DNA of 64,000 bases. Source: an uncultured Spirochaetota bacterium. GTDB lineage: Bacteria > Spirochaetota > Spirochaetia > SZUA-6 > Fen-1364. The stretch lies in NCBI GenBank assembly GCA_963820525.1, contig CAWGAA010000001.1, positions 1,920,001 through 1,984,000 of the forward strand, in the 5' to 3' direction. The notes below the pieces were generated by a model. The model worked only from the letters and a program-made list of their open reading frames with translations. It ran no database searches and was not told the DNA's origin. How positions within the stretch are numbered: the stretch's first letter is position 1; each line of letters starts with the position of its first letter. Positions 1 to 64,000 of the stretch are shown here, in pieces. The position numbers were made by a program, and so were the translations under genes.

Positions 1-242
1 TAGGCCCTCGTCCAGCCGAAGGCATCGAATCCCGCAAGGCGGCTGAAGTTTGCCAGGGTGAAGGTCCACGAGATGTCGCCCGCGGCGCCCCGTGTGGCCG
101 CGGACCAGGCGATCATCGCGCCCAGGGGAACGACCAGGAGGAGGGTGATCCAGACCAGGGGGAGAGCCATGAGGGCCAGACCGCGCGCCGTGAGCTTTCT
201 GGTGGTGGCAAGCTCCCCGTACCAGACGAGGAGCCTATTCAC
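1..242 (-). CDS. potB: Polyamine ABC transporter permease, 5' part (runs off window)
   Basis: GTG at 242 overlaps the potA stop. Reads MNRLLVWYGE...LALMALPLVWITLLLVVPLGAMIAWS...FTLANFSRL, a hydrophobic PotB-like N-terminus. Confidence 0.7.
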   Translation of the reverse strand, partial: MNRLLVWYGELATTRKLTARGLALMALPLVWITLLLVVPLGAMIAWSAATRGAAGDISWTFTLANFSRLAGFDAFGWTRA

Positions 243-1374
243 CAAGCGCCTCCAGGTGCCGGGCGGGAAGCTCGAGCCAGACCTGCTGCCCGGGCTTCAG
301 GGAGGCGCCCGGAGAGCTGCGCAGATGCAGGTTGGCCGGCTGGGCGAACACGTCGAGATGATCCCCGCGGTAGATGACCTCGCTGATGATGGCCTTCACC
401 CCATTGGTCTCGGGCCGGTTGGCCCGAACGAGGATCCTCTCCGGCCGGATCGAGAGCACGCCGCGTTCCCACGACGGATGCTCGCGCACCGCGAACGTCC
501 CCACGTCCGTGTGGACGGAACCGTTGTTCCGCCACGCGGGGATGAGGTTCGTGGTTCCCAGAAACTCGGCCACGAAACGGTTTGCGGGGCGGTCGTACAC
601 CTCGGCGGGACGGCCGGACTGCACGATCTTCCCCTCCCGCATGACGAAGATCCGGTCGCTCACCGTCATGGCCTCGTTCTGGTCGTGGGTGACCAGGACG
701 AAGGTCTTTCCCAGCTGGCGCTGGAGCCTGCGAAGCTCGAGCTGAACTTCAGCCCTGAGCTTGGCATCGAGCGCGGACATCGGCTCGTCAAGGAGGAGAA
801 CGTCGGGCTGGTTCACCAGGGCGCGGGCAAGGGCCACGCGCTGCTTCTGCCCGCCGGAGAGCTGAGAGGTGCGCCGACGGGCCATCTCCTCCAGATGGAG
901 CATCTCCATGGCGGAATCCACCCTTCGCCCTACTTCCTCGCGGGCGAACCTGCGCGCCCGAAGGCCGAATGCGATGTTCTCGAATACGTTGAGATGGGGA
1001 AAAAGGGCGTAGTTCTGGAAGACAGTATTGACGGGACGGCGGTTTGCCGGAAGACCGGTGATGTCGAAGCCGCCGAGGGCGACATGCCCGCAGTCTGCGG
1101 TTTCGAGCCCCGCGACGATCCGAAGGAGCGTGGTCTTGCCGCACCCCGACGGACCGAGGATGGTTACGAACTCCCCGCTCGCGACGCCGAGGGAAACCCT
1201 GTCGAGAGCCGCGACAGACCCGAAACGCTTCGAGACCTCGCTGACGGCGAGCTCGCATCCCCGGGCTTCATCCGCGGCCGCCCCGATCGCGAGCAGAGCA
1301 GCGTCGGCGCCGTGCGCGGGGTTGCCATCGATGGCCGGTGCAGCGGCGCCGGAGAAGTTGTACGGTGTTTCCAA
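235..1374 (-). CDS. potA: Spermidine/putrescine ABC transporter ATP-binding protein
   Basis: Walker A GPSGCGKT, NTVFQNYALFPHL, LSGGQKQR, LLLDEP, C-terminal TOBE-like region. Confidence 0.85.
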   Translation of the reverse strand: METPYNFSGAAAPAIDGNPAHGADAALLAIGAAADEARGCELAVSEVSKRFGSVAALDRVSLGVASGEFVTILGPSGCGKTTLLRIVAGLETADCGHVALGGFDITGLPANRRPVNTVFQNYALFPHLNVFENIAFGLRARRFAREEVGRRVDSAMEMLHLEEMARRRTSQLSGGQKQRVALARALVNQPDVLLLDEPMSALDAKLRAEVQLELRRLQRQLGKTFVLVTHDQNEAMTVSDRIFVMREGKIVQSGRPAEVYDRPANRFVAEFLGTTNLIPAWRNNGSVHTDVGTFAVREHPSWERGVLSIRPERILVRANRPETNGVKAIISEVIYRGDHLDVFAQPANLHLRSSPGASLKPGQQVWLELPARHLEALGE

Positions 1375-1596
1375 CTCAGATGGTCCTCCTCGCTTTCGTG
1401 AACGCTGAAATCAGGACACGAAGCCTCCCGAACGGACCGATCGCTTCTTCCTTGTGGCCGCAGTTTATTCGATATGGGACGGTTTATGCAAGAGTTTTTT
1501 TTGCGGTACAGCCCTAGTCCATGGATGGACGGAGGCCGGCGAAGCCCTGCGGCGGCTCGCGAAGCGAACGCCGCGTTGGATGGCGGGAGCCGGCCC

Positions 1597-3903
1597 CTAT
1601 TCCTTTTTCTTTTTCAGAAGATCGGCGAATGGGTTGTAGACCGTGTCGCCCCTAGGGCTATCGGCGGAGGGGCGGGGCGCGTCGGGGCGCGGCGCGTCGG
1701 ACCTCGGGCTCCGCACACCCTTGGCGCCGGGCTCGGTCCTCCGCGCGCCCGCGGGCCTCAGGCTCAAGCCGATCCGCTTTCTCGGGGCATCCAGTGAAAT
1801 GATTCGAAACTCGCGCGTGTCGCCCACCTTGAGAACGCTCATCGGGTCCTTCACGAACCCTTCCGCCATCTCGGAAATGTGCAGCAGAGCCGTCTCCTTG
1901 ATGCCGATGTCCACGAAAGCGCCGAAATCGACGACGTTCTTCACCTTGCCCGTGACCTTCATCCCCTCCTTGAGGTCCTCGAATCCGAGCACCCCCTGCT
2001 GGAGGATGGGCATGGGGTAGTCCTCGCGTGGGTCACGGTTTGGCTTGGCAAGCTCGGAGGTGATGTCTTGAATCGTCGTCTCTCCCACGCCGTAGCGGGC
2101 CTTCAGCTCCTCCTTCTTCTCACGGGAGAGGCCCGCTGCTGCCGCCCTGGCCAGGGGAAGCATCTCAGCGGCAAGGGAGTAGTTCTCGGGGTGCACCCAG
2201 GTGTTGTCCAGCGGATTGGAGCTCTCCGGGATCTTGAGAAACCCGGCGCATTGCTCGAAGCTCTTCGGCCCCATTCCCGGCACCGCCATCAGGAGCTCGC
2301 GGGAGGAGATCCTTCCCTCCTGCTCGCGGAACTTCACGATCTTCCTGGCAAGGGACGCGTTGATGCCGGAAACGTATTTCAGCAGGGAGGGCGAGGCGGT
2401 ATTGAGATTGACGCCGACATTGTTCACGACGGACCCCACGGTCTCATCCAGCGTCTCGGAGAGCTTCCTCCGGTCCACGTCATGCTGGTACAGGCCCACC
2501 CCGATGGACTTGGGGTCGATCTTCACCAGCTCGGCGAGCGGGTCCTGCAGGCGGCGGCCGATGCTGACGGCTCCCCGGATCGTCAGGTCGAGCTCGGGAA
2601 ACTCCTCCCGCGCCACGTCGCTTGCCGAGTAGACCGAGGCGCCGTCCTCATCGACCACGGTGTACTTCGCTTCAAGGTCGTTCTCCGAGATTGCATCGGA
2701 AACGGCCCTTCTCACCTCATGGCTCGCCGTTCCGTTTCCCACGGCGATCAGCTGCAGGTTGTGCTTCTTCACGGCCTCGGCGATCGCCTTCTTCGCTCCG
2801 GCGAGGTCCCTCTCCTGGTTCATCACGAAGTACCCGAGGAGCTTTCCCGTCTCGTCCAATGCAACGCACTTGGATCCCGTGCGGATTCCGGGGTCGATTC
2901 CCAGCACCCGCGTGCCTTTTATGGGCGGCTGCATGAGGAGGTTGCGGAGGTTCAGGCTGAAGATGCCGATTCCGTGCTCGTCGGCCCGTGATGCGGCATC
3001 CACCCGTATCTCGCGCAGCACCGCCGGAGAGAGAAGGCGGCGAAGCCCGTCATCGATGGCCTCGCCATGGAAGCGGTTCGCCACGGTGACGCGCCCTTGA
3101 AGAAGACCGGACGCGGCGTCCTCGTCCACCTCGATCTTCACGGCGAGCTCCCCTTCCCTCTCCCCGCGGTTCACGGCCATAACGCGGTGGGGCCTGAGAG
3201 TCGAAAGCGGCTCCCTGTAGTCCCAGTACATCCCGTAGGTGGACTGCTCCTTCTTCTTGTCATCCCCGACGCCCTTCACAACGAGGCTTCCCGTCCCGAG
3301 ATAGAGGGCCTTCACGGCGGCGCGGGTTTCAGCGTCCTGGGAAACGTTCTCGGCCACGATGTCCATGGCCCCCCGAATGGCTTCTTCGGCGCTCGCCACG
3401 GAGAGCTCCGGATGCTCCGCATCCTGCCGTATGAAATCCCCGGCCCGGCCCCGGACCGCATCCTCGCCCTCCGAGCACAGGATGCGCGCCAGCGGCTCCA
3501 GCCCCTTCTCCCGGGCGATCATCCCCCGGGTCTTTTTCTTCTTCCTAAAGGGCGCGTAGATATCCTCCAGGCTGGAAAGGGTGTCGCATCTTCGAAGGTT
3601 TTCGTAGAGATCCTCGCTGAGCTTGCCCTGGGAGAAGACGGCCCTGATGATCTCCAGGCGGCGCTCCTCGAGGTTCCCGTAGGAAACAAGGCGATGGGAA
3701 ACCTCGCGCACCTGCACCTCGTCCAGGCTGCCGGTGAGCTCTTTTCTGTACCTGCTGATGAAGGGGACCGTGCAGCCATCCCTGATGAGGCGCACCGTGG
3801 CGGAGACCTGCGCCGGCTTCACGGAAAGCTCCCCCGCTATGCGATCTGCGATGGCCGCCTCGTTTACGGCGAGACCGGCAATGAACTCCTCGGTAAGCTG
3901 CAT
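1597..3903 (-). CDS. tex: Tex family RNA-binding transcriptional accessory protein
   Basis: TVPFISRYRKE, GIDPGIRTGSK, YSAS..AREEFP, GVGLYQHD, HhH motifs, C-terminal S1 domain. Confidence 0.95.
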   Translation of the reverse strand: MQLTEEFIAGLAVNEAAIADRIAGELSVKPAQVSATVRLIRDGCTVPFISRYRKELTGSLDEVQVREVSHRLVSYGNLEERRLEIIRAVFSQGKLSEDLYENLRRCDTLSSLEDIYAPFRKKKKTRGMIAREKGLEPLARILCSEGEDAVRGRAGDFIRQDAEHPELSVASAEEAIRGAMDIVAENVSQDAETRAAVKALYLGTGSLVVKGVGDDKKKEQSTYGMYWDYREPLSTLRPHRVMAVNRGEREGELAVKIEVDEDAASGLLQGRVTVANRFHGEAIDDGLRRLLSPAVLREIRVDAASRADEHGIGIFSLNLRNLLMQPPIKGTRVLGIDPGIRTGSKCVALDETGKLLGYFVMNQERDLAGAKKAIAEAVKKHNLQLIAVGNGTASHEVRRAVSDAISENDLEAKYTVVDEDGASVYSASDVAREEFPELDLTIRGAVSIGRRLQDPLAELVKIDPKSIGVGLYQHDVDRRKLSETLDETVGSVVNNVGVNLNTASPSLLKYVSGINASLARKIVKFREQEGRISSRELLMAVPGMGPKSFEQCAGFLKIPESSNPLDNTWVHPENYSLAAEMLPLARAAAAGLSREKKEELKARYGVGETTIQDITSELAKPNRDPREDYPMPILQQGVLGFEDLKEGMKVTGKVKNVVDFGAFVDIGIKETALLHISEMAEGFVKDPMSVLKVGDTREFRIISLDAPRKRIGLSLRPAGARRTEPGAKGVRSPRSDAPRPDAPRPSADSPRGDTVYNPFADLLKKKKE

Positions 3904-4286
3904 CGAATCACCTCATGATGGGCCTGGATTGTGGAGCGCCAATGTAGCAGAAGCCCGAAGGACTGTCGAGTGAGACCCAGCAGACCGTCTTCTCGGTGCC
4001 GGGAATGATCCCGGGGACCGTCGCTTCCTGTCGCGCGATATATTCGTCGAGGTATTGGGGAAGCCCGACAAATGTGGTACACGGCGAGGCTCCCGCCCGC
4101 TGAAGAGAAAGAGGCGCAGAGCAGGGATATGCGATGCAGGCTTTAAAGCCCGCGGTTGTTTCCAGAGAATACGGCAAATGCGGCGACAGGATAGGGCCGA
4201 AAAACCGAGAAAGTCAAGGCCTGATCAGACAGTGGATGGAGAGCCCGTTCTTGGGGTAGATTCAATGCAATTATGCGGGAGGAGCG

Positions 4287-4904
4287 GTGGGGATCACGGA
4301 GTCTCTTGCGGCCTTCGGTACCGGAGTGATCGGCAGCATCGGGTATGCCGGCGTTTTTCTTCTCATGGTGGCGGAAAGCATGGTGCTGCCCATGCCCAGC
4401 GAGGCGGTGATGCCCTTCGCGGGGTTCCTCGTGGCGGAGGGCTCCCTCAGTCCCATCTGGGTGGTCGCCTTCGCCACGCTGGGAAGCATCGTGGGCTCGC
4501 TCGCCTCCTACGCGATCGGACGCTTCGGGGGAAAGCCCTTCCTGAGCCGCTTCGGCAAGTACCTCCTTTTGGACGAGAGGGACCTGGAGGCCACGGATAA
4601 ATTTTTCAGGAATCGCGGGAGCGTCACGATCTTCATCGCGCGTTTCATTCCCGTGGTCCGGCACCTGATCTCCATCCCCGCAGGGATGGGCAGCATGAGG
4701 ATCGTCCCCTTTGCCGTGTTCACCATCCTCGGGGCCGGAATGTGGAACGCCTTCCTCACCTGGTGCGGATACATCCTTCGACGCAACTGGTCCGTCGTGA
4801 TGCGTTACAGCCACATCATCGACATCGCTGTCGTGGCAATCCTCGCGGGGCTGATCGTTCTGTTCGTGGCGCGCCATCTCAGCCGAGCCAGGCGGGGAGC
4901 ATAG
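4287..4904 (+). CDS. DedA family membrane protein
   Basis: ES..LPMPSEAVMPFAG and ARFIPVVRHLISIPAG DedA motifs. Confidence 0.9.
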   Translation: MGITESLAAFGTGVIGSIGYAGVFLLMVAESMVLPMPSEAVMPFAGFLVAEGSLSPIWVVAFATLGSIVGSLASYAIGRFGGKPFLSRFGKYLLLDERDLEATDKFFRNRGSVTIFIARFIPVVRHLISIPAGMGSMRIVPFAVFTILGAGMWNAFLTWCGYILRRNWSVVMRYSHIIDIAVVAILAGLIVLFVARHLSRARRGA

Positions 4905-4970
4905 AGGCGGCGTTCCTCGGATGTCCTCGAGGCCCACGCGCGGGAAGTGCGCCTTTTTTCAAATGCATTC

Positions 4971-4999
4971 TTGACATTTCGCCGTTCCCCGCAGAAACT
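4971..4999 (+). promoter_or_regulatory. Putative sigma70 promoter for the GGDEF gene
   Basis: TTGACA (4971-4976), 17 nt spacer, GAAACT (4994-4999), 8 nt before the ATG at 5008. Confidence 0.4.
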
Positions 5000-5007
5000 T
5001 ACCCTCC

Positions 5008-7203
5008 ATGAGCTCCCGCCGGCTCACAATCGGCTTCCTGATAAGCTATCTCACCGAGGACTACGAGGCGGCCATTTGGAGAGGCCTCGTGAAAGCAGCG
5101 GAGAAGCGTGGGGTGGATCTTTTGGCCGTCGACGGGGGAGCCATCGACAACCCCTACGAGATCCACCGCCAGAAGGCGACGGTTTATTCTCTCATCTGCG
5201 ACGTCTCGCTGGACGGCATTATCGTGGCCGCGGGGGCCATCGGCAACTTCGCGGACGAACGACGGATGGAGACCTTCCTCCGTTCGCTGCCCCGCGTGCC
5301 TCAAATTCTCATCGGAAAGACTGTCGGGAACCGGCCGGCCATCCTTGTCGACAACGGCACCGGCATGAGACAGGCCGTTTCTCACCTCATCGAGGCGCAC
5401 GGCCGGCGGCGTATCGCCTTCATCGCGGGCCCGTCCACGAACCTGGAAGCGGTTCAGCGCTACCAGGCATACCGGGAAGCCCTCGAATCTCACGACATCG
5501 ACTACGACCCCAATCTCGTCTACGCAGGAGACTTCGATCCCGGGGACGGGATCCGGGGCGTAGAGGCGATCTGGGGGAGGCCGGGAGCCAAGCCCGACGC
5601 CCTCGCCGCTTCAACGGACTATATCGCCATCTCCGCCATGGAGGAGCTCGCCCGGCGCGGCATCTCCGTGCCGCGGACGGTGGCCGTCACCGGATTCGAC
5701 GATATCGAAGACTGCGTGAACACCCAGCCGACGGTCACGACGGTCCGCCAGCCCTACGACGCCATTGGAGAGGCGGCTATCGACCTCGTCTTGAAGGCGG
5801 TCCAGGGCAATGGGCACGAGGAGACGGTCACGCTCCCCACGCGGATGCTCGTACGCGCTTCCTGCGGCTGCATGATCCCCCCCGTCGTCTCGGAGACGGG
5901 AGACGAGGACCTCGGACGTCTCTCGCGCCTTCGAAACGCCATTGAGCGCAGCGTCGAGTCGGGGGAGGGCGCGCCCTTCCTGGAGACCCTCGAAGCCGCG
6001 CTCAGGAAAGAAAAGGGCCTCTTCCCCTCCTTCGGACACTGGTTCGACCTTTTGAAATGGCTCTTCGACAGCCTCCTGGAGGGGCTCTCGGACCGCACCA
6101 GCCGCAGGCGGCACATGCTCATGGGCCTGCACGCCTTCGGGCTTGAATACCTGGGCCGAAAGGCCGAGGAGCTGCAGAAGGCGAACGCGGTGCACGTGCG
6201 CGACACCTACATCGTGCTCAACCAGTTCTACGAAAAGAGCTCCTTCACATTCGATCCCGCCGTTTTCTCCGGAGACCTCGACGAAGCGCTTCCCCGCATC
6301 GGAATCACCTCGTTTCTCATGTGTCTCTATCAGGACTCCCTGGAGCGGGCGCGGATCGAGCACATCTACTCGGTTCCCCTGCCCATCGTGCTCACCCCCG
6401 GCGCCTGCGGCACGCCCGCCCAGCTCATCGACTCGTTTCTCGCCTCGTGGAAGAGGGGGCCCGACGCGGGCTCGCTCATCCTCCTGCCCCTCTACCACAG
6501 GAGCGAGGACCTCGGCTTCATCCTCTGCCGGGCGGCGATCCCCGACGGCGCCCTCTACGAGTCTCTGTTGAGCCAGTTGAGCAATGCCATCAAGGGCACG
6601 GCGCTGATGAACGAGGTCCACTCCCACTCCCGGGAGCTGGAGCGCAAGGTGCAAGAGCGCTCGGGAGAGCTCAAAACGGCGCTGGAGGAGCTGGAGCGGG
6701 CCAACCGGAGGCTGGAAAGCATCTCGGTCCTCGACGAGCTCACCGGGCTGTACAACCGCCGCGGATTCCTTGCCTGCGGCCGCCAGCACATCGATCTCAC
6801 CAAGCGTCGGGAGGGGGATTTCATCCTGTTCTTCGTCGACATGGACGGCCTGAAGGACATCAACGACTCCTTCGGCCACGCGAGCGGAGACGAGGCCCTG
6901 CGCGACATGTCGTGGCTTCTCAGCAAGGTGTTCCGCCAGACCGACGTTCTCGCCCGCCTGGGCGGCGACGAGTTCATCGTGCTCGCCGTGGACATGAAGC
7001 CGGATCAGGAACACGTCGTCCGCGAGAGGCTCGCCTCGATCGTGAGCGAGTTCAACGCCACCTCGGGAAAACCGTACCGTCTCGCCTTCAGCATGGGCTG
7101 CGCCCCGTGGGACCCCGCCCGCTACGCCTGCCTGGAGGAGATGATGGCGGAGGCGGACCGCCAGCTCTACGAAGAGAAGAAAGCCAAGAAGGCGTGCAGG
7201 TAG
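5008..7203 (+). CDS. Diguanylate cyclase with N-terminal LacI-type periplasmic-binding-like sensor domain
   Basis: N-terminal LacI sugar-binding fold (VDN..G, RRIAFIAGP, VAVTGFDD, TTVRQP); C-terminal DELTGLYNRR and RLGGDEF. Confidence 0.9.
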   Translation: MSSRRLTIGFLISYLTEDYEAAIWRGLVKAAEKRGVDLLAVDGGAIDNPYEIHRQKATVYSLICDVSLDGIIVAAGAIGNFADERRMETFLRSLPRVPQILIGKTVGNRPAILVDNGTGMRQAVSHLIEAHGRRRIAFIAGPSTNLEAVQRYQAYREALESHDIDYDPNLVYAGDFDPGDGIRGVEAIWGRPGAKPDALAASTDYIAISAMEELARRGISVPRTVAVTGFDDIEDCVNTQPTVTTVRQPYDAIGEAAIDLVLKAVQGNGHEETVTLPTRMLVRASCGCMIPPVVSETGDEDLGRLSRLRNAIERSVESGEGAPFLETLEAALRKEKGLFPSFGHWFDLLKWLFDSLLEGLSDRTSRRRHMLMGLHAFGLEYLGRKAEELQKANAVHVRDTYIVLNQFYEKSSFTFDPAVFSGDLDEALPRIGITSFLMCLYQDSLERARIEHIYSVPLPIVLTPGACGTPAQLIDSFLASWKRGPDAGSLILLPLYHRSEDLGFILCRAAIPDGALYESLLSQLSNAIKGTALMNEVHSHSRELERKVQERSGELKTALEELERANRRLESISVLDELTGLYNRRGFLACGRQHIDLTKRREGDFILFFVDMDGLKDINDSFGHASGDEALRDMSWLLSKVFRQTDVLARLGGDEFIVLAVDMKPDQEHVVRERLASIVSEFNATSGKPYRLAFSMGCAPWDPARYACLEEMMAEADRQLYEEKKAKKACR

Positions 7204-7288
7204 AATCGAGAGAGCGCGCCGGGCGCGGCTCCGGGCGCACCGCGCGGCAGACAAGCGAGGCGTTTCATGCTCCGTGCCGCCGGCCCTA

Positions 7289-8170
7289 TCACCAGCGCGC
7301 GAAGAAGGGTTGAAGGAAGATCCTGCCCGCCTTTCCCTCGGCCTCGAAGCGGATGTACTCCTCCCCCCCGTAACTGAAGCTGAACACCGCTCCGTCTTCC
7401 TCGCGAAGGACGCGTCCTCCCGGACCGACAAAGCGCCCATGGGCTTCGCCCGCCAGCTTCACCCGGATCTCGCCGCCATCCACGGACAGGCTTCCCAGAA
7501 GGAGACCGGTGGTCGCGTAGAAGCGTCCCGCCTTCAGCGCTTCCAGCACTGAAGCCGGGGAGATCTCCTTCACGCAGGCCATGTTGTACGCCTTGCCGAA
7601 ATCCGGCGGATCGTGGAAGTCGTCGTTGGCGAATCCCCACAGCCTCGCCCCCCGGCTGAGAAGCTCGTCCCAGATGTCCGTGTATAATGGATTGGTGTCC
7701 CTCCACAGCTGAAGGGGATGGTTGTAGTGCCCGTTGAACACCTCCATACCCAGAGGCCGGGGATCGAGGTTGTATATCATGTCCGGCGTCCAGTATTGGG
7801 AATGCTTCCGCGGCCGGGGATGACAGACCACGGTAAGAAGCCCGTCACACCGCCCGAGGGCCTCCTCGAGGGAGAGCTCGTAGAGGGGGAGAACCGCCTC
7901 GCCGATAAAGAGCAGGTTCTCCCGGGAGCTGTACTCGAAGCCTTCAAGGAAAGCCATCTCGGGATACAGCGCGCGAAGCTCGGTGAGGTCGGTGACGTGG
8001 TCGTGGTCCGTAACGGCCATGAAGCGGGCCCCGGCCGCGTGGTAGAGCGCGGCGCCGTGGAGCAGGGGCACCGAGGCGCAGCCGCTGTGCTCACAGCAGT
8101 GGCCGTGGAGGTTGCCGCGGATCCAGATGCCCTGGCCGTCCTTGTATGGATTGATAAGAGAAGACGACAC
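7289..8170 (-). CDS. PHP-domain (CehA/McbA-like) metallohydrolase
   Basis: GNLHGH, AVTDHD, CHP, ANDDFH metal-binding motifs. Confidence 0.8.
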   Translation of the reverse strand: MSSSLINPYKDGQGIWIRGNLHGHCCEHSGCASVPLLHGAALYHAAGARFMAVTDHDHVTDLTELRALYPEMAFLEGFEYSSRENLLFIGEAVLPLYELSLEEALGRCDGLLTVVCHPRPRKHSQYWTPDMIYNLDPRPLGMEVFNGHYNHPLQLWRDTNPLYTDIWDELLSRGARLWGFANDDFHDPPDFGKAYNMACVKEISPASVLEALKAGRFYATTGLLLGSLSVDGGEIRVKLAGEAHGRFVGPGGRVLREEDGAVFSFSYGGEEYIRFEAEGKAGRIFLQPFFARW

Positions 8171-8184
8171 GGCTCGCGGCGCTC

Positions 8185-9621
8185 CTACCCCGTCACCTTC
8201 AGCTCGCGGGCCGCCTTCACCTCGTCCAGGCGGCGGGTGGGCGCCGCATGGGGAGCCTCGTGGAGGAGCGCGGGGCTCTCCCGCGCCTCCCGTGCGATTC
8301 TGTGCATCGCCTCCCCGAAGCGGTCGAGGGTCTCCCTGCTCTCCGTTTCGGTGGGCTCGATCATGAGGGCCTCGTGCACGATGAGGGGGAAATAGTTCGT
8401 TGGTGGATGGAAGCCGTAGTCGATGAGCCGCTTGGCCACGTCGAGCGCCCTGATATCCGGGGCGCCGGAGATCTTTCCCTGGGCCACGAACTCATGCATG
8501 CAGGTCCGCTCGCCAAAGGGCACGGGATACTCGTCTTTCAGCCGGGCCTGGAGGTAGTTGGCATTGAGCACCGCGTTCTCCGCCACCTGCCGCAGCCCCG
8601 CGGCTCCCAGCATCCGGATATACGTGTACGCGCGCACGAGGATGGAGAAGTTCCCGTGAAAGCTCTTCACCCTGCCGATGGATCGCTTGGGCATCGTCCA
8701 GCCGAAGCGGAGGCCGCCTCCATCACGTTTGTCCACGATGGGGCCGGGCAGGTAGGGAGCCAGCTCCCTGCTCACCCCAACGGCTCCGGCGCCGGGGCCG
8801 CCGCCGCCATGGGGCGTGGAGAAGGTCTTGTGAAGGTTGAAGTGCATGACATCGATGCCCATTGCCCCGGGCTTGCAGATGCCCAGCAGCGCATTGAAGT
8901 TCGCCCCATCGCCGTACACGAGACCGCCGGCCTCGTGTACGAGGCGCGTGATCTCCAGGAGGTTCTCCTCGAAGAGCCCCAGGGTATTCGGATTTGTGAG
9001 CATGAGGCCCGCGGCCCGCTCGTCCAGGAGAGCCCGGAGCTTTGCGATGTCCACGTTGCCCCGCGGGTCCGAGGGCACCTCCACCACCTCCAGCCCCGCC
9101 ATCGCCGTGGAAGCGGGGTTCGTTCCATGCGCCGAATCCGGCACCAGGATGCGGTTTCTCCCCGCCTGGCCGCGGTCCGCCAGGCATTTGCGCATGATGA
9201 GGATCCCGGTGAGCTCCCCGTGCGCGCCCGCAGAGGGCTGGAGTGAAACCGAGTGAAAACCGCCAATCTCGGCAAGGAAGCGCTGAAGCTCGTGCATCAG
9301 CGCCAGGGCGCCCTGCACGGTGTCGGGGTCTTGAAGGGGATGGGCGGCGGCGAATCCGGGAAGCCGGGCGGCCGCCTCATTGGCCTTGGGATTGTATTTC
9401 ATCGTGCAGGAGCCCAGGGGATAGAAGCCGGTGTCCACGGCGTAGTTGAGCTGGGAGAGGCGCACGTAGTGGCGAACCACGTCGATCTCGGAAACCTCGG
9501 GAAGGCCCAGCTCGCCGCGCACCCATTCGGCGGGAACGGGCTTTCGGGGAACGTCACAGGCGGGGAGGCTCACTCCTTCCCTGCCGGGACGGGAAATCTC
9601 GGAAAGAAGAGGCTCGGGCAT
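8185..9621 (-). CDS. gcvPB: Glycine dehydrogenase subunit 2
   Basis: YPLGSCTMKYNPK, HFNLHKTFSTPHGGGGPG, IEPTETE. Confidence 0.95.
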   Translation of the reverse strand: MPEPLLSEISRPGREGVSLPACDVPRKPVPAEWVRGELGLPEVSEIDVVRHYVRLSQLNYAVDTGFYPLGSCTMKYNPKANEAAARLPGFAAAHPLQDPDTVQGALALMHELQRFLAEIGGFHSVSLQPSAGAHGELTGILIMRKCLADRGQAGRNRILVPDSAHGTNPASTAMAGLEVVEVPSDPRGNVDIAKLRALLDERAAGLMLTNPNTLGLFEENLLEITRLVHEAGGLVYGDGANFNALLGICKPGAMGIDVMHFNLHKTFSTPHGGGGPGAGAVGVSRELAPYLPGPIVDKRDGGGLRFGWTMPKRSIGRVKSFHGNFSILVRAYTYIRMLGAAGLRQVAENAVLNANYLQARLKDEYPVPFGERTCMHEFVAQGKISGAPDIRALDVAKRLIDYGFHPPTNYFPLIVHEALMIEPTETESRETLDRFGEAMHRIAREARESPALLHEAPHAAPTRRLDEVKAARELKVTG

Positions 9622-9624
9622 GGA

Positions 9625-11142
9625 TCATTTCCTCCGGCCGGCGCGCCGTGCTTTAGCGGCCGGCTTTTTAGCGTCTAGGGCCTTGTTCACGGTGGGCGCC
9701 CCGGCACGCTTCACCCCCCCAGTCTTTTTCGCGGCCGCGGCCTTCGCGCCTTCCGTCTTCTTCGCGGGCGCTGGTTTCTTTCCGACCTCCGGCCTCGCTC
9801 CGATCCTTTCCAGGGCGCCGGCCAGCCGGTCGATATCGGCCTTCGTGACCGTCTCCGTGCAACAGACGAGCATGTGCCCGGAAAGCTCGGGATAATCGAC
9901 GCCGAGGTCGAAGCCGCCGATGATTCCCTCCTCGTCGATCAGCCGTTTGTTGATCTCCCCAACGCTCCGCGGGCAGCGCACGGCGAACTCGTGGAAGAAC
10001 GCCCCGTCGCGAACCGAAAAGCCGGGGATTCCGGCTATCCGCTCCGCGGCATAATGGGCCTTCTGGTAGCACAGATCGGCCGCGCGGGCGAGGCCGCGGG
10101 GTCCCAGCGCCGCCAGGTAAGCCGCTGCGGCGAGCGCGTTCAGGGATTGGTTGGTGCAGATGTTCGAGGTTGCCTTCTCCCGCCTGATGTGCTGCTCCCG
10201 CGTGTTGAGGGTGAACACGAACCCGCGAACGCCGCCCGAGTCCACCGTCTCTCCGGCAATACGGCCGCTGGACCTTCTGATATGCTCTCTGCGGAAGGCG
10301 AAAAAGCCGAGGTAGGGGCCCCCAAAGGAGAGGGAGTTGCCGAGGGCCTGCCCCTCGCCCACCGCGATGTCGGCTCCACAGGAGCCGGGAGGCACCAGCA
10401 GACCCAGGGCGACCGGGTTCGCCGCGACCACGAGGAGGGCCCCGCATGCGTGAACCTTTTCGGCAAGGGCGCCGAGGCGCCGCGGCTCGATCACCCGCCC
10501 GAGGAAGTCCGGGCTCTGGACCACGACGCAGGCCGTGGAGGCATCGCACAGCGCGACGAGCCCCTCCACGTCCCTTTGCACGCTCTCGTCACCCTCGATC
10601 GCGAGCTTCATCCCCTGCGTATAAGTGCGAACCACCTGCCGGTACTGGGGATGCACGCCGGCCGAGAGGAGGACCCTCTTCCTCCGGCGCTGAGCGACGT
10701 TGAGCGCCATGACCACGGCTTCAGCCGTGGAGGTGGCCCCGTCGTAGTGGGAAGCGTTCGCCGCGTCCATGCCGGTCAGCCGCGAAATCATCGTCTGATA
10801 CTCGAATATCGCCTGCAGGGTTCCCTGGCTGATCTCGGGCTGGTACGGGGTATAGGCGGTGGCGAACTCCGAGCGGGAAATCACCATGTCCACCACGCTG
10901 GGAATGAAGTGGCGGTAGGCGCCCGCACCGAGGAAGCAGGGCGAGTGGGGGGATACCGTGTTCATCCCGGAAAGCCGATCCAGCTCTCTCAGGGCCTCCA
11001 GCTCGGAAAGCGCCGGAGGGAGATCGAGAGCGGGGAAGCGGAAGCGCTCAGGAACGTCCCGGAAGAGATCCTCCAGGGAAGCGGCTCCGACTGCTTCGAG
11101 CATCTGGGCGCGGTCGGAGTCCGTGTTGGGAATGAAGCTCAT
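9625..11142 (-). CDS. gcvPA: Glycine dehydrogenase subunit 1 (with Lys/Ala-rich C-terminal tail)
   Basis: Start MSFIPNT at 11142 overlaps the gcvH stop (ATGA); TAYTPYQPEISQG, REQHIRREKATSNICTN. Confidence 0.95.
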   Translation of the reverse strand: MSFIPNTDSDRAQMLEAVGAASLEDLFRDVPERFRFPALDLPPALSELEALRELDRLSGMNTVSPHSPCFLGAGAYRHFIPSVVDMVISRSEFATAYTPYQPEISQGTLQAIFEYQTMISRLTGMDAANASHYDGATSTAEAVVMALNVAQRRRKRVLLSAGVHPQYRQVVRTYTQGMKLAIEGDESVQRDVEGLVALCDASTACVVVQSPDFLGRVIEPRRLGALAEKVHACGALLVVAANPVALGLLVPPGSCGADIAVGEGQALGNSLSFGGPYLGFFAFRREHIRRSSGRIAGETVDSGGVRGFVFTLNTREQHIRREKATSNICTNQSLNALAAAAYLAALGPRGLARAADLCYQKAHYAAERIAGIPGFSVRDGAFFHEFAVRCPRSVGEINKRLIDEEGIIGGFDLGVDYPELSGHMLVCCTETVTKADIDRLAGALERIGARPEVGKKPAPAKKTEGAKAAAAKKTGGVKRAGAPTVNKALDAKKPAAKARRAGRRK

Positions 11143-11528
11143 AGGGTATCCAGGTAGGCCTTGTAGGCAGCCGCGTCCATCAGGGAATCGAGCTCCCTCG
11201 GGTCCGATACGGTGATGCGGACGAGCCATCCCTCGCCGAAGGGATCCTGGTTCACCAGCTCGGGGTTGGAGTCGAGCTTCTGGTTCACCGAGGCGACGGT
11301 GCCGGACACGGGGGCGAAGACATCCTCGGCCGCCTTCACGGATTCGATCACCAGGAACGTGGAGTCCTTCTTCACCGGCTTTCCCGCCGCGGGGAGCTCC
11401 ACGAAGACCACGTCGGAGAGCTTGTCCTGGGCGTAATCGCTGACCCCGACCACGGCCTCTCCTCCCTCCAGCCTGACCCACTCGTGGGTCTTGGAGTAGC
11501 GCGCCTTCTCATCCACCTTGAACGCCAT
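11139..11528 (-). CDS. gcvH: Glycine cleavage system H protein
   Basis: YSKTHEW, ESVKAA lipoyl-lysine motif, NQDPFGEGW. Confidence 0.95.
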   Translation of the reverse strand: MAFKVDEKARYSKTHEWVRLEGGEAVVGVSDYAQDKLSDVVFVELPAAGKPVKKDSTFLVIESVKAAEDVFAPVSGTVASVNQKLDSNPELVNQDPFGEGWLVRITVSDPRELDSLMDAAAYKAYLDTL

Positions 11529-11569
11529 GCGTCACCTCCTTGGCGAACCCTGGGGCGGCGGCCGTTCGC

Positions 11570-12793
11570 TCAGGAACGGCGGGAGCCCCCCCAGTGGGGC
11601 GAGCGGTAGAACGGCCGCTCGACGATCCGCGCCGCCTTCGGCGCCCCCCGAATGACGACGTCCACCTCTTGTCCGATCCCGGCGAACGCCCCTTCCACGT
11701 ATCCCATGCCGAGGTACCGTCCCGTACCCGGGCTGAAAAGCCCCGTCGTCACGAAGCCGATCTCCCGCCCCCCTGACGCGATGGGATAGCCCTGCCGGGG
11801 GACCGCCGTTTCGGTCATCTCCAGCCCCGCCAGTTTCCTGGCGGGAGGGTTTCTGGAAAGAGCGGTGAGCGCCTGCCTGCCGATAAAATCATGGCCGTCG
11901 AGACGCACCGCCGCCCCGGCAAGCCCGGCGGCGTACGGGTCTTTGTTCTCGTCTATCTCGTGGCCGTACAGAGGGAGGCATGCCTCCGCGCGGAGCGAGT
12001 CGCGCGCTGCAAGCCCGCAGGGGATGAGCCTGCGCGGTGCGCCGGCGGAGAGGATCTTACGCCAGACCTCCTCGGCATGCGCCGCAGGGACCATGATCTC
12101 CACGCCGGGCTCTCCCGTATAGCCTGAGGTGCAGACGATGCAGGGGACCTCCGAGACAGGGCATATCGTGATGCTGTGATGCCCCACGGAGGAAAGGTCG
12201 GCGTCCGTCAGGCCGCCGAGGATGGCGCGCGCCTCGGGACCCTGGAGGGCGACCATGCAGGTTTCATCCGAGACGTCGCGCACCTCCGCGCCGAAGCGCC
12301 GGGCATGACCGTGCATCCACGCCAGGTCCTTGTCCCTGTTTCCCGCGTTGACGACGACGAGCCACTCCGCTGGGGCGGCGGCTGACAAAGCGGCGGGCAC
12401 GCGCGCGTCATCGGGTGTGTCCGACCGGGCACCCCCCGACGCGCCCGGCCCGGCCGGCGCTCCCGTGCCCATTCGATAGATGAAGATGTCGTCGATCACC
12501 CCGCCGGCGTCGTTGCAGAGCATAGAGTAATGGGCTCGCCCCGGGCCGATTCTCGCCGCGTCCCAGGTCTGGATGTATTGAAGGAAGTCGAGCGCTCCCT
12601 TTCCCACCACGGCGAAGCGACCCATGTGGTCGATGTCGAAGAGCCCCGCGGCGCTGCGCACCCGAAGGTGCTCTTCCTTGGGCCCGGTGGGATAGAGAAC
12701 CGGCATGTCCCAGCCGCTGAACTCCACCATCCGCGCGCCTGCGTCGATGTGCCAGCCGTGAAGCTTCGTTTTCCTCAAGGAACTTGCACCCAT
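11570..12793 (-). CDS. gcvT: Glycine cleavage system aminomethyltransferase T
   Basis: FSGWDMP, GLFDIDHMG, GYTGEPG, ARDSLRAEA; likely start ATG 12793. Confidence 0.93.
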   Translation of the reverse strand: MGASSLRKTKLHGWHIDAGARMVEFSGWDMPVLYPTGPKEEHLRVRSAAGLFDIDHMGRFAVVGKGALDFLQYIQTWDAARIGPGRAHYSMLCNDAGGVIDDIFIYRMGTGAPAGPGASGGARSDTPDDARVPAALSAAAPAEWLVVVNAGNRDKDLAWMHGHARRFGAEVRDVSDETCMVALQGPEARAILGGLTDADLSSVGHHSITICPVSEVPCIVCTSGYTGEPGVEIMVPAAHAEEVWRKILSAGAPRRLIPCGLAARDSLRAEACLPLYGHEIDENKDPYAAGLAGAAVRLDGHDFIGRQALTALSRNPPARKLAGLEMTETAVPRQGYPIASGGREIGFVTTGLFSPGTGRYLGMGYVEGAFAGIGQEVDVVIRGAPKAARIVERPFYRSPHWGGSRRS

Positions 12794-12803
12794 GCCCTCT
12801 CCC

Positions 12804-12846
12804 AAAAGAAAAAGAGGGAACGGAAATGTCCTTTCCCGTTCCCTCT
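12804..12846 (-). terminator. Intrinsic terminator (riboswitch expression platform) upstream of gcvT
   Basis: Minus strand AGAGGGAACGGGAAA-GGACA-TTTCCGTTCCCTCT followed by TTTTCTTTT. Confidence 0.8.
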
Positions 12847-12996
12847 CTGTCATAGGCCTTCCCGAGGCGGTTTTCCAGAGTGCCGTCCCGGCGCGATCCT
12901 TTTGCCTGAGAGTTTGGCCCCCGCCGTCCCGGCGGACAAGGCCTTGCACCTTCGGCGGCCCCCGAAGGCTCGCTCCAGGGGCTCTCTCGCGCGCCG
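12845..12996 (-). ncRNA. Glycine riboswitch (single aptamer plus ghost aptamer)
   Basis: Minus strand GCGAGAGAG...GCCGAAGGTGCAA...AAACTCTCAGGCAAAAGGATCGCGC, then CTCTGGAAA...GACAGAG; directly upstream of gcvT. Confidence 0.9.
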
Positions 12997-13019
12997 ATCC
13001 TCCGGCGTCTTTCCCCGTC

Positions 13020-13048
13020 ATTCTGTCAGCCGCAGGGGCGAAAGTCAA
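13020..13048 (-). promoter_or_regulatory. Putative sigma70 promoter of the gcv operon
   Basis: TTGACT-N17-CAGAAT with extended TG, just upstream of the riboswitch. Confidence 0.5.
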
Positions 13049-13135
13049 TACGCATCTGCCGTCCCGGCAAGGCCGTCACAGGGAAAGCGGGCCGCCCTTG
13101 AGGCGCAATAGTACAGCGCCTGGGCGCTTTGGACC

Positions 13136-15502
13136 TCACTCCACCGTGATGAGGATCTCTTTTGTGCGTACGCCGGGACCGGGGATGACTGCCTGGATCC
13201 TGTGTCTTCCCCTGGAGAGCGGAAGCCGAAGCGCATAGGGGAAGGCGGCTTTGCCCAACAGCCCGCCGTCCACGTACCACGAGACCTCGCGTACCCGCGG
13301 CCGGACTTCGACCTGCAAAGGCAGGCTCTGGAACTTCTGCGGCGTGTCGGGGTCCATAAGGTAGCGGGCTCCGTCCTCGGGGTACGTGACGCGAAGCTCG
13401 AGTCGGCCGCCGAACGGAGAATCGTCGGCCGGAGAGCTGAAGCCGTGCTGGGCGCCCCAGAGGGCGTAGATGGGCGGAAGGATGGTGAAGGGACGCACCG
13501 CGACGCGGGATGGCGGGGTGGCATTGGTGGCCACGCTCCCGTCGCGGGCATCGACCACGAAGCGCTTGTGGACGGCGCAGAATGCGCGGGGTACTTCGGA
13601 GGGGCGGAACCATTCCACGGTGGTTGACGGGCAATCGGGGCCCGCCTCGTCGCCCGACATCGCGCAGACGGACACGGGAAGCGTTCCGTCGGGAGGGGGG
13701 AAGGGTACCGCGTCTATCCCCTCCTTCTGGAGGGGGTGGAGAAAGCGCACGATCTCTCCGGCATAGACGGCGGAAACCACGCCGGCCACGCGGTTCATGG
13801 GCCGGTTGTCGGGGTTTCCCATCCACAGCCCCACGATGTAGCGGGACGTGAAGGCCACGGTCCACGCGTCGCGGAAGCCCTGGCTGGTGCCCGTCTTGAT
13901 TGCCACGGGGAAGGGGAACTCCAGGGCGCTCATCCGGGGAAACGACGGAAGCCGGGCGATGTCGTCGGAGAGGAAGAGCGACACCTCGCGCGCGGCGTAC
14001 GGCGAGAAGACCTGGGCCTCGGTCCGGGACCCTCCGTCGGCCCGGAGCCAGCGTAGGGAGAACTCCCTGCCGTCGTTAGCCAGGGGCCCGTAGGCGGCCA
14101 CCAGGTCCGCCAGGGTGACGTAGATCCCGCCGATTGCCAGGCCATAGCCATAAAAAGATGCCGGCCTTCCCGCCCTCTCCAGCCCGAGGAGGCGGGCCAG
14201 ATCGGCGAAATCCTCCATGCCCACGCCCTCCAGGACCCTCAGGGCGGGAACGTTCCTGCTGTTTGCGAGCGCTCTCCTGTAGAGCATGGGGCCCAGGTAG
14301 GCCTCGTCGAAGTTCGCGGCGCGGTACTCGCCGCGGGAGCTCAAGACCGCGAACGGCAGGTCCGCCAGGATGGAGCCGGGGGTGAAGGTTCCCCTGTCGA
14401 GCCCTTCGGCGAAGAGGAAGGGCTTGAGGATGCTTCCCGAAGACCGCGGGGTATCGGCATAGTCGATAGCGCCGGAATGCTCCCGGTCGTAGAACGCGGA
14501 GGATCCGATATAGCCCAGCACTTCTCCCGTTCTGCGGTCCGCCACGATGATTGCGATGTTCTGGGCGTCCAACCGGCGGTTCTCGGCCAGGGCCCTCTCC
14601 GCCACGCCCTGGATGTAGTCCTGGATGACGGGGTCCATGCTCGCCCGAAGCGGCCGGGCGTACGCGCTCGGGCCGCCGGCCTTCACCTCTTGGAGAAGGC
14701 GCAGGATGTAATGGTAGCTGTTTCCCGGGCGGTCTTCGCGCTCGGGCAGGGGCATCGTTTCAAGCTGGCTCAACGCGGAACGGTACTCATCCTGCTCGAT
14801 CTGACCGCGGGAGAACAGCAGGCGAAGGATGAGGCGGGCCCGCCTCTTGGCCAGCTCGAGCCCCTGGTAATTGAAGACGTTCATCCTGCCGGGCTCCCGC
14901 GGAAGGCTTGCCAGGATGGCGGACTCTGCCAGGCTTGCGTCCAAGAGCGGCTTCCTGAAAAACCTGCGCGCCGCATAGGCGACCCCGTGGATCTGGTTTC
15001 CCTGGGGCACGATCTTCAGGTAATGGCGAAGCACCCGCTCGTGTCCGAACTTGGCGATCAGAAAGAAGGCCGTGCTCGCCTCCAGGACCTTTGCCGTCAT
15101 GGCCCGGGAGGCCGGATACTCCATGCGCGCCACCTGCATGGCAATGGTGGATGCGCCCTGGCGCCTGCCGCCTGCGGAGTTGTTGAGAATGGACCGGGCA
15201 ATCGAGCGGACGTCGACGCCGGGGTGAGCGTAGAAGCGGCGGTCCTCGATCGCGGTGAGGCAGAGGGCCATGCGCGGGTTGAGAGGGCCCTCGACGTCCC
15301 AATAGCCCAGGCTCCTGTACTGGTTTTCACCCTCGGTGAGGAAGTTGCCCGCGCGGTCCTCGATGATGGGCGTAGGCGGCGGAGAGAAGAGCTCGGCGCG
15401 CTGCCAGCCGATGGCAAGGAAAGCGCCCAGCAGGCTCACAAGCCACGTGGAGGCGAAAAAGGCGATTCTCCCGGCGCGCGCCTTTGAAAGCGAAAGCTTC
15501 AT
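13136..15502 (-). CDS. pbpC: Penicillin-binding protein 1C
   Basis: Transglycosylase EDRRF and QGASTIAMQ, transpeptidase SILK and KTG, PBP1C C-terminal domain; downstream of alpha-2-macroglobulin. Confidence 0.9.
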   Translation of the reverse strand: MKLSLSKARAGRIAFFASTWLVSLLGAFLAIGWQRAELFSPPPTPIIEDRAGNFLTEGENQYRSLGYWDVEGPLNPRMALCLTAIEDRRFYAHPGVDVRSIARSILNNSAGGRRQGASTIAMQVARMEYPASRAMTAKVLEASTAFFLIAKFGHERVLRHYLKIVPQGNQIHGVAYAARRFFRKPLLDASLAESAILASLPREPGRMNVFNYQGLELAKRRARLILRLLFSRGQIEQDEYRSALSQLETMPLPEREDRPGNSYHYILRLLQEVKAGGPSAYARPLRASMDPVIQDYIQGVAERALAENRRLDAQNIAIIVADRRTGEVLGYIGSSAFYDREHSGAIDYADTPRSSGSILKPFLFAEGLDRGTFTPGSILADLPFAVLSSRGEYRAANFDEAYLGPMLYRRALANSRNVPALRVLEGVGMEDFADLARLLGLERAGRPASFYGYGLAIGGIYVTLADLVAAYGPLANDGREFSLRWLRADGGSRTEAQVFSPYAAREVSLFLSDDIARLPSFPRMSALEFPFPVAIKTGTSQGFRDAWTVAFTSRYIVGLWMGNPDNRPMNRVAGVVSAVYAGEIVRFLHPLQKEGIDAVPFPPPDGTLPVSVCAMSGDEAGPDCPSTTVEWFRPSEVPRAFCAVHKRFVVDARDGSVATNATPPSRVAVRPFTILPPIYALWGAQHGFSSPADDSPFGGRLELRVTYPEDGARYLMDPDTPQKFQSLPLQVEVRPRVREVSWYVDGGLLGKAAFPYALRLPLSRGRHRIQAVIPGPGVRTKEILITVE

Positions 15503-18500
15503 TTGCCGGCTTCAGGCAGTACCCTGACCTCCGTGCCGTCCGAGCGCCCCTGGACGGACAGCTTGTACATGAGCTCGGCCTTTGCCGAAGGCTCGGTGAA
15601 GGATCCGCTGAAGCTCGCCCGCACCCGGAAGTAGAAGTTGTAGGTGCCCTTGGGAAGGCTGTCGTAATAGAATACGACCTTGTCGTCGGCGTACAGCGAG
15701 TAGGTGGGCGCGAGGGTGAGGCTGCCGGACGGAGCGGCCTCCTTGGGCGCGCCGGCAAGCTGAGGGTTCAGCGGCTCGAACCCCGAGGAGATCGGGACCG
15801 AGACCGCCACGAAGTTCCTGTCCTCGAAGTTGACCACGGTCACGTGCTCTTCGACCACCGTGTCGAGGGGAAGCTCTATTGCCTTTCCCGCCGCGGCCCG
15901 CGTCTTGGATGCCGGATTCCCCTCGTTTCCAATGACGATAAGCTCGCGGTCCACGGAGAAGCCCGCGTTCTCCGCCTTGACCTGGGAGCCGCGCGCAGCC
16001 GGCACGTAGTCGGTGTACATGAGAAGGGAGAGCGGCCGGCCGGGGCTCGCGCCCTTTCGGACGTTCACCGTGGCCGGGCCGGTCACGTCCAGGGAGAACA
16101 CGGCAAGCGCCTTTCCGCCGGTTGAAAGCTGCCGCTTTCCCGAAGAGGAGGAAACTTCAAGGAGCGCGTCTTCGGATGCCGATGTCGTGAGCACCGTTTT
16201 CAAGGCGCGCATGGCGGAAACGTTGTCCTGAGTGTTTCCCCAGCCTTGATCGTCGGATTGCGATACAAGGTAGTCGGTGAGGAGCCTCAGCTTTGGAGAC
16301 CTCGGGTCCATCCTGTACAGCGCATCGATGCACGCGCCCACGTCCCGAACGGGGCTCGCAAGCACGATCCCGCCCCACCAGGAGCGCTGATCCGTCTGGA
16401 ACCCGGCAAAGATCTCGCGGCCCGCCTCGCGCTTCGTCACGACGGCGGACTTGAGCCGGTCTGCAAGCTGGACGGCATTGCGGGTGGAGGCGAGGCGCCT
16501 GCGTTGAAGGACCGAGTACAGCCTCGCCTGGCTGTAGAGGGGCAGGCCCTGGGAGCTTGCCAGAAGCTCGTTCGCGTACGCCTGGTCGAAGCCGCCCGCC
16601 GCGTCAAGCGCGCACAGTGCCTCGACCCGCTCGTAGCTGGTCCATCCGGAAAGGAGCCTTCTGTAATCGGATCGGAGCGCGGCCCGGAGGGCCGAAGACG
16701 CCTTGTCCATCATCCGCGCGTCAAAGGGGATCTTTGCGTCCCGGCACGCCACGAGGAACTCCACGGCGTAGGCAGTGAGGCTCACGTAGCCGGTGGAGCC
16801 CGGCCAGTAGCCGAAAAGCCCATCCTCGTCCTGGCACGACGCCAAGTAGGCGAAGAGGTTCCTCATCGCCATTTCGTTCACGGGGTAGTATTGGGGAATG
16901 CCCGAGGATTCCAGCAGGTCCTTGAGCATAACGGCGGGATAGAGCTTTGACACACGCTGCTCGAGACATCCGTGAACGTACCCCGTGAGGTAGTTCAGCC
17001 CTTCCAGGATTGAAAGGAGGCGCGGATCTCTGGCCGCTATTATAGTGCGAGACACGGTGCCTGAGCGGACGGGCTCTTTTGGATCCGGAAGGGAGACGGG
17101 CTTGGAGCCGTCCGTGGTCTGAATGGCCGCGATGTGCCGGGAATCCACGTCGTTTCGCACGGGAAGCTCGATCCTGAAGGCGTCGCGCGCCTTATCCGAG
17201 TTTCTCTGCACGTAGAGGCTCACCGCGACGTTTGATCCCTCCTTTTCCTGGAGGGTATCGGGAACGCGCATGGGGAAGAGCAGCCGCTCCGCCTTCCTGC
17301 CGTTGAAGGTGAGCTCCCGGACGGCCTGCGCGGGTCCTTCCCGTCGAGCGTGAGGCCCTCCACTTTGATTCCGGCCAGTCCCGGCCCATCGGGTCCCTCC
17401 ACAACCCTGCCGATTCCGCCGGCGTTGAAGGAGTCCCGGGGCCGCACGAATCGCGGCAGGGCCGACTGGGCGATCACGGGCAGGCGGACAGACACCATGG
17501 AGCGGGCCGCTCCCAGCCTGTCGTAGCCCGAGGTTGCCACGGCGCGGATGGCGAAATCGGTGAGATTGTCGGGCAGGCTCACCTCGATCTCGGCGCTTCC
17601 GCCCTTGATCGCGATCGAGGGATTGAAATAGGGCACTGTCTTGAAGTTCTTCCGCACCGTGACGCGGTCGAAAAGCTCCCTTGCCATCTCTGCGCTCATC
17701 ATCCCGTCGCCGCCGGGGATCTCCTCGATGGGGAGGTTTCCGAAGGTGAGGTTTCGGGTATCGCGGATGCTGATGAAGCTCTTCTGCGCCTCGATGAAGG
17801 GCGAAAGCGGGTCCAGCGGAAGCTCGGTGCCCAGCGCGAGGACCGCCTTGTCAACCAGCCACAGGGCAGCTTCTCCGTCAACCGGATTTCCCTTCCAATC
17901 GGATGCCGAGATGCGGATCTTCAGAGTCGTTCCCGGCTGCCGCTTGGGCTCGTGCTCCAGCGCCACGGTGAGCTGGTTTGCGGCGGGTTGGACCGCCAGG
18001 CGGATGGAGGCGCCCAGGGTCGCGGGCTTGCCAAGATCCAGCTTTTCGGCCGCCTTGCCCGTGCCCGCCACGCGCCCACGCTCCAGGAGCACGCCGATGG
18101 GCAGGCTCGGCGCCATGTTGTCCTGGATGGCAATCGAATAGATCCCCTGCCCGCCTGAAATCTTCACCCAATCGAAGCGGTTGGACTCCGGGCCTTCGAC
18201 GACGACCAGGGCATACCCTTCCTGGTACGGGCTCTTGAGGAGCAGCTTCGCGGTCATACCAGGCTGGTAGCTTCTCTTGTCCGGGGTGATCTCGAAGATG
18301 CTCTCCTTCTTCTTCTCCCAGCTCACGGGAGTGCCGCCGGCAACGAAGAGGTCGGACTTCACCAGGAGCTGCCGGCCCATGTAATCCCTCGCGAACGCCT
18401 CAACGATATAGACCCCCGCTTCGCTCACGCTGAAGGAGGGGCTCACCGTATCCGTTGTTGAAACGATGGACTGCTCGCCCATCGGCGTATCCACCACGTC

Positions 18501-21230
18501 GGTGACGTAGCGCGCCTCCCCGGTGGTGAAATCCGTCTCCGCGATGTAGGAGTGCCACTGACGCTGTGACAGTCTCACCGTGACCTGCTTGCCCGCCAGG
18601 GGCTGTTCCGCGTGATCCAGAACCACGATCTGGGGCTTGATGACCTTGCTGTCCGTGAGGAAGCGGTCCACCTTGAGGCCGATGCTGAAGGGTGGAAGCG
18701 CGAAGACCTGCTTCACCGTGGTCACGCTCTGGCGGTCCGCGCCCAGGACGGTTGCCCGCGCCACGTAGCGGCCGGCGCGTCCGTCCCTCTCCGCGGCAGG
18801 ATTCACCTGGATCCTGGAGGATCCCTCGTCGTCCAGCGTGTCGCTCTTTCGAAGCGCCCCGGTGACGCCTGACGGCTCTCCCGAGGAGAACCGTTCGTCC
18901 GTGGAAAAGAGGAAGCCGGGATACGAGGGGCTGGAGATCGAGTAGGGGTAGCGCGTCACTTCCCAGTCCACCTGCTCTCCAACCACCCGTCCCCCCGAGT
19001 AGTAGTCAGCCGTGAGGGTGAGCACGAAGGGCCGGTCCAGCGGCACCTTTTCCGGGCCGGAGATGTTCGCCTCGAAGAGCGGGACGCGGTAGCTCTCCTT
19101 CCTGAACCTCACCGAGGCGAGGACCGTCTGGTCCTTCGCGTACCTGACGGAGGCGCCGTATTCGCCGGTGGGAAGATCCTTGTCCTGGAACTGCGCTGAA
19201 AACCTCCCGTTTCCCGCCAGCTCCGCTGGATACACCCATTCCCTGTCCCCCGGCCCGCGCACCGCCACTTCCAGCTTGCGGGAGCCCGCATACTTGAGGA
19301 TCCTGCCGTCCATCCTGTCCCTGACCCAGCCCACGATGTACACGAGATCCTCGGGCCGGTAGACGGGTCTCTCCGTCACGATATAGGCCTTGGTTGCTCT
19401 CTCGTGGCGCTGCTCCCGCGGGGCCGCCGTGAGCCAGGCGAGCCATGACGAGCTTCCCTGGGACCAATGGTTGTCGGCAAATGCGGGAGGCGGGTCTTGA
19501 GGGTTCAGCACCAGGATATCGGCGTCCTTTGACACGACGATCCGCGACGGTGAAAAGTTGAACCGCCTTGAATGCTGGTAGCGCAGCTGCCCGGAGGCGT
19601 CGGTCACGCCCGAGAACAGGGGGGCCATTCTGTCCGCGTTCCTCGCTTCCACGCGTACCGCGGCTCCGCTCACCGCCGCTCCCGTGAAGAGCGAGGTGAC
19701 GACGAAGACCACCGCGTTCTCTTCCTCTATGGTGCTCAAGCAGAGGTCCGTGACCGCCAGCCGCGCGTAGAACCTGGTGCTGCTGCTGTCCAGGCTCCGA
19801 TAGCCCACAAGGTACGTCCCGGGGCTCGCCTTCCCATACTTGGCGGCCAGCTCCCCCGCAAGGTCGATGCCGAACGCGCTTCGCCCGCTGTGCTCGCTTA
19901 TGGGAAGATCGAGGATCTTGGAGATATCGGGCGAGCCGAGGAGGCGGACCTGCTTGATGAGCTCGCGCCCATACTCGGGCTCCTCACCCGGCATCGGGGG
20001 GCGCGATTCCTCGTCGATGGAGATGGGCTGGCCGGGAAACGGCCAGAAGTTGAGGCTCTCCGGGTCTATCCTGTAGACGCGAAGGTCCACCCGCCCCATG
20101 CCCCTGCCCTCCATGGGGAGGAACTGGGGCCCGAAGCGCTCCGCGATTCCCTGGGCAGTCTTCCACACGAGGTACGGCTTGGACTGCTTGTAGTAGAAGT
20201 AGAACGATGCCCTGTCGAACGCGGAGAGCGCCCTTCCGCTGATGCTCCTGATCTCCTGATAGCCCGCCGTGATCCTGTACGCCTTGTCCCTCTCCGCCTC
20301 GAACCTCAGATACAGCCTCTGGCCGGAGACCTCGCAGACGAGGTTTCTCACCGCCGGCTCGAAGCTCACCAGCCGCTTGAGGGCCTCCACTCCGACGGGA
20401 GCGATGTCCTCGGAAAACTCCAGGAACAGGGGCTCGCTTCCCGTGCCGCAGTTCACGGCCTGGTCTATCGGATACGCGGCGCCGGAGGGCGTCACGGGAA
20501 ACCGTGCGCTTCCCGAGCCCATGCCGATAAGCCTGAACTCGGGCCGGGTCTGGAAGGTGTACTTCGCCACGGAATCGCGCAGGGACTCGTCGAGGGAGAG
20601 CTTGAGATAGAGGATGGCGTGCTTTCCATAGGGGATTTCATTCTTCAGCGTCACCAGGTAGGAGGCGCTCGTGGCCGTCTTGGAGCGCTCCAGCTGCCGG
20701 ACCGTGAAGTCGGCGTCCGACATCCACCAGGAGCCTTCCGTCGTGAGGCCGGGAAGCTGGCGAACCTCGAAGCGGATCATGCGTGCAAGGCTGTCGGTAT
20801 CAAGGACCGCCGGAAACGAAAGGGTGAAGGAGCGGATTGGCTCCAGGCCCATGCTCCCCGATGACGGGGAGACGGAGGAGGGAGGCACCATCATCGTCGA
20901 GAGCTTCGCGCTCCTGTCCTTTGCCTGGATGGTGAAGACCTTCAAGGCCGGCCAGGGCACGGCTGGAAGGAACTGGACTGTGCGCGGGTCCAGCCACCTG
21001 TATTCCCCGGCAAGGGCGGGGAGGACGCTCAAGTACCCGCCGGGACCGTCCGCCGGTCCGCCGCGGGCCGGGCCGACCTGCCTGTTGTAGAAGACCGTGA
21101 CCGGATCATAGCCGCGGAGAAAGCCGTCGGGAACGATCGTGGATCCCAGGGCGGAGTCATCGGCCCGGAGGCCGGCGGCGCAGGCCAGGAGGACCATGGA
21201 AATAACGACGATGGTGCGACTGCTCAACAT
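15499..21230 (-). pseudogene. Bacterial alpha-2-macroglobulin, split by one frameshift near 17332 (real or sequencing error)
   Basis: ORF 17220-21230 has TERPVYRP, VDKAVLAL, RKNFK, LPDNLT, LPRFVRP. ORF 15499-17271 has the thioester motif GCLEQ. The downstream frame is open back to about 17332 (AQAVRELTFNGRKAERLLFPMRVP). Confidence 0.85.
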
Positions 21231-21242
21231 GACGGGCCTACC

Positions 21243-24200
21243 TCATTCTTCCCTGTAGGACTTTATGACGTCGTCGGGGGTCTCGGTTCGGCTGCCCGAC
21301 AGGCCGTAGACGACGGGCGCGAAGCGCCGCGTCTCCCCCTTCGCTTCCACCAGGAGGTAATACAACCCAGGAGCAAGCTTCCTGATGAAAAGGGTCCCCT
21401 CGCCTATGGGCTTGAAGCGGGCGTCGAACAGCGCGGCGGAAAGGCCGTCGCTTTCGGCCCTGATTCCGGCGCCGATCTTTCCCGCCGCCTTCACCTCGAA
21501 GCGGTACAGGGCAAGCTCTCCCGGACCGAGGAGGGCGGGCGCGCCCTCCCCTTCCACGGCGACGGTGGTCGGCGCGAGGAGCGCGAGGCGCAGCGACCCT
21601 CCCTGGCCCGCTCCCCGGAAGGGCCGCGTGAACGCCATATAGGAGCCCTTGGGAAGCGAGGAGATTACGGTCCTGCCGCCAAGGCCCGCGGCCAGGCCGA
21701 GAAGCGCGCCGCTCCTGTCGTAGAGCGCCGTCACTCCGTCGGCATCGGAGCGCAGACACGCGATGGCGTCCTGGTCCAGGGAGAAGGTCCAGGATTGGGC
21801 CGCCTGCCCCAGCGTGACTCCCTCCACGGACAATGCCGATCCGGGCGCCCACGAATCCTTTGAAGCGAATGACGAGCGAAGATCCTCCGGCTTGGAGATC
21901 CACGCCTTGAGCGCTCCATGAGCGGTGGAGATCTCCAGCCGTCCTTTGCCGCCGGGAAACACCAGCACGGGGCCGAGATCGGTGCCCACTGATTGACCTG
22001 AGGTGATGCGGCCGTCGGCCTCGCTCAGGTACCGCGCATCTCCATGATCGCCCCAGAGGAAGAGGCGGGACTTCGGGTCGGCGGACACGGAGAAGGAGAG
22101 GTCCCGCTCGCCGGCAAGCACTGCCTCGAAGCCCTGCGCCTCGGTAAGGTCGGTCTGGGAGGCCGCCGCGCCCGACACGATGGAGCAGAGGGCGGGAGCG
22201 CTCGAATCGTTGACCACGACGATGGACCCTCCCTGGACTTCCATGATCCCGCTTGTGCTCGCTTCGGGGGCATCCACCACGCCGGCAGGCCTGCCGTTCC
22301 AGCCAAATGCCGTCATGCCTCGCTCCAGGGAGACGGAGAGCGCCTGGCGGGCGCCGTCCAGGGCAACAGCGGCCGCGGAGCCGGAAGGCACGCTTACGGT
22401 GAGCCTGCCGCTCTTGCCCAGTACGGTCTCGGAGACCACAGGGAAGAACCGGGCCGACACGGCGCGCCGCCGATCTTCCTGCCCGGAGCCGCAGTCCCAG
22501 AGCCTTCCGCGGAAGGAGCCGTCTCGAAGCCCGATCACGGTGGCAAGCTTGGTGACTCCGGCGCCTCGCCAGTCGAACGTGTCTGCTTTGTATGATCCGG
22601 CGGGAGAAGCCGAGAGGCCGATCTCCTGCCCCGCGTTGTCCGTGCGGATCAGCGCCGCCGTTCGCGGAGGAACCTGAACGCTGAAGACCTGGGGAACGCT
22701 GCCCACCACAACGGCGCCGGCCGTTCCGTCTCTGAGGGCGAGCGGGGAGATCTTCACACCTCCGACGGGGGAGCCGTCGGCGTGAAGGACCCAGCCCGTG
22801 GCCCCGGATGTGTTGACCGCCGCCTCGGTAAGAGGCCTGAAGGGGAGATTGAGGCCCGGCGAGTAGAGGAGCCTCCCCGCGGCGGGGGTGACGGTGAAGC
22901 TCGAGCCGTCCCGGTTTTCCAGCTGGACAACGGTTTCATTCACCGTCTGTGAGATTTCGCCGCCGCCAAGCGAGATCACCGCGGGACGCTCGGCGGTTAA
23001 ATGGAAGGCGACCTGCTTCTCTCCGACGCCGGAATGCCAGAAGCTCACCGAATAGTTCTCCCCCTGAGAAAGGGGAAGGAAAAGCGGGGCGGCGCCGGAA
23101 GCGATCACGCGCCCGCCGCGGCTTATGGATACCGAGATCGGCTCATCCGAGGCTGCCCAGAAGCGGTGCACTCCCGCGGTTTTCGCCGTGAAGGCCGCCG
23201 CTCCCACCTCGGTTGAAAGGTCCACCGTCACATCAAGCGTTCCGCCCGCCGATGAGAGGGCGCGTGTGTCGCGGGAGATGAGCGTTATCATGGGAGATCC
23301 GGCGGGCGCAGGCCCCAGCTCGGGAACCGCCTCGCTTCCGCCCCGGTCCTGGGCGCGGTACTCCCCGCCGCCCTCATCCTCGGAGACCGCGCCTTGATCG
23401 CTTCCTTGCTCGTCTCCGCCATCCTGGTACTCGCCCTCGCCATTGTCGTAGGCGCCCTGGTCTTCGGATTCGGAGTACTCGCCTTCCGACTGCGAGTCAG
23501 AATGCCTATCTTCCTCCGCGACGGGTTGGCCCCTCGAAGAGGAAGCTGAAGCGTCTTCCGCGGAGGACAGCGCCAGGGTGTATCTGCCCGCCTTGACGTT
23601 GGCCACGATCCTGAAGTTCCAGTCGTCGGGAATCTCCTCGGCTGTTGCCACGATTCTTCCCGATTGGTCCACCAGGACGGCCTGCATCTCCTGGGAGCCA
23701 TAGCTCCAGATGTCGATGTTCCCGTCCTTGCCCACCGTGACGGGGATGCTCGCCGGAAGCGAGCCCGGGGTTCGAGGCCCGCCCTCGTAGAGGTCCGCCG
23801 TGGCCACGGCAATGCTGTAGTTCTTGAGGTTGTCCTCCTCGATGCTGGACACCTGGATCCGGCAGGTTCCCGCGGGGAGCATGGCCTCGGAGTGCTCGCC
23901 GCCTCGGCCGTGATCCAGCACCTGGCCCTTCTCGTCGAGCACCCTGAAAAGCATTCCCTGAGAAATGTACAGGATTGCGTCGATGCTGGAGGGCAGGCTC
24001 AGGGTAAAGACGTCTTCGGGGCGGCCCTGGCTCTCGGTCCAGATCTTGCGGTAGGTGCGGTTGAGCCGGATGGAGAGGAGCTTGGCCTTTGGATCGTACG
24101 GGGCTTGATCCTGGCCCGCCCGCGCCGTCAGGGAGAGAAGGCGCCGGGTGGGAACGGGATCCATGGCCGACACGTAATGGTAGGTTCCGACGGGAAGTCT

Positions 24201-26675
24201 CCGGGCAAGCGTGCCGTTTCCAATGGGACTTCCCAGCGGCCAGGCGTCCGCGTCCTCGAACCTCCAGACGAATGAGCGTCCGAGGCCCAGGCACTCCAGG
24301 GAATAATCGGTTTCGCGGTCCACGCGCACGTCGGCCTTCAAGACGGAGCCGGCGGGCACGGTCTTTCTGAGGATGACCCCTTCGGAGAGCGTTCCCGCGA
24401 GGATGGTGCCGACGCGCTCGAGCGTCATTCCGGCCCGCCCCCTTGACGCGCCCTGCGCGCTCACGCGCACCATGTAGGCTCCCGGCCTGAGGTACGCCGT
24501 GACAACCGCGTTTCTGCCGTCCGCGTTCTGGGAAGCCGAGAAGAGGTCCGGCTTGAGGATGGTTCTGATGCCGATGCCCATGGCAAGCCGCCCCGCTGTG
24601 GCGATCCTGTACGGGCCCGGCTGCACCACCTTGAGGAGGAAGGTCGCGCTCTCGCCGCGCTCGAAGCTTTTCCACACGGCAACCCCTTCCGTGAAGGAGG
24701 GAAAGAGGGTTTCAAGCTCCGCCTTTTTCGGCTTCTCCAGGCCGGATGTCCGCTCCCGGGGGACCGCGGAGATCACGTGCCACGCTTCCTGGCCCGTCGG
24801 GTTGGAGAGAACAAGCTGGTGGCGGCCCGGCAGGACGGCTCCATCCGCCTTCCACGGGGAGCCGTCGATGCGGGCCGTCTGGCCGGAAAAAGTGGGGTTG
24901 ATCGAGGAGACCAGCTGTTCCGCGTCGTTCACGAATGGAAGGGTCATGCTGGCCCCGGCCTCAAGCCTGACGCACACGGGCTCCCTCAAGTCCAGGGGGA
25001 GGCGCCTCACGGTGACGCCCTGGGGGACCCTGCCGCGGGAGGCGATGATAAGCCACGTGGAGTCAGAGCCGGAGAGAACCGGGATTGAAGACCAGCTCAG
25101 GCCATTGACGGGCCGGGGAGGCTCTGCGGCGAGAAGCCTTGCCGAGTCTCCTCCGCCGACGATCGTCGTCGGCATGATGACGAAATCCAGAACGCCGCTT
25201 TTCACGGGAGAAATGGTGAGGATGTAGAGCTTGTCCTGGAGCCTGATCCTGCCGCCGCCGGCCACCTCGACGGGAGTCGCCCGTCCCCTTCCGGCAATCA
25301 TGTCGTCCATCAGCGTGAAGGCATATTTGGCGCCCACTGCTTTGGAATCCTTCTCCACCACCGCATAGAAACCGGCCTGCTCCACCCTGACGGCGAGGGA
25401 AACCGAGAAGAGGCTGTTCAAGCGGCGCCGGATGGGATGATTGGCGCCAAGGCTGGGAACCTGGATGCCCTTTGGCTCCAGCAGAACGCCTTTGTCGCGA
25501 TGAGTGCTGTCGACCACGAGCCCGCTCACGTCAATGGACTCCTCGCCTTCAGCCGCCCCGAGAACCGTGGCCAGGTAGTCCCGCGAATCCCTGTCGTAGC
25601 GCAGGGCCAGGCTGTCGAAGGGGTAGTTTCCGGAAAGAGTGGGGAACCAGCGGATCTCCACGGACTCTCCCGGCGGGCCCTGGAGAGTGAGCCACTGGGT
25701 CCGGTCGGAGACGCCCCCCGAAGCCGTCGCGCGGTAGGAGGATGACTTCTCATTGATCTCCGCCCGCGAGCTGGAGTCGAACCTGCTCGCTCCCGGGCTG
25801 TTTGCGGAGATGGCCATGCGATAGACCTTGTTGTTGCGGGATTCCATCTGGAAGAACCGGGCATTCCCCGAGACGAGGTAGCTCGCCAGGCCGCTCTCGC
25901 CAAAGGTGACGCTCATGACGCCCATCTCTCCGAGGTAGCGCCCCCCGCGGGTCATGGAAAACCTGTCCTTCCCCGTCTCCTTGGGCCATGACCTGCGCGG
26001 ACCGCCTGCAAACGTCACGAGGTAGAGCCCCGGGTCCATCCTCACGTTGAACTCGAGGCTCATCATGGGCATGCCCTTCTCGGGCTCGAACTCGCGCATC
26101 AGGGGACGAATGCCGGTATCCCACGCACCGTCGCGCCATACGACGGCGTCGGTGAGGTTCCTTCCGTGGGCCTCCAGCAGGAGCACGGGGTCCGACTCGT
26201 CTATCCTGACCCACCAGGAGAGAAGCTCGAAGTCGTGAAGCTCGCCCGAGACGCTCTGGATCTTCGCGAGCTCCGGCACGTCGAAGTCTTCCCTGCCCGC
26301 ATTTGCCACGGAGAATGCGCGCGCCGAAAGGGTGACGGCCTGCCCCTGGGGCTTTCCGATGCGGATCTTGTATTCGCCGGGCTCCAGGAACGAGTCGATG
26401 CGGCCCGCAACCGCATCCATGCCGGATGCCCGGCCATTGGTTGCCATGCTGCCGGCCATCCGGTCCACCAGCTCGAGGCTCGCCCCGAGCTTGCCCTGGG
26501 AGACGATGGCGTAGCGGCCCACCGTGGGCACGCGAAGAATCGTCTCCGCAGAAGCGCCGGGACCGGAGAAGAGGCTTGAATCGAGGGAAGGCGGAGCCGC
26601 CGCGAAGAGCGGAAAAGCCGTCAGAGCCAGGACAAACGCGGCCGCAATAGCGTTGGGGCGCGGACGTCGGATCAT
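21243..26675 (-). CDS. Large exported hypothetical protein (1810 aa) of repeated beta-sandwich-like modules
   Basis: Signal peptide; recurring PG.Y/G.Y module motifs; acidic linker; 12 bp upstream of the A2M gene. Confidence 0.75.
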   Translation of the reverse strand: MIRRPRPNAIAAAFVLALTAFPLFAAAPPSLDSSLFSGPGASAETILRVPTVGRYAIVSQGKLGASLELVDRMAGSMATNGRASGMDAVAGRIDSFLEPGEYKIRIGKPQGQAVTLSARAFSVANAGREDFDVPELAKIQSVSGELHDFELLSWWVRIDESDPVLLLEAHGRNLTDAVVWRDGAWDTGIRPLMREFEPEKGMPMMSLEFNVRMDPGLYLVTFAGGPRRSWPKETGKDRFSMTRGGRYLGEMGVMSVTFGESGLASYLVSGNARFFQMESRNNKVYRMAISANSPGASRFDSSSRAEINEKSSSYRATASGGVSDRTQWLTLQGPPGESVEIRWFPTLSGNYPFDSLALRYDRDSRDYLATVLGAAEGEESIDVSGLVVDSTHRDKGVLLEPKGIQVPSLGANHPIRRRLNSLFSVSLAVRVEQAGFYAVVEKDSKAVGAKYAFTLMDDMIAGRGRATPVEVAGGGRIRLQDKLYILTISPVKSGVLDFVIMPTTIVGGGDSARLLAAEPPRPVNGLSWSSIPVLSGSDSTWLIIASRGRVPQGVTVRRLPLDLREPVCVRLEAGASMTLPFVNDAEQLVSSINPTFSGQTARIDGSPWKADGAVLPGRHQLVLSNPTGQEAWHVISAVPRERTSGLEKPKKAELETLFPSFTEGVAVWKSFERGESATFLLKVVQPGPYRIATAGRLAMGIGIRTILKPDLFSASQNADGRNAVVTAYLRPGAYMVRVSAQGASRGRAGMTLERVGTILAGTLSEGVILRKTVPAGSVLKADVRVDRETDYSLECLGLGRSFVWRFEDADAWPLGSPIGNGTLARRLPVGTYHYVSAMDPVPTRRLLSLTARAGQDQAPYDPKAKLLSIRLNRTYRKIWTESQGRPEDVFTLSLPSSIDAILYISQGMLFRVLDEKGQVLDHGRGGEHSEAMLPAGTCRIQVSSIEEDNLKNYSIAVATADLYEGGPRTPGSLPASIPVTVGKDGNIDIWSYGSQEMQAVLVDQSGRIVATAEEIPDDWNFRIVANVKAGRYTLALSSAEDASASSSRGQPVAEEDRHSDSQSEGEYSESEDQGAYDNGEGEYQDGGDEQGSDQGAVSEDEGGGEYRAQDRGGSEAVPELGPAPAGSPMITLISRDTRALSSAGGTLDVTVDLSTEVGAAAFTAKTAGVHRFWAASDEPISVSISRGGRVIASGAAPLFLPLSQGENYSVSFWHSGVGEKQVAFHLTAERPAVISLGGGEISQTVNETVVQLENRDGSSFTVTPAAGRLLYSPGLNLPFRPLTEAAVNTSGATGWVLHADGSPVGGVKISPLALRDGTAGAVVVGSVPQVFSVQVPPRTAALIRTDNAGQEIGLSASPAGSYKADTFDWRGAGVTKLATVIGLRDGSFRGRLWDCGSGQEDRRRAVSARFFPVVSETVLGKSGRLTVSVPSGSAAAVALDGARQALSVSLERGMTAFGWNGRPAGVVDAPEASTSGIMEVQGGSIVVVNDSSAPALCSIVSGAAASQTDLTEAQGFEAVLAGERDLSFSVSADPKSRLFLWGDHGDARYLSEADGRITSGQSVGTDLGPVLVFPGGKGRLEISTAHGALKAWISKPEDLRSSFASKDSWAPGSALSVEGVTLGQAAQSWTFSLDQDAIACLRSDADGVTALYDRSGALLGLAAGLGGRTVISSLPKGSYMAFTRPFRGAGQGGSLRLALLAPTTVAVEGEGAPALLGPGELALYRFEVKAAGKIGAGIRAESDGLSAALFDARFKPIGEGTLFIRKLAPGLYYLLVEAKGETRRFAPVVYGLSGSRTETPDDVIKSYREE

Positions 26676-26782
26676 GGTTCGACCTCGTTATGGATGCGTG
26701 ATACATCGATTATACGCCCCAAAACGAGGTTTGTCAGGGATGGGACGGCTGGAGCCGCCAATTGGGCGGCGGCCCGGGCGGA

Positions 26783-28093
26783 CTAGAAGCCGACTTCCAC
26801 CGTGAGCTGGATGCTGCCAAGCGTTCCAGCGCTTCCCGTGCGCAGGGAGCCGAACTCGGTGCTCTCCGGCCCCAGGTACCAGGTGGCATCCAGGTTGATG
26901 GTGCAGTTCTCCACGTAGGAGCTTCCCAGCCCGGCCCTGAGGAGGGTGCTTCCATCCATCGGATTGACGAGCACGGTGGCCTGAGCCGAGAGCGAATCCG
27001 TGAAGGCGGAGACCCTGGTTGTAAGATTGGGCTGGGTGACGGAGAAGGCAAGGTTGTGCCTGTAGGCGGAGCCGCGATCGAAGAGGGGGGGATAGCCGGG
27101 AGCAGGCGGCGCCGGCAGGCTTTCAAGGCCGTCCTGCTGGTAGAGGTACTCGGCGACGATGTAGGTGTCCGTCACCGGGGCCTGCAGGCGCAGGCCGCCA
27201 AGGGCGCCGGTGGCCCATCCGTTCCATGCGGGATCCAGCTTGGAGTGCTCCCTGGCGGCGAACTCTCCGTGGAAGCTCAGGCCCGAGAGGATGGGTACTC
27301 CGGAGAAGATGTTGGCGTCGAACGAGCCGCCGGTGTTGAAGCCCTCGGGATCCGCGTAGAAGAATACGAGGTTGAGATCCACCCCGGGGATCAGCGCCGA
27401 GGTGGCGAGCTTGGCCGCGTAGCCCGTGGAGGAAAGCTTGTCATAGATGATTGCGGCCTGCTCGAAGGAGAACGCGGAGAGGTAGAGGCCGAGGTGCGCG
27501 CTCCACACGCCCTGACGCTGCTCTTCCGGCTGCGTGGGGTCCTTGGGAGGGTTGATGAAATCGGTCGGGTTGTGGAAGAAGCCGGTCCCCCATGCCATCC
27601 TGCGCTTTCCAGCCAGGAAGACGAGAGACTGGGACAGATCCGCCCGAAGCCATGCCTCGTTCAGCCAGCCGTCCAGGTTTTCGAGCAGGGTCGAATCGAG
27701 AGAGCTCGACAGCCCCGTCAAACCGCCCTCCGCGTCCAGGTGTGCCCGCGCCGCCTTGGAGGGGGCAAGCTCGACAACGCTTCGAATCCACAGCCGGTTT
27801 CCGGCCATGAGGGCGGCCGATGTGTCTGCGGGAAGTTGAGAGGAAAGCTCGTCGCGGATCCAGCCGGAGAACACGACGGACTGTTCGGTCGGGGGGACGG
27901 GCGCCTCCTGGAGGGCGGGCTCCTGTGCCGGGGTATCCGGCGCCGCCGCTTCCGCGGCCTCACTCGGTGCCGCCTGTTCCGCGGCCGGCTCGGCGGCCTC
28001 CTCGGCAGAGAGCGTGCCCGCGGCGCACAGCGCCAGCGTTATCGCCAGGATGAATACCGCAAAGCCGCGCGCGGCACCTGCTTGAGATTGCAT
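26783..28093 (-). CDS. Putative outer-membrane protein of the LolA-like/ABC operon
   Basis: Signal peptide, Ala/Glu/Pro linker, GK.R.AWG.G..NPTD motif, terminal Phe. Confidence 0.6.
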   Translation of the reverse strand: MQSQAGAARGFAVFILAITLALCAAGTLSAEEAAEPAAEQAAPSEAAEAAAPDTPAQEPALQEAPVPPTEQSVVFSGWIRDELSSQLPADTSAALMAGNRLWIRSVVELAPSKAARAHLDAEGGLTGLSSSLDSTLLENLDGWLNEAWLRADLSQSLVFLAGKRRMAWGTGFFHNPTDFINPPKDPTQPEEQRQGVWSAHLGLYLSAFSFEQAAIIYDKLSSTGYAAKLATSALIPGVDLNLVFFYADPEGFNTGGSFDANIFSGVPILSGLSFHGEFAAREHSKLDPAWNGWATGALGGLRLQAPVTDTYIVAEYLYQQDGLESLPAPPAPGYPPLFDRGSAYRHNLAFSVTQPNLTTRVSAFTDSLSAQATVLVNPMDGSTLLRAGLGSSYVENCTINLDATWYLGPESTEFGSLRTGSAGTLGSIQLTVEVGF

Positions 28094-29478
28094 TATGCCA
28101 CGGCCTCTGCCGCCTTGCGGGCTCCACCGGCCTCCCTGGCCAGCCTGCGCCGGCGCCGTTCGGCCATGAGCTCGCGCAGCGGGGAGATCTTCTTGAAGCG
28201 CTTGACAAGGGTGTCGGTAATGGGCTGGAAGTTGAGCCTGAGGGCAGGGCCCACCGTGGCAAAGATCGAGAAGACTAGGATCACGATGAAGCCGCTCGCC
28301 ACGTCCATTATTTTGAACTCGGGCCAGAAGCTCTCATTTCCCAGGGCGTAGCTCATCGGCCCGCCGCCCACGTAGATGCCCGTCGTCCCGAAGACTACGA
28401 CGTATGCTATTCCAATGGCCAGCGCCACGGCAAACGCCATCATGGTGAGGAAGAAGACCTCGCTGAAGATCACGACGTAGCAGCTCCACCTGCCGAAGCC
28501 CATGGCGCGCATGGTGCCGAACTCCCGCATCCGCTCGAAGAGGTTCATCCGAAGCGACGATCGCAGCCCCAGCGCGATGATGATCATCATCACGTAGACG
28601 AACATGGCAGACATGCTCTTCATTCCCTGGGCGTTTCTGGGGTAGAACACGGACGCGCTGTACCACCAGTCGCTTCCCAGGGGAAGCCCCGCATCCTTGA
28701 GCTGGCCATCGAGCTTTTCTGAAATCCGCTTTGCGGCTTGCGGGTTCTTGAGGAAGATCATGCAGACGTCGAAGAACGACTGGTCAGCGTCAAGCAGCAT
28801 GCGCGCATCGCGGTCCGACATGAATGCGTACCACGCGTCGTAGCCTGCCCGGTTCTTGTAGATCCCGCGCACGGTGAAGTCCAGAAGGTTCGCGGCCCCG
28901 TACACGCTCTTGATGGAGAGGCTCACCGTGTCTCCAACGGAAAGCTTCAGCTTCCTGGCGGTATCCTCACTCACCGTGATAGCGCCCGGCTCGTCGATCT
29001 CCAGCTTCCCGGCCTTCAGCTCTATGGTCTTGGTGGCCAGAAGGTGATCGCGGTGCTCGGGGGTGAGGTTGTACGTGCAGACTTGGTGCGTCACCCTGCC
29101 CTTGGTGATGTTTCCGAAGCGGGTGATCCTGCGGTCTATGTACGCGATCTCGTCTCCCACGGCGGAGAGCATGACGTCCAGGGCGGGGAGGGCCGCGACG
29201 CGCGCGGCACGTTCCTTCTGGTCGGGAAGCTCGGTCAAGAAATACTTGGCCGGATCGCTCATTTTCTTTCCCTTCAGCTCGGGCCCCACCACGTTGACCT
29301 CTCCGCTTTGAAGGTTGATGTAGCCCTTGATAACCTGGGTCTCCACGCCGTTCATGGTGAAATCGCTCAGGAAGAGCACGAGGGTGGAGATGAAAATGGT
29401 GGAGCCCACCAGGAGGGACCGTTTCCTGTTCTGTATGACGTTCCTGATCGCGATGCGCAACATCGGTCTCACAGACAT
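28093..29478 (-). CDS. ABC transporter permease (FtsX/LolE-like)
   Basis: IAIRNV..NRKRSLL, ERMREFGTMRAMG. Confidence 0.85.
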   Translation of the reverse strand: MSVRPMLRIAIRNVIQNRKRSLLVGSTIFISTLVLFLSDFTMNGVETQVIKGYINLQSGEVNVVGPELKGKKMSDPAKYFLTELPDQKERAARVAALPALDVMLSAVGDEIAYIDRRITRFGNITKGRVTHQVCTYNLTPEHRDHLLATKTIELKAGKLEIDEPGAITVSEDTARKLKLSVGDTVSLSIKSVYGAANLLDFTVRGIYKNRAGYDAWYAFMSDRDARMLLDADQSFFDVCMIFLKNPQAAKRISEKLDGQLKDAGLPLGSDWWYSASVFYPRNAQGMKSMSAMFVYVMMIIIALGLRSSLRMNLFERMREFGTMRAMGFGRWSCYVVIFSEVFFLTMMAFAVALAIGIAYVVVFGTTGIYVGGGPMSYALGNESFWPEFKIMDVASGFIVILVFSIFATVGPALRLNFQPITDTLVKRFKKISPLRELMAERRRRRLAREAGGARKAAEAVA

Positions 29479-29485
29479 TCTCCTT

Positions 29486-30751
29486 TCACCATTCCCGCAG
29501 GGTGTCGGCCGGCCTCTCCCGAGACGCCCGCAGGGACGGGTACAGGGAGGCGAGGAACGCGAAGGCGGGAACGAAGACGATGATCGGCAGCGCGCAATCC
29601 GGGTTGAAGAGGAAGCGGAACTCGCTGCCCGTGGAATAGCTCATGGGGGGCGTGACGGTGAAGGTGATGCCGGAGAGCCACTTTACCAGCCCCAGGGCCG
29701 CGCCGGTGCCGAGCGCTCCGAAGAAAATCGAGATGATGAAGATCTCCACAACGAAGAGCCCCACGATCCGGCCCCGGGAGAATCCAATGGCGCGCATCGT
29801 GCCGATCTCCTGGCGCCGCTCCAGGCCCATCATGAAGATGATGTTCATGGTGACGATGCCGGCGATCACCATGATGATGACGATGAAGAACGTGTTGGTG
29901 ATCCCATAGATGGATTGGGCGGCGGTGATGAAGCTGCCCATCTTGTCGTAGGTGGTGGTCTTCAGGCGGTCCGCCTGGGGAAGCGCCGCATCGAGGGCCG
30001 GGCCCAGGAGGCGGGCCACGGCGGCCGTCTGGCGCTTGTCTTGGAGGTACAGGACGGCGTCCGTGGCGCCTCCATCGATTCCGAGGAGCTCCCGGGCCGC
30101 GGCAAGGTCTATGTAGGGTGAATCGAAATTGAAGCCGTACTTCCACGTCATGCCGGGATCTCCGACTCCGACCACGGTGAGACCCACGTCGGCCGAATAG
30201 CCATCCTGGCTCTGGCCCATGAGGCCGAGGGTGTCCCCCACTTTGGCGTTGAGATTAGTAGCTATGGCGGTGGGCAGGACAATGCAATGGTCATCCCCCG
30301 GCTGGAGCATGCGCCCGGAGGTAAGCCTGAAGCTTTCACCGACAAACCTGTCCGAAGTATCCGTGGCCAGGAGAAGCGCCCCGGTGGTTTCCGTGTCCGA
30401 TACCAGCATCCCCGTGGCGCGGATCCGCGGCACGAGGACCGCGCCGGGCACGCGCCGGGAGACGAGGTCCTGGACGGTTTTCAGTGTTTGCGCCGAGATG
30501 AGGTACTTCCCCGCCCCTTCCCAGGGGTTTTCCACGGAGAGCATGTCCTTTTCGGGATTGGAAGCGGGCCTGAATTGGACGTGTCCCGTGGCGCTGGAGA
30601 TGACAAGATCCTGCATTCCCTCACGCACCGTGAACGAGAAGGCATTGGACATCACGATCATGAAGGCGATTGCCAGCACGAAGATTCCCAGGGTGAGAGC
30701 GCGGGCCTTATTGTGGAAGATGTTCTTCATGCACAGGCCGAAGATGCTCAT
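29486..30751 (-). CDS. ABC transporter permease (FtsX/LolE-like)
   Basis: ERRQEIGTMRAIG, ASLYPSLRAS. Confidence 0.85.
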   Translation of the reverse strand: MSIFGLCMKNIFHNKARALTLGIFVLAIAFMIVMSNAFSFTVREGMQDLVISSATGHVQFRPASNPEKDMLSVENPWEGAGKYLISAQTLKTVQDLVSRRVPGAVLVPRIRATGMLVSDTETTGALLLATDTSDRFVGESFRLTSGRMLQPGDDHCIVLPTAIATNLNAKVGDTLGLMGQSQDGYSADVGLTVVGVGDPGMTWKYGFNFDSPYIDLAAARELLGIDGGATDAVLYLQDKRQTAAVARLLGPALDAALPQADRLKTTTYDKMGSFITAAQSIYGITNTFFIVIIMVIAGIVTMNIIFMMGLERRQEIGTMRAIGFSRGRIVGLFVVEIFIISIFFGALGTGAALGLVKWLSGITFTVTPPMSYSTGSEFRFLFNPDCALPIIVFVPAFAFLASLYPSLRASRERPADTLREW

Positions 30752-31434
30752 CGCCGCTCCTCCCCAGTCAGGGCGCCGTCCTCCAGCCTGAGCACCCTGT
30801 CGGCCTTCCCGATGATCTTGGGGTCGTGGGAGGAAAAGACGAACGTTGTCCCTTCCTCGCGGTTGATGGCATGCATCAGCTCCACGATCTCGATGCCCGT
30901 CTTGGAGTCGAGGTTGGCAGTGGGCTCGTCCGCGAGCACGATGGCGGGCTTGGTTACCAGGGCGCGGGCAACGGCCACGCGCTGTCTCTGCCCTCCCGAA
31001 AGCTCGGAGGGCTTCTGCTTTTCCTGGTCCTCCAGGCCCACCTCATTCATGAAGTGCCTGACCCTCTCGCGCCTCTCCTTCAGGCTCACCTCGGGTACGA
31101 TGAGCAGCGGAAGCTCGATGTTCTCGTACACGTTGAGCACGGGGATCAGGTTGAAGGACTGGAAGATGAAGCCGATGGTGTAGAGCCTGAGGCGGTTGAG
31201 CTCGCGCTCGCTGAGGGTTGAAACGGCCTTGCCGGCCACCTCCACCTCGCCTTCCGTGGGGTGGTCCAGACAGCCGATCAGGTTGAGCAGCGTGGATTTC
31301 CCCGAGCCGGAGGCACCTGCGATGGTGACGAACTCCCCCTTCTCGACGTCCAGGGTCACCCCTTTGAGGGCGTGCACAACGGTCTTTTCCAGGTGATAAT
31401 CCTTGATAACCTTCTTGAGTCTCACTGTCGACAT
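30748..31434 (-). CDS. ABC transporter ATP-binding protein (LolD-like)
   Basis: GASGSGKST, GFIFQSFNLIP, LSGGQRQR, ADEPTANLD. Confidence 0.9.
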   Translation of the reverse strand: MSTVRLKKVIKDYHLEKTVVHALKGVTLDVEKGEFVTIAGASGSGKSTLLNLIGCLDHPTEGEVEVAGKAVSTLSERELNRLRLYTIGFIFQSFNLIPVLNVYENIELPLLIVPEVSLKERRERVRHFMNEVGLEDQEKQKPSELSGGQRQRVAVARALVTKPAIVLADEPTANLDSKTGIEIVELMHAINREEGTTFVFSSHDPKIIGKADRVLRLEDGALTGEERR

Positions 31435-31547
31435 GATCTTTTTCCCTTTCCTTTATATGGGCGCCCGCCATGGTCCACGGATGGACGTACAGCGGCGCGG
31501 CCATGGATGGCCGGGCGCCGCGCCAGCGGCGGGCGGCGCCTGGTCTT

Positions 31548-32294
31548 TTATCTCAGCAATCCCTGCTGCACGTATGACGGCGTGAAAATCTGATCCCCGA
31601 GTGAAAGCCCTTCCTTCACGCTTTCCACGGAGATCTCGGATTTGTATTCGGGGTTCTCCTCGTTCACGATTGACATCAGGCTCGGCCTGGCGCGCGAGCC
31701 GAGCTTTCGAATCTCGCCGAACGTCATGGTCCTGAGCTTTCGGCCGGACAGCGCAAAGTACTCGCGCTTGATGGGCATGCTTGTCTTCTTGTCTATCCAG
31801 CAGACGATCTTGTCATAGGAGATGGAGCGGTCCTTTGCCTTGAGCTCGATCTTCCACGCGGCGCGGCCGTTCGCCTCTTCGGTTGTCGCCGAGATGACGG
31901 TATAGTCGCGGGCCAGGTCTACACGCATGATGTCGGCGTTGGACGCCTCCCCGCCCATGCTCGTATCCTTGGTTCCGATGCGGGTGATCTTCTTGGACCT
32001 GGGCAGGTACATCCACATGTCGTCCCCGGACCGGATGAACGCTTCGCCCTTCTGGATGGGCGGATCGAGGAAGATTGCCACCATCTTGTCTTCTCTGCGG
32101 TACACGTGAGTCCGGTTGCGCGTGGGGGCCTTGTCCGGCTTGAAGTTGGACATGATCATCCACGCCTCGTACTCCGCGGGGTACAGGAGGCGGTCCGTTT
32201 CCGCGACGTATTTCAGCGCCTCGTCAGACGCCATCTCCTGGGCGCCGCACAGGGTGGCGACAAGCAGGGCCAGGGGAATCAGAAGTCGTTTCAT
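31548..32294 (-). CDS. Outer membrane lipoprotein-sorting protein (LolA-like)
   Basis: Signal peptide, DDMWMYLPRSKK..RI, G...SNAD, YDKI..WIDK; first gene of the operon. Confidence 0.8.
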   Translation of the reverse strand: MKRLLIPLALLVATLCGAQEMASDEALKYVAETDRLLYPAEYEAWMIMSNFKPDKAPTRNRTHVYRREDKMVAIFLDPPIQKGEAFIRSGDDMWMYLPRSKKITRIGTKDTSMGGEASNADIMRVDLARDYTVISATTEEANGRAAWKIELKAKDRSISYDKIVCWIDKKTSMPIKREYFALSGRKLRTMTFGEIRKLGSRARPSLMSIVNEENPEYKSEISVESVKEGLSLGDQIFTPSYVQQGLLR

Positions 32295-32565
32295 TGCACT
32301 CTCCAACGTTCCTATCGAACTACATATTCTGGATTTTCAAGGGCACGAGAACGTTATAAGTTAAACACCGTTGGCCTGGCTTTCCGATACCGGTAAGCCC
32401 CTATCGGCAGATCAATTCTCCCTTGAATCAAATATGTGAATCCTAAATAGCATAAGAATCATTTTATGTCAATAGTTTTTTTATTTTTTTAAGTCTTGGT
32501 TAATTAAATTAATAATAGCCTGGCGGGGGCTGCGGTCGAACCGGGCGGCCGGCTGGTCCGCCATT

Positions 32566-32994
32566 TCAAGAAGTTGCAGTTTCTTCAATGGTAATCTTCT
32601 TTTCTATGGGCGCGGCCTTGCGAAGCATGGCCATGACGGAGCAATACTTGGTCTCGCTCAACTCCACCGCCCGTTCCACGGCCGCGCGGTCTATCCGGGG
32701 CCCTCTCACCACGTATTCCACCAGGATGCGCGTGAATACCTTGGGGTGCTCCTCGGAGCGGTCTCCATGCACCCGAACCTCGAATCCCGAGACCTCCTGC
32801 CTCTTTTTCTGGAGTATCGAAATGACGTCCATCCCCGTGCAGCCGGCAAGCGAGATCAGTGCAAGCTCGGTCGGCCGAAGCCCATTCTCCCCTCCCGAAG
32901 TATCCGCGCCGGACCCGAGAGGTATGGAAAGGCCGCTCGCGGACCCCGTTGCTGTGAAACTGAGACCGCTCTTCCAAACCGCCGTGGCATCCAT
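32566..32994 (-). CDS. OsmC family protein
   Basis: RPTEL...LAGCTGMDV, HPKVFT, KYCSV. Confidence 0.9.
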   Translation of the reverse strand: MDATAVWKSGLSFTATGSASGLSIPLGSGADTSGGENGLRPTELALISLAGCTGMDVISILQKKRQEVSGFEVRVHGDRSEEHPKVFTRILVEYVVRGPRIDRAAVERAVELSETKYCSVMAMLRKAAPIEKKITIEETATS

Positions 32995-33100
32995 AGGTGC
33001 ACCTCCGCGCACTATAAAAGGTACCTCACTATCATTTGACGATCCAGCGGAAAGCTCGGTATCTTCATGTTCAACGACTCGTGTAATGGAGAACGGCGGC

Positions 33101-33928
33101 ATGCAAATCGTAAGCGCATTGAAAGCAGTGGTGCTCGGCATTGTGGAAGGGGTGACCGAGTTTCTCCCCATCAGCAGCACAGGGCACCTCATCATCGTCG
33201 AACAGCTGGTCAAGCTCTCACAGGATGCGGCCTTCGTAACGGCCTTCGAGGTTGTCATCCAGCTCGGAGCGGTGCTGGCCATCGTGGTCCTGTTCTGGAA
33301 GGTGCTCTGGCCGTGGGCCTCCCCGAAAGAGACGCGCCCCCAGACGTGGCGGCTCTGGGGCCGGGTGATCATCGGCATCATCCCGGCGTTCATCTTCGGC
33401 TTTCTCCTGGACAAGGTGATCACGGAGAAGCTCTTCACGCCTATCGTTGTGGCCATCACCCTGGTGTTCTACGGCGTGGTTCTCATCGTGATCGAGCAGA
33501 TCCTCAAGCGGCGGTCCGGAGAGCGGATGGCGGACGTTCACACGATTCCGCTCCTCATCGCGCTGGGCATCGGCCTCTTCCAGGTGCTCGCCCTCATTCC
33601 CGGCACATCGCGCTCCGCGGCCACCATCATCGGCGGCATGCTCCTGGGCCTGGAACGGGCGGCAGCGGCGGAGTTCTCCTTCTTCCTGGCGGTGCCGGTC
33701 ATGGTGGGCGCGAGCGGCCTCACCCTCATGCGGCAGGGCATCCATTTCACCAAAAGCGAATGGGCCCTCATGGCGATCGGCTTTATCGTCTCCTTTGTGG
33801 TGGCGCTCTTCGTGGTGCGCGCCTTCATGAACTTCGTTCGAAAGAGGAACTTCACGCCGTTCGGCATCTACCGCATCGCCCTGGGCGCCGTGGTGATCAT
33901 CCTGTACTCGCTCAAAGTGCTGATGTAA
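33101..33928 (+). CDS. uppP: Undecaprenyl-diphosphatase
   Basis: GIVEGVTEFLPISSTGHL, PGTSRSAATI, AEFSFFLA. Confidence 0.95.
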   Translation: MQIVSALKAVVLGIVEGVTEFLPISSTGHLIIVEQLVKLSQDAAFVTAFEVVIQLGAVLAIVVLFWKVLWPWASPKETRPQTWRLWGRVIIGIIPAFIFGFLLDKVITEKLFTPIVVAITLVFYGVVLIVIEQILKRRSGERMADVHTIPLLIALGIGLFQVLALIPGTSRSAATIIGGMLLGLERAAAAEFSFFLAVPVMVGASGLTLMRQGIHFTKSEWALMAIGFIVSFVVALFVVRAFMNFVRKRNFTPFGIYRIALGAVVIILYSLKVLM

Positions 33929-34215
33929 AAGAGCGCCTGGCCCAGAGACGCGGGCGAGGCACGATGTTTCTATGGACGCTGCCGGCCTTTCTGTCGCGCC
34001 AAGGGCCTCCTCTGCTTGCGAGGCGACCCTGTTGCCTCATCTAGAAATCTTCCCCAAAGGCGGCGTCTTGACGGCCTTACCCCCGTGCCTGATAATGGCC
34101 TCAAAATAAAGCTCAGGAGCATGTCCTGAAACGGGGGAGCCCGTTTCGGCGGCCTCTCGTTTAATAAAGTTGCACTCTCATGAGATTTCCGCAATGTGTG
34201 GACCAAGGAATCTCT

Positions 34216-35184
34216 CTACAAGCGGCCGTCAAGGGGACTCTTGATGGCGATGCCCGGCTTCTTCATGACATGGGTATAAATCATGGTGGTTGACACGTCG
34301 CTGTGGCCCAAGAGCTCCTGCACCGTGCGGATATCAGTGCCGGTTTCCAGCAAATGTGTCGCAAAACAATGGCGAAATGTGTGGCAGCCGATGGGCTTAA
34401 CGATACCGGCAAGTTTCCCCGCTCTCTTGACGGCGCGCTGAAGCACGGATTCATGGACATGATGTCTTCTGCGTGTTCCGGTTTGGGGGTCCGCAGATAG
34501 ACTCTTTGCGGGAAACACATATTGCCATGGCCACTCGGTTTCCGCCGAAGGGTGCTTTCTCGACAGAGCGTACGGAAGCTCGACACCCCCGAAACCTCGC
34601 TTGAGGAACTCCGTATGCAAGGCTTGCACCCTCACAAGATGCCTTTTCAGCTCCGCCACAAGTGCCACAGGAAGAACGGTAACGCGGTCCTTGAACCCCT
34701 TGCCCTCATGCACGGTGATCTGTTGCAGCTCAAAGTCGATATCTTTCACGCGCAGACTCAAACACTCCTTCAATCTCAGCCCGCTTCCGTAGAGAAGACC
34801 AGCCATGAGTCGAGTCTCTCCCGTCAGAACGGCCAACACTCTTTCAATCTCGTCGGCCGACAGCACCACGGGTATGCGTTTCGGGCGCCGGGCGCGGATG
34901 GCATCTATCGATCCGAGCTCTTTATGAATAACGTTCTTGTAGAAAAACACCAGAGCGTTGAGCGCCTGGTTCTGCGTCGAGGCGGAAACCCGTTCATTCA
35001 CGGCGAGATGATTGAGGAAGGCCTTGACTTCGACATCACCCATCGACTCAAGCGCACGTCTCTTGTGGAAATTGAAGAAGCGGCCAACCCAATTTACGTA
35101 GACTCGTTCTGTTTGAAGAGAGTAATGCCTCAGTCTCATTACATCTCTAAGATGATCTGAAAGCTGGTGCTTCTGTACGTCCAT
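34216..35184 (-). CDS. intI: Integron integrase (tyrosine recombinase)
   Basis: [26 protein letters not shown]...TTMIY, and the IntI-specific insertion [10 protein letters not shown]...WQYVFPA...RRHH; divergent from the cassette array. Confidence 0.95.
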
Positions 35185-35569
35185 CAACGATGTCCTCCTG
35201 GTTTGAAGTTCTGGACGGCAAATCCAAGTGATGGTCTAATAACCAGCGCTATATTCAGCAATGACGGCTGGATTATTCATTCTGATTGAAAAAGAGAGCG
35301 TTTTTGCATAGATAGAATGGTGATTTCGGGCGCGAGAATTGATTAAGAAGTCTATGGTAGGCAAATAGCGTGCATATCCAACTGCAATCGGCCTATTAAC
35401 GTACGGATAGATGTAATAAACTCTATAAGGGTTGCTTCCGAGCGATTCTGCGAATAGCAATACGCCAACGGAAGCAAGATGCACGGAAGCTATCGCGCGG
35501 AAAGGCTGTCATTCTAACGAATAAGCAGCGTTTCCCTGCGGAAAAGGTGGATATGAATGACTGAATGTC

Positions 35570-35598
35570 TTATTTTGCTAGATACTCAGTAGTTATGT
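35570..35598 (+). other. attI recombination site (crossover G|TT at 35592)
   Basis: GTTATGTCTC at 35592 is the exact reverse complement of GAGACATAAC at the end of cassette 1; no attC structure upstream of it. The left boundary is approximate. Confidence 0.75.
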
Positions 35599-35710
35599 CT
35601 CTCTATTTTTGGATAACGGGCGCTGTAAGGTATACTCACTGGCAGCATCCCAGATTACCACTTGCAGAACATCAGTCGTGGTGGTAAGTTTATATTGAAA
35701 GGAGAGATCT

Positions 35711-36565
35711 GTGAGATTCAACATCGTTAGTCTATCAATCATTCTATCAATCTTTGCAACATCCACATGGGCACAGACCAACGTTGAGACTTATGGGGTC
35801 ACCTATAGGACAATAGATGGCAAAGAGCTTCAAATGGATATTCAGAGGCCTCAACCTGTGGGTGTTCCGAAACCAGTAATCGTATTTCTTTGCGGTAACG
35901 GCTGGGGATATGAGAGGACTATAAACCGCGAATCATTCTGGTATGCTCTGGACCTTGCTAATGAACATGGATATGTCGCAGTCACCGTAGACTACAGCTC
36001 ATCAGCGCAGAACTCCAACGGCAGGCCAATTGGAACTTTTCCGTCCCAAATCTATGACGTTAAAAGTGCTATACGCTTTCTGAAGGCAAATGCAAAGCAG
36101 TACGATATCGATCCAACTCGGATTGGAGTCATTGGCTTCTCATCAGGAGGAAACTTGGCGCTGCTACTCGCGCTTACGCTTCCGGCAGATGGACTCGAGG
36201 GGCATGACGACTATCTCCAGTATTCCAGCTCAGTGCAAGCCGTTGTCAATCTTTCGGGGGCAACAGATCTAGTTAGTTGGAATAAAGAGCCATTTGTCAG
36301 TGCATATTTGGGAGGCTCTCTTCAGGCAAAGCCAGAACAATACAAGAGAGCTAGTCCCATCAACTATGTGAAGCCAGGCATGGCGCCGGTCTTAACCATC
36401 CATGGGGAAAAGGATATGATTGTCTCCCCCGATCAGGCACGGATGCTTGACGCGCGAATGAAAGAAGTGGGCGCGTCTCACACTTTGATTATTAAAAGTG
36501 ACTTAGGTCATAATGATGAGATTGATCAGAATGTATGGGATTTCTTGGAGAAAGCTCTAAAATAA
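35711..36565 (+). CDS. Cassette 1: secreted alpha/beta hydrolase (esterase/lipase, BD-FAE-like)
   Basis: RBS GAAAGGAG, signal peptide, DVKSAIRFL, GFSSGG nucleophile elbow, HGEKD, C-terminal His. Confidence 0.85.
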   Translation: MRFNIVSLSIILSIFATSTWAQTNVETYGVTYRTIDGKELQMDIQRPQPVGVPKPVIVFLCGNGWGYERTINRESFWYALDLANEHGYVAVTVDYSSSAQNSNGRPIGTFPSQIYDVKSAIRFLKANAKQYDIDPTRIGVIGFSSGGNLALLLALTLPADGLEGHDDYLQYSSSVQAVVNLSGATDLVSWNKEPFVSAYLGGSLQAKPEQYKRASPINYVKPGMAPVLTIHGEKDMIVSPDQARMLDARMKEVGASHTLIIKSDLGHNDEIDQNVWDFLEKALK

Positions 36566-36603
36566 CTTATCGGCGTAAAAGGACGAAAATTCAGCCAGGA
36601 GAG

Positions 36604-36719
36604 ACATAACATGCTGTTGGAGCAGACCGCTTAGGCTACGCGTCGTTACTAATTCATACGTGTGCTAAAGTAATTGTACCTGTATGATGCTGCGCGGCTG
36701 CTCAACAGCGTCGTTAGGC
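36604..36719 (+). other. attC site 1 (116 bp)
   Basis: ACATAAC-ATGCTGTTGGAGCAGACCGC...GCGGCTGCTCAACAGCGTC-GTTAGGC imperfect palindrome. Confidence 0.9.
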
Positions 36720-36798
36720 GTCCATAAAAATGGCTGTAGCGGTTTGAAAGAGTCTTTCACTCCTACAAGATTCAAGAACCTTACCTGGAAAGACACCA

Positions 36799-37278
36799 TC
36801 ATTCACCGGTTGATTCTGGTGGCTGCCAACCATCTGTACCTAGAAAAGCATTGACATCCACTCCTAGCCCCCTAGATAGTGCACATACTGATTGCCATAG
36901 AGGCTTTGTCCTGGTTCCTTGCTCAAGTTGCCGGATGGTACCGACATCTAGACCTGAGTTACTGGCGAGGCTTTCCTGAGTTTGCCTTGCTTGTTCCCGA
37001 AGACGCTTCAACCTAGAGCCAAATGGCTCGTCGCGAACCCATCGATCATGAATCCACGAGCAAGAAATCACCTCCATTGTGACGTTTTCATGATGGCGTC
37101 GCGAGGGAACAGGGGAATCTTTGGCTAGTAGGCCGCTGTCAATCAGCTCTCGATGAAGCTTTTCGTAGAAGCTGACATTACTTATATCTCCATAGCTACG
37201 GTGTCCCCAAGCTCCTTTTATGAGCCAATCTCCTTTCTCACCCTTGATCTTTGTAGGCCTAAGAATTAATGATCCCAT
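36799..37278 (-). CDS. Cassette 2: XRE/Cro-C1 HTH protein in inverted orientation
   Basis: C-terminal FGSRLKRLREQARQTQESLA...TIRQLEQG...LSRGLGV; RBS AAGGAGG. Confidence 0.8.
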   Translation of the reverse strand: MGSLILRPTKIKGEKGDWLIKGAWGHRSYGDISNVSFYEKLHRELIDSGLLAKDSPVPSRRHHENVTMEVISCSWIHDRWVRDEPFGSRLKRLREQARQTQESLASNSGLDVGTIRQLEQGTRTKPLWQSVCALSRGLGVDVNAFLGTDGWQPPESTGE

Positions 37279-37301
37279 GACAGCTCAATCCTCCTTGCAC
37301 A

Positions 37302-37331
37302 ACTATATCATATGTGGTAGAACTATGTCAA
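37302..37331 (-). promoter_or_regulatory. Cassette-internal promoter for the HTH gene
   Basis: TTGACA-N18-TATAGT with extended TG; overlapping GTAGAA(A)CTAT direct repeats. Confidence 0.6.
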
Positions 37332-37450
37332 CTGTAGTAGAAACTATTATAGGGCACTTCCGAAAAAGGAATAAATCGCTTGAACCAACAGCTTGTTACG
37401 GAGAAAATTGCCATAGCTAATAGTCGCCCAGATTGGCAATAAAGCTGGAC

Positions 37451-37567
37451 GCCTAACATGCTGTTGGAGTTGACCCCTTAGGTTGCATTTGGGAAGTGCG
37501 ACATCTCGTTGCTAAACCTCCGCTACCCTGCTTCGGGCGGCGGGGCAACTCAACAGCGTCGTTATCC
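37451..37567 (+). other. attC site 2 (117 bp)
   Basis: GCCTAAC-ATGCTGTTGGAGTTGACCCC...GGGGCAACTCAACAGCGTC-GTTATCC. Confidence 0.9.
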
Positions 37568-37996
37568 CCCCTGAATACTAGCTTTGTGCAACAGACATTC
37601 TTTTCAAATCATTTGATGATAAAAGATCCTACATAAGCGAACGACTTATAGCGACCGTCATGTTTGATCGATCAGACCTACTATCGAAAAAGCAGGGCGA
37701 ATATCTCCGGAAGTTCGGCGCCCCCCCTAACATATCCTCATGGCATTTTACCTGACCACACCGGCAGTTACCATATCCTACCGAAATATAATGTGTTTAT
37801 GGCCACCCGTCGTATTTTATCTATCAGTAGCTTGGCAGCAGTATTCTCCGGGGGCTTATAAGGAAGTCAACGCTACGCGTCATAAGACTTGCAAGACTTC
37901 ATAGATATATGGATAATGATTACCTTCACGCAAGAGATTGCATTGAACATTCTATTCGTGAAGTTTCGCAAAGCTGCGAACAGAAGGATTAATAGA

Positions 37997-38416
37997 ATGA
38001 CATCATGGGCATTCAACCCTCACTCTGGAGGAATAACGATATCCCCCACATTAAAAAGGGACATTGCCGAAAGGCTTGAAAAGCACGCGGCCTCGAATTA
38101 CAAAGGTCTGTATTTCCGGATAGACATCAGGTTCCGCGGGGTATTGTGCTATATAGACGCTTATAAAGAACCCAAACCGCCAGATAAGAAGCTTTTAGAG
38201 ATAAACCATGAGAGCATGCAAGCCTACACTGAGAGGATGCGGAACTTCCCAATACATATTGGCAGAATCCGGCATTTCGGAGATGACAGATGGAGCTATG
38301 CATTCTACACCTACAGCAATGAACGCTATGAACCTGCGACATTTGGAAATGGAGAATGGTTTGGTACCCCAGAAGAGGCGTTCGATATCGGTGCAAGGTA
38401 TCTCATGGATGAATAA
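37997..38416 (+). CDS. Cassette 3: hypothetical protein
   Basis: MTSWAFNPHSGG...RFRGVLCYIDAY...RWSYAFYTYSNERYEP; stop abuts attC3; the ORF may extend to 37889. Confidence 0.7.
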   Translation: MTSWAFNPHSGGITISPTLKRDIAERLEKHAASNYKGLYFRIDIRFRGVLCYIDAYKEPKPPDKKLLEINHESMQAYTERMRNFPIHIGRIRHFGDDRWSYAFYTYSNERYEPATFGNGEWFGTPEEAFDIGARYLMDE

Positions 38417-38424
38417 TTCAGGGG

Positions 38425-38541
38425 GGATAACAAATCGCTGGAGCAGACGCCTTGACCTACGCTTGAGAACTGGAAGCTACGCACGCTAAACTGAGGCCGC
38501 GGGGCGGTGGTCGGCGGCGCTGCTCAGCTCTATCGTTATGT
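38425..38541 (+). other. attC site 3 (117 bp, AAATCG subtype)
   Basis: GGATAAC-AAATCGCTGGAGCAGACGCC...GGCGCTGCTCAGCTCTATC-GTTATGT. Confidence 0.9.
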
Positions 38542-38611
38542 GGCCGAAACTAGAACTCAGCCGTCATTCTTGATCCCGGGCAATCTGCTGATCATACAGA
38601 ATGGAGAAGAC

Positions 38612-39205
38612 ATGAAGTTCCCGACAGAACTAATAGCCGCGCTTGTAGGCGGTCTCTTCACACTGCTCGTGGCGGTCATCGCCTCTTTGATACAAGGGAG
38701 ACAATCCACAAGAATCCTAAGACTTCAGCTTGAGCATCAGGACAGGAAGGAGGCTACCTCTCAGAGAAGAAAGTACATTGAAGAGCTCTTTATTGCAGTT
38801 AAGCACTGGTTCGACATGATATTCATTGACAACATGAATTACCGCAGAGTTATGGATGGCAAGTTGACCTATAACCAAGCCCTCGACCTCACAATAAAGA
38901 ACATGGGGGATCAAGATTACGACTTTAAAAGAATCGAAATGATTATTTCTCTGTATTTCCCTACTCTAGAGGAAGACCGAAACGCAATAATGGATACTCA
39001 AAGCAGAGCAAGAGATATCATAGATGAATTTAAAAGAACCTACGAAAACGGAACGTACACGAGTGCGGAATCCTCCCTCCAGCTTGGGGGGGTTATTGAT
39101 GAGCTTCTCAAAAAGTACCGGACGCTGGAGGACGCTATCTTGAAGTTGGCAAGAAGCGAATCCAGAAGTTACCCTTTTCTCTCGGAAGGCAGGTCGGTGG
39201 AATAA
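38612..39205 (+). CDS. Cassette 4: hypothetical protein with N-terminal transmembrane helix
   Basis: RBS GGAG, MKFPTELIAALVGGLFTLLVAVIASLIQ, then a helical domain. Confidence 0.75.
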   Translation: MKFPTELIAALVGGLFTLLVAVIASLIQGRQSTRILRLQLEHQDRKEATSQRRKYIEELFIAVKHWFDMIFIDNMNYRRVMDGKLTYNQALDLTIKNMGDQDYDFKRIEMIISLYFPTLEEDRNAIMDTQSRARDIIDEFKRTYENGTYTSAESSLQLGGVIDELLKKYRTLEDAILKLARSESRSYPFLSEGRSVE

Positions 39206-39337
39206 TATTCCAATTGTCACAAAGGCTATTCCTATCGGAAAGTTCGGAAAGAATGATTGCCTATTGTTACGCTATTGCTCTTGCTCCAAGTATGATGATG
39301 ATTGTTCTATCCATTCATATTGCTGTACAAGGCGGCC

Positions 39338-39454
39338 ACATAACATGCTGTTGGAGTTGACCGCCTAGGCTACGCTTCGTTGCCAACAACTACGCGCGTT
39401 GGAGCTTTTGTTACTTGGATGATTCGGGGCGGCAACTCAACAGCGTCGTTAGGC
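39338..39454 (+). other. attC site 4 (117 bp)
   Basis: ACATAAC-ATGCTGTTGGAGTTGACCGCC...GGCGGCAACTCAACAGCGTC-GTTAGGC. Confidence 0.9.
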
Positions 39455-39510
39455 GCAAATTGAGGATCATGAGTGGAAGTCCGACTGCTTGACACAAAAG
39501 GAGACTTGTC

Positions 39511-40428
39511 ATGAATGTTCTGGACTCTATCGGAAACACGCCACTGATTCAGCTGAGTCGAATCGTGCCAAGTGGCGCCGGCCATATTTTCGTCAAGCTC
39601 GAGATGTGTAATCCAACAGGCAGCATGAAAGACCGCATGGCGCGTGCTGTTATCGAAGCCGCCGAGCACGGGAATCGGCTGACTCCCGGTGGAACGGTTG
39701 TCGAATACACAGGCGGTACGACTGGGATCTCGCTCGCATTCGTCTGTGCTGCGAAGGGATACAGTATAGAGATCGTGTTTTCTGATGCCTTTAGCCCGGA
39801 AAAAGCCCAAATAATGAAGGCGCTGGGAGCTCACGTTACAGTTGTGCCAAGCGGAGGCAAGGGAATCACTCAGAGTGTCATCATGCGAATGATAGAGCAG
39901 GCAAGATCCATCAGCCAAAGGCCAGGCCACTGGTGGTCGGACCAGCTAAACAACAGGGACGCGGTTGGGGCCTATCACGCACTCGGGGAGGAAATCTGGG
40001 AACAAACAAAGGGCAGGGTGGATGCATTCGTTCAAGCCGTAGGTACGGCACATTCAATTCATGGGACAATGGAGGCACTGTCTGGGCATAAGCAGAACAT
40101 TCACGTGGTGGCGGTAGAGCCCGAGGAATCAGCGGTACTCTCTGGCCGCGCACCTGGATCGCACAGCATCGAAGGGTCGGGTATCGGATTTGTGCCCCCT
40201 TTGTGGGAACCAGATAAAGTACACGAGATAATGACGGTCTCCACTCAAGAGGCCGAGGCAATGGCACGGCGGTTGGCGCGAGAAGAGGGGATTTTCGCCG
40301 GCACTTCGTCAGGTGCGAATGTAGTTGCAGCACTTCGACTCGCTGAGCGACTGGGCCCCAAAGCAACCGTTACGACGCTAATGGTTGACTCAGGCCAACG
40401 CTACCTAAGCACTGGCGTGTTTCGGTAG
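39511..40428 (+). CDS. Cassette 5: PLP-dependent cysteine synthase family protein
   Basis: IGNTPL, KLE..NPTGSMKDR, AREEGIFAGTSSGAN, DSGQRYLS. Confidence 0.9.
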   Translation: MNVLDSIGNTPLIQLSRIVPSGAGHIFVKLEMCNPTGSMKDRMARAVIEAAEHGNRLTPGGTVVEYTGGTTGISLAFVCAAKGYSIEIVFSDAFSPEKAQIMKALGAHVTVVPSGGKGITQSVIMRMIEQARSISQRPGHWWSDQLNNRDAVGAYHALGEEIWEQTKGRVDAFVQAVGTAHSIHGTMEALSGHKQNIHVVAVEPEESAVLSGRAPGSHSIEGSGIGFVPPLWEPDKVHEIMTVSTQEAEAMARRLAREEGIFAGTSSGANVVAALRLAERLGPKATVTTLMVDSGQRYLSTGVFR

Positions 40429-40499
40429 TTCCATATATCGAAGCAGTTGCCGGTTTGCGCCTAACATCTATAACAACGCGTCTGTCAAGAAGACGAAAG

Positions 40500-40641
40500 C
40501 TCCAAAACCTCCTTCGAACACTACTATGATATAGCCGGTCCTACCGGAAACATCTATACGCCCTCATCGGGGCATGATCACCTGCAGCAGGGATGTCACA
40601 ATCAAATCGCGTGCCTGTAGCGGCACATGTTAGGCACGTGC
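40500..40641 (-). ncRNA. Putative bridge RNA / seekRNA of IS copy 1
   Basis: GCCUAACA-[GUGCC/GGCAC hairpin]-CGAUUUG matches both halves of the target. UAUAGAUG-[CCGGU/ACCGG hairpin]-UAUCAU matches the circle junction. Transcript ends are not known. Confidence 0.8.
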
Positions 40642-41700
40642 TCACCCCTGCCTCGGTGAGACCTTCAATGGCTCTCGATATGGCTCGTTTTTCTTGAGGA
40701 CCCAAAAGGTGGATTCCGATAGATGACGGGCGAGCGCTCCGATGGCCACAGAGGATCCTTTGCGACCGCGAATCCTCAGATACAGCCTGGAGACGTGGCG
40801 GCCTATCCAGCCGCGCTGTGCGTGGTGCGCTGAGATTGCATTTGCCGCCTCGATGAAGGCCCATTTGAGATATTGATTGCTCTCGGTCCTCATTTTCCCA
40901 TAGTGGCACTTGCCACCGCTGGAGCTCACCCGTGGAGTGGTGCCGCTATAACTGCTGAACTGTGAAGCGGTGCAAAACCGCTCGATGCAACCGACCTCTC
41001 GATCGATAACGATTACCAAAATGTCCCCGACGCCAGGAAGAGTCTTTAGCAGCTGCATGCTGGGGGTTAGCGAGACCTGGCTGCGGATGCGCTCCTCCAA
41101 AGAGGATATCTGAAGGCTGATGAAATCCAGAAGTTGGAGATGTTGTTCCAAGCAGCGAGCTGTCTCCGGGGGAAGCCGGGACACGGCAGAGCTCAACCAT
41201 GATCGTCCCCGCTGTGAGAATACCTGGCAACCATCCTCAGCAGACAAGGCGTACTTGGCAAGGATCGAGTGAATGCGGTTCTTCAAAGACGTTCGCATCC
41301 TGCACAGGACCATTCGTGTGCGAGGCAATTCGCGCTGATCACGTAGGCCAGATGGCGGCAGCCAAACGGTAGGAAGGCTGCCAAGCCTAAGGAGGGTAGC
41401 AAGACCACCGGCGTCCAGTTTATCGGTCTTGTTCACATTTCCCATCAACAGTTTGGCCTTGCCGGGATTTGTTAGCAAAGGAACACACCCTGAAGCTTCG
41501 ATTTCATCAGCAATCCAGTACCAATTGCCTACGCTCTCCAAAGCAACCGGGGTGCCAGAGGGGAGTCGTGAGAAAAAGCAGGAGATGGTTCCCGGAGCAT
41601 GATTGATACGGACTCGATTCAGAACCTTGCCCTTCGGGTCCTGGATCTCGAGCTGAGAGTAGTGCTTATGAGCATCACACCCAACACTCAACGACTGCAT
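40642..41700 (-). CDS. IS110-family DEDD recombinase/transposase
   Basis: GCDAHK, ALESVG, KTDKLDA (DEDD), LPGVG, SSSGGK serine motif; RBS GAGGAGG. Confidence 0.95.
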   Translation of the reverse strand: MQSLSVGCDAHKHYSQLEIQDPKGKVLNRVRINHAPGTISCFFSRLPSGTPVALESVGNWYWIADEIEASGCVPLLTNPGKAKLLMGNVNKTDKLDAGGLATLLRLGSLPTVWLPPSGLRDQRELPRTRMVLCRMRTSLKNRIHSILAKYALSAEDGCQVFSQRGRSWLSSAVSRLPPETARCLEQHLQLLDFISLQISSLEERIRSQVSLTPSMQLLKTLPGVGDILVIVIDREVGCIERFCTASQFSSYSGTTPRVSSSGGKCHYGKMRTESNQYLKWAFIEAANAISAHHAQRGWIGRHVSRLYLRIRGRKGSSVAIGALARHLSESTFWVLKKNEPYREPLKVSPRQG

Positions 41701-41969
41701 TCTGCACCTCCTCATGGGCGACGTAGCCCTACGGAGCACAATAGTAGCAAGCGATGCAGCGCTGTTATATTATCAAATCGTTGCAGTTGTCCCCTAGAAA
41801 GCTGTGTCGAACAGCTGATTCAGCCTGGCAATTCCATTGGGTGCAGTGCTGATGCGGCGGGGCAACTGAACTCTATGTTATGAGGCGCAAGTTTTTTTAA
41901 GACGTTTTGCGTCGGCAGCTTGTGCGAATCTAGTCAGTATGATATATACCTTATTTTGGGGGTAATTCC

Positions 41970-43187
41970 ATGATTCACAAGCTATTGCTAAAGAACTTCA
42001 GAGCTATTGAACAACAGGAGATAGAACTTGGAAAAATTTCAATCTTTACTGGTCCCAATAATAGCGGGAAGTCTACTCTTATCTACGGACTTCTCACCCT
42101 CAAAAACATGATTCTCAACTCAAACCAAAGTCTTGATGGTTTTTTGAACCTGGGATTCCTTAGCCTAGGTGGTTTTAGCCAGACAGTTTATTTTAAGGAC
42201 GAGAATAGGCAGATCTCAATAGGTATTGGAAGCAAGACTGAAGAAATATCTTCAGAATATATGGCTACACTTGGAAAAAAAGCAAGTACACTTAATATAC
42301 ATGCACATGAACCATTAGAAATCAGCTTAGATCTCAATGTTACTTTCCCATACCCAGCTAATGCTAGCACAGGTGCAGAGCTACAGACAGACTACGGAAA
42401 GCTCAGCATTACGTGGAATGGTATAACGCCTACGCTAACGGCCGAGAGTGTTGAGGCTGATTTAGTTCCGAAGCAGAAGGAATTGCTCCGCAAAGTTTCG
42501 CTTTCTATAACGAATCCGCTAGAAGAACTAAGATCGGTTGATTTCATTCCTCTTCGACGTGGTTTTATAAAACCTACTTACTCATCTGTTCCCCTACAGG
42601 CGCAACTTCTAAGCGATGAAGAACTCGCAACGCTCCTTGCTACAGATCGTGACTTAGAAGGAAAGGTTGCCTTCTATCTTGAAAAAATCTTGGATCGGAC
42701 TTTTTCTGTCAGGTCAACAATTGGCACTGCAAATTTTGCCCTTCAATCAAGAGATAGAGTAACAGGATTTGTCAGCGACCTTGTTAATGAAGGATTTGGT
42801 ACTAACCAGCTTGTTACAATATTAACAAAGGCTCTACGGAAAGAAGTTTCAACTATCTGCATTGAGGAAATAGAGATCCATTTGCATCCTGAACTCATGA
42901 ACAAAGTAATATCAGTGCTGATCGATATCGCAAACGAAGAGAACAAACAATTTATTATTTCTACTCATAGTGAGCATATTGTTTCTTCAGCTCTAAACCA
43001 TATTTCAACAGGTAAACTTAATAGTAGTGACTTTAAACTTTACTATCTCCACAAGGAAAAGAAGCGTGCAATTGTTGAGCAGCAGATAGTAAATGAAAAA
43101 GGTCAAGTAGAAGGCGGACTTAAAAGTTTCTATGATACAGATCTGAAGAATATTAGAGACTTTTTTAACATCAAAAACGAAAAATAA
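41970..43187 (+). CDS. Cassette 6 gene 1: ABC/AAA_15-21-type ATPase with DUF3696-like C-terminus
   Basis: LKNFRAI, GPNNSGKS, GFGTNQ, IEEIEIHLHP, STHS, NEKGQVEGG..SFYD. Confidence 0.85.
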   Translation: MIHKLLLKNFRAIEQQEIELGKISIFTGPNNSGKSTLIYGLLTLKNMILNSNQSLDGFLNLGFLSLGGFSQTVYFKDENRQISIGIGSKTEEISSEYMATLGKKASTLNIHAHEPLEISLDLNVTFPYPANASTGAELQTDYGKLSITWNGITPTLTAESVEADLVPKQKELLRKVSLSITNPLEELRSVDFIPLRRGFIKPTYSSVPLQAQLLSDEELATLLATDRDLEGKVAFYLEKILDRTFSVRSTIGTANFALQSRDRVTGFVSDLVNEGFGTNQLVTILTKALRKEVSTICIEEIEIHLHPELMNKVISVLIDIANEENKQFIISTHSEHIVSSALNHISTGKLNSSDFKLYYLHKEKKRAIVEQQIVNEKGQVEGGLKSFYDTDLKNIRDFFNIKNEK

Positions 43188-43654
43188 TGAACCTCGTTGT
43201 CAATGAGTGGCTACTCGAGTTTTTTTTGCCAGGTACACTTCCAGAGAATTATGAAGAGCTTTTTAGGTTTTTTGACAGTGTTCAAGAATGCAAACGTAAA
43301 ATAATAATTGGACGGGAGACACAATTCACTATTAAATTCTACCGTTTCATGAAATTATATGGCAATAATCTATCATTCAAGCAGAATTACGTTAAACTCC
43401 ATCGACTTTTATTTATCGACACTACCCGTACAATTATAGTTGAAAGACATGAAATTAAAAATATTCCTGATAAAGATATGGAAGGTGTTCATAGTGATGA
43501 TCGCTATCTACTTGAGCTTGCAGCCTCAGTTCCTAACAGTATAATTATATCAACTGATAATCGGCTTATAGATGCATTAGCAAGAATGCCACAATACCCA
43601 ATTATTCATTTGAAGGATTATTTAAAAACTTTCAATGAAAAAGGATGTGAATGA
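43187..43654 (+). CDS. Cassette 6 gene 2: PIN-like domain protein
   Basis: TAATG coupling; MNLVVNEW...DDRYLLELA...IIISTDNRL resembles PIN acidic motifs. Confidence 0.6.
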   Translation: MNLVVNEWLLEFFLPGTLPENYEELFRFFDSVQECKRKIIIGRETQFTIKFYRFMKLYGNNLSFKQNYVKLHRLLFIDTTRTIIVERHEIKNIPDKDMEGVHSDDRYLLELAASVPNSIIISTDNRLIDALARMPQYPIIHLKDYLKTFNEKGCE

Positions 43655-43659
43655 GCGCC

Positions 43660-43777
43660 TCATAACATGCTGTTGGAGTTGACCCCTTAGATTACGTTTG
43701 GAAAGTCTTAGATTACGCTGCTAAACTGCCGCTTACCTGCTTCGTGCGGCGGGGGCAACTCAACAGCGTCGTTATGT
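43660..43777 (+). other. attC site 6 (118 bp)
   Basis: TCATAAC-ATGCTGTTGGAGTTGACCCC...GGGGCAACTCAACAGCGTC-GTTATGT. Confidence 0.9.
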
Positions 43778-43966
43778 GGCGTTGGCGCCGAAGGCAAGGT
43801 GTCCATGCGCTCCAGCCGGTGAACATGCTGGCGGCGGAGATCTTACACTTTGCGGTGGCAGACGGGAATGATCTACTTCGCGGAAATTGGGCCGTCGCAT
43901 CGCATCGACCATCAGGCCGACGCGGAGGTCTGCGCTCTCATGCCGGATTTGTCGGGGAGGTGACAA

Positions 43967-44626
43967 GTGAGCGACCTATACAAGAAGCGATTCGCAGAGC
44001 TTCAGCTACAGATGGAGCAGCTTCTCGCCTCAAAGAAGTCGGCTTTCGACGAGTACCTACATAAGACTCGCGAGGAGATTGATGGCAATCTCCTACTCGA
44101 GTGGACGGTGAAAACAAGAAGCCTGATTGGCAAGGCGTGCGGAATGGAATCGGAACACTACAAGGAGTTCTCTGAGAACGATGCCACAGGCGCGTACAGT
44201 ACTTACCTAGCCACGCTCGAACGTCTTCGGGCAATCTTCCTTGCCGCAAAGGAAGATTACGAAGGCGGGTATCTGAGGACCACCAGATCACTCGTACAGG
44301 CGGACCTTTTCGACTCCGAACTGGAGCAGGCGACGTCACTGATTGACGCTGGCTACAGGCTACCTGCTGCTGTCGTGGCTGGAGTGGTCTTGGAGACGTC
44401 ACTCAGAGAGCTCTGTACACGGGAAGGGCTGCCGCACGGAAAACTTGATAAAATGAATTCGGATCTGGCCAAAGCTGGAAAGTACAACGTACTCCAGCAG
44501 AAGCGAATCACTGCGCTCGCAGATATCAGAAACGCAGCTGCTCACGGCAATCCTGAGAATTTCACTGATCAAGACGTGATAGACATGATTCGAGATGTCA
44601 AACGGTTTCTGGCTGAACACGCGTGA
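43967..44626 (+). CDS. Cassette 7: HEPN/DUF4145-like protein
   Basis: RBS GGAGG + GTG; AAVVAGVVLE..LR and RNAAAH (RxxxxH) motifs. Confidence 0.75.
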   Translation: MSDLYKKRFAELQLQMEQLLASKKSAFDEYLHKTREEIDGNLLLEWTVKTRSLIGKACGMESEHYKEFSENDATGAYSTYLATLERLRAIFLAAKEDYEGGYLRTTRSLVQADLFDSELEQATSLIDAGYRLPAAVVAGVVLETSLRELCTREGLPHGKLDKMNSDLAKAGKYNVLQQKRITALADIRNAAAHGNPENFTDQDVIDMIRDVKRFLAEHA

Positions 44627-44738
44627 TGCGGACGCGTGATTCGTTGAGCAGCAAATGGGTCATTCAGCGAAGAAGCGACTTTTGCAGCCCAAGCGCCACA
44701 TAACATCTATAACAACGCGTCTGTCAAGAAGACGAAAG

Positions 44739-44880
44739 CTCCAAAACCTCCTTCGAACACTACTATGATATAGCCGGTCCTACCGGAAACATCTATACGC
44801 CCTCATCGGGGCATGATCACCTGCAGCAGGGATGTCACAATCAAATCGCGTGCCTGTAGCGGCACATGTTATGCACGTGC
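44739..44880 (-). ncRNA. Putative bridge RNA / seekRNA of IS copy 2
   Basis: Identical to copy 1 except the target guide GCAUAACA (T at 44872 on the plus strand). Confidence 0.78.
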
Positions 44881-45798
44881 TCACCCCTGCCTCGGTGAGA
44901 CCTTCAATGGCTCTCGATATGGCTCGTTTTTCTTGAGGACCCAAAAGGTGGATTCCGATAGATGACGGGCGAGCGCTCCGATGGCCACAGAGGATCCTTT
45001 GCGACCGCGAATCCTCAGATACAGCCTGGAGACGTGGCGGCCTATCCAGCCGCGCTGTGCGTGGTGCGCTGAGATTGCATTTGCCGCCTCGATGAAGGCC
45101 CATTTGAGATACTGATTGCTCTCGGTCCTCATTTTCCCATAGTGGCACTTGCCACCGCTGGAGCTCACCCGTGGAGTGGTGCCGCTATAACTGCTGAACT
45201 GTGAAGCGGTGCAAAACCGCTCGATGCAACCGACCTCTCGATCGATAACGATTGCCAAAATGTCCCCGACGCCAGGAAGAGTCTTTAGTAGCTGCATGCT
45301 GGGGGTTAGCGAGACCTGGCTGCGGATGCGCTCCTCCAAAGAGGATATCTGAAGGCTGATGAAATCCAGAAGTTGGAGATGTTGTTCCAAGCAGCGAGCT
45401 GTCTCCGGGGGAAGCCGGGACACGGCAGAGCTCAACCATGATCGTCCCCGCTGTGAGAATACCTGGCAACCATCCTCAGCAGACAAGGCGTACTTGGCAA
45501 GGATCGAGTGAATGCGGTTCTTCAAAGACGTTCGCATCCTGCACAGGACCATTCGTGTGCGAGGCAATTCGCGCTGATCACGTAGGCCAGCTGGAGGCAG
45601 CCAAACGGTAGGAAGGCTGCCAAGCCTAAGGAGGGTAGCAAGACCACCGGCGTCCAGTTTATCGGTCTTGTTCACATTTCCCATCAACAGTTTGGCCTTG
45701 CCGGGATTTGTTAGCAAAGGAACACACCCTGAAGCTGGACCTACCCCGATTTCATAGACACATGGTTAAGCAGTATTTTAGAGGGGTAAGGAAAGGCA

Positions 45799-46089
45799 AT
45801 GGCAGACACGAGGAAGAAATACACCAAAGAGTTCAAGCTCGATGCCATCCGGCTCCTGGAGTCAGGGACAAAGCCGGGACATGAGATTGAACGGGATCTG
45901 GGAATCGGCAGCGGACAGATCTACCGCTGGAGGAAGCAATTCAGTGAGGACGGGACACGAGCTTTCCCAGGCAACGGCAGGTCCCGTGACGAGGAATTGG
46001 CCGCCTTGCGCAAAGAGAACAAGGAGTTGCGTGAGGAACGGGACATTTTAAGAAAAGCAACAGCCATCTTCTCCAGACCCCCGAGATGA
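45799..46089 (+). CDS. IS3 transposase OrfA
   Basis: RKKYTKEFK, HTH, LREERDILRKA. Confidence 0.92.
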   Translation: MADTRKKYTKEFKLDAIRLLESGTKPGHEIERDLGIGSGQIYRWRKQFSEDGTRAFPGNGRSRDEELAALRKENKELREERDILRKATAIFSRPPR

Positions 46090-46955
46090 AGTACCAGATC
46101 ATGAGTAAACAGCGGGGAACCCACGGCGTGGAGAAGATGGCGGAAGTATTGGGAGTAGCGCGCAGTGGGTACTATGCCTGGCTCGACGGTAAAGAGAGTG
46201 CACGAGCACTCGAGGAGAAGGAGCTGATCGAGCAGATCCGGAAGATCCAGGGCGAGGTGCGTCACAGCTACGGAAGCCCGCGCATGCGGGAAGAACTGCT
46301 GAGGCGTGGGCGGCATGTGGGGAAGAACCGAGTTGCCCGAATCATGAGAGAGAATGCCCTTGGGCCGCAGCCGAAGAGGCGGTTTGTAGTGACCACGCAC
46401 TCGAAAGACGGCCAGGAAGTGGCCGAAAACATAGTGAACAGGAACTTCGAAGCCTCCGCGGCGAATCGCGTGTGGGTGTCCGACATAACCTACGTTGCGA
46501 CAGCCGAAGGGTGGATGTATTTATGCATCGTACTGGATCTGTACTCACGTCGAGTGGCGGGCTGGTCGCTGAGCTGCGAGCTGAGTGCCGAGCTGGTGCT
46601 GACGGCGGTAGTCATGGCCGCGATTCGTCGCCGCCCGCCGCGGGGACTGTTGTTTCATTCCGATCGCGGTGTGCAGTATACCAGCGGTCAGTTTGAAAAG
46701 TTTGCCAAAGGGCACGGATTCATTCAAAGCATGAGCCGTAAGGGCGACTGTTGGGACAACGCGTGCGCGGAGACGTTTTTCAAGACCTTGAGAGCAGAGT
46801 TGATTCGGGACAAGATCTACCGAAGCAGAGAGGAGGCCAGGAGAGCAATATTCGAATACGTGGAGATCTTCTATAATCGCAAGCGGCTTCACTCGTACCT
46901 CGGCTACCTCACACCGACCGAATATGAGGAGCTCGAGGAGCGGAAGACGGCATGA
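46086..46955 (+). CDS. IS3 transposase OrfB (DDE)
   Basis: [39 protein letters not shown] overlap with OrfA. Confidence 0.95.
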
Positions 46956-47618
46956 TTGACGATCCAAGCCAGAGTGAGGAAAAAGCCTTGCGCGTAGAGG
47001 GCCGTGGTTGCGTTTTCGGAAGGCAGGTGGTGTTTGGATACCCCCCCGAAACCGAGACGCAGGTGCAATTCAGGGTGTCCACGAAATCGGGGGAACTCCA
47101 AGCTTCGATTTCATCAGCAATCCAGTACCAATTGCCTACGCTCTCCAAAGCAACCGGGGTGCCAGGGGGGAGTCGTGAGAAAAAGCAGGAGATGGTTCCC
47201 GGAGCATGATACGGACTCGATTCAGAACCTTGCCCTTCGGGTCCTGGATCTCGAGCTGAGAGTAGTGCTTATGAGCATCACACCCAACACTCAACGACTG
47301 CATTCTGCACCTCCTCATGGGCGACGTAGCCCTACGGAGCACAATAGTAGCAAGCGATGCAGCGCTATTATATTATCAAATCGTTGGAGCAGTCGCCTTG
47401 GACGCCCGTCGGAACTGTTGGTTCAGACCCGTAAGGAAGACCGATCTGTGGTTGTAGTCGGCGGCGCTGCTCAACTCTATGTTATCTGGACTTGCTGGCG
47501 TTCCCCTGACCGCCGGTGAACCTCGGCGCCGTCTTCGACTGACCTCACGCTCCCCTTCTGGGTACCATATCGAAAGGTTGGCGAAACGTTCGTTTGACAA
47601 GTGAAAAGGAGGATGTGC

Positions 47619-49274
47619 ATGAAACCCGAGAGAGTCTTTGCTGTTCTTGCCTTTGCGATCCTGCTGGTAGCTTCGGCCGGCGCAGCCGCGTCCGACCCCC
47701 TCGACACGTGGAGCACAAACTTTGGCGCAACCACGGACGTTGCCGCGGCGGGGATAACCACGTGGATATCGGGGACACGCGTGTCAATCGACATGACAAA
47801 CGTCAATTCGGGTGGCAAGTCCGTCAGGACCTCCGGACCGGTAGGCGACTCGCATATACTGCAGCCGGTCTTCGCGTTCGGTGGCTTGACGGGCAGTGAC
47901 AAGATCGATCTTTCGGACAAGACCCTGGACGTAGAGATGTTCGTGCCAGGCGACTCGCCGCTGTCCTGGCTGGCCATCGAGGTGACGGCCGGGGATAGCT
48001 ACATCATTGTCAAAGGCAGCATAACCCCGCAAAAGGGCCGTTGGTGCAGCTACGAGGTGAATATTGCTATGGTTCTCGCGCTGGGTAGCTGGCAAACGTA
48101 CGACTGGATGCATTCTCCCAGCATTTCTTCCCATGGGGACGCCGTCAATCTGCTCAAATCCGCGCAGGCCATCAAGATAGACGCACAGGCCGATCCGGTG
48201 GTCAATAAGGCGATCGATGCCTATTTTCTGATTGACAGTGTGGGCTGGAAACCTTCCGATGCCATTGCCACGCCAGAGTTCTCTGCCTCCACGAGCGCCG
48301 AGCGCCCGGATGGCTTTCCCCGCCGGTTCCATGTGGAGGGGAACGCCTTTGTCGATCAGGCCGGTCAACGGAAGGTGTTCCGAGGCGTATCGATGCCCGC
48401 GGTTCGCCTGGCCATGATGCCGGACCCAGCCCAGCCGGAATGGAACGAGCACTATTTCCAGGTCATGGCGAATTGGGGCGCCGACGTCGTTCGGGTGCCC
48501 GTTGATCCCTTCAGTCTGCACCACGTTCCATGGGATTCCCTGACTACCGCCCTGGATCAGACCATCGCGTGGGCGGGCAAGAACAGGATGTACGTCATCA
48601 TCGACTTCCACTCCGGCGGCTCGATCGCGGAAAACTGGTACAACGGCTACAAGGAAGATCCCTATCTTACGACAAGTCTGAAGGAGTTCCTGGATTTCTG
48701 GGGCAAGATTTCCCTTCGCTATGCCAACAACGACATTGTTGCCTTCTATGAATTGTTCAACGAGCCGGCCAACCCGGCAAGTCCCCCGACAAAAGCCATG
48801 TGGGTGACATGGAAAGGGATTGCGGAGCAGGCCATCGCCGTCGTCCGCGCCAACGCTCCGGAGAAAACCATCCTGGTGGGCGGGTTGGCCTGGGGATACG
48901 ATCTGTCATTTGCCGCGGATGCGCCGGTTGCAGACGGCAATGTTGGCTATGTGACCCATCCCTATCCAAAATCGGCAATCTGGATCAGCAAGGATTGGGA
49001 TGACGCGTTCGGGAGACTGAGCGAGCGCTGCCCGGTCTTTGCGACGGAGATCGGCTATCAGAACGACATGAAGGATTTCGTAGACATCACGGTGAATGGC
49101 ACGCGCTACAGCAAGGCAATCGTTGATTACCTCGAGAAGCACCTCATCAGTTGGACCGCGTGGTGCTTCGATAACGTCTGGTTCACCTGTCTTCTGGCGG
49201 ACAGGAATTTCACGCCGACGCAGTCCGGAGCGTATTTCCGAGATCGATTGCTGGCCGCGAAACGGTCCCCGTGA
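47619..49274 (+). CDS. Secreted glycoside hydrolase family 5 with N-terminal accessory domain
   Basis: RBS AGGAGG, signal peptide, WGADVVRVP, IIDFH, ELFNEP acid/base, HPY, ATEIG nucleophile. Confidence 0.88.
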   Translation: MKPERVFAVLAFAILLVASAGAAASDPLDTWSTNFGATTDVAAAGITTWISGTRVSIDMTNVNSGGKSVRTSGPVGDSHILQPVFAFGGLTGSDKIDLSDKTLDVEMFVPGDSPLSWLAIEVTAGDSYIIVKGSITPQKGRWCSYEVNIAMVLALGSWQTYDWMHSPSISSHGDAVNLLKSAQAIKIDAQADPVVNKAIDAYFLIDSVGWKPSDAIATPEFSASTSAERPDGFPRRFHVEGNAFVDQAGQRKVFRGVSMPAVRLAMMPDPAQPEWNEHYFQVMANWGADVVRVPVDPFSLHHVPWDSLTTALDQTIAWAGKNRMYVIIDFHSGGSIAENWYNGYKEDPYLTTSLKEFLDFWGKISLRYANNDIVAFYELFNEPANPASPPTKAMWVTWKGIAEQAIAVVRANAPEKTILVGGLAWGYDLSFAADAPVADGNVGYVTHPYPKSAIWISKDWDDAFGRLSERCPVFATEIGYQNDMKDFVDITVNGTRYSKAIVDYLEKHLISWTAWCFDNVWFTCLLADRNFTPTQSGAYFRDRLLAAKRSP

Positions 49275-49311
49275 AGATGCCGAGAGGGATATTTGCCCCG
49301 TGAAGCGTTCG

Positions 49312-49375
49312 GGGACATAGGTAACAAAGAATTCCAGGGACATAGGTAACACTTATTCTGGGGACATGGGTAACA
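49312..49375 (+). repeat. Three direct repeats GGGACATRGGTAACA (IS481 end transposase-binding repeats)
   Basis: Copies at 49312, 49337 and 49361, just upstream of the IS481 transposase RBS. Confidence 0.8.
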
Positions 49376-49399
49376 CTTTCCTCGAGGAGGTGGCCTCCC

Positions 49400-50298
49400 A
49401 TGCCGTGGAAAGGGGTTACCGTGAGCGAGCAGAGAGAGAATTTTCTCCGCGACTACCATCTTCGGTACTACAGCCTTTCGGATCTGGCCGAACGCTATAG
49501 CATCTCAAGGAAAACAGCCTACAAATGGATTGATCGCTACGAGCAGCACGGAAAGGACGGACTCTAGGATCAGTCGCGCCGACCTTACAGCTGCCCGTGG
49601 CAGACTGAATCGTACATCGCGGAAGCTTTGATTGAGCTGAGGTTGGCTCATCTGAGCTGGGGTCCGCGGAAGCTGCTAGATGTTCTTGAACGTCGACATC
49701 GGCGTTGGGATCTGCCAGCTGCTTCCACGGTGGCTCAAATACTCAGCAACCATGGACTGATACGTCATAGAGTTCGTCACCGACGGGCTCATCCCGGGTG
49801 CCCCCAAAGTGTCGCGCAAGGACCCAACGACATCTGGGGGGCCGACTATAAGGGCCAGTTCCGGTTGGGAAATGGTGAGTACTGCTTCCCGCAGACGGTC
49901 AGCGATCTTGATGCGCGCTACCTGCTGGGGTGCGACGGGCACCAGTAGGTCAGCAAGGATATGACAAAGGCCCATTTTACAGGGCTTTTTCACACCTACG
50001 GTTTACCCCGGCGGATTCGCACCGACAACGGGGCCCCCTTTGCCTCCAACGCCTTGGGAAGGCTCTCGGGGTTGTCGGTGTGGTTCATAATGCTGGGGAT
50101 CTACCCTGAGCTCATTGAACCAGGACAACCTCAACAGAATGGGATCCATGAGCGGATGCATCGCACCTTGAAACAGGAGACCACGCACCCGCCGGCTCGC
50201 AATATGCAGCTGCAGCAGAAGAAGTTTGATGAGTTCCGAAAAGAGTTCAACGAGCAGCGGCCCCATGAGGCCCTGGGAATGAAGCGGCCGGCAGAGGT
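49400..50298 (+). pseudogene. IS481-family transposase pseudogene (two in-frame TAG, 3' truncated)
   Basis: MPWK...ISRKTAYKW, WGPRKL, W.ADYKG, IRTDNG.PF, ERMHRTLK, N..RPHEAL; TAG at 49565 and 49946. Confidence 0.88.
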
Positions 50299-50472
50299 TT
50301 CACCGCGCTGCATGAGGCGGTTCATAGCGGCAATGTCGAGTTCGTCCGCCTTTTGATACGAAGTGGAGCGGATCGCTTCGCCCGGGCAGAGACTGGGCAA
50401 ACACCTCAGGAAATGGCAAATCATCAGCCTCATGCCGAGATCCGCGAATTGCTCATGGAGAGCCTGGGCTGA
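50296..50472 (+). pseudogene. 3' remnant of an ankyrin-repeat gene
   Basis: GFTALHEAVHSGNVEFVRLLIRSGAD..A....GQTP..MA...EIRELL*, no start codon. Confidence 0.75.
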
Positions 50473-50678
50473 CTCTGAAGGCTGCGGGGGAGATTGGCAG
50501 CACGGGGCAATACAAAAGGATTTGGTGCGGCTCACGGGGCAAAACGCGCCGGATCGCTATTCCTCGCTTTCGTGGCGCTTGTCGTGTATCAAGGGGTATT
50601 CCTGATCTTCAACAGGGAGCCCCGCTGGAGCCGTCGTGTGGAGGCGCGACGGCTCATTCCAACAGCGGGGTCTGCCAT

Positions 50679-51122
50679 TCACCACAGCTGGGGAAGCGGC
50701 TGCCCAACCTCCAGCAGGGATTTCAGGCTCGAGAGCACCTTCGGCCATCCATCCGTGATGCCCTTCAGCATCTCGGAGCCGGGTTCGAGGCGATCGTGCG
50801 TCACAGTCAGGCGAACGACGCCGCGAAACGGCTCTATGTCGAACGTGACCCTCGTGTGCTTGTCCTCGCGTTTCTCATCGTCGGGGAAAGCCCATGATAA
50901 AACAAGTCTCCGAGGCGGGGAGTTTTCGATTACCCTTCCTACCATTTGGAGAGCTCCTTTCTTATCCGCGCTGCGATGTTCCCACCTCGAGCCGGTTTTC
51001 CAATCGGACAGATTCACATGCTGCCAATACTTCGTTGTTATCTCGGTGTCGAGAAGCGCGCTCCAGAGCTTCTCGGGCGTTGTCGAGATGTACGTGACAT
51101 ACACAAACTGAGGCTTATCCAT
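50679..51122 (-). CDS. SRPBCC/AHSA1 family protein
   Basis: MDKPQFVYVTYISTTPEKLW...GWPKVLSSLKSLLE. Confidence 0.9.
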   Translation of the reverse strand: MDKPQFVYVTYISTTPEKLWSALLDTEITTKYWQHVNLSDWKTGSRWEHRSADKKGALQMVGRVIENSPPRRLVLSWAFPDDEKREDKHTRVTFDIEPFRGVVRLTVTHDRLEPGSEMLKGITDGWPKVLSSLKSLLEVGQPLPQLW

Positions 51123-51438
51123 GCTTGTCTCCTTCCGCTCTGTTCTTGAGCTCGTGCAATATGTCCTGGTGACGCCGTTCATATTTTTCAATCCAACGCT
51201 CGTACATCTCGTGAATGGGTACGGGGTTGAGATAGTGCAGTTTTTCACGCCCCCGGCGGATTGTCGCAACGAGATTGGCGTCCTCCAGCCGCCGCAGATG
51301 CTGCGTCACCGCCTGTCGGGTCATGGTGAGGCGCTTGCACAGGCTCCCGAGCGTCTGTCCATTGTCGGCTCGAAGGCTGTCCAAGAGACGCCTTCGTGTC
51401 GGATCGGCGAGCGCCTTGAATACCCTATCCACGTCCAC
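51115..51438 (-). CDS. ArsR family transcriptional regulator
   Basis: FKALADPTRR, MTRQAVTQHL..LE, GREKLHYLN; start is approximate. Confidence 0.9.
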   Translation of the reverse strand: MDVDRVFKALADPTRRRLLDSLRADNGQTLGSLCKRLTMTRQAVTQHLRRLEDANLVATIRRGREKLHYLNPVPIHEMYERWIEKYERRHQDILHELKNRAEGDKHG

Positions 51439-51562
51439 AGTCCCAATATATGCAAGAAAATGCTTGCATGTCAAATTCTGGCACGACCGAAAGCACGACG
51501 GATCTGCAACCCTTTGACGCCGAAGGCTCGTTCATTGTAGACTGTTACCGGAGCCCCAATCG

Positions 51563-52198
51563 ATGTTTTCCCCATCGACGTTGTCCGTATTCGTTCTTGC
51601 GGCGCTTGGCTTGTTGGTAATACCGGGTCCGGCAGTCTTGTACATTGTTACCAGAAGCGCGGCGCAAGGCCGCCGCGCAGGGCTCGCTTCAGTCCTCGGG
51701 ATAGAACTCGGAAGCCTCGTCCATTCAATTGCGGCCGCCATAGGCCTTTCAGCCATCCTTATGACATCAGCCCTCGCCTTCACCATAGTCAAATACGTCG
51801 GCTCGGCTTATCTTGTATACCTTGGCATTCGAACGCTCTTGACAAAGACAGATGCTGCCCAGCAGCTCAGCGCTCCTTCGCGCACCTATATGCAGCTCTT
51901 CGGGAAAGGATTTCTGGTAAACTTGCTGAACCCGAAGACGGCCCTTTTCTTTTATGCTTTCCTTCCTCAATTCGTGGATCCATCCCGTGGCACAGCGGTA
52001 CAGCAGATTCTCTTCCTGGGAGCATTGTTCGTGATTCTGGCAACATGCACCGACAGCACATACGCACTCATTGGATCGAGCGTAGGCAAGTTCGTTACGC
52101 GATGGCCAAACTATGGAAAATTCCAGCGTTATATTACGGGGGGAATCTATATAGCACTCGGAGTCGCGGCAGCCACATCGGGACATGGCAAGGATTGA
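51563..52198 (+). CDS. LysE/RhtB family translocator
   Basis: IPGPAVLYIV, G.RAG, NLLNPKTALFF.AFLPQF. Confidence 0.92.
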   Translation: MFSPSTLSVFVLAALGLLVIPGPAVLYIVTRSAAQGRRAGLASVLGIELGSLVHSIAAAIGLSAILMTSALAFTIVKYVGSAYLVYLGIRTLLTKTDAAQQLSAPSRTYMQLFGKGFLVNLLNPKTALFFYAFLPQFVDPSRGTAVQQILFLGALFVILATCTDSTYALIGSSVGKFVTRWPNYGKFQRYITGGIYIALGVAAATSGHGKD

Positions 52199-52229
52199 CG
52201 TGTAAGCCTCATCAGAATGGAGGGAGAGT

Positions 52230-52661
52230 ATGAAGGAAAAGAGAACGGGAGAACTGGTTGCCGGGATCATCGGGAACATCCTCGCAATCGTCATCATCAA
52301 CACCGCCCTTCTCTGGAGACAATGGACGCACGGCGTTGTCCTGGAAAGCTGGGTAGACATCCTCTGGGCGGCCAATCTCTCCCTCTTGGTACAGATTGCC
52401 GGCAACCTGATTCTCGTATTCTATCGTCCGCCAAGGGCGTATTGGCTTTTTCAGGCACTGTTCGCCGCTGTCGGCTTGGTTTCGCTCATCGTATTCTATA
52501 TCGTATTTCCTCTCGACTTCTCACAGCTGGTCGGTATCTGGCTCAATACGCTTCTCAAGATAATCATGATCATCGGGATGATCGGGACGCTTATCGGATT
52601 CGTCGTCCATCTGGTTCGGCTTGTTTTGGGAAAGCCTTATGCAGAGACTGCGAATAAATAG
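52230..52661 (+). CDS. Hypothetical membrane protein
   Basis: RBS GGAG, four hydrophobic segments. Confidence 0.7.
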   Translation: MKEKRTGELVAGIIGNILAIVIINTALLWRQWTHGVVLESWVDILWAANLSLLVQIAGNLILVFYRPPRAYWLFQALFAAVGLVSLIVFYIVFPLDFSQLVGIWLNTLLKIIMIIGMIGTLIGFVVHLVRLVLGKPYAETANK

Positions 52662-52679
52662 GCTTCGATCGCGTACTTT

Positions 52680-53066
52680 CTAATTCCGCGATGGAAAGAT
52701 GAGTCCCCTGAGCCAGCCAAGGAGAACGATCAGGAGACCGAGAAGGATCATCCACCAGAAATTGAACCAGGCACCCGCGGCCATAACCAGGAATCCGAGA
52801 AATCGAACGCCCTGCATCGCGGCGGACATGTACCGCTTTATATATCGACCGAAGGAAGTGTCGCGGTATCTGTCGAGGGCAGCAAACCTGATGAGAACCA
52901 GTGAAGCAAGTATCGATGGTACCAGAGAGACCGCTATCGCAGCGGCCCACAAGTAATGCCAGAAAAGATACAGTGAGAAGGGCGTGGTTCCCCAGTCGAT
53001 CAAAAGTTTCGCGGGATGGATTTGATGATAAAGCTGTTTCTCTTGCCTCGTCATTCTTCTGCTCAA
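52680..53066 (-). CDS. Hypothetical membrane protein
   Basis: EK.LYHQIHP.KL..D followed by hydrophobic segments. Confidence 0.7.
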   Translation of the reverse strand: MSRRMTRQEKQLYHQIHPAKLLIDWGTTPFSLYLFWHYLWAAAIAVSLVPSILASLVLIRFAALDRYRDTSFGRYIKRYMSAAMQGVRFLGFLVMAAGAWFNFWWMILLGLLIVLLGWLRGLIFPSRN

Positions 53067-53248
53067 AGATAGGCAAAGCAGACGTGAAAGAGAAGCTGCC
53101 GGCTCGCACCCCCGCAGTCGAAGGCACCGAGCTTTCCCAGGTTGCGTTCACTGGTACGGCGATGTAAGATATGAAGGGTTAATTCAGAGAAAGAAGCATA
53201 CGGCGCCTCTGATAAACGATAGACTGCACCGTACGGCGGTGCCCTCAG

Positions 53249-53893
53249 ATGGACAACGTATTCATCAAATACATCCAGGATGGGAAGATCCACACCCTCG
53301 GAGAGTTGAAAAGAGTCTACCGGAGAGCTGTCATGAAGACTCATCCGGACAGCGTCGGCTCGGAACGGCTTGTCGGCAAATTCATCGAATTCGGCGGCCA
53401 GTACGAGGAAGCGAAGCGATTCCTGGGGAGGCTTGCGCCTGCCGAAATCGAAAAAACTCAAGAGCACAATTTCCGTTTGTCGTTCTTCCAGGAATTGAAG
53501 AAGCTTCATGCTCTTGAGTTGTCATTCACCGTGGGAAGGCGATCCAATGAGGAGAGAATGGGGCTGGCGCGAGATGAGGCCCTCAGCTGCTTTTTGAAAT
53601 GGAAGGGTGACTGCTCTGATCTCTATCTGGCAGCAGCCCGCGAATACGAGCAGGTAAGAAAGGAAAAACCGGCGGGCCCGTACAGGAAACATGAATTGTA
53701 TTTCAACCTTCGGCCGGTTTTCCATAATATCATCTTCTACCATCTCACTGCGGTCGAGTTCTATCGCAGGCAAATGAGACAGAACTTATCCGCCATCATG
53801 CAGCGCCTGGAGGAAAGAAATCTTCTGGCTCTGCGGGACTTCCTTCGACTGCTGATCGACGATGTCGAAAATGGACCGGCGCTCCTTGGGTAG
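53249..53893 (+). CDS. Hypothetical protein with J-domain-like N-terminus
   Basis: ELKRVYRRAVMKTHPD motif. Confidence 0.6.
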   Translation: MDNVFIKYIQDGKIHTLGELKRVYRRAVMKTHPDSVGSERLVGKFIEFGGQYEEAKRFLGRLAPAEIEKTQEHNFRLSFFQELKKLHALELSFTVGRRSNEERMGLARDEALSCFLKWKGDCSDLYLAAAREYEQVRKEKPAGPYRKHELYFNLRPVFHNIIFYHLTAVEFYRRQMRQNLSAIMQRLEERNLLALRDFLRLLIDDVENGPALLG

Positions 53894-53965
53894 CCGGGCG
53901 CTTTTGGAGGCAACCGCGCATGGACATCAGCCCGGACGCTGCCCGGGCCATGTAGGAGGGCGACC

Positions 53966-54445
53966 ATGAAAGCGTTGGTCATTTACGATTCCATCTATGG
54001 AAACACCCAGAGCATTGCCCGCTCAATCGGCAAAGCTCTGGGTCCTCGGGAAGACGTCGAAACGGTCAAAGTCAGCGACGTGAAAGAGCAGCAGATAGCC
54101 GAAACGGATCTGCTGGTAGTCGGCTCCCCAACGAGGGCGTTCAGGCCTACAAGACCGGTGAGCGATTTTCTGAAGAAGCTTCCGGCAAACGCCATCAGGG
54201 GTCTCAAAGTGGCCGCTTTTGACACACGAATATCGCTCACCGATATCACGTCTCCCGTTCTCCGCAGATTCCTGGGTCTCTTCGGCTATGCTTCTCAGCC
54301 CATTGCAAATGGGCTGCGGAAAAAAGGCGGAGAGCTCATCATGCCTCCAGAAGGTTTCTTTGTAGAAGCGTCGGAAGGTCCGCTCAAAGACGGAGAGCTC
54401 CTGAGAGCCGAGCAATGGGCACGGCAGATCGCAAATAGGCTCTAG
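53966..54445 (+). CDS. Flavodoxin family protein
   Basis: YDSIYGNT, VGSPT, AAFDTR. Confidence 0.9.
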   Translation: MKALVIYDSIYGNTQSIARSIGKALGPREDVETVKVSDVKEQQIAETDLLVVGSPTRAFRPTRPVSDFLKKLPANAIRGLKVAAFDTRISLTDITSPVLRRFLGLFGYASQPIANGLRKKGGELIMPPEGFFVEASEGPLKDGELLRAEQWARQIANRL

Positions 54446-54531
54446 ATCACAAGGCCCTCGGCCCGAGCGAGAATTGCCCGCCTTCTCCGCCCCGGCTGTT
54501 CCACCATGCGATACCTGCATATATTTGTCCC

Positions 54532-54960
54532 ATGAAGACGACACACATCGCTCAGGCCAGCATCGCCATTCAAGCGAATGCGGAGAGAGTATGGGATGCC
54601 CTGACCAATCCCGAGCTCATCAAGCAATACCTCTTCGGTACCGACGCGCGCTCGGATTGGAAGGTCGGCAGCTCCATTACCTACAAAGGCGTCTGGAAGG
54701 GCAAGCCGTATGAAGACAAGGGCAAAATCCTGGAACTTGTACCGAACAGATTGCTGAAATCCACGTTCTGGAGCCAGTTATCCGGGCTGGCCGACAAGCC
54801 GGAAAACTACAATACGATCACGTGGGAGCTTGCGGAAACCAACGGCGAAACCACGCTCACCATCACTCAGGACAACAATCCGACCAAAGAATCCGTAAGC
54901 CATTCGGAAGGCAATTGGGCTTCGGTTCTCAAGGCCATGAAGGATCTCCTGGAAAAGTAG
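54532..54960 (+). CDS. SRPBCC domain protein
   Basis: VWDALTNPELIKQY, SDWKVGS, NW..VL..MK.LLE. Confidence 0.9.
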   Translation: MKTTHIAQASIAIQANAERVWDALTNPELIKQYLFGTDARSDWKVGSSITYKGVWKGKPYEDKGKILELVPNRLLKSTFWSQLSGLADKPENYNTITWELAETNGETTLTITQDNNPTKESVSHSEGNWASVLKAMKDLLEK

Positions 54961-54986
54961 CAGCGGCACCCTTCTCTGGGCTCGGC

Positions 54987-55181
54987 TTACTCCTCCGGTA
55001 TCACGAGCCAGAGGATCAGATAGACCAGGATTCCGGGAAATGCAGCCGAGACCACGGAGATGATGACATAGAGAAGCCGCGCGAGGGTGGGATCGATGCC
55101 GATGTACTCGGCGATCCCTCCGACGACGCCTCCAAACATCCGGTTTGTCCCGGATCTCCGCAGGGGTTTCTTGACATCCAT
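54987..55181 (-). CDS. PspC domain protein
   Basis: LRRS..NRMFGGVVGGIAEY.GIDPT..R...YLILWLVIPEE. Confidence 0.9.
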   Translation of the reverse strand: MDVKKPLRRSGTNRMFGGVVGGIAEYIGIDPTLARLLYVIISVVSAAFPGILVYLILWLVIPEE

Positions 55182-55495
55182 TCAGTGCCCTCCTTTCGTC
55201 ACATCATTGAACACGGGACCAGGCGCCCGTCGACACCCACGGGTCAATGGTCCTTACGAGAGCAATTCATGATCACCACCAACGCATCGATAAGCGGCCA
55301 TTTCATCTTCACCACGAGGCCAGGATCTCATCCCCGCGGGATTTCGACGGCGATCTCCTGGATTGGCTGAAGAAGGCGTATAGGATCAGCGGCAGATCCT
55401 GCCGCATCACCTCGAGGCGAACCGCATGAACAAGTGCGCCGCCGCCGAGCACCGGCGACGACGCACCCAAGCATCCACTCCCTTGATCCGCCAGC

Positions 55496-57244
55496 TCACC
55501 TCAGGGCAAACTGTATGGCCTGCCCTGCAACGATATACCAGGTGACGAAAAGCCCATTGATGAAGGCGCCCGCATAGACACGGCCCGTTTTCTCGTAGAA
55601 CCAGGTCGAGATGATCGAGGCGACAATCATGAGAGGCAGGAACTGGATGGCCACGATCGTGTTCAGCGGCTGATCCGGGCTCAGGAGCATTCCATTGGCG
55701 AAGAGCGGAATATATTCCAGAAGCAGAAACACGAGAAACCCGCCCGCCATGATTCCCATGTTGGCCAGATAGCGCACCCCAGCCTTCGCCTTTGGCAGAC
55801 GGAACTCGGCATGCAGCGTGATCGAGGAGATCAGAAAGAACGCGGCGAAGGGCAGGAGATATCGCAGGAAGATGCCGAACTGCAGGGGGCTCATGGGCTT
55901 GAGGGCGAGCACCCAGAAGCGGAAATCGATCTTGAAGAAATAGCCGGCAAGGGAAATGAGCACGCAGCCTGCAAAGACGATAGCGACCGCAAATAGGGCA
56001 TCAAGCCAGATGAATCCCCATTCACCCTTGTCCCCTCCCGCCAGCCCATAGGTGGCGGAAGTGGCGCCCTGCTTCCTGTTGGAAAACGCGTGCCAGAGAA
56101 CGAAGAGGATCAGGAAAATCGCGCCATTCATGAGAGCCCAGACCATGATCTGGCTGGTTATCGTCTGGGGGAAGAGCCACGACGCCTTCACGTTCGCGCC
56201 AAGAGTCATGAAGGTGTAGAAGGAGACGACCGGGATGGCGGCCGCGAAGGCGGCGGAGACCCACCAGGCGAAGCCGTTGATCGGTTTCGCCTCCGGAACA
56301 GGCCGGGCGAGCCGGGCGAAAGTCCTGGTTCCAAGCAGGGAGCGCCCCATTCCGAGAAGGAAGAAAACCAGACCGATGAAGCCGACCAGGGTTGCAAGCT
56401 CTTTCCAGATCCACACCTGGTTTCCGGTGGCCAGGGTTTGCCCGCCTGTGAGCGTCTGGGAAAACCAGCCGAGCGCGTAGCCGATTGCGACGTTGGACAG
56501 ATGATCTCCGGGATGGGTCGTCACCGGCACGTAGAGGACTCGCGCCGATCCGTCCACGATCGATCCGTAGAGCTTTCCCGGCTCGATATCGGTTGCGACC
56601 CCGAAGACTTTCTTCAGTTTTTCGCTTTTCACCGCGTCGGCGGCCTTCGGGATGCTCCACATGAGCTGGGAGAACTCGTCGTACTTGCTGTACACAACGG
56701 CAAGATTCCTCGGCCAGGCGGGGCTGCCCTCAGCAGCGAACGGAGCGCCGGTGGAGGAGCCTTCCAGCACGACTGATTTGTATTCCTTCTGCATGACCGC
56801 GGCGGCGGCGAGGATCGTCCACCCCCCCATGGAGTGTCCTTCCATGCCGATGTTATCCTTGTCCACAATGTCCAGCGACCGGAGAAACTTTAGCCCATCG
56901 GGCCCGCCGAACCCGTTGGCGAAGGCCGGCGGATCCGAGTAGCCGTGGCCCGTCTGGTCCAGGGCGAGAACAACGTAGCCGCGCCGGGCAAGCTCGATGG
57001 CAAAGCCGGACTGCGTCTCCCGCGAGTTGATGTAGCCATGGACCGCGAGGATGGCAGGCGCCGGAGTCTTGGGCGTTGCGGTCTTGGGCACGTAGAGCAG
57101 GCCGCTCATGAGCGTCCCGTTCGCCCCCATGAAGCGGACATCGCGGATCGCAACGCTCCCCCCGTTCGTCTGGATGATCCACCCCACGACGCCGGCGACG
57201 ATCACCAGCGCTACTCCGAGGATAAGAAAGAGGTTCCGTTTCAT
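55496..57244 (-). CDS. Membrane-bound alpha/beta hydrolase
   Basis: HGY, GHG.S, GHSMGG, multiple C-terminal transmembrane helices. Confidence 0.85.
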   Translation of the reverse strand: MKRNLFLILGVALVIVAGVVGWIIQTNGGSVAIRDVRFMGANGTLMSGLLYVPKTATPKTPAPAILAVHGYINSRETQSGFAIELARRGYVVLALDQTGHGYSDPPAFANGFGGPDGLKFLRSLDIVDKDNIGMEGHSMGGWTILAAAAVMQKEYKSVVLEGSSTGAPFAAEGSPAWPRNLAVVYSKYDEFSQLMWSIPKAADAVKSEKLKKVFGVATDIEPGKLYGSIVDGSARVLYVPVTTHPGDHLSNVAIGYALGWFSQTLTGGQTLATGNQVWIWKELATLVGFIGLVFFLLGMGRSLLGTRTFARLARPVPEAKPINGFAWWVSAAFAAAIPVVSFYTFMTLGANVKASWLFPQTITSQIMVWALMNGAIFLILFVLWHAFSNRKQGATSATYGLAGGDKGEWGFIWLDALFAVAIVFAGCVLISLAGYFFKIDFRFWVLALKPMSPLQFGIFLRYLLPFAAFFLISSITLHAEFRLPKAKAGVRYLANMGIMAGGFLVFLLLEYIPLFANGMLLSPDQPLNTIVAIQFLPLMIVASIISTWFYEKTGRVYAGAFINGLFVTWYIVAGQAIQFALR

Positions 57245-57340
57245 CGAAATCCTCCTTATAATTGTGGATTGCTTATTCTATACCCTGGATTGCACGCTGT
57301 CCATGATTATTGCAGGATCATAGCGAGGAGGATCCCCCTC

Positions 57341-58039
57341 ATGCCCGACTATGCCGACATCTTCACCAACCATGCGGCCAAATATGACCTGCTGGTATCA
57401 CGGGAAGACTATCAGAACAACCTTTTCACAACGATCAACAGCCTGTACCTGCTGCAGAAGAGCTACGACGCGGCCGACCTTGGAGCTGGCACGGGGAGGG
57501 TCTCGTTCGTTCTGGCTCCCCACGTGAGGCATATCTATGGAATCGAAGTGTCGAAGGGCATGATCGGCCAGGCAAGAACCAGGCAGGCGCGGCAGGGAGT
57601 GGATAACATAGAGTTCAGGGAAGGAAGCCACCTCTCGATCCCATTGCCCGATCACTGCGTGGATCTCGTCGTCGAAGGATGGAGCTTCGGCTATCTCGCC
57701 GTTCAAAGCAAGGAAGAGTGGCGGCCGAACATCGAAAGGGTTTTCGCGGAGGTGGAAAGAATCGTCAGATCCAATGGAATCATCATTGTCATCGAGACTT
57801 TGGGAACGATGAGGGAGCAGCCGCAGCCGCCCGCAAACCTTCGGCCTTTCTACGATCACCTCGAACAGCGATTGGGGTTCGCCAAGAAGCAGATCCGAAC
57901 CGATTACAGGTTCCAGTCGATCGAGGAGGCTGTGGACCTCATATCGTTCTTCTTTGGAGAAGAGATGGGGCGGGAAACAAAGGCCAGAAACAGCGTTATC
58001 GTTCCGGAATGCACGGGAGTCTGGTACAAATACACGTGA
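57341..58039 (+). CDS. Class I SAM-dependent methyltransferase
   Basis: RBS GAGGAGG; DLGAGTGR motif I. Confidence 0.88.
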   Translation: MPDYADIFTNHAAKYDLLVSREDYQNNLFTTINSLYLLQKSYDAADLGAGTGRVSFVLAPHVRHIYGIEVSKGMIGQARTRQARQGVDNIEFREGSHLSIPLPDHCVDLVVEGWSFGYLAVQSKEEWRPNIERVFAEVERIVRSNGIIIVIETLGTMREQPQPPANLRPFYDHLEQRLGFAKKQIRTDYRFQSIEEAVDLISFFFGEEMGRETKARNSVIVPECTGVWYKYT

Positions 58040-58249
58040 GATTGCCGGCCCGCTTGGCGATCATCGAACCGAAGCGCGTCGGGGAAGATGCCTCCTTCAT
58101 CGCGTCGGAAATAGCCTCCCGTCGAATCTGACCTCTTGATGCATTGCGGACTTTCGTGATTACTATTTCATCACAAAAGGTTTGCCATGAAGAACAGCGC
58201 CATCACGATCTTGACCAAGCCGTTCGATTCACGTTCGAGGAGGACTGAT

Positions 58250-58816
58250 ATGGTGCGAGCTTTGAGGCATAGAGGGAAATCAAGACGCGCGCTCTTGTGC
58301 ATCTTGATATTCATCTCTACCGCGGAAATCTCGTTTGCAGGCGATTTCACAGCGGGACTGTCCCTCCCCTACCTCGGGCAAGGGCTCTACCAGGGAAATG
58401 CCGTTACGCTCCTGAACCTCTCCCCCTTTTCCCTTGAATACTCGGCTCTTCCCTTGCTGGGCATCCGCATCGCTGCGATAACGCTTTTCTCGCTGCCGGC
58501 TCCGGCAATCATCAAGGAGTTCTGGTTCGTCCTGGAGCTTCCCCTGTATCCTTTCGCATCCGACAACCTCCCGGATGAGGGCTTCTACATCGGTCCGGTT
58601 GCATTCTCCCAGCTCAACGATCAGGACTTTGGAAACTACTATTGGGGAATCGGGCTCTCCGCCGGATACAAGGTGATCCTCGGGCCTTTCACAATTCGAT
58701 CGGGGCTGTGGGCAGGATATCATCAGCTCTTCGACATGTCCCTCGCCGTCCCTGAAGGCAGCAAGGCCGGCATAGCGATCGGGTTGACGCTCCTCGAGGC
58801 CGGGCTCGCTTTCTAG
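58250..58816 (+). CDS. Hypothetical exported/outer-membrane-like protein
   Basis: RBS AGGAGG, signal-like segment, amphipathic strands, terminal Phe. Confidence 0.55.
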   Translation: MVRALRHRGKSRRALLCILIFISTAEISFAGDFTAGLSLPYLGQGLYQGNAVTLLNLSPFSLEYSALPLLGIRIAAITLFSLPAPAIIKEFWFVLELPLYPFASDNLPDEGFYIGPVAFSQLNDQDFGNYYWGIGLSAGYKVILGPFTIRSGLWAGYHQLFDMSLAVPEGSKAGIAIGLTLLEAGLAF

Positions 58817-58871
58817 TTCTGCCCGGGAAACCCGCGCAGCGCGCGAGCGTTTGACGGCGCCGAGGCCGCGC

Positions 58872-59050
58872 TTGACATCGGACAAAGAATATGTACTCTC
58901 GATCCTGACAACCACAGACGGAGGTATGGATGAAAGCTCTTGTTCGCACATGCTTCGAAAGGGTCCGCAAAACACGGGCTCACGGAGGTGATCGAGGCTT
59001 CCCTCGCTGAAGCGCTCGACCGGTTCCTCCGTGGGCGTGCTCTTTCTCTC
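58872..59050 (+). promoter_or_regulatory. Promoter, leader ORF (58930-59010) and attenuator-like hairpin upstream of the RNHCP gene
   Basis: TTGACA-N16-TACTCT; GGAGG + ATG leader MKALVRTCFERVRKTRAHGGDRGFPR; stem GCTCACGGAGG / CCTCCGTGGGC then a pyrimidine tract. Confidence 0.5.
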
Positions 59051-59068
59051 TTGTGGAGGAATCAACAC

Positions 59069-59437
59069 GTGTCTCGCTTCCCAACACTCGAACAAAACGG
59101 GGAACCTTTCAGTTGCATCCACTGTAAGAATCTGATAGATGATCGGGCTCCCGGCACGGACCAGCGAAACCACTGTCCCCGATGCCTGTGGAGCAAACAC
59201 GTCGACTTTCGATGCGGTGACAGGAGGTCCGCTTGCCAGGCGGCCATGGAGCCGATCGCCGTTTGGGTCAAACCGAACGGCGAGTGGTCGATCATCCACA
59301 TGTGCGGGGCGTGCGGCGCGATCCGGGCGAACAGGATAGCGGGCGACGATAACGAGCTCGTTTTGCTGTCGCTTGCCATCAAGCCCCTGGCCCGGCCTGC
59401 ATTCCCCCTGGACAAGCTGGATGTGCCCGGCTATTAA
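59069..59437 (+). CDS. RNHCP domain-containing protein
   Basis: F.C..C, RNHCPRCLWSKHVD, GDR...C...MEP, H.C..CG...NRIAGDDN; RBS GGAGGA + GTG. Confidence 0.9.
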   Translation: MSRFPTLEQNGEPFSCIHCKNLIDDRAPGTDQRNHCPRCLWSKHVDFRCGDRRSACQAAMEPIAVWVKPNGEWSIIHMCGACGAIRANRIAGDDNELVLLSLAIKPLARPAFPLDKLDVPGY

Positions 59438-60425
59438 AAACCCATGCCCCCTCCCACGGGGGCATGGTAATCTTGACGCCATCACCGAAGCTCGCAAAAG
59501 CGATCTCCACAATCACTCCCTGCTGGGGACTCGACTGGAGAACATCGAATCATGGGCCGGCGCCGCACTGCGGCCCGCGCCGCAGCGCATGGGCTCTCTG
59601 GACGAGATGCGCGAATACATGCACGATGCGCTCTACCCGCACATCCTGTGCCGGGGCGGCTTCGAGTTCACCGCGGAATCCGCGATACGCGACGCGCTTG
59701 CCGATGCGGTGGTTCTTCTGGAGATGAGCCTCGACGTGCGCTGCGCCCGGTTCTATCAGAGCGGCCTCGATGGCTTCTTTCACTTCATTGTCGGGCTGAA
59801 AAAGAAATACAGTGACCGCATCAGTTTCCGTCCCGAGATCGGCGTTTCCAAAAACCGCGATCCGGAGGCCGAAATCACCATTGCAATGGAGTGCGTATCT
59901 TCCGGGGTTTTCGACTCGATCGATCTCTACGGCAATGAGGATGCCCAGCCGCCCGAGGTGTACCGGAGCCTCTACCGGCAGGCGAGGAAGCGGGGCCTGA
60001 AGCTCAAGGCTCACGTCGGGGAGTTCGGCAGCGCCGAGCTCGTCCTTCGCACCGTCGCTGCCCTCGATCTGGATGAGGTGCAGCACGGGATCGCGGCGGC
60101 AGCTTCCCGGCCCGCAATGAAGATGCTGCGCAGCCGCGGCATACGATTGAACGTCTGCCCCACCAGCAACGTGCGCCTGGGCGTCGTCGAGGACATTTCA
60201 CGCCACCCCATCCGCGCGCTCGTTGACAGCGGGCTTCGGGTCACGATCAATTCGGACGATCTTGCGATATTCGGCCAGTCGGTTTCCCAGGAATACCTCA
60301 ATCTCTATCGAGCCCGCGTTCTCACCGCGGAAGAGCTCGAGGAGATCCGGCAGGAGGGCCTGCGGGGCATCGGCAGCCCGACGGAGGAACAGCGTTCGGG
60401 AATGGATCCAGGAGGCGAGCGGTGA
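59421..60425 (+). CDS. Adenosine deaminase family protein (start uncertain)
   Basis: KSDLHNH, KAHVGE, HG, NVCPTSN, INSDD. Confidence 0.8.
   Translation: MCPAIKNPCPLPRGHGNLDAITEARKSDLHNHSLLGTRLENIESWAGAALRPAPQRMGSLDEMREYMHDALYPHILCRGGFEFTAESAIRDALADAVVLLEMSLDVRCARFYQSGLDGFFHFIVGLKKKYSDRISFRPEIGVSKNRDPEAEITIAMECVSSGVFDSIDLYGNEDAQPPEVYRSLYRQARKRGLKLKAHVGEFGSAELVLRTVAALDLDEVQHGIAAAASRPAMKMLRSRGIRLNVCPTSNVRLGVVEDISRHPIRALVDSGLRVTINSDDLAIFGQSVSQEYLNLYRARVLTAEELEEIRQEGLRGIGSPTEEQRSGMDPGGER
59442..59467. terminator. Strong hairpin after the RNHCP gene
   Basis: CCATGCCCCC-TCCCAC-GGGGGCATGG preceded by AAAAA. Confidence 0.5.
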
Positions 60426-60427
60426 TA

Positions 60428-60988
60428 ATGAGCTTTCTCAGAGACCTGGCCAGGGTCTTCAGCAGGCCTCGCTCTCTGTACAGCGGCATCTCGCAAGGCC
60501 GCGCCGCGCCGAGCTGGATGTGCGTCCTTCTCTATTGTCTCGCCTATGAGGTGGGGGTGCTCTGGCTCTATTTCAGCGGCTTCACCCCCTTCGCGGAGCC
60601 CTGGCTGAGATTGAGGGAGGACACCTACTACCTGGCGGAGGCCTTCTACATCCTCCCCCTCGTCTTCCTCATGTGGATCTTGGGGGCCGGCGTACTTCAC
60701 CTCATCAGCATGCATGTTTTCGGAGGCAGGGGCCGCTTCGAGACCGTGTTCACCATGACCGGTTATTCGCTGTGGGCGCCCTGGTACCCGCTCATCGTGG
60801 TCGACTGCATCCACGCCACGCCGCAGTGGCTCTACAACATCGTCCTGGGAGCCAGCATGCTCTTCATGCTTTTCCAGACCGCGCTGGCGGCGCGCACCGA
60901 GGAGAAAATCGGATGGGCGTCCGCCGTGCTGGCTTCGCTCGTGTCGGTCGGCTCGATCGGTGTTATCCTTTACACGTACATCCGCTAG
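60428..60988 (+). CDS. YIP1-like membrane protein
   Basis: VFSRPRSLY, about five transmembrane segments, FGGRGRFE. Confidence 0.65.
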   Translation: MSFLRDLARVFSRPRSLYSGISQGRAAPSWMCVLLYCLAYEVGVLWLYFSGFTPFAEPWLRLREDTYYLAEAFYILPLVFLMWILGAGVLHLISMHVFGGRGRFETVFTMTGYSLWAPWYPLIVVDCIHATPQWLYNIVLGASMLFMLFQTALAARTEEKIGWASAVLASLVSVGSIGVILYTYIR

Positions 60989-61004
60989 AATGGAGGAAAG
61001 CCCG

Positions 61005-61196
61005 ATGGAGGCGAGCGTACGCAAAAACATCAAGCCGGGAATCAAGGTCCTCATCGTGCAGAAAAAGGATCAGCCCACCGGGGCCACCACCGAAGGGATC
61101 GTCAAAGACATTCTCACCAGCTCTCCCACCCACCCCCACGGCATCAAGGTCCGTCTGGAAAGCGGTGAGGTGGGAAGAGTGAAGCAGATCCTCTAG
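61005..61196 (+). CDS. YwbE family protein
   Basis: IKPG..V.IVQKKDQ.TG..TEG.VKDILT.S..HPHGIKVRL..G.VGRV. Confidence 0.9.
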   Translation: MEASVRKNIKPGIKVLIVQKKDQPTGATTEGIVKDILTSSPTHPHGIKVRLESGEVGRVKQIL

Positions 61197-61224
61197 AGAA
61201 AGCCCGCCGCAGCGGCGACCCCCC

Positions 61225-61707
61225 CTACCCTCCCTCTCCTTCCCCCACCTCGAAACAGAAATCCCCGACAACCCCGCCCGTCGCGCTCACGAGGGACTCG
61301 AAGCTCATCGGAACGCCCGAGGCATCCGTGCCCGCCGCAGGATACACCGTTGCGTGACGCGACAGGCCGGCGTCGATGTAGATCGCGATGGCCCCGTCCA
61401 GGCCGAACGGGCAGACCCCGCCGGGAGGAAAACCCGTGGCGGAGAGGGCCTCTTCCGCGCTCGCCATGCGGGATTTCACGCCGGTGGCGGCCTTAAGCTT
61501 GGACGACGATACCCTCCTGTCTCCGGGACAGACGACCAGGAAAAATCTCCCATCCTTTCCGATAAAAAGCAGGGACTTGGCGATCTGCCCCACCGCGACG
61601 CCGAAGCGCTGTGCGGCCAGAGGCGAGGTGGCGCAGCTTCCGGCCTCGAACTCGGTTGCGGCAAGGCCGTGCCCGGTGAGAGCCGCGCGGACTTTTTCGG
61701 GAATCAT
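61225..61707 (-). CDS. YbaK/EbsC family aminoacyl-tRNA deacylase-like protein
   Basis: QIAKSLLF, TGF.PGGVCPFG, VYPAAG; ATGA overlap with the upstream gene. Confidence 0.9.
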   Translation of the reverse strand: MIPEKVRAALTGHGLAATEFEAGSCATSPLAAQRFGVAVGQIAKSLLFIGKDGRFFLVVCPGDRRVSSSKLKAATGVKSRMASAEEALSATGFPPGGVCPFGLDGAIAIYIDAGLSRHATVYPAAGTDASGVPMSFESLVSATGGVVGDFCFEVGEGEGG

Positions 61708-62747
61708 GCCGGGTCTCTGTAGGAGTCGCAGACCTCCAGGATGCTCTGGCGCTCCGAGAGAAAATGCGAGGCCATGCGGGGGTCGAACTGCGCGCCCTTC
61801 TGCGAGTCGATGTACGCGAACGCCCGCTCCGTGGTCCACGGCTCCTTGTAGGGCCGGCGGGAGATGAGGGCGTCGAAAACGTCCGCGATCGCGCTGATGC
61901 GCCCGAAAAGGGGGATCTCCTCGCCCCGGATCCCCTTGGGGTAGCCGCTGCCGTCGAAGCGCTCGTGGTGTGTGAGCGCAATGGTGGAGCCGGTCTGGAT
62001 GTAGGGGCTTGCGGAATCGCGCATGATCTGGTAGCCGATCGTCGTGTGCTCCTTGATGGTCGCGAACTCCTCGGGGGTGAGCGGGCCCCTCTTCTTGGTG
62101 AGGGCTTCGGGGACGCTGAGCATTCCCACGTCGTGGAGGGCGGAGCTCATGAAGAGGAGGTCCTGCTGGAACCCCTTCTCCCCCGCCGCCCGGGCGATGA
62201 TCTTCGCGAAGTTGGCGACGCGCGAAATATGATTCACGACTCCCGGATCCCCGTGCTCGGCGAGCTTTCCGATAGCCACAATGGCCTCGATCTCCCTCTC
62301 CACCGTCTTGCGCGTGGCCTTCTCTATCTCCTTCTGCAGAAGCTGAGCCCACTCCTTGTAGAAGAGCTGGCCTTTTCGAAGCTGGATGAGGCACTTCACG
62401 CGGGCGGAGAACTCCGAGAGGCAGAGGGGCTTGCTGAGAAACTCCGTGACCCCGGCCTCCAGGGCCTTGATCCGCATATCCTCCAGGTCCGTGACCCCCG
62501 TGACGATCACGATGGGCAGGTCGGCATGTCGGGCCCGCACGTTCCTGATGAACCGGATCCCATCTATTTCCGCGATCGTGGAATCGACGAAAACCAGGTC
62601 CACCGGATTGGTCTGCAGAAACCCGAGGGCTTCGAGTGGCTCGGTAAAGCTCACCACGGGAAGCCCGATCTCGCGTCCCATCCGCTCGATCAACAGGAGG
62701 CTGGCCTTGTCGTCATCCACCGAGATCGCTCTCAGTTCTTGTTCCAT
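61704..62747 (-). CDS. Response regulator with HD-GYP phosphodiesterase domain
   Basis: Receiver domain (VDD, FLSKP), LHDVG, HHERFDGSGYP, ADVFDAL...RPYK. Confidence 0.92.
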   Translation of the reverse strand: MEQELRAISVDDDKASLLLIERMGREIGLPVVSFTEPLEALGFLQTNPVDLVFVDSTIAEIDGIRFIRNVRARHADLPIVIVTGVTDLEDMRIKALEAGVTEFLSKPLCLSEFSARVKCLIQLRKGQLFYKEWAQLLQKEIEKATRKTVEREIEAIVAIGKLAEHGDPGVVNHISRVANFAKIIARAAGEKGFQQDLLFMSSALHDVGMLSVPEALTKKRGPLTPEEFATIKEHTTIGYQIMRDSASPYIQTGSTIALTHHERFDGSGYPKGIRGEEIPLFGRISAIADVFDALISRRPYKEPWTTERAFAYIDSQKGAQFDPRMASHFLSERQSILEVCDSYRDPA

Positions 62748-62864
62748 CACGCAAATTCTATGAAAGAAGAGGCTCCGCGTCAATGGAAACAGAATTTGAC
62801 CCAGGGGGAGGCAAGTGCTACCTTATCACGCGGGACCAGACTCGACCGGAAAGGATGTTTTTCA

Positions 62865-63587
62865 ATGGCGAACTTGATTGATACGAGCTGTGAAAAGACG
62901 GTCTCAAAAGAAGATCTTCTGAAAAAAATGAAAGGCACGCCCGACTTCATCCTCGAGCAATACTACTGCAAGGGTGTGGGCGCCTATTGCATGGACAAGG
63001 AGCTGTGCGTGCAGCTCGTGGCCAAGGCGAAGTTTCCGACTCGTTACGGCACGTTCACCATCTACGGCTTCTTCGACAGCCGCGAGGAAAAGGAGCACAC
63101 GGCGATCGTGCGGGGAGACGTGGCGGGCAAGAAGAAAGTGCCCCTCCGCGTGCACTCCGAGTGCCATACCGGTGACGTGTGGGGGAGCCTGCGCTGCGAC
63201 TGCAGGGACCAGCTCGAAGCGGCCATCGCGTATATCGGCAAGCAGCCGTTCGGCGCCATCATCTACCTCAAGCAGGAGGGGCGCGGCATCGGGCTTCTCA
63301 ACAAGATCAAGGCCTACCAGCTGCAGGACCTGGGTCTCGATACCATCGAGGCCAACCAATACCTGGACCTCCCCGTGGACGCACGGGACTACAAGGTGGC
63401 CTCGCGGATAATCCAGCTTCTGAAAATAGACTCAGTCTCCCTCTTGACCAACAACCCGGACAAGATCGAAAAGCTGCGCGAGGACGGCATCGACGTCGTG
63501 GAGAGGATTCCCGTTGTGATCGAACCCAACGCGTACAGCAGGAGCTACCTCGACGTGAAGAGGGATAAGATGGGGCACCTGCTCTAG
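62865..63587 (+). CDS. ribA: GTP cyclohydrolase II
   Basis: RVHSECHTGD..GSLRCDC, QEGRGIGL.NK, LLTNNPDK, K.DKMGHLL. Confidence 0.95.
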   Translation: MANLIDTSCEKTVSKEDLLKKMKGTPDFILEQYYCKGVGAYCMDKELCVQLVAKAKFPTRYGTFTIYGFFDSREEKEHTAIVRGDVAGKKKVPLRVHSECHTGDVWGSLRCDCRDQLEAAIAYIGKQPFGAIIYLKQEGRGIGLLNKIKAYQLQDLGLDTIEANQYLDLPVDARDYKVASRIIQLLKIDSVSLLTNNPDKIEKLREDGIDVVERIPVVIEPNAYSRSYLDVKRDKMGHLL

Positions 63588-64000
63588 CCGGGAATCCGGG
63601 CTGCGAAGAGCCTCTCCGACGCGCCGGAGATCCGCTCCAACGCCTCGGCCACCTTTTCCCTCCTGTTGAAGGCGTTCATCCTCACGTAGCCTTCCCCGCA
63701 TCTGCCGAAGCCGATGCCGGGAGTGCAGACGATGCCGGCGCATTCCAGGAGCTCGTCGAAGAAGCGCCAGGAATCGCTCTCCGTCTTGACCCAGATGTAC
63801 GGCGAGTTGTCCCCGCCCGCGCAGGCGAACCCCAGGGAGACGAGCCTCTCCCTGAGGATCTTCGCATTGCCCAGATAGTAGTCGACGCTCGCCGCGGCTT
63901 CCTTTCTGCCCTGGGGAGTGTACAAGGCCGCGGCGGCCCTCTGAACGGGATAGGAGACGCCGTTGAATTTCGTGCTTACCCTCCGCATCCACAGGGAGCG
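63584..64000 (-). CDS. dapL: LL-diaminopimelate aminotransferase, 3' part
   Basis: LW.RR.STKFNGVSYPVQRAA, GG.NSPYIW, TPG.GFG..GEGY.R. Confidence 0.9.
   Translation of the reverse strand, partial: RSLWMRRVSTKFNGVSYPVQRAAAALYTPQGRKEAAASVDYYLGNAKILRERLVSLGFACAGGDNSPYIWVKTESDSWRFFDELLECAGIVCTPGIGFGRCGEGYVRMNAFNRREKVAEALERISGASERLFAARIPG

Follow-up and report, generated by a model that had tools for sequence, protein, structure and literature searches.

A distant IS1111-type element with a predicted guide RNA in an integron attC site of a Spirochaetota genome

The IS1111 group of insertion sequences (IS) is by definition marked by subterminal inverted repeats of 7–17 bp (PMC11208160), and elements of its IS1111-attC type are known to lie near the 5′ end of integron attC sites, antisense to the cassettes (PMC3001079). 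For the attC-targeting elements ISKpn4, ISPst6 and ISPa25, seekRNAs were shown experimentally in 2024, encoded downstream of the transposase gene (tnp) and co-purifying with the transposase (PMC11187229). By the rule given for IS1111 seekRNAs, the match to the top strand lies 5′ of the match to the bottom strand and the two overlap in the target (PMC11187229). A preliminary description of the locus analysed here had taken both the RNA guidance of IS110/IS1111 elements and the existence of attC-targeting IS1111 elements as established, which the ISKpn4, ISPst6 and ISPa25 seekRNAs bear out (PMC11187229). Since the mechanism and the attC-targeting habit are both already published, the present element opens no new question; what is new is a distant member. 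We put at about 0.9 the probability that the feature in the stretch of DNA under study (the window, 64,000 nt) is an IS1111-type element of the IS110 family, combining a DEDD recombinase with a structured guide RNA (seekRNA or bridge RNA) of about 90–110 nt encoded just 3′ of the stop codon. The reading as an RNA-guided recombinase, already proposed in the preliminary description, is supported by evidence that is throughout that of sequence: the protein domains, the NF033542 match, the subterminal repeats, the 3′ non-coding region, the order of the guides and their covariation with the targets.

The intact copy of the element (copy 1; Table 1) meets its surroundings at GCCTAA-CA followed by TCTATAAC on the left (40459–40466, then 40467) and at TATTAT followed by CA-AATCG on the right (41773, then 41774–41780), while copy 2 lies between ACATAA-CA (44698–44705) and CA-AATCG (47377–47383). 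A CA core is present at both junctions in both copies (40465–66 and 41774–75; 44704–05 and 47377–78), with no other duplication, so that insertion of both copies at TAA-CA-AATCG in attC reads as had been stated. The span of 40459–41780 first given for the element stands only in part, the target halves having been wrongly counted in; the element proper is 40467–41773 plus one CA core. Metagenome contigs with different upstream sequence join exactly at 41774. Subterminal repeats are also found in the relatives (TGAAAGCGCTGC/GCAGCGCTTTCA). The non-coding DNA of copy 1 amounts to 175 nt 3′ of the tnp stop codon (40467–40641) against 73 nt 5′ of the start (41701–41773).

The GCCTAAC at the edge of the element constitutes the R″ box in the attC that belongs to the cassette before it; the element thus sits at the 5′ end of an attC, the crossover comprising the last C of R″ and the next A. 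As the cassette ORFs lie on the plus strand and the transposase ORF on the minus strand, together with the integrase gene, the element is antisense to the cassette array, the orientation noted from the outset. The 13-bp target deduced here, GCCTAA-CA-AATCG, extends across both R″ box and spacer at the 5′ end of one attC flavour; the element therefore lands in the cassette arrays of integrons, in antisense orientation to the cassettes. By splitting an attC, each insertion presumably freezes the cassettes next to it.

Table 1. Features of the element and its surroundings. Coordinates are positions in the 64,000-nt window, given on the plus strand unless stated.
Feature	Positions	Strand	Basis or remark
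Integron integrase intI	34216–35187	−	Divergent from cassette array; TIGR02249 449 bits against a cut-off of 265; PF00589, PF13495
Empty attC of same array, near-cognate target GGATAACAAATCG	38425–38437	+	
Target strings at issue for the element: GCCTAACAAATCG, ACATAACAAATCG, GGATAACAAATCG			
Target half at right end of element, GCCTAA + core CA	40459–40466	+	Sequence; complementary to plus 40628–40635
Body of IS copy 1	40467–41773	−	1307 bp without cores, intact; ends from subterminal repeats and homology with 52 relatives
Subterminal inverted repeat, right-end arm	40469–40479	−	11 nt, 91% complementary to 41759–41769
TTGACA (−35 box) in right end	40483–40488	−	Read from printed element ends
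Hairpin 3 (CCGGU-AGG-ACCGG), after donor loop	40535–40547	−	Helix 4: 72% of cells paired, 43 sequences
Left-donor guide UAUAGAUG	40551–40558	−	Identical to final right-end bases + core (TATAGA-TG)
Hairpin 2, within donor loop	40559–40574	−	Helix 3: 99.5% of cells paired; compensatory changes in 3 pairs
Probable right-donor guide GUGAUCA	40575–40581	−	Complementary to core + left end (TG-ATAAT): 5 Watson–Crick pairs and 1 G-T wobble of 7
Stem A, 3′ strand (UGUG), closes target loop	40597–40600	−	Helix 1: 100% paired; compensatory changes in 2 pairs
Left-target guide CGAUUUG	40603–40609	−	Equals left flank + core in element orientation (CGATT-TG), 7/7
Hairpin 1 (GUGCC-GCUACA-GGCAC), separates both target guides	40611–40626	−	Helix 2: 93.4% paired; compensatory changes in 4 of 5 pairs
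Right-target guide GCCUAACA	40628–40635	−	Complementary to core + right flank (TG-TTAGGC), 8/8; 40633 differs in copy 2
Stem A, 5′ strand (CACG)	40637–40640	−	Immediately 3′ of stop codon
Transposase gene, 352 aa	40642–41700	−	DEDD/RuvC-like N-terminal domain and C-terminal domain with G-x2-P-x4-S-G motif
Subterminal inverted repeat, left-end arm	41759–41769	−	Partner of 40469–40479 (inverted-repeat search)
Core CA + target half AATCG (attC spacer between R″ and L″)	41774–41780	+	Sequence
Remainder of interrupted attC, ends in GTTATGA (R′)	41781–41883	+	Resembles other attC sites of array
IS copy 2, dead	44706–47376	−	Nested IS3-family element 45736–47100; 4-bp deletion in tnp

The transposase matches PF01548 (DEDD/RuvC-like; residues 6–150, E 8.4e-13), PF02371 (the transposase C-terminal domain; E 3.9e-17) and NF033542, the ‘IS110 family RNA-guided transposase’ (195.3 bits against a cut-off of 140). 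Residues D9, E55, D93 and D96, which we take by analogy to be the DEDD residues, are invariant in 20 transposase sequences. In the 20-sequence alignment G253, P256 and S261 are likewise invariant and G262 nearly so; the G-x2-P-x4-S-G motif of the IS110-family C-terminal domain is as given in PMC11187229. The only PDB matches are to the structures of IS621 and ISCro4 (8wt6, E 7.5e-13; 9t56, E 4e-11), and the significantly aligned stretch is the C-terminal half of the protein only, where the S-G motif aligns with that of IS621. Counted from its ATG the ORF encodes 352 aa, an ordinary size and not the compact one that had been claimed for it, IS1111 transposases being 330–350 aa (PMC11187229).

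The reverse complement of plus 40603–40635, written as RNA, is GCCUAACA-U-GUGCC-GCUACA-GGCAC-G-CGAUUUG, exactly the letters that the preliminary description had read as left target half plus core, hairpin, and reverse complement of core plus right half. An inverted-repeat search independently pairs 40459–40467 with 40627–40635 (9 nt, 100% complementary). These segments suggest a target loop with a hairpin inside it and a short outer stem at its base, and the two arms of the loop would pair with the top strand (right flank) and the bottom strand (left flank) of the target. The guide predicted to pair with the top strand, GCCUAACA, lies 5′ of CGAUUUG, predicted to pair with the bottom strand, and the two overlap at TG. 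Stem A contains A-U in the window but G-C in most relatives. A second loop, laid out in the same way, appears to match the element's own ends, UAUAGAUG corresponding to the right end plus core and GUGAUCA being complementary to core plus left end. Another candidate for the right-donor guide, UAUAUCA on the 3′ side of hairpin 3, was rejected, as the relatives present no covariation there and the signal lies directly 5′ of hairpin 2. A scan against Rfam 15 to E 10 returned three chance-level matches (E 4.7–7), none of them on the RNA region, and the single-sequence folding energy of the non-coding region is no better than that of shuffles (z = −0.64), so that energy alone is uninformative.

Comparison with relatives supports the guides. 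Of 72 loci examined, 23 lacked one flank and 49 had both; with seven duplicate flank pairs set aside, the guide–flank test covered 42 unique pairs. Six of 77 genome loci had been left out with the stop codon out of reach. As a control, the flanks of other loci were tried on the non-coding region of each locus. The right guide fits its own flank at a mean of 6.62 of 8 positions, with at least seven matches in 22 of 42 cases, as against a mean of 5.22 and at least seven matches in 43 of 1540 cross pairs, counts that ignore shared descent; in many members of the family the fit to the own flank is just 6 of 8, while an 8/8 match occurs in none of the 1540 cross pairs. The left guide is perfect (7/7) for 15 of 42 own flanks but only 6 of 1360 cross pairs, shared descent again being ignored in the counts, and it covaries in the relatives L004, L090, L107 and L114. 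The two guide matches are spaced by 24–29 nt in 31 of the 42 pairs, and by 25 or 26 nt in 23. For the left-donor guide, every one of the 53 loci has an exact match to the last five bases of the right end plus TG, in six variants, with cross controls reaching at most 6 of 7. The right-donor guide, read at its fixed place in 53 loci, gives a mean of 5.06 of 7 against 3.76 for cross pairs, a moderate signal and the weakest of the four guides. Across 43 sequences 91.7% of the cells of the RNA helices are paired, compared with 78.4% in shuffles and 28–41% when the partners are slid, and 103 cells are changed on both sides of a helix as against 25 in shuffles. Three relatives (L039, L043 and L044) have flanks that resemble tRNA 3′ halves; tRNA targets were considered for these and rejected, ARAGORN finding a tRNA in 0 of 5 interrupted loci and 0 of 52 rebuilt empty sites.

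The genome contains two copies of the element only; over about 1.3 kb they are separated by eight substitutions and a single 4-bp indel. One of these substitutions, 40633 G>T, changes GCC in the guide to GCA, the guide of copy 2 reading GCAUAACA (44867–44874), and the flank partner C of copy 1 (40461) is replaced by A (44700) in the ACATAA-CA flank of copy 2. Among 22 near relatives a guide C stands beside a flank C in 8 of 11 cases and at a non-C flank in 3 of 11, whereas a guide A stands beside a flank A in 10 of 11 and beside a flank C in none of 11 (Fisher p = 0.001, the copies not being independent). This table leaves out L096 (doubtful end), L161 (a duplicate of L159), L111 (guide overlapping the stop codon) and loci without a right flank. 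Guide–target covariation among homologues, which the preliminary description had named as a check, is hence strong both within the genome, at 40633, and across relatives, in the 42 flank pairs. Both guide alleles are present in contigs of three of four metagenome runs. One contig of run X1 has the flank of copy 1 together with the IS3 junction and substitutions like those of copy 2, a combination that may reflect strain variation or an assembly chimera.

If the element behaves like ISEc11, ISKpn4 and IS621, it would be excised as a circle in which the right end, TG core and left end are joined in that order. The joint would place the TTGACA of the right end 17 nt from a GATAAT (a spacing counted by hand) and so form a predicted promoter to drive the transposase and the downstream RNA; a TTGACA-like box is present in 49 of 52 relatives. 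The RNA–protein complex would then pair the circle junction with the target, and strand exchange would take place at the TG/CA core with no other duplication. In the contigs of four DNA runs neither an empty-site joint for the locus nor a circle junction was found, and the 20 runs listed for the region include no RNA run. One contig has an odd joint from 41540 to 41759, with 28 nt on the shorter side.

Whether copy 1 can still move bears on this scheme. It could have the architecture of an RNA-guided IS and yet be a fossil, immobile in this genome, a reading that is compatible with the identity proposed above and for which there is some case: there are just the two copies, one of them destroyed, the integrated copy 1 yielded no promoter-like site, and the genome retains three unoccupied attC-type sites that contain the TAACAAATCG target string (window 38425, G000:C3:839850 and C3:855608). 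Against this, the ORF of copy 1 is intact and retains every column invariant in the 20-sequence alignment, neither end nor any of the four guides is missing, the two copies are 99.4% and 97.9% identical across their two shared blocks, which points to recent transposition, and the two guide alleles recur in the metagenome runs. We consider a fossil copy possible but rather unlikely.

The preliminary description had called the element probably a new member, and the protein comparisons agree, placing it in a very divergent environmental clade. Among the matches listed, the top-ranked plasmid-borne relatives are at most 33.6% identical to the transposase, and tblastn gives 23.4% identity to an IS5075-family and 23.1% to an IS4321-family transposase over 95% of the protein; a blastn search of plasmid DNA with the element, at the distant setting, gave no match. 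We tentatively suggest, at a little short of even odds, that it represents a separate, deep and environmentally widespread IS1111-type lineage (Spirochaetota, Chloroflexota, Actinomycetota and others) which has come to parasitise chromosomal integrons independently of the IS1111-attC group of Pseudomonas and enterobacteria, with a crossover at R″/spacer, a 13-bp code, and guides that change one base at a time in step with the attC variant occupied by each copy. Were this so, such guide drift would suggest selection for continued excisability, since a match to the flank is required for excision too, and the fully readable two-loop RNA with its TG core would be a new orthologue for programmable recombination.

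Alternatively, the element may belong by descent to the IS1111-attC subgroup (ISPa21, ISPst6, ISKpn4) and not to a separate attC-targeting lineage. The ISKpn4/ISPst6/ISPa21 group and ISPa25 insert near the attC 5′ end antisense to the cassettes (PMC3001079), as the window element does, and ISKpn4, ISPst6 and ISPa25 share with it an RNA downstream of tnp, in the window a predicted one, the guide order and matches that overlap at the insertion point (PMC11187229). The 13-bp target further lies, with one mismatch, inside the 20-nt stretch given for ISKpn4 (PMC13604230, Table 1), whose target string CGAATTGTTAG overlaps CGATTTGTTAGGC of the window element (PMC13604230). However, the crossover of ISKpn4, ISPst6 and ISPa25 follows a 6-nt spacer, between GAA and CGAATTGTTAG, whereas the TG core of the window element is 5–7 bp nearer R″ (review PMC13604230, Table 1), and recognition extends over 13 bp as against the 20 nt given for the ISKpn4 group (PMC13604230). 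The hosts here are Spirochaetota, Chloroflexota and Actinomycetota MAGs and not Pseudomonas or enterobacteria, and the low protein identities also argue against it. Membership by descent thus appears improbable.

That the protein itself reads the sequence or structure of attC, the flank-like stretches in the non-coding region being a by-product such as a captured piece of target, is scarcely credible. In favour of this view, attC sites do have a structure that proteins such as IntI recognise, and the match of a single element might be no more than a copied fragment. Against it, matching guides occur at the same two places flanking the conserved hairpin in relatives whose targets are quite different and not attC, the guide halves are on opposite strands with an overlap at the core as is not expected of a captured fragment, a single-base compensatory change distinguishes copy 1 from copy 2, and in ISEc11 reprogramming has shown target choice to be set by the RNA (PMC11187229, ‘The seekRNA is programmable’).

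Taken as an RNA-guided IS1111-type element, the feature takes the integron-parasitising RNA-guided ISs beyond clinical and Pseudomonas integrons and into the large chromosomal ones of uncultured phyla from the environment. For the IS1111 branch, on which there has been less work than on IS621, its relatives form a natural data set with dozens of targets and with four guide segments and RNA helices that covary. It also offers a divergent orthologue with guides that are legible without any experiment, as in the one-base guide change that matches a one-base target change.

Beyond the attC-targeting group, the closest parallel is ISEc11 of the IS1111 family, with which the window element shares the domain layout, a 3′ non-coding RNA, the guide order and a junction promoter on circularisation, RNA and promoter being predicted ones in the window (PMC11187229). 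ISEc11 differs in having a linear, non-attC target, and in the window element the second loop appears to match both ends. The bridge recombinases of IS621 and ISCro4 have RNAs with two loops, each of which pairs with both strands including the core dinucleotide (PMC11208160), a layout that the window element may share, its right-donor guide being the least certain part. Their bridge RNA is encoded upstream, in the left end, with the order of the guides reversed, while the predicted RNA of the window element lies downstream of tnp. The core is CT in IS621 and TG in the window element (PMC11208160), and the subterminal repeats of 2–3 bp in IS621 and ISCro4 compare with 11–12 bp here (PMC11208160). 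IS5075 and IS4321, although of the IS1111 group, target the inverted repeats of Tn21, unlike the window element.

The transposase of the element studied here, 352 residues long, scores 195 bits with the NCBIfam model NF033542, 'IS110 family RNA-guided transposase' (cut-off 140), and has the domains PF01548 (DEDD transposase, E 8.4e-13) and PF02371 (E 3.9e-17). The only relatives of solved structure are the transposases of IS621 (8wt6, E 7.5e-13) and ISCro4 (9t56), whose S-G aligns with the S-G of its G-x2-P-x4-S-G motif. On the plus strand the junctions of copy 1 read GCCTAA-CA|TCTATAAC on the left and TATTAT|CA-AATCG on the right; a CA core is present at each, and the element proper therefore spans 40467-41773, with 175 nt of non-coding sequence 3' of the stop codon and 73 nt 5' of the start codon. 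The preliminary description had thus located the element, but its coordinates (40459..41780) take in both target halves. Its assignment to the RNA-guided IS1111 type agrees with the three domain models, the CA cores, the subterminal repeats and the guide covariation described below, and the sequence supports a divergent, previously undescribed member of this known kind.

Features of the integron and of the two element copies (window positions)
Feature	Coordinates	Strand	Remarks
Integron integrase (intI)	34216-35187	minus	TIGR02249, 449 bits vs cut-off 265
attC sites	36604, 37451, 38425, 39338, 40459, 43660, 44698		between plus-strand cassettes downstream of intI
Transposase ORF	40642-41700	minus	352 aa
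Subterminal inverted repeat	40469-40479 with 41759-41769		11 nt, 91% complementary, a few bases inside each end
Copy 2	44706-47376		flanks ACATAA-CA and CA-AATCG
Nested IS3-family element	45736-47100		inside the transposase gene of copy 2; NF033516, 349 bits
IS3-family orfA	45799-46089
IS3-family orfB	46086-46955

The genome holds two copies, and their junction sequences bear out the earlier reading of a CA core at TAA-CA-AATCG in both. Copy 2 is dead, its transposase gene being interrupted by an IS3-family element, whose inverted ends are TGGACCTACCCCGATTTC and TGGAGTTCCCCCGATTTC and whose duplication is 3 bp long (AGC), and further damaged by a 4-bp deletion. One contig of the metagenome run X1 (window 40379-41497) joins the left flank and G-type guide of copy 1 to copy 2-type substitutions and the IS3 junction, which could reflect strain variation, recombination between the copies or an assembly chimera.

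Both copies lie in a chromosomal integron (34216-49300) with a minus-strand intI and at least seven attC sites, which fall into two sequence flavours. Four sites of the window array read TAAC-ATGCTG-TTGGAG and three read TAAC-AAATCG-xTGSAG; the element occupies only the latter flavour within this array, in two of the three sites, that at 38425 being empty. The core CA consists of the last C of the R'' box and the following base. As first proposed, insertion is opposite to the array orientation, the transposase ORF lying on the minus strand and the cassettes on the plus strand, and this antisense placement is likewise that of the described IS1111-attC elements (PMC3001079). Two more unoccupied attC-like targets, G000:C3:839850 and G000:C3:855608 (loci L082 and L083), lie on another contig of the genome and suggest a second cassette array there; the latter (GCATAACAAATCGTTGCAG) is a perfect match for the guide of the dead copy 2. 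Lying between the two copies, the cassette at 41970-43654 encodes a 405-residue AAA_15/AAA_21 ATPase and an overlapping 155-residue protein without a family; weak hits to the defence ATPases PtuA and MADS3 stay under their cut-offs, and the pair looks defence-like.

Read in RNA sense, the sequence 3' of the stop codon is UGA-GCACGU-[GCCUAACA]-U-(GUGCC-GCUACA-GGCAC)-G-[CGAUUUG]-AUUGUGAC, identical to the guide originally read from the DNA. The target in element orientation is CGATT-TG-TTAGGC: the 5' arm of the guide is complementary to the top strand over the core and right flank, the 3' arm equals the left flank and core, and at the core the two overlap. IS1111-family seekRNAs, the guide RNAs of these recombinases, have their arms in this order, and those of the IS110 type in the reverse one (PMC11187229; review table in PMC13604230). 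In Chloroflexota and Actinomycetota relatives (L007-L012, L022-L027, L031) the transposase gene ends within the right-target guide GCC-UAA-C, whose UAA doubles as the stop codon.

The match between guide and flanks exceeds chance by three independent lines, and the covariation among homologues that had been put forward as a check is seen between the copies, family-wide and in near relatives. Over about 1.3 kb, 8 substitutions and one indel separate the two copies. One of the substitutions, 40633 G>T, changes the guide from GCC to GCA; as its flank partner, copy 1 has C (40461) and copy 2 has A (44700). Both alleles occur in contigs of three of the four metagenome runs. For the wider family, 77 loci were taken from genomes of one species each, ends were sought in 71 of them and the window copy by the subterminal-repeat motif alone, and the flanks of each locus were searched for, alignment-free, near its own stop codon. 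Among 42 unique flank pairs (out of 49 loci with both flanks) the right arm matched on average 6.62 of 8 positions of its own flanks vs 5.22 for those of other loci, reaching at least 7 in 22/42 own and 43/1540 cross pairs, while the left arm was perfect in 15/42 own and 6/1360 cross pairs. The distance between the two arm matches was 24-29 nt in 31 of the 42 (25 or 26 nt in 23). The near relatives (n=22) comprise the two window copies, L004, L068 and 18 metagenome loci (67-90% protein identity). Of the 11 copies with guide C, 8 have flank C; of the 11 with guide A, 10 have flank A and none has flank C (Fisher p = 0.001, with copies not all independent and counts uncorrected for descent). The left arm likewise tracks its flank in L004 (CGACAUG), L090 (CGACUUG), L107 (CGAGAUG) and L114 (CGAGUUG). 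In metagenome contigs from three studies, taken at a 90% likeness threshold, the guide region (40518-40665) has about 3-50x the depth of most of the transposase gene and shows both alleles of 40633; across related elements the RNA region appears to be the best-conserved part.

A second loop farther downstream, [GUGAUCA]-(UGCCCC-GAUGA-GGGCG)-[UAUAGAUG]-UUU-(CCGGU-AGG-ACCGG), would match the element's own ends. Here UAUAGAUG equals the final right-end bases and core; the last five right-end bases plus TG are exact in 53/53 loci (six right-end variants), and in cross comparison the variants of other loci reach 6 of 7 at most. The 7 nt directly before hairpin 2 are complementary to the core and first left-end bases, a moderate signal, weaker than the right-end match (mean 5.06 of 7 self vs 3.76 cross; 2.45 vs 1.14 over the four variable bases; 5 pairs and one wobble in the window). 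The two loops are thus built alike, with the right partner in antisense first, then a hairpin, then the left partner in sense. According to Durrant et al., IS1111 orthologues have donor-binding bases, often in a multi-loop (PMC11208160). RNAalifold on a 43-sequence alignment recovers hairpins 1 and 2, with 7/8 pairs compensated. The four-helix structure pairs 91.7% of cells vs 78.4% in shuffles and 28-41% with slid partners, and 103 cells are altered on both sides vs 25 in shuffles; the outer stem closing the target loop is paired in 100% of cells, with A-U in the window where most relatives have G-C.

A promoter-like site was sought in the integrated copy and none was found. Joining the ends would place TTGACA (plus strand, 40483-40488) 17 nt from GATAAT, a spacing counted by hand on the end sequences; this GATAAT consists of the core G and first left-end bases, and 49 of 52 relatives have a TTGACA-like box in the right end. 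The joined ends may carry a putative junction promoter of the kind published for the family (PMC11208160, PMC13604230).

The original observation is confirmed, and its interpretation is supported. An RNA-guided mechanism is already established for the IS1111 kind: the transposases of ISEc11, ISPa11, ISKpn4 and ISPst6 co-purify with seekRNAs, which are required for movement and can be reprogrammed, and attC is the target of ISKpn4, ISPst6 and ISPa25 (PMC11187229). For the present element the guide RNA is predicted, and copy 1 may still move. On a tree of 44 family members, in which the window element pairs with a Spirochaetota MAG, all 13 attC-targeting members belong to a single subclade of 19, interspersed with its six other-target members, and two changes are needed; attC targeting may have a single origin within this tree. 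A wide range of other targets is seen among the remaining 25 members. Flanks of L039, L040, L043, L044 and L047 resemble tRNA 3' halves (T-arm, acceptor, CCA), and ARAGORN called no tRNA on the interrupted loci or rebuilt empty sites. Metagenomic relatives number in the thousands, the best at 92% identity, and plasmid-borne relatives reach at most 33.6% among the top-ranked matches listed; identity to the IS5075- and IS4321-family transposases is 23.4% and 23.1%. Table 1 of the review gives the ISKpn4, ISPst6 and ISPa25 targets as ..GAA*CGAATTGTTAG (PMC13604230). The 13-bp target of the present element falls inside this stretch with one mismatch, and, according to that table as a secondary source, its TG core lies 5-7 bp nearer R'' than their crossover. 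In the lineage of the present element, attC targeting possibly arose independently.

Follow-up and report, generated by a model that had tools for sequence, protein, structure and literature searches.

The window, a 64,000-nucleotide stretch of DNA from an uncultured Spirochaetota bacterium, contains a small integron array in which two attC sites each hold one copy of an IS1111-type insertion sequence (IS) of 1309 bp. An earlier note on this DNA observed that the copies differ, in a non-coding end, at one base within a putative target guide, and that in each copy this base fits the copy's own target. The question raised by this locus is whether such concordance reflects RNA-guided choice between attC variants, a guide adjusted to the site that it occupies, or an accident at a variable position.

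The cassette array extends rightward of the integron integrase gene, and its attC sites were searched with nhmmer using a profile made from this array's own attCs (Table 1). The transposase of copy 1 matches the Pfam domains PF01548 (8.4e-13) and PF02371 (3.9e-17) and the NCBIfam model NF033542, 'IS110 family RNA-guided transposase', the latter at 195 bits (cut-off 140). The IS1111 elements that target attC sites were reportedly named as a group by Tetu and Holmes in 2008. The transposase gene is followed by 175 nt of non-coding sequence (40467-40641) and preceded by 75 nt (41701-41775). Both copies are inserted at the same point, after the R'' box at TAA/CA/AATCG, and in a single orientation; copy 1 presents CA at both junctions, and the remainder of the attC that it splits runs from 41774..41780 to about 41890. 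The element ends at 40467 and not at 40462, the additional bases shared by the copies being attC sequence. A boundary defined by the GAT/ATC triplet repeated at both ends was discarded, given that the two junctions of the relative L005 differ, one reading GGT and the other GAC; a TG core suits every element and gives back the normal 5-nt attC spacer. In IS orientation, subterminal inverted repeats are present on the left (TATAACAGCGC, seven bases inside the core) and on the right (GCGTTGTTATA, adjoining the core), and both are kept in relatives. The flanks of close relatives are of the GTT-A/G-G/T-G type.

Table 1. Coordinates of the integron and insertion sequence features in the window.
Feature	Position	Strand	Basis
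Integron integrase gene	34216..35187	-	NCBIfam TIGR02249, 449 bits (cut-off 265)
Four intact attC sites without IS	36601-36732, 37448-37580, 38422-38554, 39335-39464	+	nhmmer
Fifth attC site without IS	43657-43788		nhmmer
Copy-1 target half-site, GCCTAA plus core CA (attC R'' box)	40459..40466	+	sequence; 8/8 to copy-1 guide 8-mer
IS copy 1, intact, 1309 bp with one CA core counted	40467..41775	-	copy-to-copy identity
Second-loop 5' strand, UAUAGA-UG-UU	40549..40558	-	matches IS right end, core and two bases of the flank
First RNA module: outer stems, internal loop with both target guides, inner hairpin	40585..40652	-	RNAalifold
First-loop 3' strand, CGAUU-UG-AU	40601..40609	-	identical to left junction
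Copy-1 guide GCCUAACA, SNP at 40633	40628..40635	-	sequence, covariation in relatives, fold
Copy-1 gene for the DEDD transposase (352 aa)	40642..41700	-	Pfam PF01548, PF02371; NCBIfam NF033542
Second non-coding difference, left subterminal inverted repeat	41764 (G) vs 47367 (A)	-	copy comparison
Copy-1 left-target half-site, core CA plus AATCG	41774..41780	+	sequence, attC profile, contigs
Copy-2 target half-site ACATAACA	44698..44705	+	sequence
IS copy 2, inactivated	44706..47378	-	copy comparison, junction reading
Copy-2 guide GCAUAACA, SNP at 44872	44867..44874	-	sequence
IS3-family element within copy-2 transposase gene, roughly 1.36 kb	about 45737..47099	+	Pfam HTH_Tnp_1, rve; junctions read

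The two copies are 99.4% identical (about 0.6% diverged), with 8 substitutions and one 4-bp indel between them, in agreement with the 'about nine' differences counted previously. From 40462 to 40872 a single position separates them, G at 40633 in copy 1 and T at 44872 in copy 2, and since the transposase stop codon lies at 40642-40644, this is, as claimed, the sole difference in the 175-nt 3' non-coding tail. It is not the single non-coding difference between the copies, as the earlier note had it, because a second one is located in the 5' non-coding end. At this second site the copy-1 state is present in 7 of the 8 relatives in which the left end was read and the copy-2 state in none, so the A of copy 2 at 47367 is derived. 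Copy 1 has further derived substitutions at 41352, 41015 and 40873, and its guide state, C, is probably derived as well, because the sister element L131 has A; each copy bears its own derived changes. Copy 2 is inactive and contains both a 4-bp frameshift deletion opposite 41604-41607 and the insertion of the IS3-family element (orfA 45799-46089, orfB 46086-46955).

Folding of the non-coding tail with RNAalifold on 32 relatives yielded 24 pairs, of which 17 show compensatory changes; the first module of this fold overlaps the final transposase codons. The SNP position maps to the unpaired 5' strand of the internal loop in this conserved predicted structure, and its base pairs with the attC R'' box. 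The 3' strand of the same loop comprises the left-target guide, the core and two bases matching the IS left end, in the manner of a handshake guide. The left junction of the element covaries with the RNA in relatives: in L131, L005 and L136 the two variable bases of this strand change along with it. The 5' strand of the second loop likewise shifts with the right junction, reading AGGTGTT in L005 and L018, AGATATG in L017 and L019, and ATACATG in L047 and L053. When the 3' strand of the second loop was searched for a right-donor guide, it gave only one short, unconvincing match (AUC opposite GAT). No matches were obtained with Rfam 15 in 36000-50000 at E values up to 1; no Rfam model fits this RNA, which does not count against the fold.

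The minus-strand reading of 40628-40635 in copy 1, GCCTAACA, equals the plus-strand flank at 40459-40466 in 8 of 8 bases, and that of 44867-44874 in copy 2, GCATAACA, agrees with the flank ACATAACA in 7 of 8. The changed guide base stands opposite C40461 in copy 1 and A44700 in copy 2, each allele being complementary to its own flank; both the match counts and this arrangement had been put forward in the earlier note and were recovered here. Its term 'left target guide' is apt as regards the target guide, on the evidence of the conserved loop strand and of covariation with the flank; the flank in question is the right one in element orientation, and left in window orientation only.

In favour of guided target choice, occupied attCs have the spacer AAATCG only, and the four attCs with ATGCTG are all empty; the spacer AACATGCTG, found in four IS-free attCs of the array, does not fit the left-target guide. 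The empty attC at 37448, with an ATGCTG spacer, matches the copy-1 guide in 8 of 8 bases, and the attC at 38422 has AACAAATCG, yet its guide side reads GGATAACA. Elsewhere in the genome, no IS copy was found in a large array on contig C1, with AAGTCG or ATGTCG spacers, and an empty attC at C3:855602 matches the copy-2 guide in 8 of 8 bases, against 7 of 8 for the site that copy 2 occupies.

A search of the organism's own genome for further copies returned only these two. Relatives were obtained from a metagenome pattern scan, which gave 119 stretches, mostly chance; retaining those with AACATG upstream left 38 rows, one of which (L146) is false. They are hosted by environmental MAGs, among them Spirochaetota, Chloroflexota and Acidobacteriota. 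Guide and flank are coupled across this family: complementarity of the guide to its own flank amounts to 138 over 37 elements, whereas with the flanks shuffled the mean is 117.4 (p about 5e-5), and the guide strand at the SNP changes with the flank in relatives on other targets, with L031, L017, L047 and L032 carrying matching guides. At the SNP position itself, the guide/flank combinations in 28 elements are C/G in 14, A/T in 8, C/T in 4, A/G in 1 and A/C in 1 (Fisher 0.005), that is, a match in 22 and a mismatch in 6. Within the close clade (n=22) the corresponding counts are 8, 8, 4, 1 and 1 (p 0.043), and removal of the window's own copies leaves a table of 7, 4, 2 and 7 (p 0.09). On the tree, five independent pairs differ in the guide base; the flank differs in the same direction in 3.4 of them on average, in the opposite direction in none and not at all in 1.6, and the sign test on these independent pairs is non-significant (median p 0.25, with 2 to 4 informative pairs). 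The check for covariation over copies and tree suggested by the earlier note thus bears out a family-wide association and does not reach significance for independent pairs. The coupling is real but soft, and a mismatch at the SNP base does not prevent insertion, because 6 of the 28 relatives are mismatched there. The two bases of the left-target strand that lie opposite the attC spacer are TT, CT, CA, GT or GA. Both guide strands vary at exactly those bases that pair with variable attC positions, which suggests that element populations maintain a few guide alleles suited to the surrounding attC classes. This idea bears on the spread of such elements through integron arrays and on mismatch tolerance in guide design.

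Similar features have been described for several known systems. The attC-targeting elements ISKpn4, ISPst6 and ISPa25, which use a seekRNA, share with the present element a DEDD transposase, a long stretch of non-coding DNA after the gene, an RNA in which the top-strand complement lies 5' of the bottom-strand match, and insertion at one attC end in one orientation (Siddiquee et al. 2024; PMC11187229); by description, the present element differs from that group in having environmental MAGs as hosts. In a plasmid collection, the best transposase matches were 32-34% identical and annotated only as IS110 family, and the non-coding tail had no match. The bridge RNA of IS621 (Durrant et al. 2024, PMC11208160; excision structures, PMC13626964) similarly has two internal loops with guides for the target and the IS ends, a 2-nt core common to donor and target, and guide strands that extend two bases into the partner as in a handshake, and guide-target covariation across its family is reported (PMC11208160). 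Relative to IS621, the RNA here lies in the right instead of the left end, the order of the target-loop strands is reversed, the core is TG instead of CT, and long subterminal inverted repeats are present. A further parallel is the 'natural reprogramming' of ISEc11 versus ISXne4 (PMC11187229), related elements whose target-matching RNA segments differ along with their targets; their transposases are 72% identical and their targets share 3 of 13 bp, whereas the present pair shows 99.4% identity and a change of a single guide base and a single target base, inside one genome. Group IIC-attC introns, the subject of PMC3001079, also home to attC sites by nucleic-acid pairing, but are retroelements with another mechanism and without a DEDD transposase.

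The most probable reading of this locus is that two guide variants of an attC-targeting IS1111-type element are in circulation and that each chose its target in the ordinary RNA-guided manner. On this reading, the element is an RNA-guided insertion sequence aimed at attC sites, its 3' tail encoding a predicted transcript akin to seekRNAs and bridge RNAs, the second loop of which would read the IS ends. The third guide base is naturally dimorphic in this lineage: C fits the GCCTAAC class of attCs, A the xCATAAC class. The two copies represent two such variants, each lying in the class of attC with which its guide pairs. We infer that the site was chosen through pairing at the SNP base and that the guide had changed before insertion, which may have taken place either within this genome or in a previous host of the cassettes. 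That a guide variant goes with a target variant is known behaviour of seekRNA and bridge RNA elements, as set out in PMC11187229 and PMC11208160, and the finding leaves the mechanism already described for them unchanged. Of the two possibilities offered by the earlier note, this link between guide variant and attC variant is the better supported, with the softness of the coupling (6 of 28 mismatched) as its qualification. The locus provides a clean natural case of an RNA-guided recombinase retargeted by one base inside one genome, and a soft specificity rule for an environmentally widespread and so far uncharacterised attC-targeting lineage.

Accidental concordance is an appreciable, if unlikely, alternative, whereby the site toggles between A and C, mismatches are tolerated and the two copies happen to agree with their flanks. 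The guide base is nearly balanced among 34 relatives (19 C to 15 A) and switches at least 10 times on the 32-row tree, mismatched relatives exist, the close-clade association weakens without the window's copies, and the better-matching attC at C3:855602 stands empty. A naive chance of a concordant SNP (8 substitutions x 3 eligible guide positions / 1309 x 1/3, about 0.006) makes too much of the match, since position 40633 is hypervariable and dimorphic in this lineage; given a difference at 40633, the concordant arrangement has one chance in two (n=2 in the genome). Against accident stand the family-wide permutation result and the lack of opposite-direction pairs on the tree. Neighbouring guide positions covary too (at one of them, for instance, T is faced by A in L141 and L196 and by G in copy 2), and guide mismatches reduce insertion in the family relatives assayed in PMC11187229 and PMC11208160. 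Misassembly or misreading of the SNP, raised as a refutation in the earlier note, is very unlikely. Logan contigs of four runs (X1, X3, X4 and X5) were compared with the window, and both alleles are real: G and T at 40633 both occur in the contigs of X3, X4 and X5, from three other studies, with a T depth of 59.3 of 105, 5.9 of 14 and 83.8 of 137.1, respectively; the copy-2 allele is the sole difference from the window in one X4 contig (40473-40668), and both states are common among relatives. In favour of an error, the evidence comes from contigs, which cannot phase the SNP, the phasing of SNP to flank is known from the assembly alone, and the best-matching run, X1, shows G alone, in a collapsed contig that is mosaic for the alleles and is no proof of T absence.

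Two further explanations place the guide change at the occupied site. An element could have entered a mismatched site and its guide mutated later to fit the flank, a change favoured in the IS lineage if re-excision requires a guide-flank match. Movement of ISEc11 required donor flanks matching the seekRNA (PMC11187229), mismatched insertions exist among relatives, and copy 1, with its other derived substitutions, has a guide C that is probably derived. This order of events is nonetheless improbable: the resident copy has no visible gain, so the change would be a chance event (about 0.006, naively), and a preprint (10.64898/2026.08.31.748434) reports excision of IS621 to be independent of target complementarity; the order itself is not readable from two copies. 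Rewriting of the guide from the target, at or after insertion, as the earlier note speculated, has the concordance itself in its favour and nothing else, and is scarcely credible. Besides the relatives mismatched at the SNP base, others are mismatched at neighbouring guide bases, copy 2 matches in 7 and not 8 positions, an empty 8/8 attC lies elsewhere in the genome, and none of the recombination steps described in PMC11208160 and PMC13626964 touches the guide-encoding DNA. Obligatory and complete rewriting is excluded by these data, and is the sole version so excluded; the broader notion of a guide adjusted to its flank in situ, through target-templated correction or strong lineage selection for self-matching copies, is highly improbable. 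If true, it would allow elements to track attC diversity faster than random mutation and target choice.

The contigs also touch on the sites and ends of the element. Those of three runs contain empty attCs in which the final TAA is followed by the sequence from 41774 onward (loose ends at 41774); among the contigs of the four runs there was no joint across the element, no empty version of these two particular sites and no circle junction. Joining the ends as a circle, as read from the sequence, would place TTGACA (minus strand, 40488-40483) 17 nt before GATAAT, a hexamer made up of the second core base and the first five bases of the left end.

The integrase gene of the window integron is adjoined by a short cassette array, in which two split attC sites each hold one copy of the same IS1111-type (IS110 family) insertion sequence. 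A search of the whole genome returned no third copy. Copy 1 encodes a 352-aa DEDD transposase (PF01548, PF02371; NF033542, 'IS110 family RNA-guided transposase'). The transposase gene of copy 2 harbors an IS3-family element of ~1.36 kb (HTH_Tnp_1 and rve; about 45737-47099), and the copy is missing the four bases opposite 41604-41607 of copy 1. The IS3-family element comprises orfA (45799-46089) and orfB (46086-46955), and is bounded by an imperfect inverted repeat, with a short flanking duplication (AGC or AAGCT). These two lesions aside, the copies differ at eight positions (40633, 40873, 41015, 41050, 41352, 41356, 41559 and 41764), six of them genic (three synonymous, three nonsynonymous) and two non-coding: the 3' tail contains 40633, and the left subterminal inverted repeat contains 41764. 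The single non-coding difference reported in the earlier note hence applies to the 175-nt tail, where 40633 alone differs, but not to the element as a whole.

Features of the integron, the two insertion sequence copies and the guide-bearing loop (window positions)
Feature	Position	Strand	Basis or state
Integron integrase gene	34216-35187	minus	TIGR02249, 449 bits
Intact attC sites (n=5)	starts 36601, 37448, 38422, 39335, 43657		profile built from the array's own attCs
Right-hand remnants of two split attCs	about 41850-41890 and 47374-47492		same array-derived attC profile
IS copy 1	40467-41775	minus	intact
IS copy 2	44706-47378	minus	dead: IS3-family insertion and 4-base loss
Loop 1, 5' strand	40635-40628	minus	GCCUAACA
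Loop 1, 3' strand	40609-40601	minus	CGAUU-UG-AU

Identity between the copies starts at 40462, but its first bases belong to attC and not to the IS. Read in IS orientation, the junctions of relatives follow the pattern LT-TG-ATAAT... on the left and ...TATAGA-TG-RT on the right, and the sole repeat fitting all elements, including one with differing neighbouring bases (L005), is a TG core, which reads CA on the + strand. These junctions place the crossover at the TG core, and the uninterrupted + strand target is therefore xxxTAA-CA-AATCG, an R'' box with a 5-nt spacer of normal length behind it, the layout also seen at the intact attC 38422. Empty attCs of this form were detected at loose contig ends in three runs from different studies, reading ...TAA followed by the window sequence from 41774. 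In one metagenomic relative (L113) the right junction reads ...TATAGGT, then GAT, then the usual GTTAGGC flank, with three additional bases between element end and attC box. Joining the element ends (40483-40488 with 41770-41775) sets a TTGACA box 17 nt ahead of GATAAT, which would constitute a candidate junction promoter; the TTGAC box is kept in relatives, and junction promoters of this kind are known in IS110/IS1111-type elements.

The alignment of 32 relatives revealed a conserved RNA fold of 24 pairs, 17 of them with compensatory changes, for which no matching model was found in Rfam. In its first module, an internal loop (loop 1) lies between a stem and a hairpin. On the 5' side of this loop, the strand varies with the right flank among relatives whose targets are not attC sites (L031, L017, L047 and L032; 8-9 nt matches). 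The 3' strand reproduces the left junction exactly, and its two variable bases shift with that junction in L131 (CT), L005 (CA) and L136 (GT). Loop 2 opens with UAUAGA-UG-UU, a sequence equal to the right end and core plus two bases of the flank, and this strand also varies with the junction among relatives. The arrangement is that of the seekRNA of IS1111 members, with a top-strand complement 5' of the bottom-strand match and matches overlapping at the insertion point (PMC11187229). Its counterpart among bridge RNAs is the two-loop form, which likewise has core and handshake bases (PMC11208160, PMC13626964); in that nomenclature, what the earlier note called the left target guide is the right-target guide. 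The variable pair of the actual left-target guide (40601-40609; also L131, L005, L136, L018 and L113) reads TT, CT, CA, GT and GA for attC spacers AAATCG, AAGTCG, ATGTCG, AACTCG and ATCTCG, respectively, so the lineage varies its other guide too, matching attC classes.

The guide 8-mer has 40633 as its third base, which the fold leaves unpaired. The guide C of copy 1 faces a flank G, in an 8/8 match that lengthens with a U-G wobble, and the guide A of copy 2 faces a flank T, in a 7/8 match with G-T and U-G wobbles farther out. The reality of this difference was judged from contigs. Both alleles were found in contigs of three runs (X3, X4 and X5) from three studies, and in one X4 contig the copy-2 allele is the sole difference from the window over 40473-40668. 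The best holder, X1, provided an apparently collapsed contig that mixes alleles of both copies with a variant at 41374 (C) present in neither, and is uninformative on the phasing of SNP and flank. Over 40379-41497, its flank and guide allele are those of copy 1, but five coding sites have copy-2 alleles and the same IS3-family junction follows at 41497; the contig could be a mosaic produced by collapse or could come from a recombinant strain.

Relatives were gathered from genomes representing each species once (59 loci), from the host's family and from metagenome contigs via an 18-nt pattern. An attC-type guide could be recognised in 52 rows, 37 of which had a readable right junction, and removing four duplicates and adding four hand-read rows yielded a test set of 37 elements, which leaves out 15 rows without a junction and 13 without an attC-type guide. 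Complementarity between the six variable guide bases and each element's own flank amounted to 138, against a shuffled-flank mean of 117.4 (p about 5e-5, which overstates the case because the rows are related). At the SNP position, the 28 elements with an xTAAC guide presented guide/flank pairs C/G 14, A/T 8, C/T 4, A/G 1 and A/C 1 (Fisher 0.005), and 22 close relatives presented 8, 8, 4, 1 and 1 in the same order (p 0.043); minus the window's two copies, the close-relative table becomes 7, 4, 2, 7 (p 0.09). Maximum-likelihood inference on 32 rows, after masking the guide hexamer and omitting three short rows, gave a tree that entailed at least 10 A/C switches at this position. The tree contained five independent pairs differing in guide, too few for significance, in which the flank was concordant in 3.4 on average, opposite in 0 and unchanged in 1.6. 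Among 34 close relatives the site is C in 19 and A in 15, and the neighbouring AACAUG is invariant. Guide-flank coupling among the relatives is real but soft, and this position is a hot spot.

Within the genome, both occupied sites have the spacer AAATCG. The four array attCs with ATGCTG are all empty, including 37448, even though its R'' side fits the copy-1 guide 8/8. Three to four sites with exact TAACAAATCG are also empty, among them C3:855602. This site and C3:839844, attC-like sites with this motif on another contig, lie outside the window; the former is a complete, bona fide attC and remains unoccupied despite an R'' side fitting the copy-2 guide 8/8. These empty matching sites are evidence against saturation in this genome, as well as against any simple rule by which the 'best site wins'. 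A further contig (C1, about 684-817 kb) carries more than 50 attC-like sites of the form TAACA[A/T]GTCGTTGCAGCTGACC over about 130 kb, in what looks like a second, giant cassette array. Its spacers are AAGTCG and ATGTCG, and the genome search identified no IS copy in it.

The sister of the copy pair on the tree is L131, which has guide A. The ancestral guide was probably A, with C arising on the line leading to copy 1, either before or after insertion; the cassettes may also have brought the element with them, already inserted. With 13 relatives as outgroups, the derived changes of copy 1 are those at 41352, 41015 and 40873, and those of copy 2 are the base at 41764, the 4-bp deletion and the IS3 insertion; three differing sites are ambiguous in polarity. 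Each copy has thus diverged from the ancestor they share, and neither is a fresh copy of the other.

If all positions are weighted alike, the probability of a concordant guide difference is about 0.006. Because this site toggles often, however, a difference at it is no rarity, and if pairing plays no part, a concordant and a discordant arrangement are equally likely. This is the case for plain coincidence, which we nonetheless consider rather unlikely, given that family data and experiments on related elements indicate that pairing does matter. On the same grounds, a guided choice of site through guide-flank pairing is favoured over coincidence and appears moderately probable.

Nothing supports the more speculative proposal of the earlier note, that the guide is rewritten from the target. 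A mismatch at the SNP base is retained in six of the 28 relatives, further mismatches occur at neighbouring guide bases, and copy 2 itself matches at just 7/8. The reaction, as described, swaps strands at the core and leaves the guide-encoding DNA untouched (PMC11208160, PMC13626964). A preprint on IS621 reports tolerance of half-matched substrates and copy-and-paste via a single-stranded circle (10.64898/2026.08.31.748434), findings that fit soft specificity and would allow errors to arise when the daughter copy is made.

The attC-targeting IS1111-type lineage in environmental bacteria is new, as is a one-base guide/target example inside one genome. Bridge RNAs were themselves discovered through guide-target covariation across natural elements. 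'Natural reprogramming' has already been described for ISEc11 and ISXne4 (PMC11187229). Literature searches on attC with bridge RNA and IS110, and on attC with seekRNA, returned no study comparing guide variants with attC variants, and, judged by titles, neither did one on natural variants of the target-binding loop.

The cassettes beside the IS copies (41970-43654 and 43967-44626) are defence-related in appearance. One IS-adjacent cassette encodes an AAA_15/AAA_21 (AbiEii-like) ATPase and a 155-aa partner without family, and another encodes a protein whose match to HEPN (RiboL-PSP) is weak and falls short of the Pfam cut-off.
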